From positions 914 through 64,913 of IMG/VR virus record IMGVR_UViG_3300042691_035162: a stretch of DNA of 64,000 nt; one strand, 5' to 3'. Below the pieces are notes generated by a model, which worked only from the letters and a program-made list of their open reading frames with translations, was not told the origin of the DNA and made no database searches. The position numbers and the translations under genes were made by a program. Shown here piece after piece: positions 1-64,000 of this stretch (its first letter is position 1; each line of letters opens with the position of its first letter). The stretch is from a virus (Duplodnaviria; Caudoviricetes).

Positions 1-2
1 AT

Positions 3-2213
3 CGTTACTGCTGCGCCACTCGGAGAAGAGGTTAATTTTTCCTGGGCAAGAGCAAGCGCTAAAACACTTGATGCATTTACGTACGTGCCTGTTACTGACT
101 GAATTACGTAAGATCCTGGATCGCCTGCAATTTGAATACTTGCCCCGGCCAATGGAGCAGCAGCAAAACCATTGGCAACTAATAAATAACCCTTTTGATC
201 AGATACCCCCGTGGGTGCAATTGTCAGGGTGTATGTTCCGTCTGTGATGTCTTCGCCATTTTGGAAGTTAGTGACGGATGTTTGGTTGTAGTAAATTTTA
301 GCGGCAGAGGACTGTAGATTTAATACGGTTCCTGTTGCTCCCGAAGTTAAACCTGTAATCGTAGTTCCGGCAGCAAACCCCTGAGTAATTGGATCAATTG
401 TTACTGTAAGTTGTTTACCGAGTAAAGCGCCCGTCTGTGGTGTTTCTGTTGCCGAATATCCAAACGATGATGCTCCCCATGTTCCATACGAGTTGTTACC
501 ATTAAGGGAACGAATAATTCCGCCGCCAGAGGTGGCATATCCGAAGTAAGCGTAATAGGTGAAGCAAGATACAATTTCACCTCGACCACCGTCTTTAATC
601 CAGTAGCCTACGCCATTGTCCGTAATAATGGTGTATCCATGGAATAACATGGACCGGTATCCACCAGCTTGTATGGAACCATCGACTAGAGCACCAATAC
701 AGCCCGACCCTATCGCAGAGCACTCAAGAATATATGGTGATTTTGTGGTCACATTTGAGGCTGGATTTAGCGCCACCACAACACCTTTTGGTGTTGAGGT
801 TCTAATATCTGCTGGAGTACTTCCAGGAACCCATCCAGTCATTCCAACAAACGTCATCTTATTAAGGATCGACGCGTTGGACATCAAGAACATCGTGGCC
901 TGGTTGTTAGGCGTAATTCCGTCTGCCGCTAATCCTGCTGCAGGTTGAACGATTACCGTACGCTGGTTATCCCCAACAATCGCTACTGTTGGAGGAACAA
1001 TAATTGGAAGTGCAGCCTCCGAATAAGTACCTGTTTTAACAAAAATTGTTGCTGGTTGCCCCGCCGGAACAGCCGCAACGGCTGCTTGAATGTTAGCAAA
1101 AGGAGTAGCTAAACTAGTTCCTGGATTACTGTTGTCACCATCCGGTGATACGTAAAATACATTTGTAGATCCGGTAGCGTTTATCCAGTCAATGTCAATA
1201 CCGTTTGCAGCTACTGTAAGTGAGTATCCTTCCAGTCCTGGGGTAATTACAGGCAAGACATCGTCGTCCCCTTTTGCAAGGAACTGCCAATTTCCTGCTA
1301 AATAATCGTTGTTAAAGTTGCTGGTGGAAGTGTAGTCATTCATACAAATGTATGAAGACGTCACGTTAAATACGACATCGTTTACCAAGTACGAAGTGCT
1401 TGGTGTCCAAGCACCTCTCCACCGGATACCGCTATTAAAAATCTGCCATTTGCCAGCGGCAAGATCCGTAGCAAACGTGCCAGAGGTGTTTTGGATTAAA
1501 CAGATATAGGTATTGCCGCCATATGTGACAATATCGTTGATGTAATACAAAGTTGTCGTAGTCCACGCGCCTCGCGTGCGAATCGTGTCTACAAATAAAT
1601 CCCAATAGCTCGTGTTTGTGGGAACGTTGCCGGTGGTGTTTGCCGTGGCTACATAGAGATTGGCACCATAGGCGACGATATCCCCCGGGACATATGCTGT
1701 AGCGTTGTTGTACACAGCCTGGGGAGAAATACCTTGTACAAACGGGTCCCAGTAAGTGATATTGGTTGGATTGTTGTTATTTGTAGTTGTTTTAGCAATG
1801 TATGCTGACGGACCGTATGTAACTACGTCGTTAGCTTGATAAGTGGTTACAGAGCTGTAAGCCCCCTCATACTGAATACCTTCGACAAACTGAGACCAGT
1901 CAGCCGGGAAATTGTCTGGTTGTTTATTAATGTTATCTTGCAAAGCAACATAAACTGTGGAGCCATACGCCACAGCATCGCCAATATAATATTGAGTGGC
2001 GCTGTTCCAAGCTCCAACAAAGTTGATGCCTTCTACCATCATCGCCCAATAGAGCGGGTCGGTAGGTTCATTGCCGATGGTTTTTACGGTGTTGATATAG
2101 ACGTAAACGTTACCGCCGTACCTAACAACGTCGTTTAATTCATACTCGGTTGCGCCGTTGTAATTACCAGCCCAGTAAAACCGAAGTTTTCCAAGATCAA
2201 TAACAGTAGTCAT
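3..2213 (-). CDS. Tail fibre/tailspike (partial, runs off the left edge): N-terminal W/Y-rich CBM5/12-like repeats followed by a pectin-lyase-like beta-helix region
   Basis: Absent from the ORF track because its stop lies outside the window. Manual translation from ATG 2213 (ATGA overlap with the upstream gene) gives MTTVIDLGKLRFYWAGNYNGATEYELNDVVRYGGNVYV..., about six W..T.Y..(N/G)D.V.YG..Y repeats, then VFYVSPDGDNSNPGTSLATPFANIQAAV...IFVKTGTYSE. Confidence 0.8.
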   Translation of the reverse strand, partial: MTTVIDLGKLRFYWAGNYNGATEYELNDVVRYGGNVYVYINTVKTIGNEPTDPLYWAMMVEGINFVGAWNSATQYYIGDAVAYGSTVYVALQDNINKQPDNFPADWSQFVEGIQYEGAYSSVTTYQANDVVTYGPSAYIAKTTTNNNNPTNITYWDPFVQGISPQAVYNNATAYVPGDIVAYGANLYVATANTTGNVPTNTSYWDLFVDTIRTRGAWTTTTLYYINDIVTYGGNTYICLIQNTSGTFATDLAAGKWQIFNSGIRWRGAWTPSTSYLVNDVVFNVTSSYICMNDYTSTSNFNNDYLAGNWQFLAKGDDDVLPVITPGLEGYSLTVAANGIDIDWINATGSTNVFYVSPDGDNSNPGTSLATPFANIQAAVAAVPAGQPATIFVKTGTYSEAALPIIVPPTVAIVGDNQRTVIVQPAAGLAADGITPNNQATMFLMSNASILNKMTFVGMTGWVPGSTPADIRTSTPKGVVVALNPASNVTTKSPYILECSAIGSGCIGALVDGSIQAGGYRSMLFHGYTIITDNGVGYWIKDGGRGEIVSCFTYYAYFGYATSGGGIIRSLNGNNSYGTWGASSFGYSATETPQTGALLGKQLTVTIDPITQGFAAGTTITGLTSGATGTVLNLQSSAAKIYYNQTSVTNFQNGEDITDGTYTLTIAPTGVSDQKGYLLVANGFAAAPLAGASIQIAGDPGSYVIQSVTGTYVNASSVLALALAQEKLTSSPSGAAVT

Positions 2214-2446
2214 ATGAACACCATCTCCAAGTGACCTTTAGCCCCCCACTGGAACTGAAAGGTGCCGGTTGACCAGATCCAATTTACGTACTCATTTGGA
2301 CCAACAATATATTCAGGCTCGGGAAGATTAACCGTTGACCCATCATTAATAATGTCTACGTTCAGGTCGCCTGTGGCCTGAATAAGCTTAAACCCATAGA
2401 AGGTCTGGTTTGCATAATTAGGAACGGTGTGGGTTTCAATACTCAT
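2210..2446 (-). CDS. Small tail-associated hypothetical protein
   Basis: 78-aa ORF coupled to both neighbours in the tail operon. Confidence 0.6.
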   Translation of the reverse strand: MSIETHTVPNYANQTFYGFKLIQATGDLNVDIINDGSTVNLPEPEYIVGPNEYVNWIWSTGTFQFQWGAKGHLEMVFI

Positions 2447-2760
2447 CAGACGCCCTCCAATGCGGAAACTAAAACGTCAAAGCCGTTTGCCAGCGCCGTA
2501 GATGCCTGGAGGGTGTCTCCCGCCTCCAATACAATTTTGTTGCCCCGCATCAATTCCTCTGTTTTTCCAGGCCCTACTCTAAATTCCTTAATTATGTACG
2601 TATTATTGCCCCCACGTCTATGCCATACGCTGATCGGCAATTCAGTAGGGTAGATATTGGCCGCGTTAAGCCCAATCACAACAGAACCAGTAAGCGCCGT
2701 ATGGATGGTAGTGGCAGTTGTCCCTAAATTCCTGGTTGCAGTGCTTTTAAAGGTAGCCAT
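2446..2760 (-). CDS. Small beta-rich virion protein
   Basis: 104 aa; similar in pattern to 47487-47819 (KIVLEAGDTL vs PVVLEATDEL). Confidence 0.6.
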   Translation of the reverse strand: MATFKSTATRNLGTTATTIHTALTGSVVIGLNAANIYPTELPISVWHRRGGNNTYIIKEFRVGPGKTEELMRGNKIVLEAGDTLQASTALANGFDVLVSALEGV

Positions 2761-2762
2761 AT

Positions 2763-3140
2763 TTAGCCCAGTGCAATCGCAAAAATAATAGCCGACCCAG
2801 CCGGATCATAGACTAGGGAACCGTCAGCGTTGTTATAAACCGCGCGTTCAGCCGGCAAAGTACAGAAAATTTCTTTAGCCCCAGCCGAAAAGTTGACTAT
2901 TAGGTTGCTGTTAGAACTTTTTAAAATTATGTCCCTGGAAACAGATGTTCCATCGAAGGTGCCTACCCCTACTTCCCACTCGCCAGCAGAATCGTTTGTA
3001 ATCGTGTAGTACGTGACATTACCTGCCCCAATCGCGGCAGAGAAAGTCGTATAGCCGGTGTACGCCCCAGTGGGCGTAAACGGGCCTGTGCCCAGGCTAC
3101 TGCTGGTTTCCCTTACTCGATCGGACAGTACTAAAGCCAC
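2763..3140 (-). CDS. Tail fibre adaptor-type virion protein
   Basis: MALVLSDRVRET...WEVGVGT N-terminus typical of phage tail-fibre attachment domains; GTG start. Confidence 0.6.
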   Translation of the reverse strand: MALVLSDRVRETSSSLGTGPFTPTGAYTGYTTFSAAIGAGNVTYYTITNDSAGEWEVGVGTFDGTSVSRDIILKSSNSNLIVNFSAGAKEIFCTLPAERAVYNNADGSLVYDPAGSAIIFAIALG

Positions 3141-3141
3141 G

Positions 3142-3576
3142 TTACACCAAGCGAATTACCGCAGTTGTTGAGGTTGGGGCCGGAAAAATGACCGTAAAGT
3201 CGCCATCCGTGGCCGTTTTATCGGAGCCAAAGTCAAACACGGCAACACCCTTATTTGCCTCTGTTTGGTTATAAATCAGGCATCCACGGGCGGTAAGAGT
3301 TACGTTGGGAAACGTAAGGTCGTTAAAATCCAAAAACGCCGTTGTACCGGACAGGGAGACCCCCAGGCTTGTCAACGCGCCTCCGCCAGCCGGGTAGTTA
3401 GTGCCGACAGAGGACACTTCGCCGGAAGTGGTATAGGCCGTAGTGGCTGCATCTAAAGAGGCTGCCGAGGTGTAAAGGGCCAAATAAAATGTGTCCCCAC
3501 CTACAGCATCAAAGTCGTGAATCCCCTCAAACAGTTGCTGTTTAAAGGAGGAGCATATTGCTTGGGTAATAGCCAT
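3142..3576 (-). CDS. Virion structural protein
   Basis: MAITQAICSSFKQQL...LALYT...FDFGSDK, a family commonly seen in tail modules. Confidence 0.6.
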   Translation of the reverse strand: MAITQAICSSFKQQLFEGIHDFDAVGGDTFYLALYTSAASLDAATTAYTTSGEVSSVGTNYPAGGGALTSLGVSLSGTTAFLDFNDLTFPNVTLTARGCLIYNQTEANKGVAVFDFGSDKTATDGDFTVIFPAPTSTTAVIRLV

Positions 3577-3577
3577 T

Positions 3578-3865
3578 TTAAATCTCCAAGAGTTTTATCA
3601 AATCCTCCCGCCCGCACGCGCGAAGGTTATTCGCTAATGTGGTTCTATCGGACTTGATTGCTTGCTTCATGTACTGCACTAAAACTTCGTGAATCTGTTT
3701 CTTAAAAGCATGAGCCTGCTCTTTTATAGCAGGATGTACGTTGTCTCCAACATACAAAATCTTTTCCACGGCCTGATCTGCCAACTCTTCGGGCGTAAAC
3801 CCCCTTTTGTTGGTAGTTAAAACCGTTACTCCATTTAAAAGAAGTGCGCTTTGTACGTCCATCAT
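3578..3865 (-). CDS. Hypothetical protein
   Basis: 95-aa ORF in operon context. Confidence 0.55.
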   Translation of the reverse strand: MMDVQSALLLNGVTVLTTNKRGFTPEELADQAVEKILYVGDNVHPAIKEQAHAFKKQIHEVLVQYMKQAIKSDRTTLANNLRACGREDLIKLLEI

Positions 3866-4524
3866 GGCCCCGGACTTGGTGATTTAAGTGGAACACGTGC
3901 CATGCCATCACGGAACTCGTCACGACGGCGGCGACCCTGTTGTTCAATGCCAAGGCCCTGTAAGGTTTGTCTGTAGCTGTTTTCAAAGTACTGCAGCATT
4001 TCAGGGGGCCCTTTTGTGTAACTGTAGGCTTGAATTAAACATGCATACAGAAGCGCCTCTGGGGCGAAAGTACTAATCCAAGTGGTTGGGTTGGCCGGAG
4101 AGATTTGTGCAGGTCTGTGAATATATCCAAGTTCTACGGTGTAAGACAGATCAGGAGTAGGTGCAATATAAAAGCTGTACTGATCCCAAATAGAGTAATA
4201 CTTTGGCACATCAGTTTGATTACCATTTGGCCAATACTCTTTCATAAACGAAGTATCCCTAAACTGTAGGAAAACTTGTTTATTGGTTGCGGGAGAAGTG
4301 ATCATCATATAGCGCTGAGTCAACATGTCTGACGGGGCGGTAAGAAACCTGTTATTAGCCGTCATATTGCCTGTAACTTCGCGCTTAAATACGTCGAGAT
4401 CAATGTCTCGAAGGATTCGGTTCTCCGCCATTGTAATGAACGTATCAATAACAGAATTAGAAAATACGTTGGCGTTAACCTCCGTATAGTTCCTAATGTC
4501 AGTTACAAGTTGGTTATAGTTCAT
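3862..4524 (-). CDS. Head-tail adaptor / tail tubular protein A-like
   Basis: MNYNQLV...FITMAENRI...PKYYS...IAPTPD...PEALLYACL pattern. Confidence 0.65.
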   Translation of the reverse strand: MNYNQLVTDIRNYTEVNANVFSNSVIDTFITMAENRILRDIDLDVFKREVTGNMTANNRFLTAPSDMLTQRYMMITSPATNKQVFLQFRDTSFMKEYWPNGNQTDVPKYYSIWDQYSFYIAPTPDLSYTVELGYIHRPAQISPANPTTWISTFAPEALLYACLIQAYSYTKGPPEMLQYFENSYRQTLQGLGIEQQGRRRRDEFRDGMARVPLKSPSPGP

Positions 4525-4871
4525 GTTATGACGACAGTTAGTTTTCCTGTGGATATTCTACTTATTAAGGCCTGCGTTTGCCGTTCTGGTTGCATATTAA
4601 CGGTGTTGTTAGCAGATCCAATGCTTTCAAAAGCAGAGTCACCAGGGGCACCAAGGTAAACAGACAACGGCTCCACGCGATCTGGGCGCGGCTCATATAG
4701 AGCCACGGCATCACCGTTAAACTTAAGGGGTTCCAACTGTGGTTCTTTTGGCTCATAGTCTTCTGGGCAGACTTTGAACCCTCGCCAGTTTTTGCGCAAA
4801 ACGTTATATGCGTAACGTTGCCCGCAGTAGTCACATAGTCCATACGAGAATTTGCCGGTTGCAAAGGACAC
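4521..4871 (-). CDS. Hypothetical protein with putative Zn-binding CxxC motif
   Basis: CDYCGQRY...W.G..VCPEDYEPKEPQL; GTG start. Confidence 0.6.
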   Translation of the reverse strand: MSFATGKFSYGLCDYCGQRYAYNVLRKNWRGFKVCPEDYEPKEPQLEPLKFNGDAVALYEPRPDRVEPLSVYLGAPGDSAFESIGSANNTVNMQPERQTQALISRISTGKLTVVIT

Positions 4872-4872
4872 A

Positions 4873-5544
4873 TTAGACCCCCATTTCCGGCACGAAACTT
4901 ATCCGGGCCGTCTCACGGTCTTCTGCTGCTGCACGGGCCCACTCTTCTTCATAAATTTGCTTAAGGGCAGGTGTTCTATCTGCGGCAAACTTGAGAGATA
5001 AATAATAAGCAAGTCCTGCGGTTAAACATGGCAAAAATCGATAGTTAACGTCTAGCGTATTGGTGTATACACCAGCGTCTTGAATCCTACGAATCCGATA
5101 GTACCGAAACTGGTACGTAGAATTTAAGTTTGGCGTGGGGTAAAAATAAACCTTTGGGGTATTTGTACGTTCCACGTAGTACTGAGCAGGACGAGCTTGC
5201 GTAGATTTATCTGGAATATCCAGATATTCCGCACGCGTGATTGGGTCGATAGTTATGTCTACTGGCGGACTCTGGGATGAATCGCGTATAACAGCCGTTA
5301 GAACCTGCACTGTGTCAGTGGGCAACGTAATTGATGTTACCCCCTGAGACAAGTTATAGGTCACTTCTTCAATGGTCCATAAATTCAATCCACGATTGGC
5401 CCAGTCAAGAAACATGAGGTTGAGCGACCGACGAGCGGTCTTAAGGTGATGACCAGTAGTCATCTCCATGCCACAACGCTCAAACGCTTCCTCGACTAGT
5501 TCGTCAATCGAAAGGTTGAAATCAGTGGTACCAGAAGTTGCCAT
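4873..5544 (-). CDS. Head-tail connector/adaptor protein
   Basis: MATSGTTDFNL...ARRSLNLMFLDWANRGLNLWT...RPAQYYV...YPTP. Confidence 0.65.
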   Translation of the reverse strand: MATSGTTDFNLSIDELVEEAFERCGMEMTTGHHLKTARRSLNLMFLDWANRGLNLWTIEEVTYNLSQGVTSITLPTDTVQVLTAVIRDSSQSPPVDITIDPITRAEYLDIPDKSTQARPAQYYVERTNTPKVYFYPTPNLNSTYQFRYYRIRRIQDAGVYTNTLDVNYRFLPCLTAGLAYYLSLKFAADRTPALKQIYEEEWARAAAEDRETARISFVPEMGV

Positions 5545-5730
5545 TTAGCACATTCCGCCTTTTTTCATGCCCATGGCCATCTTTTTACGTGGGCTTACCA
5601 TCAAGCCACCTTTAGCGGCCATAACCACCGACCCAGTTGTTTTACTGGGTTTAGAAACGTACTTATTCTTGGGGCCAGACTCAACACAACCCCCACCCTT
5701 AGTTGCACTTCCCATTCCTTTGCCAGCCAT
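5545..5730 (-). CDS. Small basic protein with KGG motifs
   Basis: 61 aa, K/G/M-rich. Confidence 0.55.
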   Translation of the reverse strand: MAGKGMGSATKGGGCVESGPKNKYVSKPSKTTGSVVMAAKGGLMVSPRKKMAMGMKKGGMC

Positions 5731-5732
5731 GG

Positions 5733-5891
5733 TTATTTACCTTTCTTCATTTTTTTCTTGGCAGCGCCGCCCTTTTTCATGCCCATAGGCATCATAGGAG
5801 CTGCGGCCATTTTCATAGCACGACCTTTGGCATCGGCGGTTTTACGCTTGAGCGCACGGCCTTCCATATCCATCATTTCTTTCTTTTTCAT
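5733..5891 (-). CDS. Small basic protein (52 aa)
   Basis: Manual translation MKKKEMMDMEGRALKRKTADAKGRAMKMAAAPMMPMGMKKGGAAKKKMKKGK; ATGA overlap with upstream gene. Confidence 0.55.
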   Translation of the reverse strand: MKKKEMMDMEGRALKRKTADAKGRAMKMAAAPMMPMGMKKGGAAKKKMKKGK

Positions 5892-6046
5892 TTCTTGCCC
5901 TTTCTCGCCGTTTTGGCGGATTCACGAAAAGCTTTTGCAGTTGGCGCACCTTTTGTACCAGGCTTGCGCATTTTTTCACCAGACCCTGCCGCAATCCGTT
6001 TCCGTTTTGCGTTGATATTGGCATAAAGACCAGGTTTAGCGGCCAT
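5888..6046 (-). CDS. Small basic protein (52 aa)
   Basis: Manual translation MAAKPGLYANINAKRKRIAAGSGEKMRKPGTKGAPTAKAFRESAKTARKGKK; fills the operon gap exactly. Confidence 0.6.
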   Translation of the reverse strand: MAAKPGLYANINAKRKRIAAGSGEKMRKPGTKGAPTAKAFRESAKTARKGKK

Positions 6047-6051
6047 TTCAC

Positions 6052-6300
6052 TTAACCTTTTGATATAAGTCGATCAATTTTTTCTTCAAGGCGGTTAAAC
6101 CTTGCGTCAATGTGTTCAGTAATTCGTTGAACTTCTGCTTTAGTGACGTGATCACGAGCAACCTCCACTCTGGTTTGATTAAGCGTTTGCTCAATCTGAT
6201 CAATTTTCCCGAACTTTTCTTGTGCCATATACCAAACCACCCCAAAAAATGCGGACGCTAGGGTTAATACTATGTTCCAAACAATAGTTACGGAGTCCAT
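6052..6300 (-). CDS. Single-TM coiled-coil protein (holin/spanin-like?)
   Basis: N-terminal hydrophobic helix followed by a heptad-rich tail. Confidence 0.55.
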   Translation of the reverse strand: MDSVTIVWNIVLTLASAFFGVVWYMAQEKFGKIDQIEQTLNQTRVEVARDHVTKAEVQRITEHIDARFNRLEEKIDRLISKG

Positions 6301-6581
6301 TAGCACTTCCATCGCTTTCTGGCTTGCCTAATTCGACTGTTGGGGTCCTTGGCCGCCTCGGGGAATTTTTCCATTTGACCAGCAGAACGGGCACAAAAAG
6401 ATTTGCGCCGTTTCGCGCGTGCGGGCGAGGGTTTGTCCTCAGTTACAGCGGTCTGCAATTTACTCCCAGGATTTGCGCGACGGTATGCTGCCACGCCTTT
6501 CTTGGTCATGCCCGCCCCTTGTTTAGTCGGGCGAAAGTTGCCTGACTTAACCGAAGTTTTAATTCCCATGCCCTTGGCCAT
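6300..6581 (-). CDS. Basic hypothetical phage protein (RRKSFCARS family)
   Basis: KRRKSFCARSAGQ...RKRWKC motif. Confidence 0.65.
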   Translation of the reverse strand: MAKGMGIKTSVKSGNFRPTKQGAGMTKKGVAAYRRANPGSKLQTAVTEDKPSPARAKRRKSFCARSAGQMEKFPEAAKDPNSRIRQARKRWKC

Positions 6582-6884
6582 TTATGCCGCAGCTCCGCCA
6601 ACAAAAAGTAGGGTTACGCTGACAATCTCTGCTCCGCTACGAGTAATGTGAATCCCGTCCTCAAACAAGATTCCGTCGTCCGGAATAATTAGATCGTAAG
6701 CACCTGCAGCACCCGGCGTAGCAAGAGTCAGCCTTGCCGTTCCAAGAGCACCACCTGTTCTCAGGGTAATGGTCCCTGGGGTGGCAGAGCACGTGTAATA
6801 CAGCCCGGCTAGTCTGGATCGGCCATTAACGCCTTGCGTAGTGTCCGTCTTAGTGACGGATTGAATGTCACTTGCGAAGCTCAT
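6582..6884 (-). CDS. Virion structural protein
   Basis: 100-aa beta-rich ORF, IPDDGILFEDGI motif, downstream of the capsid gene. Confidence 0.6.
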   Translation of the reverse strand: MSFASDIQSVTKTDTTQGVNGRSRLAGLYYTCSATPGTITLRTGGALGTARLTLATPGAAGAYDLIIPDDGILFEDGIHITRSGAEIVSVTLLFVGGAAA

Positions 6885-6896
6885 TAAAGCCCCCTA

Positions 6897-7106
6897 TTAA
6901 GTGAGTGCGCCGCCGAGAGCCGTTCTCCAAGCAGTGCCATTGCTAACTACGATGCAATACTCATTATTGCCAACGCCATTGTCGGAAATAACATACACGG
7001 TTCCAGCGGGAACAGAGTTTGCGGGGGGAAGTGCTGCGGTCAAAACAACCGGAGCGATGAAGCCGTTGTCAGATGCGACTGGGCCGGAGAAGGTAGTGCG
7101 AGCCAT
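6897..7106 (-). CDS. Small virion protein
   Basis: MARTTFSGPVASDNGF N-terminus; GAGG RBS. Confidence 0.6.
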   Translation of the reverse strand: MARTTFSGPVASDNGFIAPVVLTAALPPANSVPAGTVYVISDNGVGNNEYCIVVSNGTAWRTALGGALT

Positions 7107-7215
7107 TTAATTTGCCTCTCATGCGAGTTGAGTGCGTTTGTCTGCATGACGTCTAGCCGGGACTAGTCAAACGCACCGGGGACCCCGGGATAAAGCCAAT
7201 ATACACCAATTCCAT

Positions 7216-7247
7216 GAAAAAGAAAGGGGGCAAAAGCCCCCTTTCTT
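7216..7247 (-). terminator. Rho-independent terminator after the major capsid gene
   Basis: AAGAAAGGGGGC-AAAA-GCCCCCTTTCTT hairpin with a T tract on the minus strand, just after the stop at 7255. Confidence 0.8.
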
Positions 7248-7254
7248 ACTTCAA

Positions 7255-8163
7255 TTACGGCGTTCCGGGAGAACCGAAAATGCCGCGTGGGTCGCTGTAG
7301 CCGAAGCTATAACGCTCACGAGCCTTGTAGCGAACGTTGCCGGTGTCGAAGTCGCCTTCAAAACCAGTCTTGATCGCCACACGCTGGAACATCTTCATGC
7401 CGTTCGGGGCATCGGTCTTAATGAACCATGCGTCCGGATCGGTCAGGAAGTGGTTAACTGTGTAACCCTGGGGAATCATGCCCATGTTTTTGATCGCGTT
7501 GATGTCGTTGTCTGCAGTGCCAACACGCAGGGTGGACTTCATGATGCGATCAGCCGTGAACTGGAGTTCCTTCGGGATGATCAGTTTCAGACCTTGGATG
7601 GCGATCTTCAGACCACGCTCGTCCGTGAAGGCGGCGATGTCGATCAGGGCCTGCTCCAAAGAAGTCTCTGACAGATCCGCAGGGGTTGACAGTTCATTCT
7701 TCAGGTTAGGACCGGACAGGGTCGGGTGATCGTCAGCACAAAGGGGCTTGCCGTCGCCACCGATCGAGGTGGTGAAGGCGCCGTTCAGGACGGCGGCCGC
7801 TTTGATCTGCTTGGTCTGGGACATAGAACGAGCCAGAGCACGGGTGTAACGTGCAGCCAGACGGTCATAGAGGTTGTCCTCTACGGCCTCTTCTGTCAGC
7901 GCGAATGCCAGTGCGATGGTCTCGTGCGTGTACCGGGAAGCATAGACTTCTTGCGCGTTGTCATAAGCGACACCGGCGCCTTCAGCCTTGACGGGGGCGG
8001 TATTGAAACCGGAGAGCATAACTTCTTCTTCGAACGCGCGATCAGATGTCTCGACATCATAAATCTGGGCGTGCTCGTTTTCGTAGTTGCTGTACTCCAG
8101 TCCGAACAGAGCATTGAGACCAGGCTCAAGCTCGCGTACCAGTTGGGAACGTGAAATTGCCAT
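7255..8163 (-). CDS. Major capsid protein
   Basis: 302 aa, MAISRSQLVRELEPGLNALFG...RERYSFGYSDPRGIFGS; strongly biased codon usage; followed by a terminator; downstream of scaffold and portal. Confidence 0.9.
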   Translation of the reverse strand: MAISRSQLVRELEPGLNALFGLEYSNYENEHAQIYDVETSDRAFEEEVMLSGFNTAPVKAEGAGVAYDNAQEVYASRYTHETIALAFALTEEAVEDNLYDRLAARYTRALARSMSQTKQIKAAAVLNGAFTTSIGGDGKPLCADDHPTLSGPNLKNELSTPADLSETSLEQALIDIAAFTDERGLKIAIQGLKLIIPKELQFTADRIMKSTLRVGTADNDINAIKNMGMIPQGYTVNHFLTDPDAWFIKTDAPNGMKMFQRVAIKTGFEGDFDTGNVRYKARERYSFGYSDPRGIFGSPGTP

Positions 8164-8176
8164 GACTTAGCTCCTA

Positions 8177-8767
8177 TTAGGGTGCGGGAGGACTGTTGGC
8201 AACACCAGCGCTGCCATACAAGTGACAGTTAATCTTAACAACCACATCTACATTTGCCTCACCAAGGACGTTATCGGTGGCACTGTACGGGCCAACGATA
8301 GTCAGAACCTTAGTTGCGTCAACTGCGATTGAGGATGAGCTAAGTTCCGTACCAGAAACACCAGTCGTTGCGCTACCAGCAGCGTAAGCGATGTCAGCTT
8401 GCTTACCAATGTTGGCTTGTACAACGATACCGTCGGCCTGAATCAGGAACAGTTGGTTGGGGTCATCCAAAACTTCTGCCTGAATAACGCCAGAAGTAAT
8501 GTTTACCGAACCGGGGTAAAAGGCGCTCCATGTGGGCTTGCCAGTCGTCGGGTTAACGTAGTTGCAGCCGTTAAACACACCAACAGCGACGGTGTGCAGA
8601 GCAGCGTCAAACTTAACGACATAGCCACCAGAAATGGTCACCAGATCCCCTTGATAAATTGCGCCAGATTGGTTGTCCTCAATCAGGTAGGCGTACTGCT
8701 TCTGGGCACCAGTAGCAGACAGATTACCAAGAGGACGAAGACCAAAGGCTTTATCAACGTTTGCCAT
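8177..8767 (-). CDS. Capsid decoration/minor head protein
   Basis: MANVDKAFGLRP...IYQGDLV...GVFNGC; immediately upstream of the capsid gene. Confidence 0.65.
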   Translation of the reverse strand: MANVDKAFGLRPLGNLSATGAQKQYAYLIEDNQSGAIYQGDLVTISGGYVVKFDAALHTVAVGVFNGCNYVNPTTGKPTWSAFYPGSVNITSGVIQAEVLDDPNQLFLIQADGIVVQANIGKQADIAYAAGSATTGVSGTELSSSSIAVDATKVLTIVGPYSATDNVLGEANVDVVVKINCHLYGSAGVANSPPAP

Positions 8768-8791
8768 TTTGTCTTTCCTTTAAAAGATTAA

Positions 8792-9265
8792 TTACTCGGC
8801 CTTTTTAGGGCCACCGAATGTAACTCTAGACTGTCTCTCCGGCTTGATGACCTGCATAGATGAATGTGCGTTGGTCTTCAGTAAGTCGTTGTCAACAGCC
8901 TCAATTTGATCGCTCGTCCGCTGGTCGTAGTATTCCCTACGCTGATCGGCCATCTCTTCGGGGATCCTCGCCAACATTACGTCGCCAACGCCAATGACGC
9001 CAGCATGAATGCCGTTTTGAATCGAAGGAGTAACGAAGTCGGGGTATTCCTCAGCCCGGACCAGCTCATAACCCTCACGGATCTTGCCAGCCACGTTCTT
9101 ACTGTCATCCATACCGCCTGCTTCTTTACGAATCCAACGATGCTTATATCCCGGAGGTGCCGGAGGCGCATCCAAGTCGGAAGGACGAGACCATGACTTC
9201 TTACGCTCCGTTTTTGCACGGGTTTCAGCAGCACGTGATGTGCGATCGATTTCAGATTTAGTCAT
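8792..9265 (-). CDS. Conserved head-module hypothetical protein
   Basis: LDAPPAPPGYKHRWIR...REGYELVRAEEYP. Confidence 0.65.
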   Translation of the reverse strand: MTKSEIDRTSRAAETRAKTERKKSWSRPSDLDAPPAPPGYKHRWIRKEAGGMDDSKNVAGKIREGYELVRAEEYPDFVTPSIQNGIHAGVIGVGDVMLARIPEEMADQRREYYDQRTSDQIEAVDNDLLKTNAHSSMQVIKPERQSRVTFGGPKKAE

Positions 9266-9267
9266 GA

Positions 9268-10215
9268 TTATCTCCTTACGTACTTAGCGTACTCTTCCAG
9301 TGGGACACCTAATTTTCTTGCAATGGCCACCTCACTAGGTGTGAGTTTGATGGTCCTGCGCCCCGTTTGGCTCGCGGTCGAGCCGCGAGTAGCAGGTGCA
9401 ACACCGGGGGCGTCCACGTTGGTGTTTACCTGAGGTTTCTTAAACTTGTGCGGAAGTTCCTTACGGATCCTCCGATTTAGCTCATCGTAATACTCATCAC
9501 TTGACAAGTCAAACCCTTCTCGTTCTAGCTGGCCGTGGACAGCGTAGGCGACATTGGTCATGACTTCATCTTCCCCAAACCATTCATTTTCATCGGCCCA
9601 TTTCTGCGCCTTTGGATCAATGGCCTGTTGGGCGGCCTGTTGGGGTTGAACGTACTGTGGGGCCGGTTGTACCGCTTCCTGTTTCGGCGCCGCTTGACGT
9701 TGTTGAGCAAGAACGTTGGCTCTTTCCTGCTGCAGGATTAGTTGAGACATGAGCTTTTGGGCCTCTACAACAGCCTTTCCATCTCCACGTTCTACTGCGT
9801 CTTGCAGGTTGGCTTCAGCAATAGCCAGTTGGGAATCCACCCGAGACTTAAACTCAGTCAGATAACCCTCATCCAGGGTTTGAACTCGAGACTGCGCAGT
9901 CTGAAGATTTGCCTGGACTTGACGAGCATAGTCTAAAGCAGCCTGTTCACGACGCTCGGCCTCGCGCAGGCGAGCCGTCATCTTGTCTAAACGCTTCTTA
10001 ACTTTGTCGCTGTAATCCTGGTGCTCCGCAGCATCTGCCTGCTTTTTGGGCGGCGACTGCTCGACAACAGGTTCTTCTACCTGTTTTATCTCAGCTTTGC
10101 CGTCCTCTGTGATCTCAACCTCGGCGCCCTGTTCGCCTTCGCCCAGGTTGAATTCCAGTTGATCATCCCCACTGGGGACCTGTACTTCTTCTTGAACTTC
10201 TTCGTTCTCTGGCAT
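9268..10215 (-). CDS. Scaffolding protein
   Basis: Acidic coiled coil; C-terminal LTPSEVAIARKLGVPLEEYAK; lies between portal and capsid genes. Confidence 0.75.
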   Translation of the reverse strand: MPENEEVQEEVQVPSGDDQLEFNLGEGEQGAEVEITEDGKAEIKQVEEPVVEQSPPKKQADAAEHQDYSDKVKKRLDKMTARLREAERREQAALDYARQVQANLQTAQSRVQTLDEGYLTEFKSRVDSQLAIAEANLQDAVERGDGKAVVEAQKLMSQLILQQERANVLAQQRQAAPKQEAVQPAPQYVQPQQAAQQAIDPKAQKWADENEWFGEDEVMTNVAYAVHGQLEREGFDLSSDEYYDELNRRIRKELPHKFKKPQVNTNVDAPGVAPATRGSTASQTGRRTIKLTPSEVAIARKLGVPLEEYAKYVRR

Positions 10216-10226
10216 GGTATTTCTCC

Positions 10227-10673
10227 TTAAACCATGTGCGCGATGTCTTCTGGGTCAGAAATCTTCGCCAGAACCTCATCGTCGTTTAAAATTCGGATCT
10301 CTCCGCCATCAATGCCAATCCTAGCCCCGGCATACCGGCCAAAGACAATCCAATCACCTTTCTGGCACCACGGACCCTCAGGAAACTTCTCCTTATCGGC
10401 ATAGGCCAAAGGCCCTGTAGCTACAACGTAGCCACAAACCGTAGCGATTTGTTGCCTTTCTACGGCCTGGTCCGCCAGAACAATCCCGCCCTTAGACTTC
10501 TTGGGGGGACGGAACGGCAAAACCACAATCCGCCAGCCAGTGGGCTTAGGGATACGGTCCAGCACACTAGCGTCCATGTTCTCAGGGCGTAGTTGCTGTT
10601 CGTCCTCCTGCACCTTCTGCTCGGCAGACCGTTCTTCGGCCCACTTCTTTTGCAAAGCAGTCATTTCAGTCAT
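10227..10673 (-). CDS. groES: GroES-like co-chaperonin
   Basis: PTGWRIVV...KSKGGIVL...VVATGP...GDWIVFGRYAG...ILNDDEVLA Cpn10 pattern. Confidence 0.85.
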   Translation of the reverse strand: MTEMTALQKKWAEERSAEQKVQEDEQQLRPENMDASVLDRIPKPTGWRIVVLPFRPPKKSKGGIVLADQAVERQQIATVCGYVVATGPLAYADKEKFPEGPWCQKGDWIVFGRYAGARIGIDGGEIRILNDDEVLAKISDPEDIAHMV

Positions 10674-10717
10674 TTATTTCTCCGTTATTGCGCGGTATCC
10701 ACCGCGAAGGTTAGCTT

Positions 10718-10903
10718 TTACTCACTTTCTAATTTCTTCAGTATCTCCGTCATGCGGTCTTCGACCATTTGCAAGCCCCGGACCTCACCCACCAAACCTT
10801 GGTAGTGCTCCTGGTTCTTGACCCCGCCATAAATCATTGCCTCACCGATCTCGTGTTTACGAGATCGGATGAGTTTGTAGAGTTGCTCGACTAGGTTTTC
10901 CAT
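10718..10903 (-). CDS. Hypothetical protein
   Basis: 61 aa, YQGLVGEVRGL; coupled to the upstream gene. Confidence 0.6.
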   Translation of the reverse strand: MENLVEQLYKLIRSRKHEIGEAMIYGGVKNQEHYQGLVGEVRGLQMVEDRMTEILKKLESE

Positions 10904-11196
10904 CAGCAGATTTTGCAGCCCTTAGTGGGACGCGCGGCACCCTGTCCGCGTACTTTCACCATGCCGCCTGACTTGTAGCCGGCGTAGTTGTATGCCTCAC
11001 CCTCTTTAGCCTCCTGGGGGACAGACTCGCGGACCTTTTCCGCAGCCTTCATTTCGTCCCTGGCAGATTTTGCCATAGTTGTGGAGATCTTAGACCAGAC
11101 ATCTTTTTCGCCTTGGATCCCACTTTCCATCATGGAACGTGCTTTATCCAATTTGGCGGTTTCTTTAGCGGTAGGGGTACGATATTTATTGCGCAT
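10903..11196 (-). CDS. Small protein with YKSGG motif
   Basis: 97 aa; AGGAG RBS. Confidence 0.6.
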   Translation of the reverse strand: MRNKYRTPTAKETAKLDKARSMMESGIQGEKDVWSKISTTMAKSARDEMKAAEKVRESVPQEAKEGEAYNYAGYKSGGMVKVRGQGAARPTKGCKIC

Positions 11197-11205
11197 TTTG
11201 CTCTC

Positions 11206-11445
11206 CTAGCAAATTTTCACTTTACGGTCGGCATCCTTGCGTTTGACGTATCGAACTTCCCCGCCAGTAGCCATCTTCTTGGATTTTCCAGCGGTCGAAA
11301 GCGCAATTGCCACGGCCTGTTTAACGGCCTTCTTCTCGCTGGTGGGTTTACTGGTACCAATAGACCCAGTCTTTTTAAACTTCCGAACCATCTCAGAGAT
11401 ATTCCCAGAGATGGTCTTCTGACTACTGCCTTTTTTGAGTGGCAT
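11206..11445 (-). CDS. Small basic protein
   Basis: [18 protein letters not shown]...QAVAIALS. Confidence 0.6.
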
Positions 11446-13855
11446 TCTGAACCCCCATCTGTTGTAGTCGCATTAAAGTGAGATCGGCCTTTTGATCGGC
11501 GATATCTTCCTGGGATTGAATTTTAGCGGCAGTTTCTGCCGCACGCTGCTGTAATTGCTGGGCCTGCAGGCCAATCTTCTGCTGGTCATTCTGCGCAATC
11601 TGCTGGTCTCGGGCTGCCCGTTGTGCCAGTTCCTGCTCCTTGAGCTGAACCAGTGGATCAGGTGCGCCAGCACCAGACAGTTGTGAGGACAGTTGCCGCA
11701 GTTCTCCCATTCCCTGGGCCACGAGCATGGCAACCATTGCCTCTTTCTGGATGTCGGACACCATGCCCCGGTTCTCCGGGCCGTACTCCGTGAAGATCTG
11801 TGCCTCGACCTGTTCCTCCGCCTTCAGGCGCACGTGCTCGAGGATGTGCTTAGTCAGATTCATAGCAGCTAGGGGATTACCCTGAACGATCGGGCTCATT
11901 CCCTGGAGCATGTGGCTCATTATGTGAGCGTCATGCTGCTGACCAGCAAAGGCCTTAAGCTTCTTGCCGTCAATCGCATCAGCGTTCTCAGTTGCCGGAT
12001 CCTTGGGCTTGGGCTCTTGCGTATCGTCGTAGTTCAGGATCATGTCGATATCCCGAACTCCCAGTGCATCGTACATGCGGCGATAGGCCTCGTACATGTT
12101 GTGCATCTGCGGTGCAGACTGGGCCAGTTGTAACTGGGTCTGGGCCATCATGATCCGTTGGGACGTCGAGTAAATGTTCGGGTCTGCCACGGGCAGCACG
12201 TCAACACGCTCATCAAAATCCTCGCGGAAGATCTTCCGATCGCCACCCTCTACTTCGTACGGATACTCATCTGGCAAGTACTTGGCAAAGCACTTTGCCA
12301 TCAATTCAAACTCAAGCTTCTGCGCATAGTGCAGCCGCTTGTGGATACCAGACATTACGTTGGCGCCCTTTTCCATTAGCGCCATGGTCGTACCTACGGC
12401 AGCCTGCTGGTTGCCATCACCCACCTGCATGTCAGCAATGCTTGCCAGGCGACGTCCACTGTCAATACAGAAACCCATCAAGGTAAATAGCGTCTGACTT
12501 GGCTCCTTGTACGGCAGGGGCAGTAGCGACGAGGCCAGGTCCGCGCCACCCGCATCAATGTCCCGCCACTCGCCAGGCTGCAGCGGATTGTCGTCATCCG
12601 CGATCCGCAAACCCCGTGCTTTAAACCCAGCCGGCAGGTTAGACAGCGTTCCAGCGTCCAACAACTGACGCAATGCGGACGTCGCTGCCCGGTTCAGGTT
12701 ACCAATCAGGTGAATCAGACCATAGCCCATGCACCCCGGACCTGGTAGGAACATGTAATGAACGTAGTACTGCTCAGGGCAGCACGTCTCATCTTCCTCG
12801 GCCCAGTTACGATAGATCGACAGCACCTTGCCGCTGTCCTTGTCCACGGTAATGATGTATGGCTTCTTAATTCCGTTCTTGTCCTTAAAGCCCGGAACGT
12901 CATACAGAATGTGGGCCTCAAGCAGGGTGTACTCTTCATCCATGTAGCCAGGAGTCTGGCCAGAAACTTTGTCTTCTCCGTCCGTAATCGGAGTCTCGCG
13001 GGGAGTTACGGCGCCACTTTCAAGGTTGATATCGCGGTAAGTGCCGTTGACCTGCGCCTTGCGCAGATCGTTCTTGGACATCGGAACCACCTGGATGCAG
13101 CGCTCGTTCTCCCACGGATTGCTTGAACCGTGGTACGGCATCACAAAGTTATCCGGCACAATGAACGGCGACACACAGCGCTTTTTATTCTTGTCGAAGT
13201 AAACCTTCTTGAAGGCCGACCCACCATAGCCCACGTACCACAGCATCTGGTCGTAGTCGGGGGTGTATTCCTTCATTACCGTCGTAATCTGGTAGTTCAT
13301 GAAATCTTTGACGCGGTTGGCCTGGGCTTCACGCTTGCGGTTGCTGGCGCCCATCACGTGCGTGCGCACGGGCCCGCCCGCAGGCATGAGTTCTTTCATG
13401 GCCTGGGCAGAAAACTGTGTAATTGCCTCGGTCAACAGCGGAACAGATACCCCGGCCGCACCACGGAAAGGCTTTGTACGAACGTCGTACTGAAACCCAA
13501 GATTCTTAAACCCTTCTGAGTAGGTACGCTCCCACTCTTCGCGAGAGGCAACGTCCGAATCAAAATACTCCAGGATTTCGCTGCCGATCATGGCCAAATC
13601 GTCATCGCTAAGTTTCTCGGCTAGGTTTTGACGATGTTTGGTTTCAATCTCGTCTTCTTCCTCTTCGCCCATCGTGATCGTAGCGCCACCTTCCTCGTCA
13701 ATCTCTACATTGACAAGTTCTTCATCGGTCTCAGGGTCCTTGGCCTCAATCTCTACCTCAACGCCGCCGCCTTCAGCCAATTCGACCATGGGCTCAGTAG
13801 CCATCAAAGATTTTTCGATGTTGTTAGCAGTTGAGTTTTTCTTTCTTTTAGCCAT
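11423..13855 (-). CDS. Portal protein
   Basis: 810 aa, [26 protein letters not shown]; Q-rich C-terminal coiled coil (P22-like portal barrel); position in the head module. Confidence 0.85.
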
Positions 13856-16800
13856 TATGCTGCCCGATCATATAAGGGTTTATCGACTATGCCGCCTTTA
13901 GCGAACCCTTCTGGGGCATCGACATAGCGAAGTTCTTTGGAAATATTAAACGGAATATCTTCCGGGGTTGTTTTGTTAATAAAGGCTTTTAGTTGGGGCA
14001 AGTAGTCTTCCGGCGTAACGTTAGAGGTCAACGGACCATTACCTTGCGCTTGCCGCATAGAAAACTTACCTGACTTTTCGCCCTTGACCATTTCAACGTT
14101 AGTTACAGGCATTCCGTTCTTGTCGTATAAAACAAATAATTCTACATTCCCGTCTTCCAAGGCTTTTCGGCCATTATTAAACGGGCCATATGACCCGTAA
14201 TTGGCATATCCCTTGATGGAATTATCTAATACCGCAGACTGAATCAAAGTTGCATCTGGATCAACTATTTTTCTCCAGGTTGACCCGTCTGGCAGCTCTT
14301 GGAATACCTCTGTACCAAAAGCAAGTGCTTCAGGATCTACAAACTTATTGTTTTTTATGCTTTCTTGAATTTCATCCGCGCGAGCTTCTAGTGTTTTTTG
14401 TTTTACCGCAAGTTTTGATGCTCTAGAAACAAACGTAGCAAAATTAATGTCTTTTAATTCTTGCGTACTCATTTTACCGGCTTGTCTAGCCAGATCTTTT
14501 ATGTCGTACCCAAAAAAGTCCATGTAACCACTACTGATGTCGAGTAGTGGTTGCCCTCGTTTCAACGCCTCGAGTTCGTTTTTGCTTAAATTTTCAGTAG
14601 CGTACCTTCCGTACAGTCCTTCGTACCGAGCAATGTCAGAAGGATTTACGTTTTCAGCATTTATGTTTATAAGTTTTGAAATCTTTGGCTCTAGAACAAC
14701 AGAGAAGTACTCCGGGTTATTTTTTAACCGGGTGCGAATATCTGCTACGTCTGCTGGATCTTTGTTTGTTAGTTTAGACAACAGGTCATCCGGTATTAAC
14801 TCGGGGTGTTGCTTAAACTGAGCCAAAATATTTTGTTTAATGCTTTGGCTCATACGCTCGGTTTCTGCGTAAGGCTCTGCAATATCTTCTTTTGCCAAAT
14901 TAATTTGACGGATTCCAAGCATTTGGTCATACCGACGCTCTAGGTCCCGCATAGCACTGATATCGCCAGATTCTGCTTCCCTAATAAGGTACTTTGGAAA
15001 CAACTCTTCCCCTACTTCGCCTGGCATCTTAATCCGCCCGGCTATCATTTCTTTCTTTAACTCATCACTAATACTTCCTGCTCGTTTCTCAAAAAAGTCT
15101 CGTGCTTTTTTGTTAAACATCTCTGCAGCAGCCGTAGCTTTTTCCACATCTCCGCCAGCGGATTCCATCGCCTCCGTGGCGCCACGACTAATAAGCCTAG
15201 ATAGTTGGCTTCCCTCGCTAGTGAAGAATGTTCCGCCAGGGGCGCGGGAAATTGCGGGGGCCCCGGCTTGCATGATGCTCTTTTGGTTGAGCACGAAGTC
15301 CATCATCTGCTCTTTGGTAGCTTCCGGGTTGCCAGTAATCTTCCTAAACGTGGGCAACGTCATCTTCTCGACGCCTTTTTCGATCCCTGCAATGCCTTGT
15401 CTTGCCGCTGCCCCCACTGGGTATGGGCGTTGCAACTGCACTTGGGGCAGTGCTGCATCGAGTTTGTATTCTTGGGCAAGCCTGCCAACGTTTTGGAGAG
15501 TCTCTTGGCCAGCCTCAGTACGCGGCTCGTACATGAACCGGCTTGGTGACACTTCTTTTGCGGGAACGCCACGCAGTACGTCATAAGCAATGGAGGCCGG
15601 AGCAGTCAGGCCGGACAACGCACTTAGTGCTGTCTCACCAGCCCCGATTAATTGCTGGCCGGGTGTGAAAGTAGGTTGAGGTACGGGCGCATCACGGACC
15701 ACTCTTCCCTGCACATCCACCTGCGGCACTTCACTAATGGACGGCGCTCTCCGATTTACCTCGCCGCCGTCTTTGAACAGGCGCTTACCGCCTTCGGTTG
15801 CGGCAGTGCTAAGTAGGTTTCTGTAAAGCATGCTGTTGAAGTCCATACCGGGGAACAAGTACATCCCGCCTATGGTGCCCGCCATACCCAGAAATGCGCC
15901 TAAGCCATCATCATCTTTATCCGGCACGCGGTAAAACGGGTTTGGCTGCGCATCGATACCAAGCACCGACTCTTCTGGGGCGTAGTTGGTGCCGTACTTT
16001 GTGTTGTAGTCGCGTACAGCCTGGATGTATTGCTGGTCGAGAGCCAGCTTTTGGTTCTGGGCATCAATGTCCGCGTTCCACGGACGATTGATCATCGTGC
16101 CAAAACGCTGCTGGTGTAACGGAGCCCAGGCCCCGTATGTCTCCCCCCATGTTGGCATAGGTGTGCCCGCTTTAGGTATGCCGGCACCGTACTTCGCATC
16201 CCACTCGGCCTGCTGCCGCGCGGTTTCTTTTTGCAGTTCACTCAGTTGATTGAGTGCATTTTCTTGGCTGGTCGTAGCTAGGTTGACGGGCTGGCCAAAC
16301 TGCTTCTCGTGGAGTTTGTTCCACAGCGCCCCAACACCTTCGAGTGTCGGGCGAGCAGTCAGTGCCGTCGCTTCGCGGTACCGACGCTGCACCTCGGGCA
16401 TCGTCACGCCAGTTACGCGGGATACTTGTTCCTGCGAAACGTTGTACTTGTTCATCGCCTCGGCAATCTGCCGATCCGTTAGCTCGGGCCTTTCCTTTAG
16501 GTACCGGGACACCTGTTCATCGCTAAACTTTTTTGCTTCGCCACCTTCGGCAAACCTCACGGGCATGCGCGGGACGGGTCTTCGCTTTGGCTCGCTCTCT
16601 TCTTGCGCTTTTGCCATGATCGCAAACGGATCTACCGTCTTTTCCGACGGCGCAAGGATCGAACCAATCTTTGTTCTCGTGCTGGAGGCTCCGGAACCGC
16701 CATCTTCAGACTGTATTTCCTCTAACAACTTCATCGCCTGGTCTGTTACCGACTCTTTTTCGGTATCACCAAGATAATTCGCAGCCAGAGCCATGCGATA

Positions 16801-17250
16801 ACTTTCCGGCAACTGATTCGCAGACGCTACTTGGACCGTGGGCCGTGGTCCGGGTGCCTTGGTGGGTGCTTGAGCAGTCGAGACTTGCGTAAAATGGCTC
16901 AAGGACCTCGGACCACCCTCCATCTCTATCATCGCACGCTGCAAATCCCCGATTCTTTCTGCAGGGACCACGGACGACGGATCAAGGCCCGTCTTCTTGG
17001 CGACAAAATCGATGTAATTGCTTGTTTTGTTCTCGGACGGAGGTGCGTATTTGTTCAAAAAGGCAGAAAGAGTCAACCCGCGCTCTTGCGTGTCGAGTTC
17101 GATCTGTCTTTGCATGGCAGATAGTCCTGCTTCGGGAGTTTCAAAGCGAGCAAAGCCGCCTTCTCCTGGCGTAGCCCCCGGTTGATTAGCAAACCGCAGG
17201 TTTCCAGGATTATTGTTTCGTATGGATAGCGGTTCTTTGCTAACTGACAT
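13855..17250 (-). CDS. Large virion-associated multidomain protein (N-terminal lysozyme-like NNPGN domain, C-terminal degenerate PcfJ-like region)
   Basis: IRNNNPGNLR...GFARFETPEAG...KYAPPSEN; three FxxGG motifs; C-terminal LFVLYDKNGMPVTNVEM...QAQGNG. Confidence 0.6.
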   Translation of the reverse strand: MSVSKEPLSIRNNNPGNLRFANQPGATPGEGGFARFETPEAGLSAMQRQIELDTQERGLTLSAFLNKYAPPSENKTSNYIDFVAKKTGLDPSSVVPAERIGDLQRAMIEMEGGPRSLSHFTQVSTAQAPTKAPGPRPTVQVASANQLPESYRMALAANYLGDTEKESVTDQAMKLLEEIQSEDGGSGASSTRTKIGSILAPSEKTVDPFAIMAKAQEESEPKRRPVPRMPVRFAEGGEAKKFSDEQVSRYLKERPELTDRQIAEAMNKYNVSQEQVSRVTGVTMPEVQRRYREATALTARPTLEGVGALWNKLHEKQFGQPVNLATTSQENALNQLSELQKETARQQAEWDAKYGAGIPKAGTPMPTWGETYGAWAPLHQQRFGTMINRPWNADIDAQNQKLALDQQYIQAVRDYNTKYGTNYAPEESVLGIDAQPNPFYRVPDKDDDGLGAFLGMAGTIGGMYLFPGMDFNSMLYRNLLSTAATEGGKRLFKDGGEVNRRAPSISEVPQVDVQGRVVRDAPVPQPTFTPGQQLIGAGETALSALSGLTAPASIAYDVLRGVPAKEVSPSRFMYEPRTEAGQETLQNVGRLAQEYKLDAALPQVQLQRPYPVGAAARQGIAGIEKGVEKMTLPTFRKITGNPEATKEQMMDFVLNQKSIMQAGAPAISRAPGGTFFTSEGSQLSRLISRGATEAMESAGGDVEKATAAAEMFNKKARDFFEKRAGSISDELKKEMIAGRIKMPGEVGEELFPKYLIREAESGDISAMRDLERRYDQMLGIRQINLAKEDIAEPYAETERMSQSIKQNILAQFKQHPELIPDDLLSKLTNKDPADVADIRTRLKNNPEYFSVVLEPKISKLININAENVNPSDIARYEGLYGRYATENLSKNELEALKRGQPLLDISSGYMDFFGYDIKDLARQAGKMSTQELKDINFATFVSRASKLAVKQKTLEARADEIQESIKNNKFVDPEALAFGTEVFQELPDGSTWRKIVDPDATLIQSAVLDNSIKGYANYGSYGPFNNGRKALEDGNVELFVLYDKNGMPVTNVEMVKGEKSGKFSMRQAQGNGPLTSNVTPEDYLPQLKAFINKTTPEDIPFNISKELRYVDAPEGFAKGGIVDKPLYDRAA

Positions 17251-17252
17251 GC

Positions 17253-18719
17253 TCAGTAGTACTCATGAACGGTGGGCCCGACCTCTTCGTCAAGAAAGTC
17301 ACTCGGCAACTGAAGAAAATTGCCTTGTCGAAACCGTATTACCGCCTGAACTGCTGAGTCTGTCAAGTCATCATGCTCGCCATACGGAAATTCAGCCATC
17401 TCTTCAACAAGTTCCTCGGCCCATGTTTCGTCAGGGGCCCACACGAACCCCGCTTCGAAGACCGGAGAGACAGAGTTTGCTCGACTGATCTTGTCAGTCC
17501 CCGATCTTCGACCCCCAGGTGAGTAATTTACGACCGGAATTCCTGTGCGACGCAACTCTTGGGTGAGCGGAAGCCCACTTGCCTTCGCTTCGATCAACAC
17601 ACAGTCCGGATCCCAGAACTTATACAGTTCCATCGCCTGTCGTTTTAGCTCCGGAAAGTCCCATCGACCCTTTTTCGCGTCCAAAAGTATCAAGTGATCC
17701 TCTTCTCCCTCCACCGGAGTGAACACGCCCCACGTAGTTATGGCAGAAAAGTCCGCTGTTTCCTTCTTTGAGTACGCCGTATCGTAACTTTGGATCACAT
17801 AACTCAGTTTTGGCACGTGTTGGCGGTCCCAAACCTTCCACCATTCACGCTTAAAGATCGCTCCTTCCTCGGCAGTCGGGTTTTGCATCCACTGCGCGTT
17901 CCAGTTTGACACCGGAAGGGCCGCCTTCACGCGGAGCAAGTCCTCGACTTTCCAAAATTCCGGCCAACAGGGGTTGCCAGACGGCATAATTGCTGGAAAT
18001 TCAATGACTTCCCACTGATCGGACACCGGATTTTTTGCCTGGTCCTGCAAAACTCGTCCGGTCAAGTCTACTTTTGACCAACGGGTCATAACCAGAAGGA
18101 TTCGGCCGCCCGGCTGCAGACGCTGACGGGGTCCCGCCACGTACCAGTCGTAGCAATTCTCCATCGCGGTTTCTGATAATGCGTCTTGTTCCGAGTGCGG
18201 ATCGTCAATGACCAGAAAGTCAGCACCACGACCAGTCATCGCACCGCCCACACCAGCCGCAAAATACTCGCCGCCCTTGTTCGTCTCCCATCGGCCAGCC
18301 GCCTTCGAGTCCGCCGCCAGATTCACTTCGGGGAAAATCTCCTTGTAGGCTTCAGAGTCCATTAGGTTTCGGACCTTTCGGCCAAACCGCTGCGCCAGTT
18401 CGCCCGTGTGCGTAGCTTGAATGATCTTGGAGTCCGGTTTTTGGCCCATGAGCCAAGCCAGGAAAAGATAGGACGTCAGTTCAGACTTCCCGTGACGCGG
18501 TGCAATATTAATAATTACCCGCTTTAGGTCGCCACGGACAAGCTTTTCAAACTTCTCGGCCATGATCTTGTGGTGCGGGCCACAGATAAACCCCGGCCAC
18601 ACGTACCGTACAAAATCCAAAAAGTTATTTCGAGCCTTTTCCCTGGCTTCTATCTGGGCTAGTCGAAGTTCTAGCTTCAGTATTTCTTCTTCCGGCGTGG
18701 ATTGTTCCACGTTGAACAT
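17253..18719 (-). CDS. terL: Terminase large subunit
   Basis: Walker A APRHGKS, Walker B LVIDDPH, nuclease motifs SYDTA and HDDLTD. Confidence 0.93.
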   Translation of the reverse strand: MFNVEQSTPEEEILKLELRLAQIEAREKARNNFLDFVRYVWPGFICGPHHKIMAEKFEKLVRGDLKRVIINIAPRHGKSELTSYLFLAWLMGQKPDSKIIQATHTGELAQRFGRKVRNLMDSEAYKEIFPEVNLAADSKAAGRWETNKGGEYFAAGVGGAMTGRGADFLVIDDPHSEQDALSETAMENCYDWYVAGPRQRLQPGGRILLVMTRWSKVDLTGRVLQDQAKNPVSDQWEVIEFPAIMPSGNPCWPEFWKVEDLLRVKAALPVSNWNAQWMQNPTAEEGAIFKREWWKVWDRQHVPKLSYVIQSYDTAYSKKETADFSAITTWGVFTPVEGEEDHLILLDAKKGRWDFPELKRQAMELYKFWDPDCVLIEAKASGLPLTQELRRTGIPVVNYSPGGRRSGTDKISRANSVSPVFEAGFVWAPDETWAEELVEEMAEFPYGEHDDLTDSAVQAVIRFRQGNFLQLPSDFLDEEVGPTVHEYY

Positions 18720-19095
18720 TTAGGTGTCCCTTTCTGCGTGCGCTGAGTCACGTTGTAGCGGCGAAGCATACGACCAAGTTTTAAATTTTGCAAAAAATTT
18801 TTGGGGAAATCGGTTTTAAAAACAAGGGGGTGGGTTTCAAGTGGTTAAGTTTTGACCACCTGGCTGGCTGCCGGAAACTGGGCTAAAGGGGCAAAGCCAG
18901 TGAAGCCGGGTGGGTTGCAGAGCGAAGCAAGGAGCGAAGCGGGAAAGCGAAGCCAAACTGTCAGGGACTCCAAGGTGTTAAAGCGGGCCCGCCCACCCCC
19001 GCCTTCCTCCAGGGAAAGACTGGATAAAATCGCGTGTCAATTATTTTCTTCCTATCCCCACTGCAGTGGGGATAGATAAATAGTATTGGACAGAG

Positions 19096-19125
19096 AATAA
19101 AAAAGCCCGGGCCACGGCCCGGGCT
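19096..19125 (-). terminator. Rho-independent terminator
   Basis: AGCCCGGGCC/GGCCCGGGCT inverted repeat followed by TTTTTATT on the minus strand, after the stop at 19152. Confidence 0.8.
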
Positions 19126-19151
19126 CTGCTGCTTGCGCAGCCAGGAGAGAA

Positions 19152-19952
19152 CTAAGCCTCGATCAACGCATCAGCAGCACGCCATAGCTGATCATTAACT
19201 CGGGCATCATCGGAGACTGAGCGCAGCACTCGCGTGCTGGACTGTCGGTTGGGCCGGTTCAGGTTAACCCCGCCTTTAATTACGTTTTCCTGAATCCGGT
19301 TTAATACGGTCCACAGTGAGTTGCCCGCATCCTCGAAGCGGCGGCCGATCAACAGGTCCGTGTGCTTGAGACCGGCGGGCCGGTCATTACCCCAGCGGAT
19401 CTGCGCTGCGGTCTCGGCCAGACCGGATTGCTCAATCGGGGATAATACGCGGTCCATGAACCGGCGCACACGGTCCTCGATGTGATCGATCTGACCCATG
19501 AACCCGATCGACTGATCCCCGACAATCTGGGCGGCATTCGATCGATGGGCCACGGACACCTGACCAAGCACGCTGTCGGAGATGATCAGGCCATTACAGC
19601 AGACCATTCGGAACAGGCCCAGCCACAGCTTGAACCCGCTGCTGCCGTCATGAGAATTCATGAGCACAACCTCAGGCACAGTCTGCCCGACTACCGTCGG
19701 CGCGTACTGGGGACGGAAGCGGATCAAGTGCTTGGCAAATTGTCGGTTGTCCTGATTGCGGGACAGAGTCTGTCCCGCGAAGACCGGGACTAAGCCCCGG
19801 GACCGGACTTCCTCGACTACATCGATCGTCGGCACGAAGCCATAGCGGGCCGATACTTTATCGGCGGGTTCTACTGCGAAGATACTCGGAGCGATCTTCA
19901 TTAATTGATCATTCGAGAATCCGGTTTCACTGCGGTGTTGTGTATAAGCCAT
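19152..19952 (-). CDS. DUF932-family protein
   Basis: APSIFA...VSARYGFVPT...KHLIRFR...NSHDGSS...LFRMVCCNGL...LWTVLNRIQENVIKGG. Confidence 0.85.
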   Translation of the reverse strand: MAYTQHRSETGFSNDQLMKIAPSIFAVEPADKVSARYGFVPTIDVVEEVRSRGLVPVFAGQTLSRNQDNRQFAKHLIRFRPQYAPTVVGQTVPEVVLMNSHDGSSGFKLWLGLFRMVCCNGLIISDSVLGQVSVAHRSNAAQIVGDQSIGFMGQIDHIEDRVRRFMDRVLSPIEQSGLAETAAQIRWGNDRPAGLKHTDLLIGRRFEDAGNSLWTVLNRIQENVIKGGVNLNRPNRQSSTRVLRSVSDDARVNDQLWRAADALIEA

Positions 19953-20064
19953 TTTAATTCTCCTGTATAAAGCGGCTCGGGAATCGTGCCGCTGGAATAA
20001 TTAGAGCATTATTCCAGTATTGAGTCAAGCAAAATAATCCCGGCCCCTACTAATAGAATCAATA

Positions 20065-20763
20065 TCATCGGGCGGCCCGCCCGATATCCCCGGCCACATG
20101 ATGCCGGAGCATGGACCCCGGCGGTAAGCTCTTTGCGAATGCCTTAAGCGCGGCCGCATCATCGGCCGCGCCAGTCTTCCGTGTGCCGTGCCACTGTATG
20201 GCCGTTGGTCCTTGGGCCGCGTAGCATCCCCCGGCGCAATCGGTCCCCACCTTTTTAGCCCCTGTGCCATGGGCCACGAACACCACCACATAGTCGCGGT
20301 CGGCCCGGGCGCACAGCGGCCGGCCATTGCCGCACTGCATGCACGTGAAATTATCGGCAAGCTCCGCCGGACACTGCACGAACTTCACGCCACGATATTC
20401 ATGGCCCCCGGACCAATCCGTGCCAAGAGGCGCGGCCACGACAGCGGGCCGGCCGATCGCCACAGCTTCTACGGCCGAGTCCATGTCATCGCATGATGCA
20501 TTAATTACAGTCTGCCCCGGACCGGCCACTGGAATATCGGCCGCCGGGAAATGAGAATAGGTCCACGCGACACCATTGCGCGGCACAGCCTCAAGCATTG
20601 CCGCGAGATAATCGCGGTCGATTTCATCCGCGCCAGATTCTGGCGCGGGATTCAAGGCGCAAGTCTTCGGGCACGTGCCGTAAGTGTCACGGACCCCGGC
20701 CCTATACGTCACAGCAATCGGCCCGGTCTTTTTGTTGCTGGATACTTGGACAGTCTTAAGCAT
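20065..20763 (-). CDS. Cys-rich hypothetical phage protein (putative metal/Fe-S binding)
   Basis: Start refined to MLKTVQVSSNKKTGP; TCPKTC, CPAE..CMQC...LCAR, GGCYA and RHHVAGD motifs. Confidence 0.65.
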   Translation of the reverse strand: MLKTVQVSSNKKTGPIAVTYRAGVRDTYGTCPKTCALNPAPESGADEIDRDYLAAMLEAVPRNGVAWTYSHFPAADIPVAGPGQTVINASCDDMDSAVEAVAIGRPAVVAAPLGTDWSGGHEYRGVKFVQCPAELADNFTCMQCGNGRPLCARADRDYVVVFVAHGTGAKKVGTDCAGGCYAAQGPTAIQWHGTRKTGAADDAAALKAFAKSLPPGSMLRHHVAGDIGRAAR

Positions 20764-21040
20764 GATGAAACCCCCTTCTTCTGTATGAGCGGCCATTATA
20801 GCATGGCCGTTTAGAAAATAAACAAGGCCCCATAGCATCAATGGTCAATAATTGACCAACAAACGGCCCGCGCGGGCGCGGGCCCGTGCAAAAAGATACA
20901 CGGACCCCGGACCAAGGGACGAGGGGCTTAGTTTTTCTCCCTCCTGTACCATCCCATATTGCCTGCAAAAAGGGACCAAAACCCCTTAAAAAGTGGAGTC
21001 TCGGCCCTAATTTCACTGGTCAATTTTTGATCGGTAATAA

Positions 21041-21238
21041 TTACCGCTCATCGTAGGCTCTTGGATCAATTGCGCCATTATAAGCCGCCTCTAAATCCTC
21101 GCTAATCCAAGCCATCGCCTGACACGCGCTTTTCCACGCCTCGTCATTATGCTTTGTCCCTTTCGGGTGGTCGTTGCGCCAATCAATTAATAAAGTCCAA
21201 ACCTCGTTTAATTGAGAATGAAAATTATTGCGAGTCAT
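21041..21238 (-). CDS. Hypothetical protein
   Basis: 65 aa; GAGG RBS. Confidence 0.5.
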   Translation of the reverse strand: MTRNNFHSQLNEVWTLLIDWRNDHPKGTKHNDEAWKSACQAMAWISEDLEAAYNGAIDPRAYDER

Positions 21239-21413
21239 GGCTTTCCTCCTCGATCACGAATGTATAGGTCCGATTACACAGCGGGCACTTGCCACGCTCG
21301 AATTGTTCCCCAGCGTCGCTGGTGAAAAAGTCAGTCACCAGCCGAATGCCATGGGTCGGGCAAGCGGGCATCCCATCTTGGCCCAAAACGTAGAAAAGCA
21401 AGTTAGACGCCAT
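21225..21413 (-). CDS. Small Zn-ribbon-like protein
   Basis: CPTH...CPLC. Confidence 0.5.
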   Translation of the reverse strand: MASNLLFYVLGQDGMPACPTHGIRLVTDFFTSDAGEQFERGKCPLCNRTYTFVIEEESHDSQ

Positions 21414-21717
21414 AGTGAATCTCCTCAGTTAATTTGGTGGTGTCCACATGGCCGAACTGAAATTCAGTACGCACGACATACTTGAATCGCTCGATAATGT
21501 ATAGAGCTTGGTCTTCCAAATAATCCGTCAGGCTGTCGGTATGGAGACGAAAAGCGTCGGCCCTAGCGTAGTCCGCAGAGTCGGCCCGCGTGTCCCAATG
21601 GTTGCCCTCAGGGTAATAGTCGTATCGATACTCGCCGTTATCAATGTCAAATAGGAAACGCAACGGCTCATCAATGAACACCTCGATCTTGAGGTTTGGT
21701 GCTGGCTTAAAAGTCAT
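21403..21717 (-). CDS. Hypothetical early protein
   Basis: Start MTFKPAP after AGGAG; sigma70 promoter upstream. Confidence 0.55.
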   Translation of the reverse strand: MTFKPAPNLKIEVFIDEPLRFLFDIDNGEYRYDYYPEGNHWDTRADSADYARADAFRLHTDSLTDYLEDQALYIIERFKYVVRTEFQFGHVDTTKLTEEIHYGV

Positions 21718-21750
21718 GTTATTTCTCCTGTATGAAAGTACTACGGGCAC

Positions 21751-21779
21751 AGTATCGTTTAGTTTTTAAACGTTGTCAA
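21751..21779 (-). promoter_or_regulatory. Sigma70-type promoter
   Basis: TTGACA-17 nt-GATACT on the minus strand. Confidence 0.65.
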
Positions 21780-22151
21780 GTGTTTTTTAACACTCTCCCA
21801 ATCCCACGGATATTTCTGCTCAAGACTAGGTGCTAGCAATATTCCGGACTGGGCCAAAGCGTACGACTGCCAGCCCTCATACACCATAAGCCGAGCCTTA
21901 CGGCCTTTGTCGTACTGCACAAAAACCCACGTCGGATAGCCCTTGTGATTTGAATGAAACGATATCTGGTGCGGACTGAGCTTAACCTTCCCATTGGGCT
22001 GGGCAACCTTCAACTCAACAAGATGAAAATTATTGTCTAGCCCTACGATACAGTCCGGAATGCCCAAATTAACCCACGACTCTACCCTCGTTATCTTCGC
22101 CCCCGTCATCCCCTTCCTCATCTTCTGATAAAACGCCGACTCCGGTTTCAT
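21759..22151 (-). CDS. VRR-NUC / Holliday junction resolvase-like PD-(D/E)XK nuclease
   Basis: MKPESAFY...RVES...GIPD...VELK...LSPHQ. Confidence 0.8.
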   Translation of the reverse strand: MKPESAFYQKMRKGMTGAKITRVESWVNLGIPDCIVGLDNNFHLVELKVAQPNGKVKLSPHQISFHSNHKGYPTWVFVQYDKGRKARLMVYEGWQSYALAQSGILLAPSLEQKYPWDWESVKKHLTTFKN

Positions 22152-22770
22152 TAAGGAACTCCTCTGTGTGGTCCACGGTTTTTTCGTACTCAATAGACTG
22201 AGTAATTTTGGCGTCTACAACTTCTGAACTTCCTTGGTACAACTTACGCAGGGCTTCGAGTTTTTTCTGCACTTCCTCTTTGCTCATGGAATCAATAGAT
22301 CCGTGCCGTATTTCCTTGCGGTCGATATAAATCGTGCCAAGAGCTTGGCCTCTCCGATATTCCGCCTGTACTGCCGCGGCCCATGCCCCGGCCTCTATCG
22401 CTTTATCTCGAATGAACTGCAAATCCTTCATGTGCCGTTCAAAAGTCGTCCCATGTTTGGCATTTAATTCCGCTTGTCTACGCTGGATCGCCGCCACCAC
22501 ATGGGGATACTTCTCCGGGGTGGTTAATTCAGATCCCATCCTTCCGGCAATAGACTTTGGATAGCCAGCTTCCAACGCGGCTTGGGTCAAAGTTATCGTC
22601 CCATCGGCCCCAGCGTAAATCTCAACAAACTTTGCCTCCCGGGGTTTCAAAGGTTTACGTTTTCCGGTTAGCGGTGCCCCTGCTGTAGCTATCCTAGCTT
22701 GGGCTTTATGAGCCCGCCTTTTTGGCATGTCGCTTACTTTCTTCGGCCTGCCCCTCTTCTGATCTTCCAT
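22069..22770 (-). CDS. terS: Terminase small subunit
   Basis: REAKFVEIY...TQAALEAGY...PHVVAAI HTH-like TerS pattern; acidic tail. Confidence 0.75.
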   Translation of the reverse strand: MEDQKRGRPKKVSDMPKRRAHKAQARIATAGAPLTGKRKPLKPREAKFVEIYAGADGTITLTQAALEAGYPKSIAGRMGSELTTPEKYPHVVAAIQRRQAELNAKHGTTFERHMKDLQFIRDKAIEAGAWAAAVQAEYRRGQALGTIYIDRKEIRHGSIDSMSKEEVQKKLEALRKLYQGSSEVVDAKITQSIEYEKTVDHTEEFLNETGVGVLSEDEEGDDGGEDNEGRVVG

Positions 22771-22895
22771 GCTCGCTTCTCCGCAACGATTCGTAAACCA
22801 TGCCCCAACTGGGCGTTCCCGGGTGGTTTGTCTTCCCGTCCAATCCGTAATACGTTGTCCTCGCTATCATCTGATCGATAGCGGCATCCCGAGAT

Positions 22896-23183
22896 TCATC
22901 TATCTTGTCCAGCATATTCATCAGCAGACCCATAAACACCATCACTTTCTCCTTTATCAAAATGCTTGGGGCATAGCATCCATGTAGGGATGCCAGTTTT
23001 TTTACTTAAATCCTCGATGTACATACGGGGTATGGACCCCCGGCTTTTCCAGTTCCAAACGGCCTGAGGGGTAACCGAGCAAAAGGTAGCTATGTCGTCC
23101 TGCGAGCCAAAGGAAATCAGCAGCATTTCTACTGGGTTGTCTGGCAGTTGGTCGTATAGCTCTGGGATGACTCGCATAATCAT
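22896..23183 (-). CDS. Cro/YdaS-like HTH regulator
   Basis: FGSQDDIATFCSVTPQAVWNWKSRGSIP. Confidence 0.75.
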   Translation of the reverse strand: MIMRVIPELYDQLPDNPVEMLLISFGSQDDIATFCSVTPQAVWNWKSRGSIPRMYIEDLSKKTGIPTWMLCPKHFDKGESDGVYGSADEYAGQDR

Positions 23184-23202
23184 TTTCTTTCTCCTTTTGT
23201 TT

Positions 23203-23231
23203 ATTATCTACACGATTCTTTTGAATGTCAA
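23203..23231 (-). promoter_or_regulatory. Sigma70-type promoter for the Cro-like/TerS operon
   Basis: TTGACA-17 nt-GATAAT, followed by an AGGAG RBS. Confidence 0.7.
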
Positions 23232-23539
23232 ACCCAACTCCTTATACGTATGTTTTTCAAAAATTTTTTCACTACACACTTTTTATTTCAAAAACCGGAC
23301 GTAGGGTGGCAAGAGTCTCGTTTATACAACATTACATCTGTTGTTAAAGGATTACTTTAACGTAATTCTTACTGTAATGCTAATTCCTTATATAAATCAT
23401 ATACTTACTTCAATAATTACGTTTATTACGCCTAAAAGTGACTTAAAAAAAGTGTTTAATGAAAAAATTTTTAAAAATCCACACTATAAGGAAGCACCGT
23501 GGTCCCTGGTCCCTGGTCCGTGATCCAAGAAGCTCGACC

Positions 23540-23615
23540 CCTGACCAAATCAGTCAAGTATCAATTAAGCACCCTAGCCTGACCAAATCAGTCAAGTATC
23601 AATTAAGTACCCTAG
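23540..23615. repeat. Tandem 38-bp direct repeat (2 copies, 1 mismatch)
   Basis: CCTGACCAAATCAGTCAAGTATCAATTAAG(C/T)ACCCTAG at 23540-23577 and 23578-23615. Confidence 0.9.
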
Positions 23616-23781
23616 TCAGATAACTAGTCAGGCGACTAGTTACCTCTCATACGTATCTGGAGTAACCTATCAATTGCCCAGCGGTAACAACAGAATTCCG
23701 TGCAACGTGGGGTTCGGTTGTTGTACACAGCCGCTGGGCACGTTACACTTTGTTTATTCCGTTTCCAAAGGTTTTACGGCC

Positions 23782-24585
23782 ATGGCACTCGATTACCACG
23801 CAATTCTCATGAATTTGCAGGGCACTCAAGCCCCCAACTCCTTCACTGATGCACAGGTCGTCGATTACCTGACCAATGTCATCCCTGGTGCCTCCGATCG
23901 AGATATCGCTGCGCACATGACCCGGCTAAACGTTGGCGTGGACCAAGTAGCCCGGGCGACAAAGTTACCTGTGGCAGATGTTCAAAAAAGGTTTGTCGCA
24001 GCTACTGCTCCCCTGCCTACGGAAAAGTTCAAAGACACTGACATCACGCAATACATTAAAGATCGCGGAGGCTCACTTACTGAGCCACAGCTAATGGCAG
24101 AGATGATCAGCACGGGTGTTTCCCCCGAGCAATACGCACGGGCAACCAACACCCCCTTGGCCCAAGTTCAAACGCGCTATGGGGCCGTAGTAAATCCCCT
24201 GATGTCCTCCCTTCCCATCCCTGGTGGGGCGAGCACTCCTGCTACCACCCCAACCACAACACCGGGAACCACCACAACCCCAACGCGCACCGCCACGGCA
24301 CCGATCCCACCGGGGCTCACCCCCGGCAACGTGGACACGACGACAATCGTCGCTACCCCGCCGATCACCACAGGGGTTGTGCCGCAGATGCCTACACAGT
24401 ACATCACCCCGACTGGGGCGCTGGGCAATGCCCCCGCAGGCGTGTCGCAGCTTGCCGTGCCGATGTTAAACATGCGCAACGTCATCAACCAGGACGTGGT
24501 GCCCAACATCGTAGCGGCGCCAAAAACCACCCCGCAACTGAGCTACACCCCCATCACACAACTGGGCGTACCGCGAATCTTCTGA
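23782..24585 (+). CDS. Hypothetical protein with two ~50-aa helical repeats and a P/T-rich tail
   Basis: Likely start MALDYHAIL; repeats FTDAQV...VQKRF and FKDTDI...VQTRY. Confidence 0.65.
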   Translation: MALDYHAILMNLQGTQAPNSFTDAQVVDYLTNVIPGASDRDIAAHMTRLNVGVDQVARATKLPVADVQKRFVAATAPLPTEKFKDTDITQYIKDRGGSLTEPQLMAEMISTGVSPEQYARATNTPLAQVQTRYGAVVNPLMSSLPIPGGASTPATTPTTTPGTTTTPTRTATAPIPPGLTPGNVDTTTIVATPPITTGVVPQMPTQYITPTGALGNAPAGVSQLAVPMLNMRNVINQDVVPNIVAAPKTTPQLSYTPITQLGVPRIF

Positions 24586-24715
24586 TTTGCCCAATTTGCC
24601 CAAAATTTGGGCAAGCATGCTCGTAAACCCCTAGCGGTTCGAGTCCCGATTATTCTGGACTCTTAACATTTGGACGGCACAATGATCCCTGGTTCGAGTC
24701 CCGGGGAGGGGAGAA

Positions 24716-25141
24716 GTGCCATTCAAAGACCCAGAACAAAAGCGGGCGTATGAACGCGTCTACCGCAAGACGCACTATGAGAAGAACAAGGCGTCCGTAC
24801 AGGCCCGCGTGGCCCGTAATAAAAAGCTTGCCCGCGAGAAGTGGGTGGAGTTCAAAGCCAGCCAGGTTTGCCACAATTGTGGTATGACCCACCCGGCCAT
24901 CATAGACTTCCACCACGTCGTGCGGGACGGGACACAGCAGTCCGTTAACCGCATGGCGGCGGATAATCGCTGGAAGGCCATCTACGAGGAGGTCAAAAAG
25001 TGCATCCCCCTGTGCTCCAACTGCCATCGGATACTACACTGGGACGAGAGCCGCAAAAAGATGATCACCAAGGACATGACCAACCGTACGATGAACCGCA
25101 CTAAGGAGAGTACGAATGACGACGATAGCGGCCCGATTTAG
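24716..25141 (+). CDS. HNH endonuclease
   Basis: CHNCG...DFHH...KCIPLCSNCHRILH. Confidence 0.85.
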   Translation: MPFKDPEQKRAYERVYRKTHYEKNKASVQARVARNKKLAREKWVEFKASQVCHNCGMTHPAIIDFHHVVRDGTQQSVNRMAADNRWKAIYEEVKKCIPLCSNCHRILHWDESRKKMITKDMTNRTMNRTKESTNDDDSGPI

Positions 25142-25577
25142 CACCCTGGAGATAGCGGCAGATAGCCAGGTCTCGGGCGACGACGTGAAGTACTACATCG
25201 AGAAGCTGCGTCGGGGCAAGGACTGCATCTTCGGTGGGGCCGGGGACCTTGATAAGTTGCTCAAGTTCTATGACTCAGTAGAAAAGAACGGGGACTTTGA
25301 TGACCCCATCGAGGTGGACGTGCTCGAGCTTCGGGCTGACGGGATCTACGTCTACGAATCCACCATCCACCCGGTCAAGGTCCGGGGAGACTTCTTCTCG
25401 ATAGGCACTGGCTCAGCCTATGCGCTAGCTGCGATGTACCTGGGGAAAAGCCCCAAGGAGGCCATCGAAATAGCCTCCCTGTTCGATCCGGTGACCGGCG
25501 GGCCTATTGACGTGCTAAAGCTTGAACCGGGGTCCGTGGTGCGTAAGAAACGCACCACGAAGAAAGCTGCTACTTAA
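25116..25577 (+). CDS. Ntn-hydrolase (HslV/proteasome beta-like) peptidase
   Basis: N-terminal MTTIAA nucleophile Thr, AADSQ, IGTGSAYALAAM...AIEIA..FD..TGG. Confidence 0.8.
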   Translation: MTTIAARFSTLEIAADSQVSGDDVKYYIEKLRRGKDCIFGGAGDLDKLLKFYDSVEKNGDFDDPIEVDVLELRADGIYVYESTIHPVKVRGDFFSIGTGSAYALAAMYLGKSPKEAIEIASLFDPVTGGPIDVLKLEPGSVVRKKRTTKKAAT

Positions 25578-25962
25578 GGAAATGCATCCGGTGGATCTTG
25601 TACAACTCTAAGCTTAGATCACTGGACTTCTCGTAGGCTTCTTTCACAAACCGCTCTGCGATACAGATTAAAGCCGAAGCACGATTTGAATTTAAATCCT
25701 CCAGGTCATACATCGCGGAATCCATAAGCTGAACAACCTCGTGCAGCTTATCGCAGACTTTGTCGTGATCCTCGAGGATGGCAAAAAACTCCCGAGGAGG
25801 GTCTTTCTTATCCTCCGCCGCGATTTGGTTTCGAATAGTAGCGGCCCTATCCACCAGCCAGGTATCAAGCTTTTTGGCAATAGCATTAGAGCCTTTTTTG
25901 GAGCCTTTTTTAGAGCTTTTTACGGAGCCTTTTTTGGCTCCTTTTACGGGTTTTTTAGTCAT
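25570..25962 (-). CDS. Hypothetical protein with Lys-rich KKGS N-terminus and helical C-terminus
   Basis: ATGA overlap with the stop of the RAMP-like gene. Confidence 0.6.
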   Translation of the reverse strand: MTKKPVKGAKKGSVKSSKKGSKKGSNAIAKKLDTWLVDRAATIRNQIAAEDKKDPPREFFAILEDHDKVCDKLHEVVQLMDSAMYDLEDLNSNRASALICIAERFVKEAYEKSSDLSLELYKIHRMHFLK

Positions 25963-26573
25963 GACAATACCTCAAAGTTAGTGATGTTGTACCGCCCGTA
26001 CGTTGGCCTAAAGTCCCCGGTGCCAACCAGCCGGCCTGCCATGTTGACTACCTCCTGAAATAGAATCGGATTGATGTATTCCGGGGTGAGAATCTGGAAT
26101 ACAACATTCGCCTTCCATCCAGCATACATAGCGGGCCGCGTACGATTGACTCCGTTTCTCTGGACCATAACGCGACGGGTATCGAGATAGTCCCAGTCTT
26201 TCACGCCAAGAGATGCAAGCGGCGTGAGGGAAACAACACCAGCTTTAAACAGATCCATTGCAGATTTGCGCGTGGACCGTGGGTCTTGCTTAAATTTTGC
26301 TGCCTGAATAATCGACTGCCGCAGGTACTCCCCGGGTAGGCACAGGAACCCTTTCTTGTCGCGCCAGACGTACGATTCAACGTCATCGGTTTTCTTCACG
26401 GCAGAGTTCTTTGCCGCGTTCGTCTTGGCCTCCACAGATTCGCAATTCCACTTGTGAAAGAGCAAATCTGCTGCCCCGGAAACGGTCACAGAAACCGTGT
26501 ACGGAAAGCTATGTTCAATGGCTGTTTTACCGCCATTGCTGGGTTCACTAACTACTTTTAAATTCGACTTCAT
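25959..26573 (-). CDS. Stand-alone RAMP/Cas7-like RNA-binding protein (204 aa)
   Basis: True start MKSNLKV at 26573 after AAGGAGAAGGTA. Beta-strand YTVSVTVSG-AADLLFH; LCLPGEYLRQSI matches the RAMP IPGSSLKG.IR motif; RTRPA; C-terminal G-rich loop AGRLVGTGDFRPTYGRY. Confidence 0.75.
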   Translation of the reverse strand: MKSNLKVVSEPSNGGKTAIEHSFPYTVSVTVSGAADLLFHKWNCESVEAKTNAAKNSAVKKTDDVESYVWRDKKGFLCLPGEYLRQSIIQAAKFKQDPRSTRKSAMDLFKAGVVSLTPLASLGVKDWDYLDTRRVMVQRNGVNRTRPAMYAGWKANVVFQILTPEYINPILFQEVVNMAGRLVGTGDFRPTYGRYNITNFEVLS

Positions 26574-26594
26574 TACCTTCTCCTTTATGAAAAA

Positions 26595-26730
26595 ACCATG
26601 CCATGTCTTGCCTAGCCATACCAACCCTCGCCATACCCTACCGCACCAAACCTGTACTTGCCTGGCCTCACCTCGCCATGCCATACCTCGCCTCGCCATG
26701 CCTGGCCTCGCCAAGCCACCCCATACCGCG
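26595..26730 (-). ncRNA. Pentameric GGY-NN repeat array (27 units), putative guide-RNA locus of the adjacent RAMP protein
   Basis: Exact 5-nt register over 135 nt; 23 of 27 triplets are GGY, 2 GGG, 1 GTA, 1 GAC; lies between the stop at 26736 and the RBS at about 26580; followed by a T tract. The repeat is directly seen; RNA function is inferred. Confidence 0.75.
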
Positions 26731-26735
26731 TTAAA

Positions 26736-26894
26736 TCATTTATGTCCCAGGGCAATCATCGTCAACCCGATATTGCCAACGAGGTAACCAAAATACGTGA
26801 CCGCCATCCACGGCTGGTCGTGTCTAAAAAACAATACCGCAATTGCCGCGTATTGCACGGCGATGAAAGCTATCAACCAGGCGGGAAGAGTCAT
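26736..26894 (-). CDS. Small two-TM membrane protein (52 aa)
   Basis: Manual translation MTLPAWLIAFIAVQYAAIAVLFFRHDQPWMAVTYFGYLVGNIGLTMIALGHK; ATGA overlap with upstream gene. Confidence 0.6.
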   Translation of the reverse strand: MTLPAWLIAFIAVQYAAIAVLFFRHDQPWMAVTYFGYLVGNIGLTMIALGHK

Positions 26895-27121
26895 TGGGCC
26901 GTGGTCGATGAGCTAAGAATTTTGAGCAGATTCAAAGAACCTGTGGACATGCACTCACCAAAGGTGATGTCGTCCAAATGATCAAAGTCATCCTCCGACA
27001 AAGGAGAGCCAATAAATGCGATTGTCTTGCCATTTGTAAGACGCACGTAAAGCACCTGCACAGGCTCATCAGGATCGCGGTTAAGCAGATTGGAGATTGC
27101 CAGAGAATCGGCATAGCTCAT
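26891..27121 (-). CDS. Hypothetical protein
   Basis: 76 aa, ATGA-coupled on both sides. Confidence 0.55.
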   Translation of the reverse strand: MSYADSLAISNLLNRDPDEPVQVLYVRLTNGKTIAFIGSPLSEDDFDHLDDITFGECMSTGSLNLLKILSSSTTAQ

Positions 27122-27321
27122 TTTGCTCTGTCCTGCGTTTGCTTGATGATGTCCGCGATTGTCTTGAGCTGGGGCTGCGGGGGCAGTTTAAAGTCCGTGT
27201 GGCCTTCCATCTCATCAATATGATCGATTAAAAGTTTCATGGCGCAACGCCACCCATCCAATTGAACATCAATGCCGCTCGTCCATGACCGGGCTAAGTG
27301 CTTGGCTTCGTCTAAGTTCAT
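27118..27321 (-). CDS. Hypothetical protein
   Basis: 67 aa; AAGGAG upstream. Confidence 0.5.
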   Translation of the reverse strand: MNLDEAKHLARSWTSGIDVQLDGWRCAMKLLIDHIDEMEGHTDFKLPPQPQLKTIADIIKQTQDRAK

Positions 27322-27438
27322 CTTCCAGCTCCTTATTACGCCTAAAAAGCACTTGGCAGGCGTAGGTTAACTGCTGTATATCTTGCCTTTGTCGCTCGAT
27401 ATAAGCAAGTGCCCTGGGGAGGGTATCGATTTCGCTAG

Positions 27439-27687
27439 TCACGTGTTCTTCCCTTTCTGATGTATGTGTAACTCTTGAAGGTGATCAGAAACCTCCAGAC
27501 CAAGCTGTCCAAAGTTTGACGCCGTAAAAACGGCCTGTAGATCCTTGATTGCCTGGTTATAACAAAGGCGCCCATACTCAAGTGCCAGGCTTTCCGGCAT
27601 TTGGTACTTCGCTCCCGTTTGTTTTAGGCCCGAGGTCATCGCTGCCACTAGATACTCTGTTAGCATCCTCTCGTTGTTTGGGTTCAT
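27439..27687 (-). CDS. Hypothetical protein
   Basis: Start refined to MNPNNERM after GGAGAAGGA. Confidence 0.5.
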   Translation of the reverse strand: MNPNNERMLTEYLVAAMTSGLKQTGAKYQMPESLALEYGRLCYNQAIKDLQAVFTASNFGQLGLEVSDHLQELHIHQKGKNT

Positions 27688-27827
27688 TTTTTCCTTCTCC
27701 AAATATTCGATCAAAGTTGTCCCAAAACGTTTGGTCTGGGACATTCATGGGACGTCTAGTAGATCCTTTTCCGCTCATATCAGTAACCCCAAAATGATTC
27801 CGGCAATTAGTATCGGCCACATGTTCT

Positions 27828-28031
27828 TCATTCCTTCACCTGATAAAACCTTACAACACCAGTCTTATGCATATCAGCTAGCCCTTGAGTAACAAAGAAA
27901 TCAAGTGCTCGCCTGGCGTGGGTTTCGCTGATCAGCAGCGTCTTCATTGCCTGCTTAATAGTCACTGGTGTTTTGCGCTCTAAGAGGTAATGCCAAATCT
28001 TCTCGTCTTTAGGATCAATGCTTACGGCCAT
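27828..28031 (-). CDS. Small winged-helix DNA-binding protein
   Basis: KIWHYL...PVTIKQAMKTLLISETHARRALDFFVTQGLA. Confidence 0.6.
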   Translation of the reverse strand: MAVSIDPKDEKIWHYLLERKTPVTIKQAMKTLLISETHARRALDFFVTQGLADMHKTGVVRFYQVKE

Positions 28032-28236
28032 TGTCTTTCTCCCAAAACTTTTTGTTTTGCTGCCCTACCCACAAGCCGGCGCAAACCATCTCTAGTTCTT
28101 CAGATGGCGGGTTAGTTTTCAATGCTTCTTTTCTTCCAGCTTCGTATCCCATTTGCCAATGGTCCTTGGTCGATGGTCGAGTAATCGCCATGAAGGTAAG
28201 AATGCCAATGAGTAAACCCCCTATTATGTAGTTCAC
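28015..28236 (-). CDS. Small protein with N-terminal TM helix
   Basis: MNYIIGGLLIGILTFMAI; LEMVCAGLW. Confidence 0.55.
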   Translation of the reverse strand: MNYIIGGLLIGILTFMAITRPSTKDHWQMGYEAGRKEALKTNPPSEELEMVCAGLWVGQQNKKFWEKDNGRKH

Positions 28237-28571
28237 GTAGATCTCCCCGGTGTCTTACTGGTTGGGCATGGCCAAGTTTTTATCAAGGCATCCAGCACAA
28301 CACGGTCGCCAGTTTTGTTTCTTTGAGCAGGATTACGTTCCAGGTACAGTCGAACGATGTCGTTAATTTGCCCAGCAGTGATGCCGCGTTCTGTGGGCGG
28401 ACAAAAGGCAAGTGTGACACCAGTGTCGTATACCCCCATCACATAACCAAGAGCTTGCATCTTGCTCATCAGTTCATTGCTGGTCAGGCCGCTATACAGA
28501 TCGTTGCCAGTCCAAAATTCTGCGCGGGCTAGGGCGGGTAGGCATAACAGGACGAACAGTATTTTTCTCAT
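28233..28571 (-). CDS. Rap1a-like (T6SS amidase immunity family) exported protein
   Basis: Signal peptide, TGNDL, GYVMGVYD, FCPP..IT.GQ..DIV..YL..NP..R...L...WPC. Confidence 0.7.
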   Translation of the reverse strand: MRKILFVLLCLPALARAEFWTGNDLYSGLTSNELMSKMQALGYVMGVYDTGVTLAFCPPTERGITAGQINDIVRLYLERNPAQRNKTGDRVVLDALIKTWPCPTSKTPGRST

Positions 28572-28771
28572 ATTTTTCTCTGGCAACTAAAGGCTTGTGA
28601 ATCGACGCGGAAAGAGCCTGCGTACTTGCAGTCGTTGAGGATGTCGCTGGTAGCAAAGAGCACGCCAATGAGAATCCCAAGCAATAGAGCAAACAAGGGC
28701 CAAAAAGACTTTGACCAGATGCCCGAGAAATATGCTTTAACTCGTTTAGTTTCTGCTTCATTTAAGAACAT
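28568..28771 (-). CDS. Small membrane protein
   Basis: TM helix plus a C..C pair. Confidence 0.5.
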   Translation of the reverse strand: MFLNEAETKRVKAYFSGIWSKSFWPLFALLLGILIGVLFATSDILNDCKYAGSFRVDSQAFSCQRKI

Positions 28772-28798
28772 TCCTTTCTCCTTTATGAGGTACTACGT

Positions 28799-29014
28799 TT
28801 AGAAGGGTAAATCATCCCCTGCTTGCCTGTCAACAAACTTTCTGCACCATATTCCTATGAGCATTGCATCAACAGCTATTTTGCGCGAAGTGTTTCGCGC
28901 CGCAGCATATTTCTCTTCCCGCATTTCTTTTTGCAATTGTTTGTGCAACTGCTGAATGCGGATCATGGCCTCAGAATAATCCTGGTCCAAGATGCTTGAT
29001 TCGTTCGTAGTCAT
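28799..29014 (-). CDS. Hypothetical protein
   Basis: 71 aa; AAGGAG RBS. Confidence 0.55.
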   Translation of the reverse strand: MTTNESSILDQDYSEAMIRIQQLHKQLQKEMREEKYAAARNTSRKIAVDAMLIGIWCRKFVDRQAGDDLPF

Positions 29015-29385
29015 TTCTTCTCCTTTCCTTTTCGGCTTGAATTTTTTGTTTTAACTTTGAAGTTCGGGACGTGCATGTAGACGGGGTTTTCTTCCCCAAT
29101 ATGGACTCCCAAAAGTTGTCGGTCAAAGTATTCGATCGCTTGCTCACGAGTCATCCCCTGCTTTTCCATTTTGGTAAGCATTTTTTCAACATCCATGACG
29201 GCCACCGGCGGCCCACCGTGTCTTTCTCCAACCCCCACAATGCAATCCTCAAACCCAGACGGATAAACGACGACTTCAAAGGTCTCATCTATCCACTCAA
29301 GAATTCGTTGGGTTTCGGAGGAACGGGTTCTTGGACCGTGGTCCGGGTTCCGTGGTTTTGGTTTCTTCGTAGGTGTCTCTTGCAA
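29011..29385 (-). CDS. Hypothetical phage protein
   Basis: GFEDCIVGV...GMTREQAIEYF...G.HIGEENPVY; start uncertain. Confidence 0.6.
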   Translation of the reverse strand: MQETPTKKPKPRNPDHGPRTRSSETQRILEWIDETFEVVVYPSGFEDCIVGVGERHGGPPVAVMDVEKMLTKMEKQGMTREQAIEYFDRQLLGVHIGEENPVYMHVPNFKVKTKNSSRKGKEKK

Positions 29386-29524
29386 AATGCCACTCCCATT
29401 CTTTGAAGACTAGGTCACTGAGAATTGATGCAATTGGCCTGCGGTCACGGGCAGCAATGTCCTTGAGCAACTCGTAGGTGTCTACGCGAAGCATCACGGA
29501 TTTCCATTTGGTTGAGTCGGTCAT
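29297..29524 (-). CDS. Ribbon-helix-helix-like DNA-binding protein
   Basis: MTDSTKWKSVMLRVDTYELLKDIAARDRRPIASIL; AGGAG RBS. Confidence 0.6.
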   Translation of the reverse strand: MTDSTKWKSVMLRVDTYELLKDIAARDRRPIASILSDLVFKEWEWHFARDTYEETKTTEPGPRSKNPFLRNPTNS

Positions 29525-29554
29525 GTGCTCTCCTGTATTTACAGGAGAATAACA

Positions 29555-29582
29555 CAAAAAAGAGGTGGCGCAAGGCCACCTC
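29555..29582 (-). terminator. Rho-independent terminator after DNA polymerase
   Basis: GAGGTGGC-CTTGC-GCCACCTC-TTTTTT on the minus strand. Confidence 0.75.
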
Positions 29583-29626
29583 AAGTGCTCGAAGGAGTAG
29601 CCCACATGAGAAAAAGGACGAGAAAC

Positions 29627-31492
29627 TCACGAGGCTTCCCCCCAAGACGGACCTGTTTCAATGTCCACCTTAGAAGGAACCTCTAATTTAACGCAATCCA
29701 TCATCGCCTGGGCAAATATATTTGCCTCGTCTGGGGAAAGTACGGACAAGCAAAGTTCATCGTGGACCTGGAGAAGGGGTAGTTCCCCGGCTTGAATGCA
29801 GGCCAACATGGCCCTTTTAGTCTGATCTGCGGCCGAGCCTTGGATTAGCCTGTTTAAACCCTTGTAGGTGTATGCTCTTCTGAGCCGTGGTCCGTATTCC
29901 AATACCGCTTGCTCACGAGGCAAGGGCTTGTGCAAACCAAACTCGGTGGGCTCCCAAAGATTGAATCGGCAGCGGCGCCCCAAAAGGGTACGAATTGAAC
30001 CGTTTGAGGCAGGGTTATCCACACGTTGCTGGACCGCCGTGACCAGGCCCTTCATGAATGGAACTAGCTCATGGAACTTGCCTATAAGCTCTCCAGCCTC
30101 CTCGGTGGATAAGTCCAGCTCCACGGCCATCTTACCCTTCCCCATGCCGTACAGAAGCCCCAAACCGATCGTCTTGGCCTGTTTGCGGTCGATACCGGCC
30201 ATGTCGGCCACGGTCTGGTGGAAGTCTGTTTCGGGGTTCGTGATGTAGGCTTCGGCGGCTTTGTCTGCCCCCTTTAATTCCAAGAGCTTGGCATAATGGA
30301 CCGCGAGCCGTGGCTCTTGCTGGGAGAAGTCGAGGGAGGCCCATGTTTCGCCCTCTTCCGGCAGAAACAGGCTGCGAATGGCTGGACCGATCTCCGGGTG
30401 CCGCGCTGGAATCTGCTGTAGGTTGGGGTTAGCCATAGATAGCCGCCCAGACACCGTCCCGCCCTCGTCAGATCGCAGTTGATTTATATGACCGTGGATC
30501 CGCCCATCGTACTTGGCGTAGTCCAGCAGGCTTTCTACGAAGGTACCGCTGGCCTTGTTGTACTCGCGGGCGTCCACAATAGCCTTGGCAAGGGGGTGGG
30601 GGTGGGAAGCTAGAAAGCCCTTGGTAAATGAGGGAGCACCCTTTTCGGTCTTGCCGTAGGCGATGCCCAATTTATCAAAAGCCTTCGCAATGCTTGCCGA
30701 AGCCCAAATATCCACAGAAACCCCTGACTGGCGCTTTATTTGAGCTAGTGCCTCCCTCTCCCTTTTCTTGAAATCGGCCATGGTTTTTTGGGCGCGGTTA
30801 ACGTCAAACCGGACGCCCTCAAAGGTCATGTTGATCAAGTGTGGGCAAAGGGCAGACTCAAGGTCAAAAATGTTGGTCAGTTCCTGCTTGATCAACTCGA
30901 TCTTGAAGTATTGCCAAAGCTTAAGCGTCAGGGCCGCGTCCTGCTCGGCATACTCACCAACATACATTGCCGGGAGCTTATAGAGTTCGCCCTTCGGATC
31001 TACGCCAAACTCTTTGGCCGCAGCGCGTAAGCCCTGCTCAGATTTAGTCTCTTGCAGGTAATCGAAGCCGAGAGCGTTTAGGCTGTAGCTGAAACGATTC
31101 TCGTCGATAAGTGCCGCCGCAATCATCGCATCGATAATTTTCCCCTTGATTAAAAAGCCCTCCGCCTTCAACCAGCCCACGTCGTACGCTGCGTTGAAGA
31201 AAATCTTGTCGCAAGGAAGATCCAAAGCATCCTGGACAAATTTGCGGACCCTGTTCTCGTCTAAGTTCCCCCCGCCACCGTGGCGGATCGGGAAGTAACC
31301 CTTCCAACCATCTACGGCTAAAGCAAAGCCAACTATGTAACCATTCCTTGTTGGCCAGCCCGGGCCGCTCGTTTTCATTCCTGGATCGCATGTTTCTAAG
31401 TCAATTGCAATTGCTTCTGCGGAGGACAGATCCGGAAATACTTCCGGGGCCATCCACTCCGTTTTTAGTTGTGGAAACAAAGATATCGTCAT
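29627..31492 (-). CDS. polA: DNA polymerase family A (3'-5' exonuclease plus polymerase)
   Basis: ExoI DLET, FFNAAYD, GRLSMANPNLQQIP, motif A DFSQQEPR, motif B RKQAKTIGLGLLYG, motif C QVHDEL. Confidence 0.95.
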   Translation of the reverse strand: MTISLFPQLKTEWMAPEVFPDLSSAEAIAIDLETCDPGMKTSGPGWPTRNGYIVGFALAVDGWKGYFPIRHGGGGNLDENRVRKFVQDALDLPCDKIFFNAAYDVGWLKAEGFLIKGKIIDAMIAAALIDENRFSYSLNALGFDYLQETKSEQGLRAAAKEFGVDPKGELYKLPAMYVGEYAEQDAALTLKLWQYFKIELIKQELTNIFDLESALCPHLINMTFEGVRFDVNRAQKTMADFKKREREALAQIKRQSGVSVDIWASASIAKAFDKLGIAYGKTEKGAPSFTKGFLASHPHPLAKAIVDAREYNKASGTFVESLLDYAKYDGRIHGHINQLRSDEGGTVSGRLSMANPNLQQIPARHPEIGPAIRSLFLPEEGETWASLDFSQQEPRLAVHYAKLLELKGADKAAEAYITNPETDFHQTVADMAGIDRKQAKTIGLGLLYGMGKGKMAVELDLSTEEAGELIGKFHELVPFMKGLVTAVQQRVDNPASNGSIRTLLGRRCRFNLWEPTEFGLHKPLPREQAVLEYGPRLRRAYTYKGLNRLIQGSAADQTKRAMLACIQAGELPLLQVHDELCLSVLSPDEANIFAQAMMDCVKLEVPSKVDIETGPSWGEAS

Positions 31493-32991
31493 AAGCGAAA
31501 CGCCTTATATTGGTCTTGTGGATAAACAATATGTAACGTCTTTTTGGTTCGTGTTAGCCCTACGTAGTACAACCGATTAATGTCGTCCGGATTTACTTCT
31601 TGCTCGCGGGCGAACTTAGAAGACAAGTCCGTAAGGATGAGGACATGATCCGCCTCCCCACCTTTGGCCCCGTGTATTGTGGAGAGACGTATGCGTGGAA
31701 CTCCTCGTAGTGACTGCCCTCGTCTAAGAGCAGCTCGGATATAGACGCGGTTAGCGTCGGATAACTTTGAAAGGCACTCATACCATGGTCCGTCACTAGC
31801 AACCAATCCACCTTCTGTTCTGAGTCTTTCGAGGCTGTAGGATTGCTCGGGGTCCCCGACAAACTTTTTAAAGCCTCTTGCGACTCCATTTGATCCGAGG
31901 TACGTGTACAGTGCTTTAATTTGTTTGCCATTAATTTCCTTACCATTTCTCAAGCCCTCCCAGGCGTACACCGCCTCGATTGGCCCTTCACCAATTGATC
32001 GAATACCGTTACGCTCAAACAAGATGCCCATGTTTTTCAAGTATTCATGCACGTCATTTAAAACGTAGTTCGTAGGGGCTAGGATGAGCCACGTACCATC
32101 AACCAAGTCCACATCGGTATAGCGCTGATAGAAGTGCAGTTCGCCTTCCTCCGGCCGTGAGTTCCAGGCCTTGGGGACCCGATACTTAACCCGGTTAATT
32201 ATCTTGTTACTGTATTCATGCACAACCCGTGGGATGCGGTAGGACTGATCCAACACGACCTGATCGCCTGGATACGTGAGCAAAGAACGCACGTCTGCCC
32301 CAGCCCAGCCAAAGATCGCCTGGTCGTCATCCCCGGCAATGTAAGCTTTCCTGGCTCGCCTGATGAGCCTGTCAGCAATTTTCCACTGCAGCGGGCTCAA
32401 ATCTTGAGCCTCATCTATGATAGCGACCTCTAACTCTGGGTAGTATGTATCGTCTACCTCGGCAAACATCTCGAGCAGGTCGGTAAAGTCAAGCAGGCCT
32501 TTTTCCTGCATGTACCTGCGGTACATTTGGTACACGTAATAAAAGTGATGCCACTCGATATCTAGGTTGCTTCGGTTGTACTCTTCTTTAATGTCCGAGC
32601 AGCGGAGCCTGGCGAGGTTAATGACATTGAGTATTGGATGGTCAGCTCGAATTTCCCACGACTCGTCTCCTCGATCGACACTGAGGTTAAGTTTGGCCAG
32701 AAGGGCAAACTCTTTATAATTCTCCGCCGTTGCGATGCGGCTTGCTTGGATACCCAATCGTGCATAAGCGAGGCTATGCAGGGTCCTAAAGTTGGCAAGA
32801 TCTCGTTTAAAGTCGAGTTGTTGAAAACGAGCGTAGGCTCTTTCTTTTGCTTCATGGGCAGCCTTTCGCGTAAATGCAAAGTAGCCTATTGAAACCGCCG
32901 GCGTACCGTTTTGTAGGAGGTTATCGACAACGTTTAACAAATACGTAGTCTTACCCGTACCAGGCGGTCCAAATACTTTTGTGACGTTCAA
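31489..32991 (-). CDS. UvrD/Rep-family SF1 helicase
   Basis: GPPGTGKT, AFTRKAA, IDEAQD, GDDDQAI, TIHGAKGGE, YVGLTR. Confidence 0.9.
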   Translation of the reverse strand: MNVTKVFGPPGTGKTTYLLNVVDNLLQNGTPAVSIGYFAFTRKAAHEAKERAYARFQQLDFKRDLANFRTLHSLAYARLGIQASRIATAENYKEFALLAKLNLSVDRGDESWEIRADHPILNVINLARLRCSDIKEEYNRSNLDIEWHHFYYVYQMYRRYMQEKGLLDFTDLLEMFAEVDDTYYPELEVAIIDEAQDLSPLQWKIADRLIRRARKAYIAGDDDQAIFGWAGADVRSLLTYPGDQVVLDQSYRIPRVVHEYSNKIINRVKYRVPKAWNSRPEEGELHFYQRYTDVDLVDGTWLILAPTNYVLNDVHEYLKNMGILFERNGIRSIGEGPIEAVYAWEGLRNGKEINGKQIKALYTYLGSNGVARGFKKFVGDPEQSYSLERLRTEGGLVASDGPWYECLSKLSDANRVYIRAALRRGQSLRGVPRIRLSTIHGAKGGEADHVLILTDLSSKFAREQEVNPDDINRLYYVGLTRTKKTLHIVYPQDQYKAFRL

Positions 32992-34520
32992 AATGGTGAC
33001 TCCGCTGCAACGCCCCTAGTTTCAAACGGGGCATCTTGTTTGTTGTACGCAGGGATCCGCCAGGTTCTAACGGTGCGGTTTTTTACGGTAATAGAGTGTG
33101 GGCTTCCTTGTACGTTCCGAAGGCGCTGCGCGATCTTTACTGTGCTCATCAAAAACTTATTGCGACCCAAAAAGTTTTCAAGATCTTTAAGTCTGAAGTA
33201 AGTTAACGCTTCGTCTTCATTAGTCCATGGACGGCCCATAAGAATTTCTTCACGATCCATGGCAGTCTGGAGGTGAGTGCAAAATTCTTCCAAAAGGTCA
33301 TAGAATCTTCCATCACTGGAGGTGTCTTCTGGCGCCTCTGTGATCGCTTGTGTTTCGACCATTTGTTTGAGTAGCCCATTTAGCAGCGTCTCCCACTCTT
33401 GTTTTTTCAACGTCGGTGGCATGACGTTGACCTTGTTCATACAAACAACTTGAAACTTATTCTGCTGCTGCAGTTCTTCCGTAGTGAGTTCCAGGCGATG
33501 CCCGTCAACATCAATAAACCAAAGCGGAGGATCAGAAGCATATTTAGACAGGGCCGAGATACTCGGCATGTCATTAGACTGACCGATACCAAACTTTCTA
33601 GTCTTACATAGCGATGGGTTGCAATGACCGTTGATCGGAGAATCTTTACACTTATAGCCGTAGTCCTTCTTTTTTAATTGCTTTGAGATAATCGTGAGTT
33701 CATTAAGAGGGAGAGGGGGAGACATGAACTTTTGGTTGTAGACCATGAGTTCGTTTTCCCATGTGTCCGGCATAGCTTTGCGGAGAAACACCCCGATATT
33801 GAACAGTCCATTGTTTCGCGTACCTTCAGGAAAGCCCTGTCCGCATAAAACCTGTAGACATGGAGGACCATCGGTAAGCGCCGGATCACTACTGTTTTGA
33901 ACGGGCTCCTTGATGACGGTTTCCTCAGTGACAGCATAGGTTTCATACAAGTCATAAAACTCTTGGAGTGAGGCCGCAGAGCCGTCGTCTTTGTACGCAT
34001 AGCGAGTGCCATTGTCTCCACCGAAATAAGGAAGGTTTAAAAAGTTGCCGGTATCGCCCCGGTCAACAAGAATTTCTGTCTGCTTTGGGAATATCTCCGA
34101 ACCGGAGTATCCGAGATAGGCGGCAAAAAGCTTGAGGTGCTTTTGCATGTAGGCTGCAGTAACAGGTTCCTTCGAGAACATGAACACATGCATGCCGCCT
34201 GATTTAGACCTGAAAGCTATTAGCGGTAGCTCTAGCTTTCTAATTTTCTTGATAATAGATACGTGATCGATGGGGTACATATCAATGTCGATACAACCCC
34301 AGGTGCATGTGTTGTCGGCTCGAATCGGTATAATCCCGAGGCTGGGCTCAATGCCCTTGAGATGTTTGACCCAAAGGTCATCCGTGGGAGGTTGCCGGAC
34401 GATTGTGGCCTTCCCATTCTGCTTTCCATCTTGCCGCTCCTTTTCAATCTTGTACGTTCCGTACGCAATATCAAGACCCGCAAATATTTTTCTAAACTTT
34501 TCGATCTCCACTTCCGACAT
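32988..34520 (-). CDS. Primase (AEP-like N-terminus plus PriCT-like domain)
   Basis: WGCIDID, RSKSGGMH, GNFLNLPY, PPCL...EGTRNNGLF; start refined to MSEVEIEK. Confidence 0.8.
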   Translation of the reverse strand: MSEVEIEKFRKIFAGLDIAYGTYKIEKERQDGKQNGKATIVRQPPTDDLWVKHLKGIEPSLGIIPIRADNTCTWGCIDIDMYPIDHVSIIKKIRKLELPLIAFRSKSGGMHVFMFSKEPVTAAYMQKHLKLFAAYLGYSGSEIFPKQTEILVDRGDTGNFLNLPYFGGDNGTRYAYKDDGSAASLQEFYDLYETYAVTEETVIKEPVQNSSDPALTDGPPCLQVLCGQGFPEGTRNNGLFNIGVFLRKAMPDTWENELMVYNQKFMSPPLPLNELTIISKQLKKKDYGYKCKDSPINGHCNPSLCKTRKFGIGQSNDMPSISALSKYASDPPLWFIDVDGHRLELTTEELQQQNKFQVVCMNKVNVMPPTLKKQEWETLLNGLLKQMVETQAITEAPEDTSSDGRFYDLLEEFCTHLQTAMDREEILMGRPWTNEDEALTYFRLKDLENFLGRNKFLMSTVKIAQRLRNVQGSPHSITVKNRTVRTWRIPAYNKQDAPFETRGVAAESPF

Positions 34521-34580
34521 TTTTTCTCGCTGTATAAAGGTGACAAAGCCGCCCCGAAGGGCGGCCATGCTGTGCTTAGT

Positions 34581-35354
34581 TTAGAAAGGGATGTTGCTAT
34601 CTGCGGTTTTGGCGCTTTCCTCCTGATCATGCTTAACATTCACCTCTCCCTGCTTCACAGAAAGTGAGAATGCTTTCGCAGTCTGGTACACAGAAGCCTC
34701 TTCCACCGGACCCACACGCTCTACCTCCCAACCATACCAAGTTCCCTTGTCATTAGATTCCTTGGTGGTTGTCAATCGGTAGACGTGGCTATAGGACGGG
34801 GGAGTGAAAGGCCCATTCTTCCCATTCATCTTCAGCGTCATCATCATGCTATTCCACTTACGCGACTTCTTCAGTTGCGTGGCTTTCATCACGATTAGCG
34901 CCGGAGCACAGTTACCTTCGTCATCAACAATTAACACATAGTGCTGAGCACTGTTCTCAATGTAATTACCGGAGTCTAGATAATCCTTGCTATCCCCAGG
35001 TTTACGGAAGGTCTTGCTCATGATATCGCTAGTCGCCGGATGAACTGCAACCGGAGCACCTGAGCCCTGGCCACGAGGAGTCCACTCGATGTACTTGCGC
35101 TCGTAGTGGCACGGCACGACTTTGATACCCTGCGTTCCATCAAACACTTGGCCCGACACGGTGTTGTAAATCATGCCAGCTTTCGCGCCATCGATTGACT
35201 CGAGTTCCGGGGACAGTTGTGAGAGGACCTTCAGGAAAGGCAACGCAACATCTTCCGACGATATGTTATCCATACCATCATGTGCGTCCTGCTCAAACAT
35301 TGAGTTATCAACTACTGCTAATGCTGTTTCTTTTTTCTTTGCTACTTGGTTCAT
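34581..35354 (-). CDS. ssDNA-binding-type replication protein
   Basis: LPFLKVL..LSP, NDKGTWYGW, acidic ...IPF C-terminus. Confidence 0.65.
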   Translation of the reverse strand: MNQVAKKKETALAVVDNSMFEQDAHDGMDNISSEDVALPFLKVLSQLSPELESIDGAKAGMIYNTVSGQVFDGTQGIKVVPCHYERKYIEWTPRGQGSGAPVAVHPATSDIMSKTFRKPGDSKDYLDSGNYIENSAQHYVLIVDDEGNCAPALIVMKATQLKKSRKWNSMMMTLKMNGKNGPFTPPSYSHVYRLTTTKESNDKGTWYGWEVERVGPVEEASVYQTAKAFSLSVKQGEVNVKHDQEESAKTADSNIPF

Positions 35355-35373
35355 GGTTAAGTTTCCTTGTTAG

Positions 35374-35922
35374 TTATGCACGTTTGATTTTCGCTTTGAA
35401 GCCTGTGTAGGCGCCAAAGAGATCAGTGGGGAACTCAGTGCCTTGTTCCACCATTTCGCGAACCCAAGCTTTTAGGGTTTGGGATTCGATTTTCTCCGCC
35501 TGGTCAGGTAGGAGCCCTTGCTTGCGAATGACATTAATCAATTCGCCCGCTGCATCGTCTTCGCCACGACCAAACTGGACGGAGACGGTGTTTTTAATAA
35601 TGTCATCGTACCCATGAGCACGAAGCCATTCATACGCTTCCCCACGGCGATCTGCTGGAATGCTTGCAGAGTAAAACGGCTTAACCTCTATAACTGAGCC
35701 GTCTGTCATCTGAAACTTTGCCATACCGATTTCCTTCAACGCATCAGGGATACGCTCTTCGGTAAGATTGCGCAGGACTTCTTTACGCTCCGCCAAAACT
35801 TTCTCAAGATCTTCGATCGATGCCTCTACTTCCAATGCTTCTTTAGCAAGTTCGGCAATCGAGGACAACGAATTGTCTTTGATCGTTAAGGCTTGTGCGT
35901 CTACCTCAAAATCAATACTCAT
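35374..35922 (-). CDS. Conserved replication-module hypothetical protein
   Basis: AYEWLRAHG.DDIIKN...TLKAWVRE. Confidence 0.65.
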   Translation of the reverse strand: MSIDFEVDAQALTIKDNSLSSIAELAKEALEVEASIEDLEKVLAERKEVLRNLTEERIPDALKEIGMAKFQMTDGSVIEVKPFYSASIPADRRGEAYEWLRAHGYDDIIKNTVSVQFGRGEDDAAGELINVIRKQGLLPDQAEKIESQTLKAWVREMVEQGTEFPTDLFGAYTGFKAKIKRA

Positions 35923-36244
35923 AACTTTCTCCTTTCTGATTGATATCTACTGCAATGGGATAGTACTTCATTTCCCGTTTGTCCCATTTAAGCAAACGAA
36001 ATCTTCCTTTATTGTATTGCGACGCCAATACGGCAGCAATACTCATGGCGGCAGGGTCACCAATTAAAAGTAGGTAGTCTGTGTCAGTGAATTCCCTAAG
36101 TGCGCGTTTCATTCGGGACACCATAGGTCCGGGTGAAAAACCAATCTGCACTTGAGGGGGCAAAAGGAAAATCAGTTCACCAAACTGTTGCGCGGGCAAC
36201 ACATTGTGGCGCATGGTTTCCTGGACAACATAGACTTTCGCCAT
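35912..36244 (-). CDS. Conserved hypothetical protein
   Basis: VYVVQE...DYLLLIGDP...LLKWD. Confidence 0.65.
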   Translation of the reverse strand: MAKVYVVQETMRHNVLPAQQFGELIFLLPPQVQIGFSPGPMVSRMKRALREFTDTDYLLLIGDPAAMSIAAVLASQYNKGRFRLLKWDKREMKYYPIAVDINQKGESYEY

Positions 36245-36274
36245 TACCTCTTTCTCCTTTCTGTGAGTTCGTGT

Positions 36275-36303
36275 ATCCTAATACGGAAGGTTGTGTCTGT
36301 CAA
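36275..36303 (-). promoter_or_regulatory. Sigma70-type promoter of the leftward replication operon
   Basis: TTGACA-17 nt-TAGGAT in the divergent gap. Confidence 0.7.
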
Positions 36304-36317
36304 GAAAGAGAGAAAGT

Positions 36318-37760
36318 ATGCTGGACTATCGTTTCAAGAACGAGCCATATGCTCATCAATCCGCTTATCTAGCAAGGTTTTGGGATAAGCCGGTGGCTGC
36401 ACTTTTTGCCGACATGGGTACCGGCAAAAGCTTCATGTTAATTAATAACATGTGCATGCTGTACGACAATGGCCTTATCAACGGGGCCTTGATTATTGCC
36501 CCCAAAGGGGTGTACCGGAACTGGGCGGAGTTAGAAATCCCCAAACACGCCCCAGACCACGTCATGTACCGCATTGCACTATGGACGCCAAACCCAAATA
36601 AACAGCAGGAGGCGGCGCTAGGATCAATGTTTGAGCCAGACGATGTGCTACACGTTTTGATTATGAACGTTGAGGCCTTCTCTACCCCCAAGGGGGTCCG
36701 GTTCGCGGAACGGTTTGTCTTAGCCCATAACGCCCTGATGGCGGTGGATGAAAGCACCACGATTAAGACCGGGTCAGCCCAAAGAACAAAAAATGTCTAC
36801 AAAATAGGCCGTTTTGCCAAATATCGTCGTATCCTAACGGGTTCCCCTGTCACCAAAAGCCCCCTGGATTTGTACACCCAGTGCGCTTTCCTGTCCCCGA
36901 ATCTATTAGGGTTTACCAGCTTTTTTGCCTTTCAAGCCAGGTACGCGGTCCTTGTAAAGCGAACCATGGGTCCGAGGTCCTTTAACCAAGTTGTAGGATA
37001 CAGGCGCCTAGATGAGCTAAACGAGAAGCTACAACCCTTTGCCTTCCGGGTAACCAAGGAAGAATGCATAGACCTGCCACCTAAGATCTATACCAAGCGA
37101 GAGGTGCTGCTGACTGACGAGCAGGCCGAGCTGTACAACCAAATGAAAAAGATGGCCCTTGCGCTTTTAGAAGATGGCAAGATGACCACCACGGCTACGG
37201 CCCTAACCCAACTTCTGCGGCTTCACCAGATCTGCTGCGGGCATTTAAAGACAGATGATGGCGAAGTTCACGAGATTAAAAATAACCGACTTGAGGCCCT
37301 GCTGGACTGCATTGAAGAGACATCGGGCAAAATTATTATTTGGGCCTCCTACACCCACGACATCCTCGCGATTGAGAGGGCCCTATCTAAGGCGTATGGA
37401 GGTGGGTGTGCAGCTACTTACTACGGAGCCACTGAAGGGGAAGAGCGGCAAAAAATTGTGACCCGGTTTCAAGATCCGGACAGTGATCTGCGGTTCTTTA
37501 TCGGGCAGCCCAAGACTGGCGGATACGGGTTAACCCTTACGGCAGCCAGTACGATGATCTACTACTCAAACAGCTATGACTTGGAGGTGCGTCTGCAGTC
37601 CGAGGACCGGGCACACCGCATCGGGCAAACTAAGTCTGTGACCTATATCGACCTGATTACGCCTAAGTCCGTAGACGAAAAGATCGTTCAGGCCCTTAAA
37701 AACAAAATAGATATTGCCACTCAAGTACTTGGGGAGGACCTAAAACAATGGCTCATTTGA
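36318..37760 (+). CDS. SNF2-family SF2 helicase
   Basis: DMGTGKS, VDEST, LTGSP, GGYGLTLTAA, QSEDRAHRIGQ. Confidence 0.9.
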   Translation: MLDYRFKNEPYAHQSAYLARFWDKPVAALFADMGTGKSFMLINNMCMLYDNGLINGALIIAPKGVYRNWAELEIPKHAPDHVMYRIALWTPNPNKQQEAALGSMFEPDDVLHVLIMNVEAFSTPKGVRFAERFVLAHNALMAVDESTTIKTGSAQRTKNVYKIGRFAKYRRILTGSPVTKSPLDLYTQCAFLSPNLLGFTSFFAFQARYAVLVKRTMGPRSFNQVVGYRRLDELNEKLQPFAFRVTKEECIDLPPKIYTKREVLLTDEQAELYNQMKKMALALLEDGKMTTTATALTQLLRLHQICCGHLKTDDGEVHEIKNNRLEALLDCIEETSGKIIIWASYTHDILAIERALSKAYGGGCAATYYGATEGEERQKIVTRFQDPDSDLRFFIGQPKTGGYGLTLTAASTMIYYSNSYDLEVRLQSEDRAHRIGQTKSVTYIDLITPKSVDEKIVQALKNKIDIATQVLGEDLKQWLI

Positions 37761-38539
37761 TGATCAACGTAGTCAAGCGGTACAAGTATGAAACCCTGAC
37801 CCGCCAAGACACTCCTCAGGGGCGCCGGTACGTTAACAGGCATGGCGAGAAGTTGCCCAGCGTCACTACGATATTGGATAAAACTAAAGACAAGACGAAG
37901 TTGATAGAGTGGATTAATAGGGTAGGGGAGGCCGAAGCTGAAAGGATCAAGCGAGAGGCAGCGTCCGTTGGAACCTCAATGCACGCTTATATTGAGGCCC
38001 ACGTCAAAATGCGGCCGATACCCTGCGCTAAGTTCCCCTGGCAGTACAAGGCCTACCGCATGGCTGCCGGCCTAATGGAGGCGTATTTTCCCGAGTTAGA
38101 CGAGGTCTGGGGCAACGAAGTCATGGTCTACAAGCGCGGCGTCTATGCTGGCACTACTGATCTCGTCGGAGTCTTCCGAGGTCAACCATCCATCATAGAC
38201 TTTAAGCAGACCAATAAGATGAAAAAACGGGAGTGGATTGACGATTATTTCGTGCAACTGACAGCATATGCTGCGGCGCATAATGAAATGTACGGCACGG
38301 AAATTCGCCAGGGCGTGGTCTTGATGTCTTCCCAAGATGGCCTCCTGAAAGAATTCATCATTTGCGGGCGCGAATTTGATAGTTACCTGGACCATTGGAA
38401 TGCAAAGGTCAAGGAGTTCTATCGACTTACGGCCGACGCTGCTGAATTAGAGGGGCAAGAGGATCGTTCGGGAACAACGCCTGATACTGCTGACCAGACA
38501 CCGGTTGCGGAGACGGGATCGCAGGAACCGAACGCATAA
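37748..38539 (+). CDS. PD-(D/E)XK exonuclease (Cas4/RecB-like)
   Basis: LPSVTTIL, GTSMH, YAGTTD, IIDFKQ, QLTAY. Confidence 0.85.
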   Translation: MAHLMINVVKRYKYETLTRQDTPQGRRYVNRHGEKLPSVTTILDKTKDKTKLIEWINRVGEAEAERIKREAASVGTSMHAYIEAHVKMRPIPCAKFPWQYKAYRMAAGLMEAYFPELDEVWGNEVMVYKRGVYAGTTDLVGVFRGQPSIIDFKQTNKMKKREWIDDYFVQLTAYAAAHNEMYGTEIRQGVVLMSSQDGLLKEFIICGREFDSYLDHWNAKVKEFYRLTADAAELEGQEDRSGTTPDTADQTPVAETGSQEPNA

Positions 38540-41500
38540 GTCTGCTTTGAGTCAGGCTCATTGATGGTGCGGGGACCACGTTCTCTGGACGAATATCCCG
38601 CTGATATTGCTGCAAGAAAGTCTGGTCCGGCATCCTCGGAACAGGACGAGGCGGGGCAGCGGGTTGAGACGGGACAGCCGGTGCCGGAGAAATTCTTTCT
38701 GGCGGGACTATGGCAGTTGGGCGCGTTAGTTCCTCGTCTTCCATAGCTTGGATTGCCTCAATGCTGGCAATGCGTGGAGAGTTACGCAACAACGAAGGCA
38801 GATAACCACCTACCTGCATAGTTAATTTAGAAACTTGGTTGAACCCTTTTGGCGTAGTAATCGGGGCAGAAGCCTCTACCAGACGGGCAGCATAAGCTGG
38901 GTCAGTCAGGGCGCTTAGCAGGATCTTGTCGGTGATGCTTTGCTGTTGGCGAGTAAAGAAGCGGGACAGGAGCGATACCACAGCGTGCTGGGGGCTGATT
39001 TGACGAATCATTGCAGCACGAGCCGTTGACTCAATGGTGCCTACGCCGGCACCAATCTTTTCCCGGAGTTTTATATCAAACGTACGGAACGGGCTTAGAG
39101 CCCCTTCTGGGCGATTAACTGCGAATACTCGTTCCTGAATTGCTCCAAGCAACTTTAAGTTATTCATATGCTCCGGTGTGTAGAGCATATTTAAAGATTT
39201 GCCGTACCGAGTCAAATACTCGTTTAAGAATTGTGGGTCGTTTTCGTCACGTAATCTACTAACGATTCCTTCCCAAAACTCGCGACGCAGGGCCTGAAGC
39301 TTAGCTTCATCCTTGCCAACAGTATTAATTAATTTACGCATGACAGCCGGATCCTCTACTGCCTGTCGAACCAACTGTCCTACATCTGCGTCTGGGCGAA
39401 TAGACTTCTTGATTAAAGAATCAAGTTCTCTATCTTCCATGGCCTCCACTGCAGCTTTTTGTTTTGCAATTTCGTCTGCAAATGCTTGACCGGTTTTAAT
39501 GTCATTTCTTAAGGTGGCTTGGACAGACTGCGGTAAATCATCCATAACACCGGATCTTGTCAGGCCAGAAACAAACCGATTGTAGGCTCGTGTATCTATT
39601 AATCCATCCTTATCAATTACGCCGGACTGACGAGCCTTTGCTAAAACTGCTGCCTCCATATTCTTGGCATAAGTTGGATTGTCACCAAATATTGCATTCA
39701 AGGAACGAAGGCTTTCTCTATTTTTAAGAGCTTCTTCTACTAGGCGCTGATCGCCCATCTCAAATTCGCCTGTGGGGCGTTTACGAGTAGCCATAAGCGG
39801 GAAGAGCTTATCAAAACCTTTTGTGTACATATCCCGATATGCAGACTCAAGCGCACCAATCCCAGGGGCATTTTTAAATGCTGGTCCCATAAACACAAAG
39901 TTTTCAACGTCCGCAAGAAGCTCCCTGCCGTTACGGTCAACTTGATCCGCAAAGGCTCGCGGCATACCAAACTGTAAGTCGTTTTGGGACTTCACAAACA
40001 TGTGCGTGCGGTAACGTTGGGCGGCCAACAACAAGTCCATTGCTTCGGGAAGCGTGATTTGAGATCCAGTTTTTTCTTCTGCCTGCTTTGTTGCCTGCGC
40101 CAAGATCTGTTTGTCTTGATCCCTTCTAAGAAAATAGGAGGGCGAACGGGAATCAACACCAGGAGGAGTTTTACCCGTAAGGATACGGTTCACTATATTT
40201 TGAATGGTGCTTTCAGCTTCCGATTCTGGAATAGCCCTCATGTACCGTTCGTCTTTCAAACCGTCGCGAACAAGTTTTTCTACGTTTTTAGCAACTGCAT
40301 TTTGTTTTGCATCCTCAAAGATGCTAAGTGCGCGTTGAATATCTTTTGCAGGAGCAGGTACTTCTCCTCCAAACAAACGATTGTCCGGAGTCATTTTGTA
40401 CTTTGCCAACATGCGCTTTGCAAACCCATCAAAGTCTGCTGCAGGAACGCCCTCAATTGGTTCCAAATCTTTACGAACTGGAGCACGGACACCTTCCGGA
40501 CGCATTGTTGCTTTGTCCACCATGTCGCGGAACTTAAACATCATTCCGTCCCTCATGGCCAAAATAGAAGAACGCAAAGTACTACCAACGTCTGCTAGAT
40601 TAGTATCTAAACGATACCTTTCTAGAATGCTGGCTGCCTCATCCGCTTTTAATCCTTCAATTCGATCCAGAGAATCTTTAATAGCTCTGGTCTTTTCGGC
40701 ATCATGCAGCACCAATGCCTCGCCCATGCTCATGGGTGCAGAAGGCTTGAACTTTTGGGCCACATCTAAGAAAGATCGGACGTTTTGATCCATCCTGGCG
40801 TTGATGTCTGCCCGCACAGCGGGGGAAGCACTCCGCATGATTTCGTTGAACGTTTGGCGGAGAGTAGGAATAAGGGTTGCTTCCGGAAGCGAGAACACAA
40901 ACCGCGCATCCTCAAACCCCTCCTGCTTCGCAATATTCTCAATGGCAGTAGTCAGAGCAATTGCATCCTGGGCTTCCATGCCACCTTCTTTGGCCAGCAC
41001 ATCTTGCAACTGTTTAGAGATCGTGCGTTGCGCTCGGGATCCGTAGTAATTGCCCATAAAGCCAACCGGGCCACGGATTCCAGGAATGTTGGGGATCGTT
41101 TCGGCTACGGCTGGGTGATAAAAGTCAAAGCCCTCTGTTCCGGGGACCTTGGGCGATGGAGTGGCAACCGCGCGAGCAACCCCAAGTGTCGGGCTCATTG
41201 AAGCAAGCCGCTTACCTATATCAAGAAGTTTGCTGCCGGTGGCAGGGATAGCAAGAGTTACAGCAACAGGTGCTACTGCAGATAGAACGTCTCGGGCCAT
41301 GCCGGGTTCTGTCGCTTCTTTAGCTAGTTGTTCTGTGCCGCCGTAGACCGCCCCAAAAGTTTGATCTAGGGCAATTGCTTTACCGGGGTTTTCCCTAATA
41401 AAGTCCAGTGTTTCTTTTGCAATCTGCTTGGTGATTGGGGCGCCAGGCGTAAGAGGAGTAGTCAGGGCCTTGGTCCGTGCAATGTAGCCCAAAATGCCGG

Positions 41501-41867
41501 TGGCAGGGACCGTCCCGGCCATGGATTGGCCAATAGCATTTGCCACTCGTTCAACAGCATTCTTGGGAGCAGCAGTCCCACGGTTAAAGTATTGCGTAAA
41601 AGTTGGAATTTCTTCCGGGATAACTTTTAATTCTTTTGCTACGTTTACTAGTTGATCTGGCCCCAACCCAAATAACACAGTGTTAAACCCGGCGCCAACT
41701 TGGCCCAAAGCATCTTTCGCTGAGCGAAAGAAACCACCCTCGTAAACGTCGCCGCCCTTCTCTGGAAGACGAGATTCTTTTACAGAAACTTGCTGAGGTT
41801 CCGTCTGGCCAACTACTTGGCCAGTGGTCATGTCTACCTGTACGCCATCAGATCTAGTGAAAATCAC
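38427..41867 (-). CDS. Large internal virion / DNA ejection protein
   Basis: 1146 aa, helical; last of a four-gene cluster following the tail genes. Confidence 0.6.
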   Translation of the reverse strand: MIFTRSDGVQVDMTTGQVVGQTEPQQVSVKESRLPEKGGDVYEGGFFRSAKDALGQVGAGFNTVLFGLGPDQLVNVAKELKVIPEEIPTFTQYFNRGTAAPKNAVERVANAIGQSMAGTVPATGILGYIARTKALTTPLTPGAPITKQIAKETLDFIRENPGKAIALDQTFGAVYGGTEQLAKEATEPGMARDVLSAVAPVAVTLAIPATGSKLLDIGKRLASMSPTLGVARAVATPSPKVPGTEGFDFYHPAVAETIPNIPGIRGPVGFMGNYYGSRAQRTISKQLQDVLAKEGGMEAQDAIALTTAIENIAKQEGFEDARFVFSLPEATLIPTLRQTFNEIMRSASPAVRADINARMDQNVRSFLDVAQKFKPSAPMSMGEALVLHDAEKTRAIKDSLDRIEGLKADEAASILERYRLDTNLADVGSTLRSSILAMRDGMMFKFRDMVDKATMRPEGVRAPVRKDLEPIEGVPAADFDGFAKRMLAKYKMTPDNRLFGGEVPAPAKDIQRALSIFEDAKQNAVAKNVEKLVRDGLKDERYMRAIPESEAESTIQNIVNRILTGKTPPGVDSRSPSYFLRRDQDKQILAQATKQAEEKTGSQITLPEAMDLLLAAQRYRTHMFVKSQNDLQFGMPRAFADQVDRNGRELLADVENFVFMGPAFKNAPGIGALESAYRDMYTKGFDKLFPLMATRKRPTGEFEMGDQRLVEEALKNRESLRSLNAIFGDNPTYAKNMEAAVLAKARQSGVIDKDGLIDTRAYNRFVSGLTRSGVMDDLPQSVQATLRNDIKTGQAFADEIAKQKAAVEAMEDRELDSLIKKSIRPDADVGQLVRQAVEDPAVMRKLINTVGKDEAKLQALRREFWEGIVSRLRDENDPQFLNEYLTRYGKSLNMLYTPEHMNNLKLLGAIQERVFAVNRPEGALSPFRTFDIKLREKIGAGVGTIESTARAAMIRQISPQHAVVSLLSRFFTRQQQSITDKILLSALTDPAYAARLVEASAPITTPKGFNQVSKLTMQVGGYLPSLLRNSPRIASIEAIQAMEDEELTRPTAIVPPERISPAPAVPSQPAAPPRPVPRMPDQTFLQQYQRDIRPENVVPAPSMSLTQSRLMRSVPAIPSPQPVSGQQYQALFPNDPLAPLIQQRRP

Positions 41868-44185
41868 TGGGCAGTTCCTCGTAGCAATTGCTGGACATAG
41901 GGGTGGCTGGAGTCAATACGCTGAACTTTACCATCTGAAAACTTCAAGTGCATAGACAAGTTAGGACGCTTGGTAAAGGCGTCGCGCAAAAGCATTTCGG
42001 TGTTTGGCACAACAGGTAACGGATCTGTCTTAGTACCCTGTGGGATACGATCAAGTTGCTTCATTGGGGCGCCAAAGAGTTGGCTGTCGATTTCAGCTAA
42101 ACGATTTAGGTCGGCACGCTGGAAGTTTTGTACGGTACCAATTACAAGTGGTACATCGGTAAACAGGCGATTTGGTTTTTCAGAGAGATCTTGAGCATTC
42201 TTCATATCAAGATTAGATACTCGATCACTGTTTCTGAATAAACCTTTAACTATGTACTCATTACCAATGGCTTGATTTGCACGGATTTGATTGAGTTGAG
42301 TGTCCGTTACACCAAACCCAATATCTCCAAACAGCCCCAAAACTACGCGAGATGCCCCGCTTCGGATTGTGGGTAGAACACCAACGGTGTCGCCGTAAAC
42401 ATCGGACATAAATCTGTCGTACATTGTCAGATTTTTCTGAAGCTTCATGCGCTCATCAATAAGCTTCTTACGAGCTTCAGGGTCGTTTGTAACCGTCATT
42501 GTTTCAGGAGAAACGCGGACGTACGGATTACGCTCGTCCAAGTAACCAACCTGACTTTCTGCTAAAGGTTTGTACGGAGACCAACGCACGGTATTGCTGA
42601 TCCTGTCGTACCATTCTTTGGTAGCGTTATCTTGAGCAACCGTTCCGTTGTCTATATCCCTGGCCAACTGAATGGCTACGTTTCTATCCATGGTCGGATC
42701 TCTGGCAAGAATGGAACTTGTCAGGGAAGAAACTTTGTCACTTAAACCCGTACCGCGTCTAATAACTTCTCGTTGAATAAGGGAAGCAGCTTTTCTTGCA
42801 TCTGCGTATTCCTGTTCAACTGCAGATAGGGCGGCCGCAGCAATGGCCCGTTTATCCTTCTGAGCCTCTGCTCCAATTGCAGCCAGACCGGCCGGAAGAC
42901 CTTTAACACCCTTGGCAATGCGCTCGGCAGTGCTTCTACCCGTGGCGGCAGCGGTATTAACTGCGGCCTCTGCGAGCATAAAGAGAGCTTGAGCCTTCCG
43001 CATTTCTGGATCAGAGCCAAGAAACTCGGAATAGATGTCCATTTTTTCTTGAACGCGTTGACGGAAATCTTTTCCTTGATCTTCGGGTTCAGCACTAGGG
43101 GGAATACGGGTGAATAATCCTTCCCCATCCCTTTTCGGAAGAAGACTATCTTTCGTGAAACCGCCAACTGCTCCGGGGGCCGGGGGTGGAGGAACTCCTT
43201 CCCCTCCACCTCCACTCGGCATTTCTACCTGGGCACCTGGGGCAGGAGTAACTGTGGTGGGAGCAGCGGAGGTAGGAACCACACTTCTAGCAAAACCCGG
43301 GCGATCTTCCGCACCAGCCCCAGTTTCTAAATCAAACATGCTGCCGTATAGTTGACCACGACTTGGATCGGATTCAATCAAAGCGTCGGTTGCAAAACCA
43401 GCCGCAATTCCAGCCGGTCCGAAACGAGTAGCAAAACGGCCAAGATTAAATTTACTTGCCATGGGAAAACCACGGCTAGGCATGTTGGGGTTTGTACCAC
43501 CTACCGGCTGATAAAAACGTCCTTGCTTATCCACGAAAGGTATTTCTTTGCCGGAAGCGGACACAGGGCCCCTGGTCTGCATTTGTTGAGACAGAAAGTT
43601 ACTTACGCGATCATCAATATTCGCAGTTAAATCACGGGCACCACCCATCATTCTGGAAAGCAAACCACGACGCTCTGTTGCCTGACGCAAAAGTTCGTTA
43701 TCAATGGTTGTTCTACCGGCCATTTCGCCGGAAGGAGGGCTGCCAAGTTGACGGTAAACAATTCCGCCGTGAGCCATTTGGATAGGTTCTTGCCCTTGCG
43801 GAAGCATGGGTTGTTCTTCCATACCAGATGCAATACCACCAGGAGGCATTGGCGGGGCTTGTGGGGGAAGACTTCCGATGCCCTGTTGTGATGGTGCGGG
43901 GGCCGGGATCGGTGGTTGTTGCTGCTGTGCAAACTGAGCTTGCATCAGTGTAACTACTTCTTCAGGGGTATCAAACGCTGCTTCCCCGACCATTTGTGCA
44001 AGTTCTAAATAACGTTCATCCATGGAGCGCATGTCTCCACGGATGTTGTTTGCAATGATCTCTAGGTCATCAGGACGACGCTCATATTCGTCTTCGTCAT
44101 CGGCAATCCCGCTTAGGATACCTTTCGATTCTGACTTAGGAGAGACTTTGGCAAACATTGCCCTCTCAAGAACCTGTTTTTTCAT
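41864..44185 (-). CDS. Internal virion / ejection protein
   Basis: Start refined to MKKQVLERAMF after GAGGA; P/Q-rich; MAHGG motif. Confidence 0.6.
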   Translation of the reverse strand: MKKQVLERAMFAKVSPKSESKGILSGIADDEDEYERRPDDLEIIANNIRGDMRSMDERYLELAQMVGEAAFDTPEEVVTLMQAQFAQQQQPPIPAPAPSQQGIGSLPPQAPPMPPGGIASGMEEQPMLPQGQEPIQMAHGGIVYRQLGSPPSGEMAGRTTIDNELLRQATERRGLLSRMMGGARDLTANIDDRVSNFLSQQMQTRGPVSASGKEIPFVDKQGRFYQPVGGTNPNMPSRGFPMASKFNLGRFATRFGPAGIAAGFATDALIESDPSRGQLYGSMFDLETGAGAEDRPGFARSVVPTSAAPTTVTPAPGAQVEMPSGGGGEGVPPPPAPGAVGGFTKDSLLPKRDGEGLFTRIPPSAEPEDQGKDFRQRVQEKMDIYSEFLGSDPEMRKAQALFMLAEAAVNTAAATGRSTAERIAKGVKGLPAGLAAIGAEAQKDKRAIAAAALSAVEQEYADARKAASLIQREVIRRGTGLSDKVSSLTSSILARDPTMDRNVAIQLARDIDNGTVAQDNATKEWYDRISNTVRWSPYKPLAESQVGYLDERNPYVRVSPETMTVTNDPEARKKLIDERMKLQKNLTMYDRFMSDVYGDTVGVLPTIRSGASRVVLGLFGDIGFGVTDTQLNQIRANQAIGNEYIVKGLFRNSDRVSNLDMKNAQDLSEKPNRLFTDVPLVIGTVQNFQRADLNRLAEIDSQLFGAPMKQLDRIPQGTKTDPLPVVPNTEMLLRDAFTKRPNLSMHLKFSDGKVQRIDSSHPYVQQLLRGTAQ

Positions 44186-44195
44186 GTACTTATCC

Positions 44196-45332
44196 TCAAG
44201 GTCCAAATAGGCCAGCTTTTTGTGCCCCGGTAGCAGCAGACAGTGCGCCAATGCCTAAAGAAGCTGCCTGCAGCAATGGACTAGTGGTTGGCGCACTCTG
44301 CCCAGTAATTGCCATGGAACTAGATGGAGCGCCTTTGTAAATGTCCGACAAGAAACCTAGTTGCTGGTAGGGAGCCATTGTCCTTTGCAGTTGCGTAGCG
44401 CGTTGTGCTTCCAAACCTTGCTGGCTAATTTGACGTTGTTGTTCGCCAAGATTAAACAACATATTAACGTCTGACTGACCAGCACGTTGAGCACTTTCAC
44501 CCAAAGCGCCTTGTTGCACGCCAAGAGAACCTAGACCCTGGCCAAGAGAGCCATACAACTGTGCTCCAGTACCGAGGATATTTGCTTGTTGCGCTGCAAT
44601 TTGTGCTGGGAGAAGACCCATTTGAGCTTGTTGCGTGCCCATTTGGCCAAGAAGGCCGGCACCGCTAAGTTGACGTTGCTGCTGTGCTTCGAACCCGGCC
44701 ATCCCAGCTTGTTGTGCTTGAGCGTAGTTTGCAGCTAAGTCTTGTGCAATGCGCTGGCTCATGACATCTTGAAGGCCACGCTCAAACTCTGCACGCTGAA
44801 CACCTTCACGAGTGCCACCAAAAGCACCGGCTCTAACAGCCTGAGCAGCCTGACCTTGGCGAGCGATATCAGCTTGGCGACGCATCTCCGTTAATGCACG
44901 CTCAGTAACCTGTTGCTGATACGGATTCATAAACGCTTGGGCCATATTCGGGTTGTAGCCCATCGTGGCACCAGGCACATTTCCGGCAGCTTGACCAAGA
45001 GTTGTAATGCCCTGTTGCACAGACGGCATGCCTGTGCCTGCTGCTGTAGCAAACTGGGGAAGTTGAGCAGCCATCTGCGTGCCGTAACCCAGCGCTCCAA
45101 TACCTGCTTTGACAGCCTGCCCAGCTTGCGTCATAAACGGCGCGTATGCGCCAATGCCTTGTTTTGCCAGTTGAGCGGCTTCTACTTGCTCCGGTGCCAT
45201 ACCCGCCACTTGATAGGCGGGTAAATCCATGGGTCTCGCAATTTGCGCCTTTGCTGCTTCTAACAGGCCTAACTTATAGGCCTCAATCTGTGGCGCTTCG
45301 CGTACTATCTGTTCGGTAATTTCTGTAGCCAT
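44196..45332 (-). CDS. Internal virion / DNA pilot-type protein
   Basis: Q/A/G-rich, FMNPYQQQV, AGAFGGTR. Confidence 0.65.
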   Translation of the reverse strand: MATEITEQIVREAPQIEAYKLGLLEAAKAQIARPMDLPAYQVAGMAPEQVEAAQLAKQGIGAYAPFMTQAGQAVKAGIGALGYGTQMAAQLPQFATAAGTGMPSVQQGITTLGQAAGNVPGATMGYNPNMAQAFMNPYQQQVTERALTEMRRQADIARQGQAAQAVRAGAFGGTREGVQRAEFERGLQDVMSQRIAQDLAANYAQAQQAGMAGFEAQQQRQLSGAGLLGQMGTQQAQMGLLPAQIAAQQANILGTGAQLYGSLGQGLGSLGVQQGALGESAQRAGQSDVNMLFNLGEQQRQISQQGLEAQRATQLQRTMAPYQQLGFLSDIYKGAPSSSMAITGQSAPTTSPLLQAASLGIGALSAATGAQKAGLFGP

Positions 45333-47398
45333 TATGCTTTCCTTTCAAAGGCACGCATCATTTGGTACATGCGTTTTGCGCCTTCTCTGCGGGATCCACC
45401 GCCAGCACCACGAACAGCCCTAGCAGTCATAACAAATTCTCCATCCGACAACATTGCGGGAATTGAGTCTGAGGTTTCTGTACCTGGACCGGAGATCTGC
45501 CCGGTCCTGCGCGGGAAATGTCGTGGCTGACCACCATTAGCATATCCGCCTAAGTTGTATTTACGAGGCGCAACAGCAGCAATACCACCAGTAGCTGCGT
45601 ACATCATTCCAGGTCTAGTTGGGTACACCGTTTGGCCACCACCTACTGTAACGCCAAAAATGTCCGGGCGACTACGTAAAAGGTCATATCCCGTTTCTTT
45701 GGGAACTATGTTTGGCGGGGTAACTGGTTCTTGTTTAAATCCTCCGGTCAGGGCAAGTGCTCCAAGACCTGTTCCAACAACGCGGCTGGTAGTACCAAAC
45801 ATGGGTTCAGCAGCTTTTTGAATTGCAGCAAGTTGTTTAGCCGCTGCAGGAGTGTTTTTAGACGTCAAATCGGTGAAAGCTTCTTGGTAGTTTTTATATG
45901 CTCCCCCGGATAACTTTTGAGCAGCAGCATTTAAATCTTGGGGGGACGATTCTGGATTATAGAAATCCATGATCCCCTGGCCTACTTTTTTCGCCCCGGC
46001 AGCGGCTTGGTCAAATAAAGATTGTTCAGGAACGACAGTTGAGGAATCTATATAGTTATATGGGGGCTGTTGTGCTAACTGGGCGCCAGCAACATTAGTA
46101 GGTGCTCCTTGAACTAACGGGCCGCCAGACGGGTTGTACTGAAGACCGCGTTGCGCTAGTGCTCTATCCACGGCCTGGCCACTAGCAACATCAGGTGGCA
46201 TTGCTTCAATCAATGGGCCGCCAGACGGGTTGTACTGAAGACCGCGTTGCGCTAAAGCCTTATCAACAAACTCCCCCCTAGCAACATCCGATGGCATTAC
46301 ATTTGATGCCACAGTCTCCGTTGGGGTGGGGATAGCCGCTTGTGTGGGGGTGGCAGGAGGTGCTTGAACCTGAGAAACATTCCCACCAATTAAAGATTTA
46401 ATCCCGCCAGTAAACTTATCGGTTTGTTGCGAAAGAGCTTGGGAAAACGATGTCGGGGCATTTGCCGAAGCCGCAAACGCACCTGGCGTAGTCAATCCAG
46501 TTATTGCTCCTGCGGTAAGTGCGCCAAAGGCCCCAGTTCTTAGAGCATCTTTAACGCTTTGTCCTGCCAACATTGAGGAACCAAAGCCCCCCACAAAACC
46601 GCTCATTGCTGCAATACCAGCAGCGGAGGAGACTCCCATTGCGGCAGCGGCGGCAGGACCTAAGAAAAAGCCAAGAGCAACAGTGGTAACCATTCGGCCA
46701 ATGCTAGAGGAAGCAAACTTTTTGATGCCACGGCCGACATCTTTAAGTGCCTTACCTACGCCTTTGACTAGGTTTTTTGCGCCCTTGACGATCTTGTCAA
46801 TAAAAAATTCTGGGAGTCCTGTTTCAGGGTTGATGGTTCCAGACCCACCTCTGCGGCGCAACAAACGTGCTTCTCCGTGAGTAATGTGGGCCAAAAGTCT
46901 ATCCCCGTGCCGGCCTTTTCCAGCCAGGGCTGCAGCGATCGGATTGAGCTGCACAATCCCGCCTTTGGCAAAAGCCTGTGGTTCGGGGGCCATGGACCGG
47001 GCACTCATCTGGTCCAGAGCCATGTTTAGGGCAGCAAAATAATTTGGGTCAAATTCCGGGGGTAAGAGATCCTCGGGGATTCCCTCCGCCAGAAGGGACG
47101 CACGAATTTGAGGGTAATTCTGTGGATCAGCCAGGATTACATCCACAACCTGGCCTAGAAGGTCGATAACCTCCATGGGAAGATTAATGCTGTTTAGCAG
47201 TTGAACAAACTCGTCCACCGCCTCCGGATCGGCATTTTTTGCCTGTTCAAGCAGTGCATCCCCAAATTCCTTAGGGTTTACCTGCATCCGGGCCTGTTCA
47301 AAGGCTGCCTGCTCTGCCTCACCAACCTGTGCAACGGGTTGAGCCGTTGGTGCTTGCATGCCTGCCTGGGGCAAGGCCATGATTCCTTGGTCTTCCAT
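45332..47398 (-). CDS. Internal virion protein
   Basis: LAHIT..EA..L...GGSGTINPETGLPEF, hydrophobic G/A segment, GPGTETSDSIPAMLSDGEFVMTA; start refined to MEDQG. Confidence 0.65.
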   Translation of the reverse strand: MEDQGIMALPQAGMQAPTAQPVAQVGEAEQAAFEQARMQVNPKEFGDALLEQAKNADPEAVDEFVQLLNSINLPMEVIDLLGQVVDVILADPQNYPQIRASLLAEGIPEDLLPPEFDPNYFAALNMALDQMSARSMAPEPQAFAKGGIVQLNPIAAALAGKGRHGDRLLAHITHGEARLLRRRGGSGTINPETGLPEFFIDKIVKGAKNLVKGVGKALKDVGRGIKKFASSSIGRMVTTVALGFFLGPAAAAAMGVSSAAGIAAMSGFVGGFGSSMLAGQSVKDALRTGAFGALTAGAITGLTTPGAFAASANAPTSFSQALSQQTDKFTGGIKSLIGGNVSQVQAPPATPTQAAIPTPTETVASNVMPSDVARGEFVDKALAQRGLQYNPSGGPLIEAMPPDVASGQAVDRALAQRGLQYNPSGGPLVQGAPTNVAGAQLAQQPPYNYIDSSTVVPEQSLFDQAAAGAKKVGQGIMDFYNPESSPQDLNAAAQKLSGGAYKNYQEAFTDLTSKNTPAAAKQLAAIQKAAEPMFGTTSRVVGTGLGALALTGGFKQEPVTPPNIVPKETGYDLLRSRPDIFGVTVGGGQTVYPTRPGMMYAATGGIAAVAPRKYNLGGYANGGQPRHFPRRTGQISGPGTETSDSIPAMLSDGEFVMTARAVRGAGGGSRREGAKRMYQMMRAFERKA
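46119..46254. repeat. In-frame 96-nt-period duplication with an identical 40-nt core
   Basis: GGGCCGCCAGACGGGTTGTACTGAAGACCGCGTTGCGCTA at 46119 and 46215 (ALAQRGLQYNPSGGPL twice). Confidence 0.85.
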
Positions 47399-47486
47399 TT
47401 GCGTCCTTTCCATATGGGGCGATGGACCTACTTCGTCCGCGCGTCGGGAAAGGACGCGAATTTGGTCAATATTATGACGGATTTCA

Positions 47487-47819
47487 TTAATTTCTGTCCA
47501 TCTCTAGATAAGACAGATAAAAATGTACTGAACCGACCGAAGACTCTATTGTGAGTTCATCAGTGGCCTCTAAAACTACAGGCACGCCAGAAAAAACGTC
47601 CATCGTGGCATTGGGTGCCAGGCTGTAACCTTTGATTAAATAATACTCGGAACCACCCCCAGTTGGGTAGACGGACACCGTAATTGAGGCTACCCCCGCA
47701 TTAGCGTTTGTGACCCGCAAAGAAGACAGAATGGCCGTGTTTGCGTCCGGGACAATGTACATGTCCGTTTCGGATGCCGGAGCCGGAATTAAATGGTTTC
47801 TAAAATATTTATTGGCCAT
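47487..47819 (-). CDS. Small virion protein
   Basis: 110 aa, beta-rich. Confidence 0.6.
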   Translation of the reverse strand: MANKYFRNHLIPAPASETDMYIVPDANTAILSSLRVTNANAGVASITVSVYPTGGGSEYYLIKGYSLAPNATMDVFSGVPVVLEATDELTIESSVGSVHFYLSYLEMDRN

Positions 47820-47820
47820 G

Positions 47821-48534
47821 TCAGTTTGCCGAAATAAAATTAATCGTAAAAATTACAGATGGAATTTCTGGTCTGTTGGGGGCCGTGTTAACTGGATATT
47901 GTTCTAGGTAAACGTCAATATTGTCTGACCACCAGGCCAATTCCAAATAACTATTAATTGGATCTGTAATTGTAAAAATTCCAGTAATTGCTGGAACAAC
48001 ATGGCTCCAGATAGTGGCACTTTTTCTAGATGGGACATCAAAACGGGTATTGCTGGATGCAACATTGACTCCCGTATCCTTAAACCAGACCTCAAACTCT
48101 CCAGTGGAGTTACTACGATTAGTAACTTGAAGGGTAAAAGTGACAAGATAGTTTCCAGCACACGGGACGTAAATTTTTGAATTGTCTACAACACGTATTC
48201 CGTTTGTAATTGGAATATTGTTATAAGTAAGGATATTTTCACTAGTGATTCCGGCATTGGCTTGGTCAACTGTTGAAAAAAGTGTTGCGTGCGGCAATAA
48301 AATACCGTTAGATAATTGAAAGCCCCTTACACCTCCGGCAAATCCCCCGCCAGCGCCAGCTCCACCAAACCAACGTTGTGCCCCAGAGGTGGTCTCATCG
48401 ATTGTAGAGTTATAGGTGGAGTTTAACTGTAGAACAATCTGCTCGAGAGATCGGACTAACTGGTTAAACTTCTGCGGATCGTATACCGGCGACGCTGCCG
48501 CGTCAGGGAGACGAACGTTGAATATTTTGCTCAT
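47821..48534 (-). CDS. Tail-associated virion protein
   Basis: Coiled-coil N-terminus and beta-sandwich-like C-terminus. Confidence 0.55.
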   Translation of the reverse strand: MSKIFNVRLPDAAASPVYDPQKFNQLVRSLEQIVLQLNSTYNSTIDETTSGAQRWFGGAGAGGGFAGGVRGFQLSNGILLPHATLFSTVDQANAGITSENILTYNNIPITNGIRVVDNSKIYVPCAGNYLVTFTLQVTNRSNSTGEFEVWFKDTGVNVASSNTRFDVPSRKSATIWSHVVPAITGIFTITDPINSYLELAWWSDNIDVYLEQYPVNTAPNRPEIPSVIFTINFISAN

Positions 48535-50387
48535 CTCAACCCATCCGGCTGAATATCAACTCGCATTGTTCCAAATCGCCAATTTGTACTTAAATCATCG
48601 CTTTCTATCCTCAGGCTAATCTGACGACCTCTTGCTCTGGTATCTACTTTTTGGGTAGTTGGGGCAATAACGTACGGATCTAACGAAGAAGGTGCAGCAG
48701 AAGCCTGCGGGTATGGGCGAAGCAAAAGATGTACAGTTAAATCTCCGACCTGGTTCTTAAAGTCCGGAATAAACCGCTTCATGTACATCATGTTGTCGCC
48801 ATCGCCAATGTCAAAGTAGCCGGATTGGATATAGGCCAAAATAGGTTGGCCATTGGCGTTATAGCCCTGCTCATGCGAAAAAATTAATGTACGACCAGCA
48901 GTGAGGCCATAAATTGTGGAAATAGTAGGCTCATTGCTTAGCAATAAATACTCCGAAGCTAATGGCTTGTTATAAACGTTCACATCTCTCCAGGACGTCC
49001 TAGATAAAGATCCTGATGACCACACGTTTTCAAGATAGTTGTAAGTTACAAATCGATTTATATAATCAACTCCAGCAGAGCAATACCACCAAGTAACTTC
49101 GTTAAACTGCGAATTAACCCCAGCATGAAATTTAGTGGCTTGCGTCAAGTTTATGTCTTTAAATACATAGTCTTGAACGGTACAAGCAAGCTTTTTAACA
49201 GTACCATCAAAAGCATAAAACGCTTCTGGCCCCATCCAGAAAGCAAGACCATTTACATCCACTGCAGCATGTGGCCCGGTACAACCACAGTTTGCGCCAA
49301 GTTGTTGAAAACTAAACGTGTATGGCGGTCCTACGTACTGCATGCCATGCAATGACGTATCAGTAAAAATAAGGATCTGACCACGAGACCGAATTGCACT
49401 AATAATTCGACTTCCGTCACTTAAACGTTGACCACCTGCCGTATTTGTAGCGCTTTCTTGGAAGGTATTAATATCTTCTTGGTTGGAGAATCGAACAAAC
49501 ATCCTGTCTTGACTTGTTGGATCTCCAATAATTGTTTCTGTCCCAAAACATATTAGATGTCGGTCTGGGCTAGACACAAGAGCATATTCACTCTTTGTTG
49601 GCGCCCCAGAGATAAGTGTTGCGGGAGTTGTAATTCCAGCACTGGTGTCAAACAAAAAGGTTTGGCCATTAACTAATTGGCAAATTACGTCTTCGCCATA
49701 ATTGTCAAACTGCCATACCCGAGAGAATAGTTGTAGACCTGTGGTCACCGAAGTTCGGGGCGTTCCCCACGTTTCCTCACCCCACTTACCTGTTCCCCAA
49801 CCGTACCCAAAATAGCTAACGGCTGTGCCCACATTGATCTGATACGTACCAGTAGCAGAACCTGCTCCGAGGGCCGTGGACGTAGCAGCGTTTGGAACTA
49901 TGATTGTGTACTGGTTAGCGTTAAGTACTAACTGAATTTCAAATTCATTTGTTAAATCTGCGTTAGCAATACCACCAGGGTTTCCAGTTACTGCAGAAAA
50001 CTTAACAAAGTCTCCGTCAGTTGCTCCGTGGGCAGTATGATTCACTACTACGCTAGTAAACCCAGAAGTCGTATCAAAAGTAACTCCTGAAGCAGAGTAT
50101 CGGATCGGAGTAATGTCAGCCCATAAACCCCCACTGGAAGCATAAAGTTTGCGATTTGTTCCAACCATTAAGAAGGAAATTCCTTCTAGGTTGTTCCAAG
50201 TGAATATTTCACTGGCCATTCCTACTAAATAAACCGGGGTATTTTCAAACAATACCCAACCACCTAGTTTTTCCGGCAAGCCATAGCGAAAACGAATGTA
50301 ATCGCCATCGATCCAGCCGCCTTCAGCGCCGTATTCGGTGTTTTGCTTGTCGATGCCCGGTTTAAGGGCGAGTCTAAAATAAGCCAT
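48531..50387 (-). CDS. Tail tubular protein B / packaged-DNA stabilisation (nozzle) protein
   Basis: About 618 aa, beta-propeller-like; PGIDK...W.DGD..RFR.G.PEKLGGW; RARGRQ..LRI...WRFG..R.D..PDG.R. Confidence 0.75.
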   Translation of the reverse strand: MAYFRLALKPGIDKQNTEYGAEGGWIDGDYIRFRYGLPEKLGGWVLFENTPVYLVGMASEIFTWNNLEGISFLMVGTNRKLYASSGGLWADITPIRYSASGVTFDTTSGFTSVVVNHTAHGATDGDFVKFSAVTGNPGGIANADLTNEFEIQLVLNANQYTIIVPNAATSTALGAGSATGTYQINVGTAVSYFGYGWGTGKWGEETWGTPRTSVTTGLQLFSRVWQFDNYGEDVICQLVNGQTFLFDTSAGITTPATLISGAPTKSEYALVSSPDRHLICFGTETIIGDPTSQDRMFVRFSNQEDINTFQESATNTAGGQRLSDGSRIISAIRSRGQILIFTDTSLHGMQYVGPPYTFSFQQLGANCGCTGPHAAVDVNGLAFWMGPEAFYAFDGTVKKLACTVQDYVFKDINLTQATKFHAGVNSQFNEVTWWYCSAGVDYINRFVTYNYLENVWSSGSLSRTSWRDVNVYNKPLASEYLLLSNEPTISTIYGLTAGRTLIFSHEQGYNANGQPILAYIQSGYFDIGDGDNMMYMKRFIPDFKNQVGDLTVHLLLRPYPQASAAPSSLDPYVIAPTTQKVDTRARGRQISLRIESDDLSTNWRFGTMRVDIQPDGLR

Positions 50388-50389
50388 GA

Positions 50390-50896
50390 TCAACCCATAA
50401 ATAGTGCAACTTCAGCTTTGCGGCGACGCACCAATCCGGGCAGTTCTTTACCCCCGGCCTTGGTATACATCATAAAACCCTCGGCAATTTTTTCCAATGG
50501 TTCGTCCCGCAAAATTCGCTGCCGAAGCGTAGATCTTTGAAACCCGCCCACGCCTATGTTGTAGGAAAGAGCGATGCAAGCGTCAAACAAGCCTTGACGC
50601 CCAGATAAATTAGGGGCATTTCGAAGAACACCAAGCTCAAAACTTCTGAGGAGATTCTTGAAGCGTTCCTCCAGTTCTGCCTTGGGCCATACCCGATTGT
50701 GTTCTGGTGCAAGGGGAAACTCCTTTCTTAGCATTCCGGTATAGCCTTCTTGGCGTATCAGCGGTAACTTAATTTGTTCGTGATGAAGCATCTCGCCCCA
50801 GCCCACGCTCCACAGATGCGCCGGGCACAGGTAGGGCTTATCCCGATAGCCCTCAAACTGGTGCATTACGTGGATGCCGTTTTCAGACGTTTTCAT
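50390..50896 (-). CDS. Endolysin (GH24 lysozyme)
   Basis: FEGYRDKPYLCPAHLWSVGWG, FDA...SYNIG, LPGLVRRRKAE. Confidence 0.9.
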   Translation of the reverse strand: MKTSENGIHVMHQFEGYRDKPYLCPAHLWSVGWGEMLHHEQIKLPLIRQEGYTGMLRKEFPLAPEHNRVWPKAELEERFKNLLRSFELGVLRNAPNLSGRQGLFDACIALSYNIGVGGFQRSTLRQRILRDEPLEKIAEGFMMYTKAGGKELPGLVRRRKAEVALFMG

Positions 50897-51375
50897 TTCT
50901 TAAACGACTGCGACCCAAACCAGAATGCGATCACCGATGAGAAAATGATGGCCGAGTCCTCATCCCACAGAATTTGCATGGCCTGGTCAAAAGGCACCCC
51001 GGTTTTCCATGCGTAGAAAAACCCAAAGATATTCACAAAAAGCAGCATGCAAAACATACCGTAGGTGATGACCGGACGAACAGAGGCCCGCATATTGATT
51101 ACCCACTGGGAGGCCCCTTTTCCAATTTCTATGTCGTGGGCATACAGAGCTTGTCGTTCTTGCACCGCAGTCTGCATGGCAATCTGGTCTGTTCGGATTT
51201 CCTCGACCCTGGCCTGAGCGGCAAAACCAGCAGCCATCATTTTTAGTTCCCGCTCGGTCTGCATTTGAGCTAACTCCAGCTCATGCTTTTTATCTGAACG
51301 GTCTTGAAAGAAATCTAAAACCTTGGGCAGACCGCCCATCAAAAAGGAGATAAGAGTAGAAAGGAGGGTAATCAT
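50893..51375 (-). CDS. Holin (3TM type)
   Basis: DKKHELEL, RASVRPVITY, VIAFWFGS; adjacent to the endolysin. Confidence 0.75.
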   Translation of the reverse strand: MITLLSTLISFLMGGLPKVLDFFQDRSDKKHELELAQMQTERELKMMAAGFAAQARVEEIRTDQIAMQTAVQERQALYAHDIEIGKGASQWVINMRASVRPVITYGMFCMLLFVNIFGFFYAWKTGVPFDQAMQILWDEDSAIIFSSVIAFWFGSQSFKK

Positions 51376-51722
51376 TTTTGGTTCTCCATATTCACGGTGT
51401 CATCACCCTTACGAACGGTAACCTTGCCATCCTCAACATCCACCCGCATGGGAGGTTCCTTCTGGTCTAGTCTGGCAATTAGATTCTGGATCACCTGAAA
51501 CTCTGGTTTTTCTTCTTTGTCCTTGGTGCCGGTAATCCCGCCGATCATGGATATCAGGGCCATAATAACGCCAGAGGCCATACCAACAATCGGGGTAAGT
51601 GCCTCGGAGGAAAGTTGCATGGCTGAATAAATCACCATACCAACCATAAGCACGATAGCCGGGATACCTATAACCCCGATGACCTTACTGGCTAACTCTT
51701 TTGCTGTCTTTTCCATCACCAC
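51372..51722 (-). CDS. Two-TM membrane protein
   Basis: Two hydrophobic helices; in the lysis cluster. Confidence 0.55.
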   Translation of the reverse strand: MVMEKTAKELASKVIGVIGIPAIVLMVGMVIYSAMQLSSEALTPIVGMASGVIMALISMIGGITGTKDKEEKPEFQVIQNLIARLDQKEPPMRVDVEDGKVTVRKGDDTVNMENQK

Positions 51723-52174
51723 ACCTTTATGACTTTAAGGATAAAATAAATAAACGCAGAAGCGGCTATTAAAACCAACCATTCGTTTCTACTTGCTACA
51801 CGATCTGAGTCGTACTCCTTTTGCAATTCTTTTCTTTCCTTGCGAAGTTGTACTTCTAGATCTTCCACTTCCTGTACTGCCCGTCTGCCAAACTCTTTTT
51901 CAATAATTTTGTAGGCGTCGGTTTTTTGACGACGTATGTTTGCCAAAATGCGATACTCGTTTATGGCATCAATAAACATCATGTCCCCGCGCCGCTGAAC
52001 CTCTTGTTGCTTCTTGCGCCACGCCACGCGGGCACGGGCCTCTTCGTCCAGAAAAGCGTTTACTTCTTTGGCCGTTTCTTTGATGTCACGCCCAGCCTTG
52101 ATGGCTTCTCTAATGCCGCCAAGAGCCCCTTGGACTACTTTAGACGGATCAACGGGATCGGGTAGTTGGCTCAT
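51716..52174 (-). CDS. Coiled-coil protein with C-terminal TM helix
   Basis: Start refined to MSQLPDPVD. Confidence 0.55.
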   Translation of the reverse strand: MSQLPDPVDPSKVVQGALGGIREAIKAGRDIKETAKEVNAFLDEEARARVAWRKKQQEVQRRGDMMFIDAINEYRILANIRRQKTDAYKIIEKEFGRRAVQEVEDLEVQLRKERKELQKEYDSDRVASRNEWLVLIAASAFIYFILKVIKVW

Positions 52175-52321
52175 TACCACCAAGTCCATACAAAAAGAGA
52201 CAGGGCAATACCTCCCGCTAAAAGACCCAGGAAAGTAAATGCCCAAAATCCCATCACAGCACCAAGATTATGAGTGCCGCAGCAATAACCGCTGCCCCAA
52301 AAAGAAAGATGTTTCGGCTAA

Positions 52322-52495
52322 CTACTTCATCTTTTTTAGGGTTTGCGCTAACCGGGCTCTCTTGCCCAGTTTGCCCGGTTTTTTTGCTGCGGCTGCGAGC
52401 TTTTTTGCAGGAATTGGTTTTCCTTTCTTTGCTCCCAGCGACTTACGCAGCGAACCAGGCTTTGATACCGCCTCTTTGATCCACTTTTCAGCCAT
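52322..52495 (-). CDS. Small basic protein (57 aa)
   Basis: Manual translation MAEKWIKEAVSKPGSLRKSLGAKKGKPIPAKKL...RARLAQTLKKMK; GAGGAG RBS. Confidence 0.65.
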   Translation of the reverse strand: MAEKWIKEAVSKPGSLRKSLGAKKGKPIPAKKLAAAAKKPGKLGKRARLAQTLKKMK

Positions 52496-52505
52496 GTTTT
52501 TCTCC

Positions 52506-53096
52506 TCAGGCGAACTCTGTCCATCCGGTCAGGATGTACTTGACGCCAGATAACGGTGGGTTACCACGATGGGCCCACGGATAGTTTGAAGGAAATATTA
52601 CTAATCGACCCTTTTTAGGGGCGACGCGCATGGACTGGTACAAAAATTCTGTTTCCCCGCCTTCCTCAACATCGTTGAGATAGAGGATGTACACGCCAAT
52701 GCGAAACGCGTGAGACTTGGTTCCGTCTTCGGAATGCCAAACGTGGTATCCACCACTGGGCAAGGTCTTTTGGACCTTGTAAGTATAAATAGTATGCTTA
52801 TCGTAATCCAATAAGACACTGTAGTTTTCTAGATATTCTTTATAACATTGGGACCAAAACTTGTCATTAAAGTCGCATATAAAATTTTGTATATTCGGGT
52901 AAGAGAAATTTATTTCCGAATAGTCAGCGGGATTTAATATCGTAGAGTCATCTTTTTTAACACGTTCTTCTTCCGGGCGGGCGTACGTACGGTTGTTCTT
53001 TTGGCACCACTCAAAATATTCAATGAGTTGGTCGCACATCTGCTCCGAGATTGCGTTGTCGTATATGCCAACAAAATTTTGATACGTTGATTTCAT
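52506..53096 (-). CDS. 2OG-Fe(II) oxygenase (prolyl-hydroxylase-like)
   Basis: GGYHVWHSE, YILYLNDVEEGGETEF, PWAHRGNPP..G.KYILTGW. Confidence 0.88.
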   Translation of the reverse strand: MKSTYQNFVGIYDNAISEQMCDQLIEYFEWCQKNNRTYARPEEERVKKDDSTILNPADYSEINFSYPNIQNFICDFNDKFWSQCYKEYLENYSVLLDYDKHTIYTYKVQKTLPSGGYHVWHSEDGTKSHAFRIGVYILYLNDVEEGGETEFLYQSMRVAPKKGRLVIFPSNYPWAHRGNPPLSGVKYILTGWTEFA

Positions 53097-53701
53097 TTGA
53101 ATGCCGGCCCACAAACCCAGACAACGATGGTTCTACGAATTCCGCTAGTAACTGGGGTAACCCTATGCAACACATAGCTAGGAAACCCAACGACTAACCC
53201 CCTTTGCTTCAACACTTTTGTTGGTGTAGACATAGTATACAGTTCCAAGTCTCCACCTTCATACTCTTCTGGATCGCTTAATTGAAGCACCAGGGAAAAT
53301 TTTCTTGGCGGCGAAGATGTCCCACTTACACCGCTATCTGTATGCCAAGAATAGTGTCCGTTAGTAGAACTTTCGTAAACCGTGTATTGAAGATCCTCAC
53401 TAAACCCATATAGGTCAAACTTGTAAAACTGACCGTTCAGTTGCCTAGCAATGTATGCCAAGCGATCGTAAATCCATTGAGACTCAGAGTTCAAACCAAT
53501 CCAAGCCACCTTTGACTCTCGTATCTCAGAGATATCTTCTTTCGTATCTACAGAACCAATAGTTCCTTTATTTACTGGTAATGAATCGCAGTAAGCAACT
53601 AATTTTTCAAGTTCCTCCGAGCTAAACCCATTTTCCCAAGTAGTAAAAGGATGCTCTGAAACTCCAAATGTAGGGGCTGGGGCAAAAATGTAGTTGGCCA
53701 T
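53093..53701 (-). CDS. 2OG-Fe(II) oxygenase (prolyl-hydroxylase-like)
   Basis: HYSWHTD, RKFSLVLQLSDPEEYEGGDL, FPSYVLHRVTPVTSG.RR. Confidence 0.88.
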   Translation of the reverse strand: MANYIFAPAPTFGVSEHPFTTWENGFSSEELEKLVAYCDSLPVNKGTIGSVDTKEDISEIRESKVAWIGLNSESQWIYDRLAYIARQLNGQFYKFDLYGFSEDLQYTVYESSTNGHYSWHTDSGVSGTSSPPRKFSLVLQLSDPEEYEGGDLELYTMSTPTKVLKQRGLVVGFPSYVLHRVTPVTSGIRRTIVVWVCGPAFK

Positions 53702-55146
53702 TACTGCCTATTCCAGGAAACTATGACTTGTCCTGGAGTGACTCCGCCCCCAACCGTGACCGTCACATTTTGTCTAGAGTTAAAGTTCGTGTTGGTATTA
53801 ACCGTCGGTGCCACATTAGAGCCAGGCTGCCCTGCTCCTCCCGCTTTCCCGGGCCAGGTATTTGGTGCGGCAGCGCCAGGTTGCCCAAGAGTTGCCCCTG
53901 TGCCGCCAGGGCCTTGACCTCCTGGGCTTCCTGGATCTCCCTGTGTTCCAGGATTTCCATTTTGACCGTCTTTCCCAGGCCAAAAACCAGGGGCAGCGTT
54001 TCCAGCGCCCCCTGCGTTTCCGCCTCCCCCTCCGCCAGGGGAATAAACTGTAATGTTTCCGGGGTTTGCTGCCGTTAACGTCCAGGTATTACCCGGGCCC
54101 CCATTGCCGCCAGAACCTCCACCGCCAGTATTGCCCGATCCTCCGGGACTTCCGGGGAAGGTTCCAGTATCTCCGGTATTAACAAATGCAGGGCCAAAAG
54201 CAAGTGGTCCTTGGTACCCGCTTGAGCCACCATTACCAAAGGATCCAGCATCTCCTCCTGGGCCTGCTACTCCGTTGTTCCCATCAGTTCCCGCGTTACC
54301 GGGTTGACCAGAAAAGCCCGTCCCGCCCGGTAGTCCAGGATTACCCGCCACACCCGCCGGTCCACCAGCCCCTCCTGGTCCACCAACACCGGCTGTTCCG
54401 CCCGGGCCGCCAGGTAAAGGCGCAGCAGAAAAGTTTATGTTCCCAAAAGCTGAGGGATTACCCGCATTACCTGGAGTTCCTGGCTGCCCAGCAGTTCCTG
54501 GCGTCCCAGAAGGTCCGGTTGCTCCTACGGTTCCGTTAGCCCCATCTTTTCCTGGCCAAGTATTCGGGGGATTCCCCCCAGTAGCGCCCGTGCCACCAAC
54601 TCCGCCCAAAGTCCTTCCAAACCCAGCACTGCCCGAACTCCCGGCATTTCCTGAGTTACCGGACCCACCCGAAGCAGAAAAATTTCCTCCTCCGCCCCCG
54701 CTTCCACCACCGGGAATGCTTGCTCCGGGGTTTCCTGCGGTTCCTGCAGAACCTCCACCGCTAGAGTTATAACTAGCTGTTCCAGAAGCGATTGGAAAAA
54801 GCGTTCCGCCACCGCCACCACCTCCCCCGCCCCCGGGAGTTCCAGAGGATCCGGAATTCCCCGGGTTGCCGGCAAGACCACGTGGTCCCCCCAGACCTCC
54901 CTGGCCCCCTACGCCTCCGGGGCCACCTACTCCATTAGTGCCATCGTTTCCTTTAGCCCCGCTTTGCCCAGGTTGACCGTCCGTTCCCGGCGCTCCGGGA
55001 GAACCAACATTACCTGCGCCAGAGCGGGCTGCAATGGAAGCCGTGCTTACGCCGAATGGAGCTTCAAAGGTTCCACTAACGTTGAACGTGACAGAACCCG
55101 CAGGAGCAATCGTTCTGCGTAGTTCAGATCTAAAAGCCAAGGGCAT
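53701..55146 (-). CDS. Collagen-like / glycine-rich fibre protein
   Basis: Long Gly-X-Y runs with frequent Pro; three WPGK motifs. Confidence 0.8.
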   Translation of the reverse strand: MPLAFRSELRRTIAPAGSVTFNVSGTFEAPFGVSTASIAARSGAGNVGSPGAPGTDGQPGQSGAKGNDGTNGVGGPGGVGGQGGLGGPRGLAGNPGNSGSSGTPGGGGGGGGGGTLFPIASGTASYNSSGGGSAGTAGNPGASIPGGGSGGGGGNFSASGGSGNSGNAGSSGSAGFGRTLGGVGGTGATGGNPPNTWPGKDGANGTVGATGPSGTPGTAGQPGTPGNAGNPSAFGNINFSAAPLPGGPGGTAGVGGPGGAGGPAGVAGNPGLPGGTGFSGQPGNAGTDGNNGVAGPGGDAGSFGNGGSSGYQGPLAFGPAFVNTGDTGTFPGSPGGSGNTGGGGSGGNGGPGNTWTLTAANPGNITVYSPGGGGGGNAGGAGNAAPGFWPGKDGQNGNPGTQGDPGSPGGQGPGGTGATLGQPGAAAPNTWPGKAGGAGQPGSNVAPTVNTNTNFNSRQNVTVTVGGGVTPGQVIVSWNRQ

Positions 55147-55158
55147 ATGACTACCCTA

Positions 55159-55482
55159 CTAAGCGTTTTTAACCGCCAACTGCACAAAGTTTCCGCTTTG
55201 CAGATCAGCGACCGTTTTTGCAAATTTGCGCGGATACTGGGACGGAGCAAGGTCCATATCAATTTCTGTATATACAACAAATGGAAACTTATCAAAAGTT
55301 TCTCCGGGCCACCAAGTGCTTAAGGCGCTAAATAAGTTTGCATGCTGTGAATCGTCTGCATACATCATCAGCCGAAACTTGATCTTGTTATCCGTTAGGA
55401 ATTTTTTCATTTCCCAACATGCCTGTGCATCTTCGGTAACTGCAACATACAGATCAACATCATCAATTTTAGTAGTAGCCAT
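55159..55482 (-). CDS. Glutaredoxin-fold-like small protein
   Basis: CWEMKKFL...FPFVVY; single Cys, no CxxC. Confidence 0.5.
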   Translation of the reverse strand: MATTKIDDVDLYVAVTEDAQACWEMKKFLTDNKIKFRLMMYADDSQHANLFSALSTWWPGETFDKFPFVVYTEIDMDLAPSQYPRKFAKTVADLQSGNFVQLAVKNA

Positions 55483-55493
55483 AAATTACTCCA

Positions 55494-56462
55494 TTACGAA
55501 ACGTCAGCCATGGCAAACGTGCCAAACCAAAATGAACCACCGTTAACGGTGAAAAAAGTAAGTACATCAATATCGTTAGCGCCGGTAGATAGCGTTGGCG
55601 GTAAAGCATTTGAGTATTTTGCGTTGGTAAAGGTTGCGGTCCTGTTACCTACGCCGTCTTGTCTTAAGATTATCGTCACAGAGCGAGAAACTCCCGCAGG
55701 CGGGGGATTAGTAAAAGTAAACGTAACGTTATTACCGAGCGTTATATCAAAGATGTTTGACAGAGAAAGGTCTATGTCATACGTAGTCGTAGCAATAGAC
55801 GCTGTTGTAACCTCTTCCGAGTAAGCCTTTAAACGGCCTGTGTATGTTGTACTGGTCAATGCGCCGGTGCCTGGAACATATGTTAGTCCAGCAGAATCAC
55901 TAATCGTACCGCTAGCACCGACAATTGCCACCCGGCCAGAAGTCAGCGTTGATCCACGCAGGCCGGCCGCTGTGAGATTCGTTCCATCAAAAGTCAAGTT
56001 TGCAGAGCCAGCCAAGGCTCCACTTGCGTTGTACTGAACCTGGGTGTTGGCACCACCGGCTGAAGCACCGACCTGCACAAAGTCTAACCCATTCCATGCA
56101 ACCAAAGCTTTACTCGCCACTGGAATGGTAACGCCTGTAGTCGCTGCCGCCTTAATTACAACCGCTGCATTGGACTCGTTAATTACAATGTAGGCTTTTG
56201 ACTTGTTTGGAGCAATAATGTTTCGGGTTACGCCAGGAGATCCGGTGGCGATTAAAATGGCGCATCGCGCTTGGTTCGCGGCCCCTAAACCCGTAGTAGT
56301 CAAAGTCCAGTCACCTGCCGAGACAGAGTCTGTTGCAACACCGGCAACGGAGTCTTCTACCAGTTGGGTAATGCTGTTGTTTACAACCGAACCCCAGGTA
56401 TTTGGTAACTCCCCGGTAGTTGGCAGTGCAAAGCCCAACAGAGTCGTATAGTTAGTCGCCAT
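55494..56462 (-). CDS. Tail fibre-like virion protein
   Basis: LALPTTGE...TWG..VN N-terminus, GGANTQVQYN repeat, C-terminal IILRQDGVG.R...PTLST...DVLTF. Confidence 0.7.
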   Translation of the reverse strand: MATNYTTLLGFALPTTGELPNTWGSVVNNSITQLVEDSVAGVATDSVSAGDWTLTTTGLGAANQARCAILIATGSPGVTRNIIAPNKSKAYIVINESNAAVVIKAAATTGVTIPVASKALVAWNGLDFVQVGASAGGANTQVQYNASGALAGSANLTFDGTNLTAAGLRGSTLTSGRVAIVGASGTISDSAGLTYVPGTGALTSTTYTGRLKAYSEEVTTASIATTTYDIDLSLSNIFDITLGNNVTFTFTNPPPAGVSRSVTIILRQDGVGNRTATFTNAKYSNALPPTLSTGANDIDVLTFFTVNGGSFWFGTFAMADVS

Positions 56463-56486
56463 ATTTTTTTCCTTTAAACCCTAACC

Positions 56487-57437
56487 TCAGTGAATAATCT
56501 CCGTCCAATCCGGGGTCTCTGAATCATCAACATCCGTCCAAATTGTTGGTGGTGTAGCAATAGGTGCCCAACCTGTGGTCTGAGCATTATCCACAACAGC
56601 CCAAATCCCGGTCTGCGAATCGTTAACATCTACCCAATCTGGAACTTGCGGGTCAGGGACATCTCCCCATACTAGCACGTTGGATATCGTAATAATAGCC
56701 TGCTGGCCTACAAGAACCGCCGTAGCGCCACCGGCCGCCGTAACGTCTCCCGAAGAGATAAACATCGGCTGGCCGTTGGGCCTTGCATACGTCGTAATCT
56801 TTACGGCAACGCTGTTCAGGAATGATGCAATCTCTTCGCCAGTAAGTTGTGTATTGGCATCTGCCGAGGCGGCCAAAGAGGAGATTGCAGATACGAGTTG
56901 CTGCGTCGTCAACGTTGCCGTTGCGTTGGCCTTGGCCACCAAACTGCTTTGCAACATCTGCAGTTGTTCGCCAGTGATCGTTCCAGTGGCATTGGCCTTG
57001 GCAATAACAGAAGACAGGGCTGTCGCAAACTGTTCGCCGGTTATGGGGACGTTGGCCTTGGCGGATACAGCCAAATTCTCCTGCAGCGCACTTAGGGTTT
57101 GCCCTAATAGCCGGACAGCGATCGTTATCTTGATCGTGCCCGTGTAAATATTTAACAACTCGCCAGTTAGGGTAGTCGAAGCCTTGGCGTCAATCGAAAC
57201 GCTGGAGAGGAAAGACTGGATCTGCTCGCCAGTTAAGCGGTACCCAGAATTAGTGGTGAATTGGCCAGTAGCGAAATTGGCCTCTTGACCGAACAACTCA
57301 ACGTACGACCCAGCGGCAGCATCGATCGGGATTTGGATTAGCGTTAGTTCTTGCCCCGTCAGGGTCGCGAGCGCGGGTACGCCTGTCTTCGGGATCGAAG
57401 CAAACGGGACGCGGGCGAATGGGGCGAAACCGAACAT
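56487..57437 (-). CDS. Virion protein with LTGEQ repeats
   Basis: MFGFAPFA..PFA N-terminus; ~22-aa TGEQ repeats; Trp-spaced C-terminus. Confidence 0.65.
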   Translation of the reverse strand: MFGFAPFARVPFASIPKTGVPALATLTGQELTLIQIPIDAAAGSYVELFGQEANFATGQFTTNSGYRLTGEQIQSFLSSVSIDAKASTTLTGELLNIYTGTIKITIAVRLLGQTLSALQENLAVSAKANVPITGEQFATALSSVIAKANATGTITGEQLQMLQSSLVAKANATATLTTQQLVSAISSLAASADANTQLTGEEIASFLNSVAVKITTYARPNGQPMFISSGDVTAAGGATAVLVGQQAIITISNVLVWGDVPDPQVPDWVDVNDSQTGIWAVVDNAQTTGWAPIATPPTIWTDVDDSETPDWTEIIH

Positions 57438-57455
57438 TACTTACCTAGCGCGTAA

Positions 57456-58139
57456 TTAGCCAACATTGACAGGAGCAGTTCCACGTGAAACCTCTGGAAA
57501 AAGACAATCTTCGATAAACCGTTTGACCTCTGCCTCATCCAGACCAAGTGCCGACATCACCTTAGGCGTATGCGGGTTCTTTTTCTGGTTTTGGCAGTAC
57601 CAATCCTGGGCCTCGGTGAAATCCACCCCACACGAGACTTCCCCTACATTTTCCAAGTAATAGTCAAGGTTAGCAATCACTAACTGCAGTAATCTCGAAA
57701 GTTCCTCTTCATCGGAAATGTTGCCGGCAGCCACCATGGAATCGCTAAATATTGCTTTGGCCCAGTCCGGCAGTTGACGGACCTTGGACCACGAGTTTTT
57801 ACTGACACGGACCTTGAACCAATCCAGCATGGGGTGTGATTGAGCTACCGGGCTAAAGTCATGAAATGCCCCGGTCACCTTGTTTGGCCCGGCAATGATG
57901 TCAAACCCAAAGATAGGTGCCGGATCGTCGGTGTGGGGGAACACCGTTAGATGAAGCATGTACAACTTCTTGGTATCCCTGGCATCAACAATATCCAGGT
58001 GTGCGCGGCGGAAATTAAGTCCGGTGTAGACATAATTAGGCCAAGAAAACTGGTGACCTTCGTCTAACGGGGTAAATCTAGCTATACGAGCGTGGAGTTT
58101 TGTTTCTGCGGCTTCAAGTTGCTGGAATATCGTAGGCAT
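57456..58139 (-). CDS. pcyX: Ferredoxin-dependent bilin reductase (PcyX/PcyA-like)
   Basis: FRRAHLDIVDAR...HLTVFP...PIFGFDIIAG..KVTGAFHDFSP...LPDWAKAIFS...Q..YC.NQKKNPHT; adjacent to heme oxygenase. Confidence 0.85.
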   Translation of the reverse strand: MPTIFQQLEAAETKLHARIARFTPLDEGHQFSWPNYVYTGLNFRRAHLDIVDARDTKKLYMLHLTVFPHTDDPAPIFGFDIIAGPNKVTGAFHDFSPVAQSHPMLDWFKVRVSKNSWSKVRQLPDWAKAIFSDSMVAAGNISDEEELSRLLQLVIANLDYYLENVGEVSCGVDFTEAQDWYCQNQKKNPHTPKVMSALGLDEAEVKRFIEDCLFPEVSRGTAPVNVG

Positions 58140-58647
58140 TGGCTAACTCGTCAAAAAGTTCAAGAACAAAGTCAAACGCCTTATTTGCTTCATCCCCAAG
58201 GTCGTCGGAAAGTTTACTCCGAACTCTGTTGATAAGTTCTGCCCTATCCTTAAATTCGTACATTCTGCCTTGGCTTGGGACAACCTTCTTTAACATTTGA
58301 CCCCCATACATATCCCCAAAATGCCGGACGTAAATATGGGCCATTAGTTTTTCTGCTGGGACGTTATTTAAGTAAGAAACGTAATTAGAAGTAGCTTTTC
58401 TAAATCCGGGCTTCTCTCCAAGTTCTGTCAAGTCTTCCTGCATCAAATCAGCCCGTCGAATGTCTTCAATGCCAAACAACAAACCGTATCTTTGAGCCAA
58501 CGACTCTAGCCTAGAGTAGGCCACTAATTGGTTGAAAAGAAAATCCGCATAAATATTTTTGGGCATTTCCCCAGAGAACAAAAGCTTAACAAAGCGGTGG
58601 TTTTCCGCCTTGTCGTGCTTTTCTGCTATTTTGTCCCTAAGTGCCAT
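58114..58647 (-). CDS. hemO: Heme oxygenase
   Basis: Start MALRDKIAEKHDKAE (proximal His); LMAHIYVRHFGDMYGGQML. Confidence 0.9.
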   Translation of the reverse strand: MALRDKIAEKHDKAENHRFVKLLFSGEMPKNIYADFLFNQLVAYSRLESLAQRYGLLFGIEDIRRADLMQEDLTELGEKPGFRKATSNYVSYLNNVPAEKLMAHIYVRHFGDMYGGQMLKKVVPSQGRMYEFKDRAELINRVRSKLSDDLGDEANKAFDFVLELFDELANAYDIPAT

Positions 58648-60439
58648 TTCTAATAGACAAAAGTTTCGAGTACTCTGGGAGATAAAGATACTCAATATTT
58701 GACTGTTGCAATGTCCAAAGAGCGTCTTCAAGAGTTTCTACTAAGGGCTCGCCGCCTAAGTTAAAACTTGTGTTAAACACAATTGGTACCCCGGTCTTTT
58801 CCTTGAACTTGCTTATAAACCGATAGTACAACGGGTTTTCATTCTCTGTAACTGTCTGGATTCGGCATGACCCGTCTACGTGAATGATCGAAGGGATCTT
58901 TTCCTCCACGCCCGGGCGGCAGCTTACCGCGTACATCATGTGCGGACTTGCTTCCATGCCTTTTAGATCGAACCACTCGTGGACATCTTCCTTAAGAATA
59001 GAACCGGCAAACGGTCGGAAATACTCTCGGCGCTTTACCGTATTAACGTAGTCTTTCCCGTCCTTAAATCTTGGGTCAAATAAAATGGATCGGTTTCCAA
59101 GAGCCCTCGGTCCGTTCTCAGAACGTCCTTGAAACATCGCCACAATGTTTTTAGACGTCAGCATATCGACGATTTTTTCATCATTAGCATCTTCGACAGA
59201 CGCTCCGTACTTGTCACAAAGATCTAGTATTTGCTGTTCTGTGTACTCATACTTGGGACCAAGGTAGATACTACTAGGCGCTTTTTTAGTCGACCCGGTT
59301 AGGTTGTGGTAAAACCACAAAGCAGCTCCTATAGCTGTCCCGCCGTCGTTTGATATTGGCTCAACATATAGTTTTATACCTAGTTCATTTAACTTGTCTA
59401 AGTAAAAGTAGTTTGCTACACAGTTAAGGCCATACCCCCCAGCTAAAACTACGTTTTTCTTACCGGAAAGTTCAGATGCACGAATTATTAGTTTTAAAAC
59501 TTGCTCTTGGGTTTGAGTTTGCAGGGCATACGCTAAATCCCGCCTGTTTTGTAGTTGTGTTAAATCCTTAACGCTAACAGTAGGATCATCCTTAAGCTCT
59601 GCAATAAGGTTTCTATTTACAAAGGCAGACCCAGGATACGTTGGTATTACTAGGTTTCGATCAACTAAATCAAATGGGAAGACGTCAGACACAGTATTGA
59701 ATAACGGTGGGATAGCAGCATTTGGTTTTCCGTAAGGAAAAAGTCCCATTGTTTTACCGGCTTCAATACCCTGAAACCCACAGTACTCTGTTACTGCTTC
59801 GTATAGTTTTACAATGCCAGCCCTGTCCGTTATGTAGGCCTCTACGTCCTTTTCCTCTAGAAATGCATCCTTAGGAATAGTTACTTTATCGCAAGGAACT
59901 ATATCCCTACTTCCATAATGCTTATGGAGGGTGGAAAAATTATTTGGATAACTACAGTCATAAATTGTTTCGACCTCCCACAACATGGCAGGCATATTTC
60001 CAAAACTAACTTGTTTACAAGATCCTGCCCCGTCCACCACGACTGCCACAGCCTCATCAAAACCGCTTCTGTAAAACGCCATAGAGGCATGGATTTTGTG
60101 ATGATGTTCTGCTAAATCAACTACTTGCGGATGGTTAAAGATGTCAGTTTTTCTATTGATCAGCCCAAGCTTACGAGCAAGCCCAACATAAACATTGTCG
60201 CCCGTGTAATCCACGTTTTGAGAAACTGCTTGCATGGTTTGGGTATGAGAAACAACAACATAATCTACCTTATCCGTGTAGTCCAATACCTTCATCATTG
60301 CAGCATATGGGCCGCCATCATATTTGTGACGGCTAAGCCTTTCTTCCTCAACAGAGAAAACAATTTCTCCATCTTTTAACAAACATGCCGCTGCATTATG
60401 GCCTCGGCTAATTCCAAGTATGTATCCAGTATTTGTCAT
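58637..60439 (-). CDS. Carbamoyltransferase (NodU/CmcH family)
   Basis: GHNAAA..EEERLSRHK, HHKIHA, VVDGAG, GGYGLNCVAN, GPRALGNRSIL, KRREYFRPFA, NTSFNLGGEP. Confidence 0.92.
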   Translation of the reverse strand: MTNTGYILGISRGHNAAACLLKDGEIVFSVEEERLSRHKYDGGPYAAMMKVLDYTDKVDYVVVSHTQTMQAVSQNVDYTGDNVYVGLARKLGLINRKTDIFNHPQVVDLAEHHHKIHASMAFYRSGFDEAVAVVVDGAGSCKQVSFGNMPAMLWEVETIYDCSYPNNFSTLHKHYGSRDIVPCDKVTIPKDAFLEEKDVEAYITDRAGIVKLYEAVTEYCGFQGIEAGKTMGLFPYGKPNAAIPPLFNTVSDVFPFDLVDRNLVIPTYPGSAFVNRNLIAELKDDPTVSVKDLTQLQNRRDLAYALQTQTQEQVLKLIIRASELSGKKNVVLAGGYGLNCVANYFYLDKLNELGIKLYVEPISNDGGTAIGAALWFYHNLTGSTKKAPSSIYLGPKYEYTEQQILDLCDKYGASVEDANDEKIVDMLTSKNIVAMFQGRSENGPRALGNRSILFDPRFKDGKDYVNTVKRREYFRPFAGSILKEDVHEWFDLKGMEASPHMMYAVSCRPGVEEKIPSIIHVDGSCRIQTVTENENPLYYRFISKFKEKTGVPIVFNTSFNLGGEPLVETLEDALWTLQQSNIEYLYLPEYSKLLSIRNGT

Positions 60440-61425
60440 GATTTTTGGGGCTCACAGCAGGACTCGTTGTAGGAAAGGGCTTTTTTAACTTGCTCTTGAA
60501 ATTTATTTTTACCAAGAGTTGTACGCACCTGTTTTAATATGTCCTTAAAAACCTCGTCTGGGAGAATCATTAAGTCTTCATTGGATCGTTCCATAAACAA
60601 ATCCTGCGAAATGCGCAGCGGGGAGTATGTTCTTTTCCCGAGTCCAATATCAAATATCTTAAAATTCGGATTTTGTGGGTAGCTAATGTTCTCTGGAAAC
60701 GTAGAACCAATAACCACTGTGGCAGGTTTATGCAAAGCATTAGCGTAATGCTGTCCCACGCTATCACATCCGATAAAGTAATCTGCCGCTTTAAAAATAC
60801 CCATCCACTGGAGCAAATTAACGTTCTCAGGAATTACCGCCGGCATCGGCTTATCCGTTGGGATTTTAAACCCAGACATTAGTACTATTGCGTAGTCTTT
60901 TCCAAGTTCTTCGACCAGCCGCATTAAATCCCTAACCTCAAAGCTTCTGCCGGAATCATCAGTAATAAAATTGCCGTCTAACTTAGCCGTGCTTCCAAAG
61001 GGCTGGAAAACTATTACTTTGTCTTTCTTTAGTTGAACTTTTACATTCATCAAAAAGTTATAGCCAAAAACTTGGTCTGCCTTTCCTATGGACAAATTAA
61101 AAGGCTTTGTTTCCGGTACTTCTTTAAGTCCATTAACAAGCATATCAAAGGCCTGTATTAAGTTACATTTTTGGTTGTAATACTCTTTAAGGCGATACGG
61201 CTCTGGACTAACTATTTCACGAGAAATAATCTTGTCTGAAAATAAGTTTCTGTGATGGGCCGGGTAAACCCTATCCCTCAGAATATCACTTGTTACAAAC
61301 AACTCGGACCATGATTCGGCCACAACAATAGAGTCATCTTTGTTGTTCAAAAAATAGTGCTCTAGTCCTGGGATAGAACACAAGACTCTTCCTACTCCGC
61401 CGTTTATAAAAAATGCTTTACTCAT
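60436..61425 (-). CDS. Glycosyltransferase (GT-B, GT9-like)
   Basis: GGVGRVLCS, VIVFQPFGS, ADYFIGCDSVGQH.A.AL.KP.TVV.GST. Confidence 0.75.
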   Translation of the reverse strand: MSKAFFINGGVGRVLCSIPGLEHYFLNNKDDSIVVAESWSELFVTSDILRDRVYPAHHRNLFSDKIISREIVSPEPYRLKEYYNQKCNLIQAFDMLVNGLKEVPETKPFNLSIGKADQVFGYNFLMNVKVQLKKDKVIVFQPFGSTAKLDGNFITDDSGRSFEVRDLMRLVEELGKDYAIVLMSGFKIPTDKPMPAVIPENVNLLQWMGIFKAADYFIGCDSVGQHYANALHKPATVVIGSTFPENISYPQNPNFKIFDIGLGKRTYSPLRISQDLFMERSNEDLMILPDEVFKDILKQVRTTLGKNKFQEQVKKALSYNESCCEPQKS

Positions 61426-61460
61426 ATTCCCTCTTCTTTCTGTGCTTTCTTTACTTTCTA

Positions 61461-61492
61461 TAAAAACGTAGGGCCGATATTGGCCCTACGTT
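61461..61492 (-). terminator. Rho-independent terminator
   Basis: AACGTAGGGCC-AATATC-GGCCCTACGTT-TTT on the minus strand, after the stop at 61511. Confidence 0.75.
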
Positions 61493-61510
61493 CTGTACTG
61501 TACCACAATT

Positions 61511-62560
61511 TTAACAATTCCAACTTACACAAATCATGCCCATACCTCCAGCATCACCATTACATGCGCCATAACCGCCGCAAATGTACTTTCCGTATCC
61601 TCCTACCGCTGGAATTTGTTGATATCCGGCAGAGGCTTGAAAACAACATCCCCCAAAATCATAATAAATTGTACTGGCACTGAGGCAACAGGTACAGTTT
61701 TCAAACCCGAACACAGGGGGAGAAATCTGATAGCTGGTATACAAACTTCCTGATCCAAGGAACATAGCGGGGTATATTCCAGGAAGTCCGTATATTTCCG
61801 TTACTCCACGGGTGTTACAGGAAGTACACCAAGTTGTATAACAATCAAAAATATGCGGGATGTTAATCCGATCGTTACCACTGTCCCAGCAAAAATTCCA
61901 TCCGCTACACGAACTTGGGTTACATCCCTGATCTGTTGGGGGGCCACATTGGCTCATTGAGTTACCCGCGATAGAATTGCACCAATACTGGTACTCAGGA
62001 TTTGCTCCTTTTGCCAACAACGCAAAATTTGTGGTTGTAACAGAGTACACGCAGGTACACATGGAGTTATACCCTGGAGTAGTTTGATCCGCATAACAGC
62101 AATAGGCACACCCGGAAATTAAGCAGAACTGCTCTCCAGGAGTGACGGTTACGTTAGCCATGACGTAAGACCCGGTCGGTCCCCAAGGAGATCCGCCGCA
62201 ACAACATTGTCCGCTATTGCCTCCCCCATGCCCCCAAAGTTGGAATTGAACTTGTGTAACTCCAGCAGGAACGGTGAAAAGGCAGCTATTCCCGCACCGG
62301 AAATATCCGGAGGTATCACAAACCTTAAATCCATTTGCCCTTGCTACGGTTAATGGGGTCAAGTATTTTTTCCAAGCAGAAACCATTGGAGGACACTGCG
62401 TGTTTATTGTCCTACCATAACAGTTGTACAGTGGGGCTAAGTTATTGTTTGAGTAATACGACACAGAGGTTGGAGCCCCTGGATTAGCGGAAACATATAT
62501 GTAGTCCTGTAAAAGCCTCTGATTCTCTTTTACAGCAGCGTAAAGTAATACGTCACTCAT
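61511..62560 (-). CDS. Cys-rich, glycine-rich-domain tail protein
   Basis: 31 Cys in 349 aa; FTVPAGVTQVQFQLWGHGGG...GMICVSW. Confidence 0.7.
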   Translation of the reverse strand: MSDVLLYAAVKENQRLLQDYIYVSANPGAPTSVSYYSNNNLAPLYNCYGRTINTQCPPMVSAWKKYLTPLTVARANGFKVCDTSGYFRCGNSCLFTVPAGVTQVQFQLWGHGGGNSGQCCCGGSPWGPTGSYVMANVTVTPGEQFCLISGCAYCCYADQTTPGYNSMCTCVYSVTTTNFALLAKGANPEYQYWCNSIAGNSMSQCGPPTDQGCNPSSCSGWNFCWDSGNDRINIPHIFDCYTTWCTSCNTRGVTEIYGLPGIYPAMFLGSGSLYTSYQISPPVFGFENCTCCLSASTIYYDFGGCCFQASAGYQQIPAVGGYGKYICGGYGACNGDAGGMGMICVSWNC

Positions 62561-62569
62561 AATCTTCCC

Positions 62570-63205
62570 CTATCGAACGGACGGGTTTGGCAGTTGATTA
62601 AACAACTTAACTAGTACAACAGGAATTTTTGGTATTTCGTTACTGTCAACTGTCACATATTTCCATGGGTATGCCGTCTTAATCGTTTCAATATACGCAT
62701 CAATGCTGTTTAAAAAAGAATCTATCTGGGTTTTATCAGCCGGCTCAAAATCATAAGTTTCTGCATACTTTTTAACATATGCCCTACGATAAGCCGCCTC
62801 TTCAAAGTTCAGGTTTTTTGAATCTTTTACAAACGACTTCAAAACAACTTTTTCTGCCAAAACAAAGGCCTGATAAAAATCCGATAGTTTTGGATTAGTT
62901 ATTTTTTTATAAATGGACCCGTCATGATTTAGTTCATCTTCAAACTCATACTCGTATTGAGCTAAGTTTTGAGTCAAAAGAATAACTGCAGCTATTTCCT
63001 CGTTTGACGCAGAAGATACGTTGATCTCTATTCTGTTACCGCCAACGGGTTCTTGTTCAGAGACACTTAGAACTTGTCCATCATCCGCATACGACAACCA
63101 AACTTTTTCGGGCCCGTCGTATGTAAAAGACTGCGTCTTTCCCTCTGAAAAATCGTCAATCCAGAGTTCGTTAGGGACGTTTAAATTAACTGTTTTCTTC
63201 ATCAT
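62570..63205 (-). CDS. Hypothetical protein (tail fibre assembly-like)
   Basis: Acidic 211 aa between the Cys-rich paralogues; C-terminal YPWKY...PKIP. Confidence 0.55.
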   Translation of the reverse strand: MMKKTVNLNVPNELWIDDFSEGKTQSFTYDGPEKVWLSYADDGQVLSVSEQEPVGGNRIEINVSSASNEEIAAVILLTQNLAQYEYEFEDELNHDGSIYKKITNPKLSDFYQAFVLAEKVVLKSFVKDSKNLNFEEAAYRRAYVKKYAETYDFEPADKTQIDSFLNSIDAYIETIKTAYPWKYVTVDSNEIPKIPVVLVKLFNQLPNPSVR

Positions 63206-63214
63206 ATTCTCCGT

Positions 63215-64000
63215 TTAACACCAACTTACACGAACCATTCCTGTCCGTCCCCAATCACCATACAAATCAGTACTTCCCCCCATGGCATGGGTGTATGACC
63301 CGCCCTGGCCCGGGTTACATAAGCAACCACAGCAAGCCGATCTTGGAAGCCCGCAACACGTGCTTGATGTATAACCAAATGTTGTAGGTGGTAAAACCGC
63401 CCCCGTCGGAAGCATTGTTGGACTATTGCAAGCACATCCGTAATGGTCTGTTGTAAAGCACATTGCCGAATAATTACTGGGGATATAGTACAAAGTCCCG
63501 CTCGGTGACGTACCCCGTCCGCATCTAGCTGTGTCCGAAACATAGGTTACCGGTCCACATGTCGCACAACTATTAGAAAAGCAATACCATACAGTAAACG
63601 ATCCGCCACAAATACAGGCCCCAGCCGTTGTGTTGCCAAATGCTTGATACCTGCAGCATACTGTTCCGTGCAGAAGTTCCATGTTCCGAGCAAGACTAGA
63701 ACATCCACCATCTGCGCAAAAGTTTGTTAACCCGTATCCGGTGACATAACTCATACAGCCACTTACATCCTGGCACTGAGTGCAATACAGACGTGTAGAA
63801 TTTGCTGCACCAGCACATAGGGTGTATTGGCATCCAGGAACTGCATCAATAATTATTGAGGCATAAGCACCCGATGCTCCAAACGGGGAACCCCCGCAGC
63901 ACAGGCCAGCGCCAGTTCCTGCCCCAGCTCCCCATAGTTGAAATCTAACCTTTGTTGTGCCTCCAGGAACGGTCCACAAACAGCAGTTTCCGTCCCTAAA
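63215..64000 (-). CDS. Cys-rich tail protein (partial; start beyond the right edge)
   Basis: Frame open to the window end (FRDGNCCLWTVPGG...); WTVPGGTTKVRFQLWGAG...GMVRVSWC; paralogue of 61511-62560. Confidence 0.7.
   Translation of the reverse strand, partial: FRDGNCCLWTVPGGTTKVRFQLWGAGAGTGAGLCCGGSPFGASGAYASIIIDAVPGCQYTLCAGAANSTRLYCTQCQDVSGCMSYVTGYGLTNFCADGGCSSLARNMELLHGTVCCRYQAFGNTTAGACICGGSFTVWYCFSNSCATCGPVTYVSDTARCGRGTSPSGTLYYIPSNYSAMCFTTDHYGCACNSPTMLPTGAVLPPTTFGYTSSTCCGLPRSACCGCLCNPGQGGSYTHAMGGSTDLYGDWGRTGMVRVSWC

Follow-up and report, generated by a model that had tools for sequence, protein, structure and literature searches.

The stretch of viral DNA analysed here (the window; 64,000 nt) very probably contains a VIPR locus (for Viral Interference Programmable Repeat), carried by an uncultured tailed phage from freshwater whose genome is complete. 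By homology, the 204-aa product of the central gene is identified as Vipr, a minimal Cas7-like RAMP, which according to sequence alignment keeps the residues reading G1, G2 and Y3 of each repeat. Directly 5' of this gene lies an array following the repeat grammar of vrRNAs, i.e. a GGY scaffold with free NN dinucleotides. The locus does not represent a new kind of system but a further member of the already published VIPR family, a months-old discovery of RNA-guided DNA binding with a gapped code that was described in three 2026 bioRxiv preprints (10.64898/2026.04.26.720920,.720927 and 10.64898/2026.10.15.759431). Published VIPR systems combine vrRNAs in which GGY and NN alternate with one Vipr protomer on each repeat and gapped recognition of dsDNA (10.64898/2026.04.26.720920,.720927); a match to such systems had already been suggested in a preliminary description of the locus. 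The coordinates of its features are compiled in Table 1.

Table 1. Features of the VIPR locus (positions refer to the window)
Feature	Position	Strand	Remarks
Candidate accessory (vap-like) gene	25570..25962	-	130 aa; start overlaps vipr stop (ATGA)
vipr gene	25959..26573	-	204-aa minimal RAMP, homologous to SUSP1 Vipr
T-run, RBS AAGGAG and spacer	26574..26592	-	TTTTTT includes TT of the last array unit
vrRNA-type array	26593..26727	-	27 GGYNN pentamers: 23 GGY, 2 GGG, GTA, GAC

The DTR genome of 64,913 bp encodes terminase, portal, capsid, PolA, primase and helicases, tRNA genes were not found in it, and the same phage sequence recurs in the freshwater metagenomes of 12 studies. No CRISPR-like array was found in the window, and scanning of 73 ORFs against PADLOC revealed no cas1, cas5, cas6, cas7 or cas8; the repeat scan and PADLOC thus uphold the earlier statement that a CRISPR array and cas1, cas5, cas6 and cas8 are absent. 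The only cas-named PADLOC hits are the phage exonuclease, with weak Cas4-like similarity, and two matches to a 2OG model labelled 'CAS-associated' (E 4.5e-17 and 5.4e-15).

Vipr, its array and the downstream gene

Both motifs originally taken as RAMP hallmarks, LPGEYLRQSI and GRLVGTGDFRPTYGRY, are present in the 204-aa ORF. A phmmer search with this protein matched PDB 36pp_D, the 'SUSP1 Vipr protein' (E 0.0053), and a family profile built from 67 sequences retrieved the same chain at E 4.6e-18 (residues 5–190 of 202), the runner-up following at E 0.23. BLASTP against SUSP1 Vipr (YP_009199429) returned 25 % identity over 169 aa (E 2e-7), and phrog_4652 is common to the window and the SUSP1 proteins (E 1.5e-11 and 1.4e-96); no Pfam family matches. 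The AF2 model (pLDDT 93.2, pTM 0.84) comprises an RRM core, a helical insertion (residues 44–68), a β-hairpin thumb (129–149) and a G-loop (184–193); its closest solved structures by fold are Cas7/Csm3 subunits, at 6–15 % sequence identity. The proposed RAMP identity is therefore corroborated by sequence homology to the solved SUSP1 Vipr as well as by fold.

Residues contacting GGY, numbered for SUSP1 according to the cryo-EM preprint, were mapped via phmmer and profile alignments to 36pp_D. Five are identical (SUSP1 to window: H17 to H40, E71 to E82, R138 to R146, D177 to D187 and R179 to R189), and an aromatic residue is retained at W178 (F188). Changed contacts are M72 to Y83 and C173 to V183, position 175 corresponds to T185, and K33 has several possible counterparts in a Lys-rich stretch. 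In the 67-sequence alignment, P147 is found in 67 sequences, R146 in 66, R189 in 65, D187 in 61 and H40 in 55; R144, R146 and P147 are located within the β-hairpin thumb. From homology and these conserved contacts it is inferred that each Vipr subunit would bind one GGY.

The array, read from 26727 down to 26593 (135 nt), consists of 27 pentamers in one unbroken register, exactly as first listed. The accompanying term 'constant triplet' was slightly overstated, since GGY starts 23 of the 27 units, the exceptions being GGG (units 2 and 21), GTA (unit 15) and GAC (unit 25). The NN dinucleotides read, 5' to 3', AT GT TT GA CA AT GA GA AT AT GA GA CA AA in units 1–14 and CA TT GC AG AT GA TT AT TA AA AT AT TT in units 15–27. 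Also as initially described, the array runs on the minus strand and is followed by a T tract (TTTTTT), and then by the RBS AAGGAG and the vipr ATG at 26573. The last unit is separated from the ATG by 19 nt, which is too short to leave room for a structured 3' tail between array and vipr.

Such an array is far above chance expectation as judged from surrogates and shuffles: in 100 surrogates generated from the 64-kb window by a first-order Markov model, the longest in-register GGY run was 5 at maximum (mean 3.75) versus 23 observed, and no more than 9 GGY occurred in the best phase of 5000 shuffles of the array's own 135 nt. A scan of both strands of the whole 64,913-bp genome revealed it as the sole array with at least 4 GGY units, and Tandem Repeats Finder called part of it with periods of 5, 15 and 20. 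The predicted RNA fold of 26560–26740 was no better than that of shuffled sequences (z -1.69), i.e. no stable fold was found. No Rfam family reached its gathering score in 24500–28000 at up to E 1, the sole row being SOX2OT_exon3 across the array (14 bits against a gathering score of 70 bits, E 0.72). Neither a terminator-like hairpin at the array end nor a sigma-70-like promoter in 25400–27400 was found. Hammerhead or other Rfam ribozymes were detected neither in the window locus nor in 18 related loci; tRNA genes were the only Rfam matches in these 18 out of 47.

The designation of vipr as a 'solo' gene does not strictly apply, as its stop codon is overlapped by the 130-aa gene (ATGA), like in published vap genes. 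The encoded protein has a disordered Lys-rich N-terminus (residues 1–24) followed by three long helices. It matches no Pfam family and no PHROG, lacks similarity to SUSP1 vap1 (phrog_5926), and a Foldseek search with its structural model (pLDDT 75.9) yielded nothing at E <= 0.001. The gene is kept 3' of vipr only in the closest relatives, namely L002 (59 % identity) and phage DSL-LC04 (30 %), and its product may represent a lineage-specific accessory DNA-binding factor. The host label of DSL-LC04 (WJZ48083.1) reads only 'Gammaproteobacteria'.

Related loci and array variability

The Vipr family search retrieved 6056 protein clusters at E <= 1e-3. Counting arrays of at least 5 GGY units located at most 700 nt upstream or 1200 nt downstream of the homologue, a co-oriented GGYNN array adjoins vipr in 41 of 47 related loci, whereas an array on the opposite strand was found in only 3; among the 31 loci with at least 200 nt of flanking sequence on both sides, 27 possess an array. 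Across 1224 units from 99 arrays of 38 loci, the two NN positions carry 0.02 and 0.00 bits of information; the GGY part of the same logo involves circular reasoning, GGY content having served to call the arrays. The check originally suggested, whether pentamer arrays with divergent NN occur next to homologues, thus came out positive. Arrays are situated 3' of the vipr gene in some related loci, and the longest count 36 units. The gap between array and vipr start is 30 nt or less in 11 of 20 loci, i.e. tail-less arrays abutting the RBS are common in the clade.

Compared with DSL-LC04, vipr (25951–26597) and the upstream gene (26734–26897) align at 70–81 % identity, and the window array between these flanks is unalignable with the corresponding region, which measures 290 nt in DSL-LC04. 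When contigs of four DNA runs were compared with the window locus, metagenome contigs from two runs diverged from the window at 26733 into a different GGYNN array. Variants within contig arrays at 26706, 26720 and 26725 affect scaffold positions, and their states equal those of L002.

L002 is a 91 %-identical relative, the DNA of the locus being overall only 75.6 % identical. Window units 1–21 match the first L002 array (21 units) and units 22–27 the final 6 units of the second, while 30 nt of L002, comprising the 10-nt spacer AACATAACGC and 4 units, are absent from the window. Lacking the 30 nt that separate the L002 arrays, the window has two arrays fused in register. Judged from this alignment, the 27-unit array seems to combine a 21-unit guide with the final 6 units of another one, joined without loss of register. 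The NN dinucleotides are the same as in L002 at units 1–11, 13–16, 18–19 and 21.

Proposed mechanism, target searches and alternative readings

By analogy to SUSP1, the array would be transcribed from the minus strand and each pentamer bound by one Vipr protomer, the protomers assembling into a helical filament. The GGY bases would be sequestered and each NN presented for pairing with dsDNA in an NN-x-NN-x manner, skipping one base per unit; an R-loop or triplex at the matched DNA would then block transcription of the target. For the window Vipr this 1-nt skip rule is assumed, its identity to SUSP1 Vipr amounting to only 25 %. Since the array is tail-less and ends 19 nt before the vipr ATG, the guide is probably cut from, or itself is, the leader of the vipr mRNA. 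The system probably serves to silence a mobile element competing with the phage in its host, be it a satellite, a prophage or a rival phage.

Under the 1-nt-skip rule, no self-target was found in the phage's own genome, where a scan yielded best matches below 80 % NN: the full guide reached 28/54, and sub-guides of 10, 12 and 14 units attained 15/20, 18/24 and 19/28, respectively. A 3-nt-skip control on the same genome recovered the array itself (54/54). Absence of a self-target has also been published for other VIPRs. The collection-wide searches were shallow, comprising exact seeds only, and revealed no natural target. Units 1–11 had no exact match in viral contigs; two in genome contigs extended to only 30/42 (L166, within a histidinol-dehydrogenase-like ORF as read from the translation) and 25/42 (L167, within a metalloprotease-like ORF) and were taken as chance. 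Units 12–21 had no exact match, and units 17–26 a single one (L168, with the skip base at codon position 1), which was attributed to chance given its random flank at units 1–16 (7/32). The best extensions from 8-unit seeds were 28/42 for units 4–11 (among 80 loci of at least 116 matches), 28/42 for units 13–20 (31 of 31 examined) and 29/42 for units 1–8 (among 79 matches scored in 80 loci, with at least 104 matching stretches). Conversely, sub-guides of ten units (396 in all, drawn from 55 relatives' arrays) matched the present genome no better than unit-shuffled guides.

Points counted against the VIPR reading include the four non-GGY units, a length beyond 9–16 units, and the lack of a structured tail, of a target and of a sigma-70-like promoter. 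Several of these would also fit a genuine Vipr whose array is a decaying or fused non-guiding remnant, or a cis-acting Vipr-binding leader that autoregulates vipr translation, as would the fusion of 21 and 6 units upon loss of the 30 nt between the L002 arrays and the distance of merely 19 nt to the start codon. This reading is nevertheless considered improbable: the register is perfect across the fusion junction, tail-less arrays abutting the RBS are common in the clade, the phage recurs across freshwater metagenomes, and the failed target search was shallow. Moreover, the retention of most NN in L002 at 75.6 % DNA identity of the locus suggests selection on the guide. Part of the array could still be non-functional in view of the apparent 30-nt deletion.

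It is hardly credible that the array is translated to extend the 204-aa protein at its N-terminus. From the TTG at 26714 an ORF of 251 aa runs through the array without interruption and in frame with vipr, but repeats with a 5-nt period are unable to specify a conserved peptide repeat, the strong RBS is placed 6 nt ahead of the ATG at 26573, and homologues begin with MKSNLKVV/MAKSNLKVV-type sequences. DSL-LC04 furthermore has an in-frame TAG 15 nt 5' of the ATG, its upstream region is unalignable and of other length, and elsewhere arrays are located 3' of the gene, so that a conserved extension, named beforehand as a refutation of the guide array, can be set aside. An orphan CRISPR Cas7 (type III/VII-like) using host crRNAs, next to an unrelated G-rich regulatory or G-quadruplex element, would agree with the best structural matches by fold and is just as implausible, as the sequence matches SUSP1 Vipr and no Cas7 model, cas genes and a CRISPR array are lacking, and same-strand pentamer arrays track the gene in related loci.

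Comparison with known systems and significance

Functional work on VIPR has so far been confined to type II, namely coliphage SUSP1 and a Pseudomonas (P. fulva) prophage. Escherichia phage SUSP1 possesses vipr (YP_009199429.1; PDB 36pp), vap1 and four vrRNAs. The window locus shares with it a homologous Vipr of the same PHROG with largely kept GGY-contact residues, a co-oriented GGYNN array 5' of vipr, a small gene directly 3', and a phage-borne context without cas genes, CRISPR array or self-target. It differs in a Vipr identity of only 25 %, in a single array of 27 units as opposed to four vrRNAs of 12 units each (characterized type II vrRNAs have 9–16 (10–12) repeats), in a downstream gene unrelated to vap1, and in the lack of downstream arrays. 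The conserved structured 3' tail of type II, a pseudoknot in the SUSP1 clade, is likewise absent: each SUSP1 array is followed by a tail of about 40–60 nt of the GGTAGTAGCC...CTACC type, whereas the window array passes into T6 and the RBS. Perturbed GGY motifs abolished silencing according to the text of the discovery preprint, whose figure legend lists GGY>AGY, GAY, GGA and AAY among the constructs tested; this bears on the four deviating units of the window array.

Array architectures vary among VIPR systems, for which 664 representative loci were compiled and some of which have one vrRNA only, and types I and III–VII include single-vrRNA systems, staggered arrays and hammerhead-interspersed arrays (10.64898/2026.04.26.720920). 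With its single array, which keeps one register over a long distance, the window resembles these other types and could represent a staggered or single-guide form; hammerheads are absent. Compared to Class 1 RAMPs (Csm3 of type III-A, Cas7 of type VII, Cmr4), to which the window Vipr has 6–15 % sequence identity, the locus lacks a CRISPR array, Cas5/6/8/10/11 and adaptation genes. The published SUSP1 system moves in 5-nt steps, sequestering 3 bases each time and reading its target by a gapped 2+1 code, in contrast to the 6-nt step with one flipped base of Class 1. VIPR has been proposed as an ancestor of CRISPR RAMPs.

The present locus leaves the picture of what VIPR is unchanged. It places the VIPR machinery in an abundant uncultured freshwater phage, in a compact form that has a single, tail-less array and a different candidate accessory gene. 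Tentatively, and with considerable doubt, it may be part of a large environmental Vipr clade with an experimentally uncharacterized architecture of tail-less long leader arrays, self-loading and throttling, and in-register length changes. If this were true, a filament on Vipr's own leader would at once load the guide and limit translation of vipr, and deletions or fusions preserving the register, such as the 30-nt one here, would determine how long a guide is, instead of a tail-defined unit. The sub-lineage of the window would then pair leader arrays with an orphan Lys-rich three-helix accessory protein. The locus constitutes a natural test case for the length limit of vrRNA filaments, the dispensability of the 3' tail and the excision of guides from an mRNA leader.

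Homology and fold of the Vipr protein

VIPR systems have been described in three bioRxiv preprints from 2026 (10.64898/2026.04.26.720920, 10.64898/2026.04.26.720927, 10.64898/2026.10.15.759431). According to these accounts, they consist of the RAMP protein Vipr and of vrRNAs with alternating GGY and NN, Vipr assembles into a right-handed filament with one protomer per repeat, dsDNA targets are read with every third base skipped, and competing satellites, prophages and phages are transcriptionally silenced. Seven types with differing array architectures and six families of accessory genes (vap) are distinguished.

The 204-aa protein matched no Pfam family and was assigned to phrog_4652 (function unknown, E 1.5e-11), as was Vipr of Escherichia phage SUSP1 (E 1.4e-96), which has a characterised type II system. 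A single-protein search of PDB sequences retrieved one chain, 36pp_D ("SUSP1 Vipr protein", E 0.0053), and a profile of 67 diverse family members matched this chain at E 4.6e-18 (residues 5-190 of 202; runner-up E 0.23). Pairwise BLASTP against SUSP1 Vipr (read from NC_028808.2) yielded 25 % identity over 169 residues (E 2e-7). The confident AlphaFold2 model (pLDDT 93.2, pTM 0.84) comprises RRM strands, a helical insertion (44-68), a long β-hairpin (129-149, thumb) and the loop G184-G193. In a Foldseek search of the PDB, all of its top matches were Cas7-family RAMPs (type VII Cas7, E 2.1e-7, then Csm3, Cmr4 and Cas7-11), which bears out the RAMP-type protein proposed in the preliminary description.

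In SUSP1 Vipr, the cryo-EM preprint (10.64898/2026.04.26.720927) reports contacts of H17 and D177 to G1, of R138 and W178 to G2, and of E71, M72, R179, C173 and T175 to Y3; in the same order, these residues align with H40, D187, R146, F188, E82, Y83, R189, V183 and T185 of the window protein. Among the 67 aligned sequences, P147 is conserved in all, R146 in 66, R189 in 65, D187 in 61 and H40 in 55. The family comprises 6056 of the 90 %-identity clusters at E <= 1e-3, with 1024 representatives at 50 % identity. Distant homologues, both annotated as hypothetical proteins, were detected by tblastn in Gordonia phage Trine (32282-32827; 23 % identity, E 7e-4) and Pseudomonas phage Medea1 (8598-9149; 23 % identity, E 9e-5).

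The GGYNN array and its counterparts in related loci

The 27 back-to-back five-base units in a single register had been described accurately from the sequence alone, but the supposedly constant triplet is GGY in only 23 of them (GGG in units 2 and 21, GTA in unit 15, GAC in unit 25). The array begins 8 nt past the stop codon of a conserved 52-aa ORF and is followed by T6, the RBS AAGGAG and, 19 nt from the last unit, the ATG of vipr. Comparable in-register GGY runs reached a length of 5 at most in 100 first-order Markov surrogates of the window, shuffling the 135 nt 5000 times never placed more than 9 GGY in the best phase versus 23 observed, and scanning both strands of the whole genome revealed no second such array. 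RNA folding of the array region was not better than that of shuffles (z -1.69), an Rfam scan of the window locus returned nothing significant, and hammerhead ribozymes were absent from this locus and from 18 related loci scanned. No natural target of the array was found in a shallow search, restricted to exact patterns in the big collections, which says little either way.

Arrays (at least 5 GGY units, co-oriented, up to 700 nt upstream or 1200 nt downstream of the gene) were sought in 47 related loci, namely phage DSL-LC04, 7 from IMG/VR and 39 from metagenomes; the metagenome loci include at least 3 contigs already represented among the IMG/VR loci, and several further near-duplicates. Such arrays accompany the gene in 41 loci, so that their proposed co-occurrence with homologues holds; opposite-strand arrays were found in 3 of the 47 and same-strand arrays elsewhere in 1. 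Among loci with at least 200 nt on either side, the proportion was 27 of 31. Six loci lack an array (L015-L017, L032, L039, L047); little downstream sequence is available for L015-L017, and their relative L018 carries arrays further down. The dinucleotide is divergent as anticipated (0.02 bits at position 4, 0.00 bits at position 5; 1224 units, 99 arrays, 38 loci, duplicates dropped); GGY content was itself the criterion for calling arrays, which makes the high information at positions 1-3 partly circular.

In an alignment of the window with DSL-LC04, identity is 70 % over vipr (25951-26597) and 81 % over the upstream gene (26734-26897), the intervening array being unalignable; the corresponding region of DSL-LC04 measures 290 nt. 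Contigs of two metagenome runs matching the upstream gene depart from the window at 26733 into a different GGYNN series. DSL-LC04 harbours three arrays of 20, 11 and 10 units (3640-3950, minus strand), the middle one bracketed by a 13-bp stem (TTCTTAGTGGGGC / GCCCCACTAAGAA) and the last ending in a short hairpin and T-run before the RBS. Where this clade has tails at all, they are thus simple hairpins. Of 20 related loci whose array precedes the gene, 11 have at most 30 nt between array and start codon; simple hairpins occur in others.

In L002, a 91 %-identical relative, the counterparts of units 1-21 form the first array and those of units 22-27 close the second; the 30 nt in between (a 10-nt spacer and four units) are missing from the window, and by this alignment, the window array appears as an in-register fusion of two arrays. 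The NN are the same as in L002 in units 1-11, 13-16, 18-19 and 21, at a locus-wide DNA identity of 75.6 %.

An in-frame reading of 251 aa runs through the window array, but translation as an N-terminal extension of Vipr is rejected: in DSL-LC04, an in-frame TAG precedes the ATG by 15 nt, and the open frame is an accident, since the sequence is G-rich and poor in stop codons.

Genomic context

The virus record (64,913 bp, of which the window covers bases 914-64913) carries exact direct terminal repeats of 69 nt (CheckV completeness 100). Genes for small and large terminase, portal, capsid-like and tail proteins, family-A DNA polymerase, primase, two helicases and exonuclease were identified, and no tRNA genes. 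Near-identical sequence occurs in freshwater metagenome contigs of 12 studies. Among named phages, DSL-LC04 (OR003939.1, lake water) is the nearest; its Vipr homologue is annotated as "helix-turn-helix transcriptional regulator".

The start of a 130-aa gene overlaps the vipr stop; counterparts downstream of vipr were found only in L002 (59 % identity) and DSL-LC04 (30 %). Its product, modelled with a Lys-rich, disordered N-terminus preceding three long helices, has homologues in only 6 clusters and neither a family nor a fold match; position and composition suggest an accessory DNA-binding factor. The hydrophobic 52-aa ORF that immediately precedes the array shares 87-92 % identity with its counterparts in L002 and DSL-LC04, and is thus better conserved than vipr itself. 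Other features are listed in the table.

Features of the window
Feature	Position	Strand	Remark
GGYNN array	26593-26727	-	27 units
vipr	25959-26573	-	204 aa
52-aa ORF	26736-26894	-	Hydrophobic
HNH endonuclease	24716-25141	+	phrog_3106; converging on VIPR operon
HslV-family peptidase-like	25116-25577	+	phrog_1040, E 3.1e-29; converging on VIPR operon; pair also flanks the DSL-LC04 locus
Repressor-like gene	22896-23183	-	phrog_35
38-nt direct repeat	23540-23615		Two copies, 97 % identical, divergent intergenic region; may be operator or origin
Gene divergent from repressor-like gene	23674-24585	+	
693-aa ORF	45332-47413	-	Weak tape-measure matches
96-nt tandem repeat	46119-46298		1.9 copies, within 693-aa ORF
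202-aa ORF	52506-53114	-	PADLOC "2OG" model, E 4.5e-17
202-aa ORF, adjacent	53093-53701	-	PADLOC "2OG" model, E 5.4e-15
Carbamoyltransferase-like	57456-58139	-	phrog_1601, E 6.8e-165; near 2OG ORFs
"Ferredoxin oxidoreductase" PHROG	58637-60439	-	Near 2OG ORFs

The 2OG, carbamoyltransferase-like and ferredoxin oxidoreductase genes may form a block for nucleotide/DNA modification or auxiliary metabolism.

Relation to the SUSP1 system

Homology, fold, conserved GGY-contact residues, repeat grammar, strand, synteny and the co-variation of array presence with the gene together make it very likely that this is a VIPR locus. It displays every family-defining feature examined, and with the system described in print, the match to VIPR suggested in the preliminary description was thus correct in substance.

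The architecture differs from that of SUSP1, whose four vrRNAs, each of about 12 units with a conserved tail, are placed one upstream of vipr and three downstream of vap1: the window instead has a single array of 27 units, and this array passes at once, without a tail, into T6 and the RBS. The 130-aa gene downstream of vipr is unrelated to SUSP1 vap1. By analogy with the biochemistry and structures of SUSP1, the array would be transcribed, each pentamer would be bound by one Vipr protomer, the NN would be displayed for pairing with NN-x targets, and a competitor would be silenced. From the anatomy of the locus, the guide may belong to the vipr leader or be released from it by cleavage. It is somewhat more probable than not that this array of 27 units serves in trans as an active guide directed at another mobile element. 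This kind of system is already in print, and the locus adds to it a member with uncharacterised architecture rather than a new kind.
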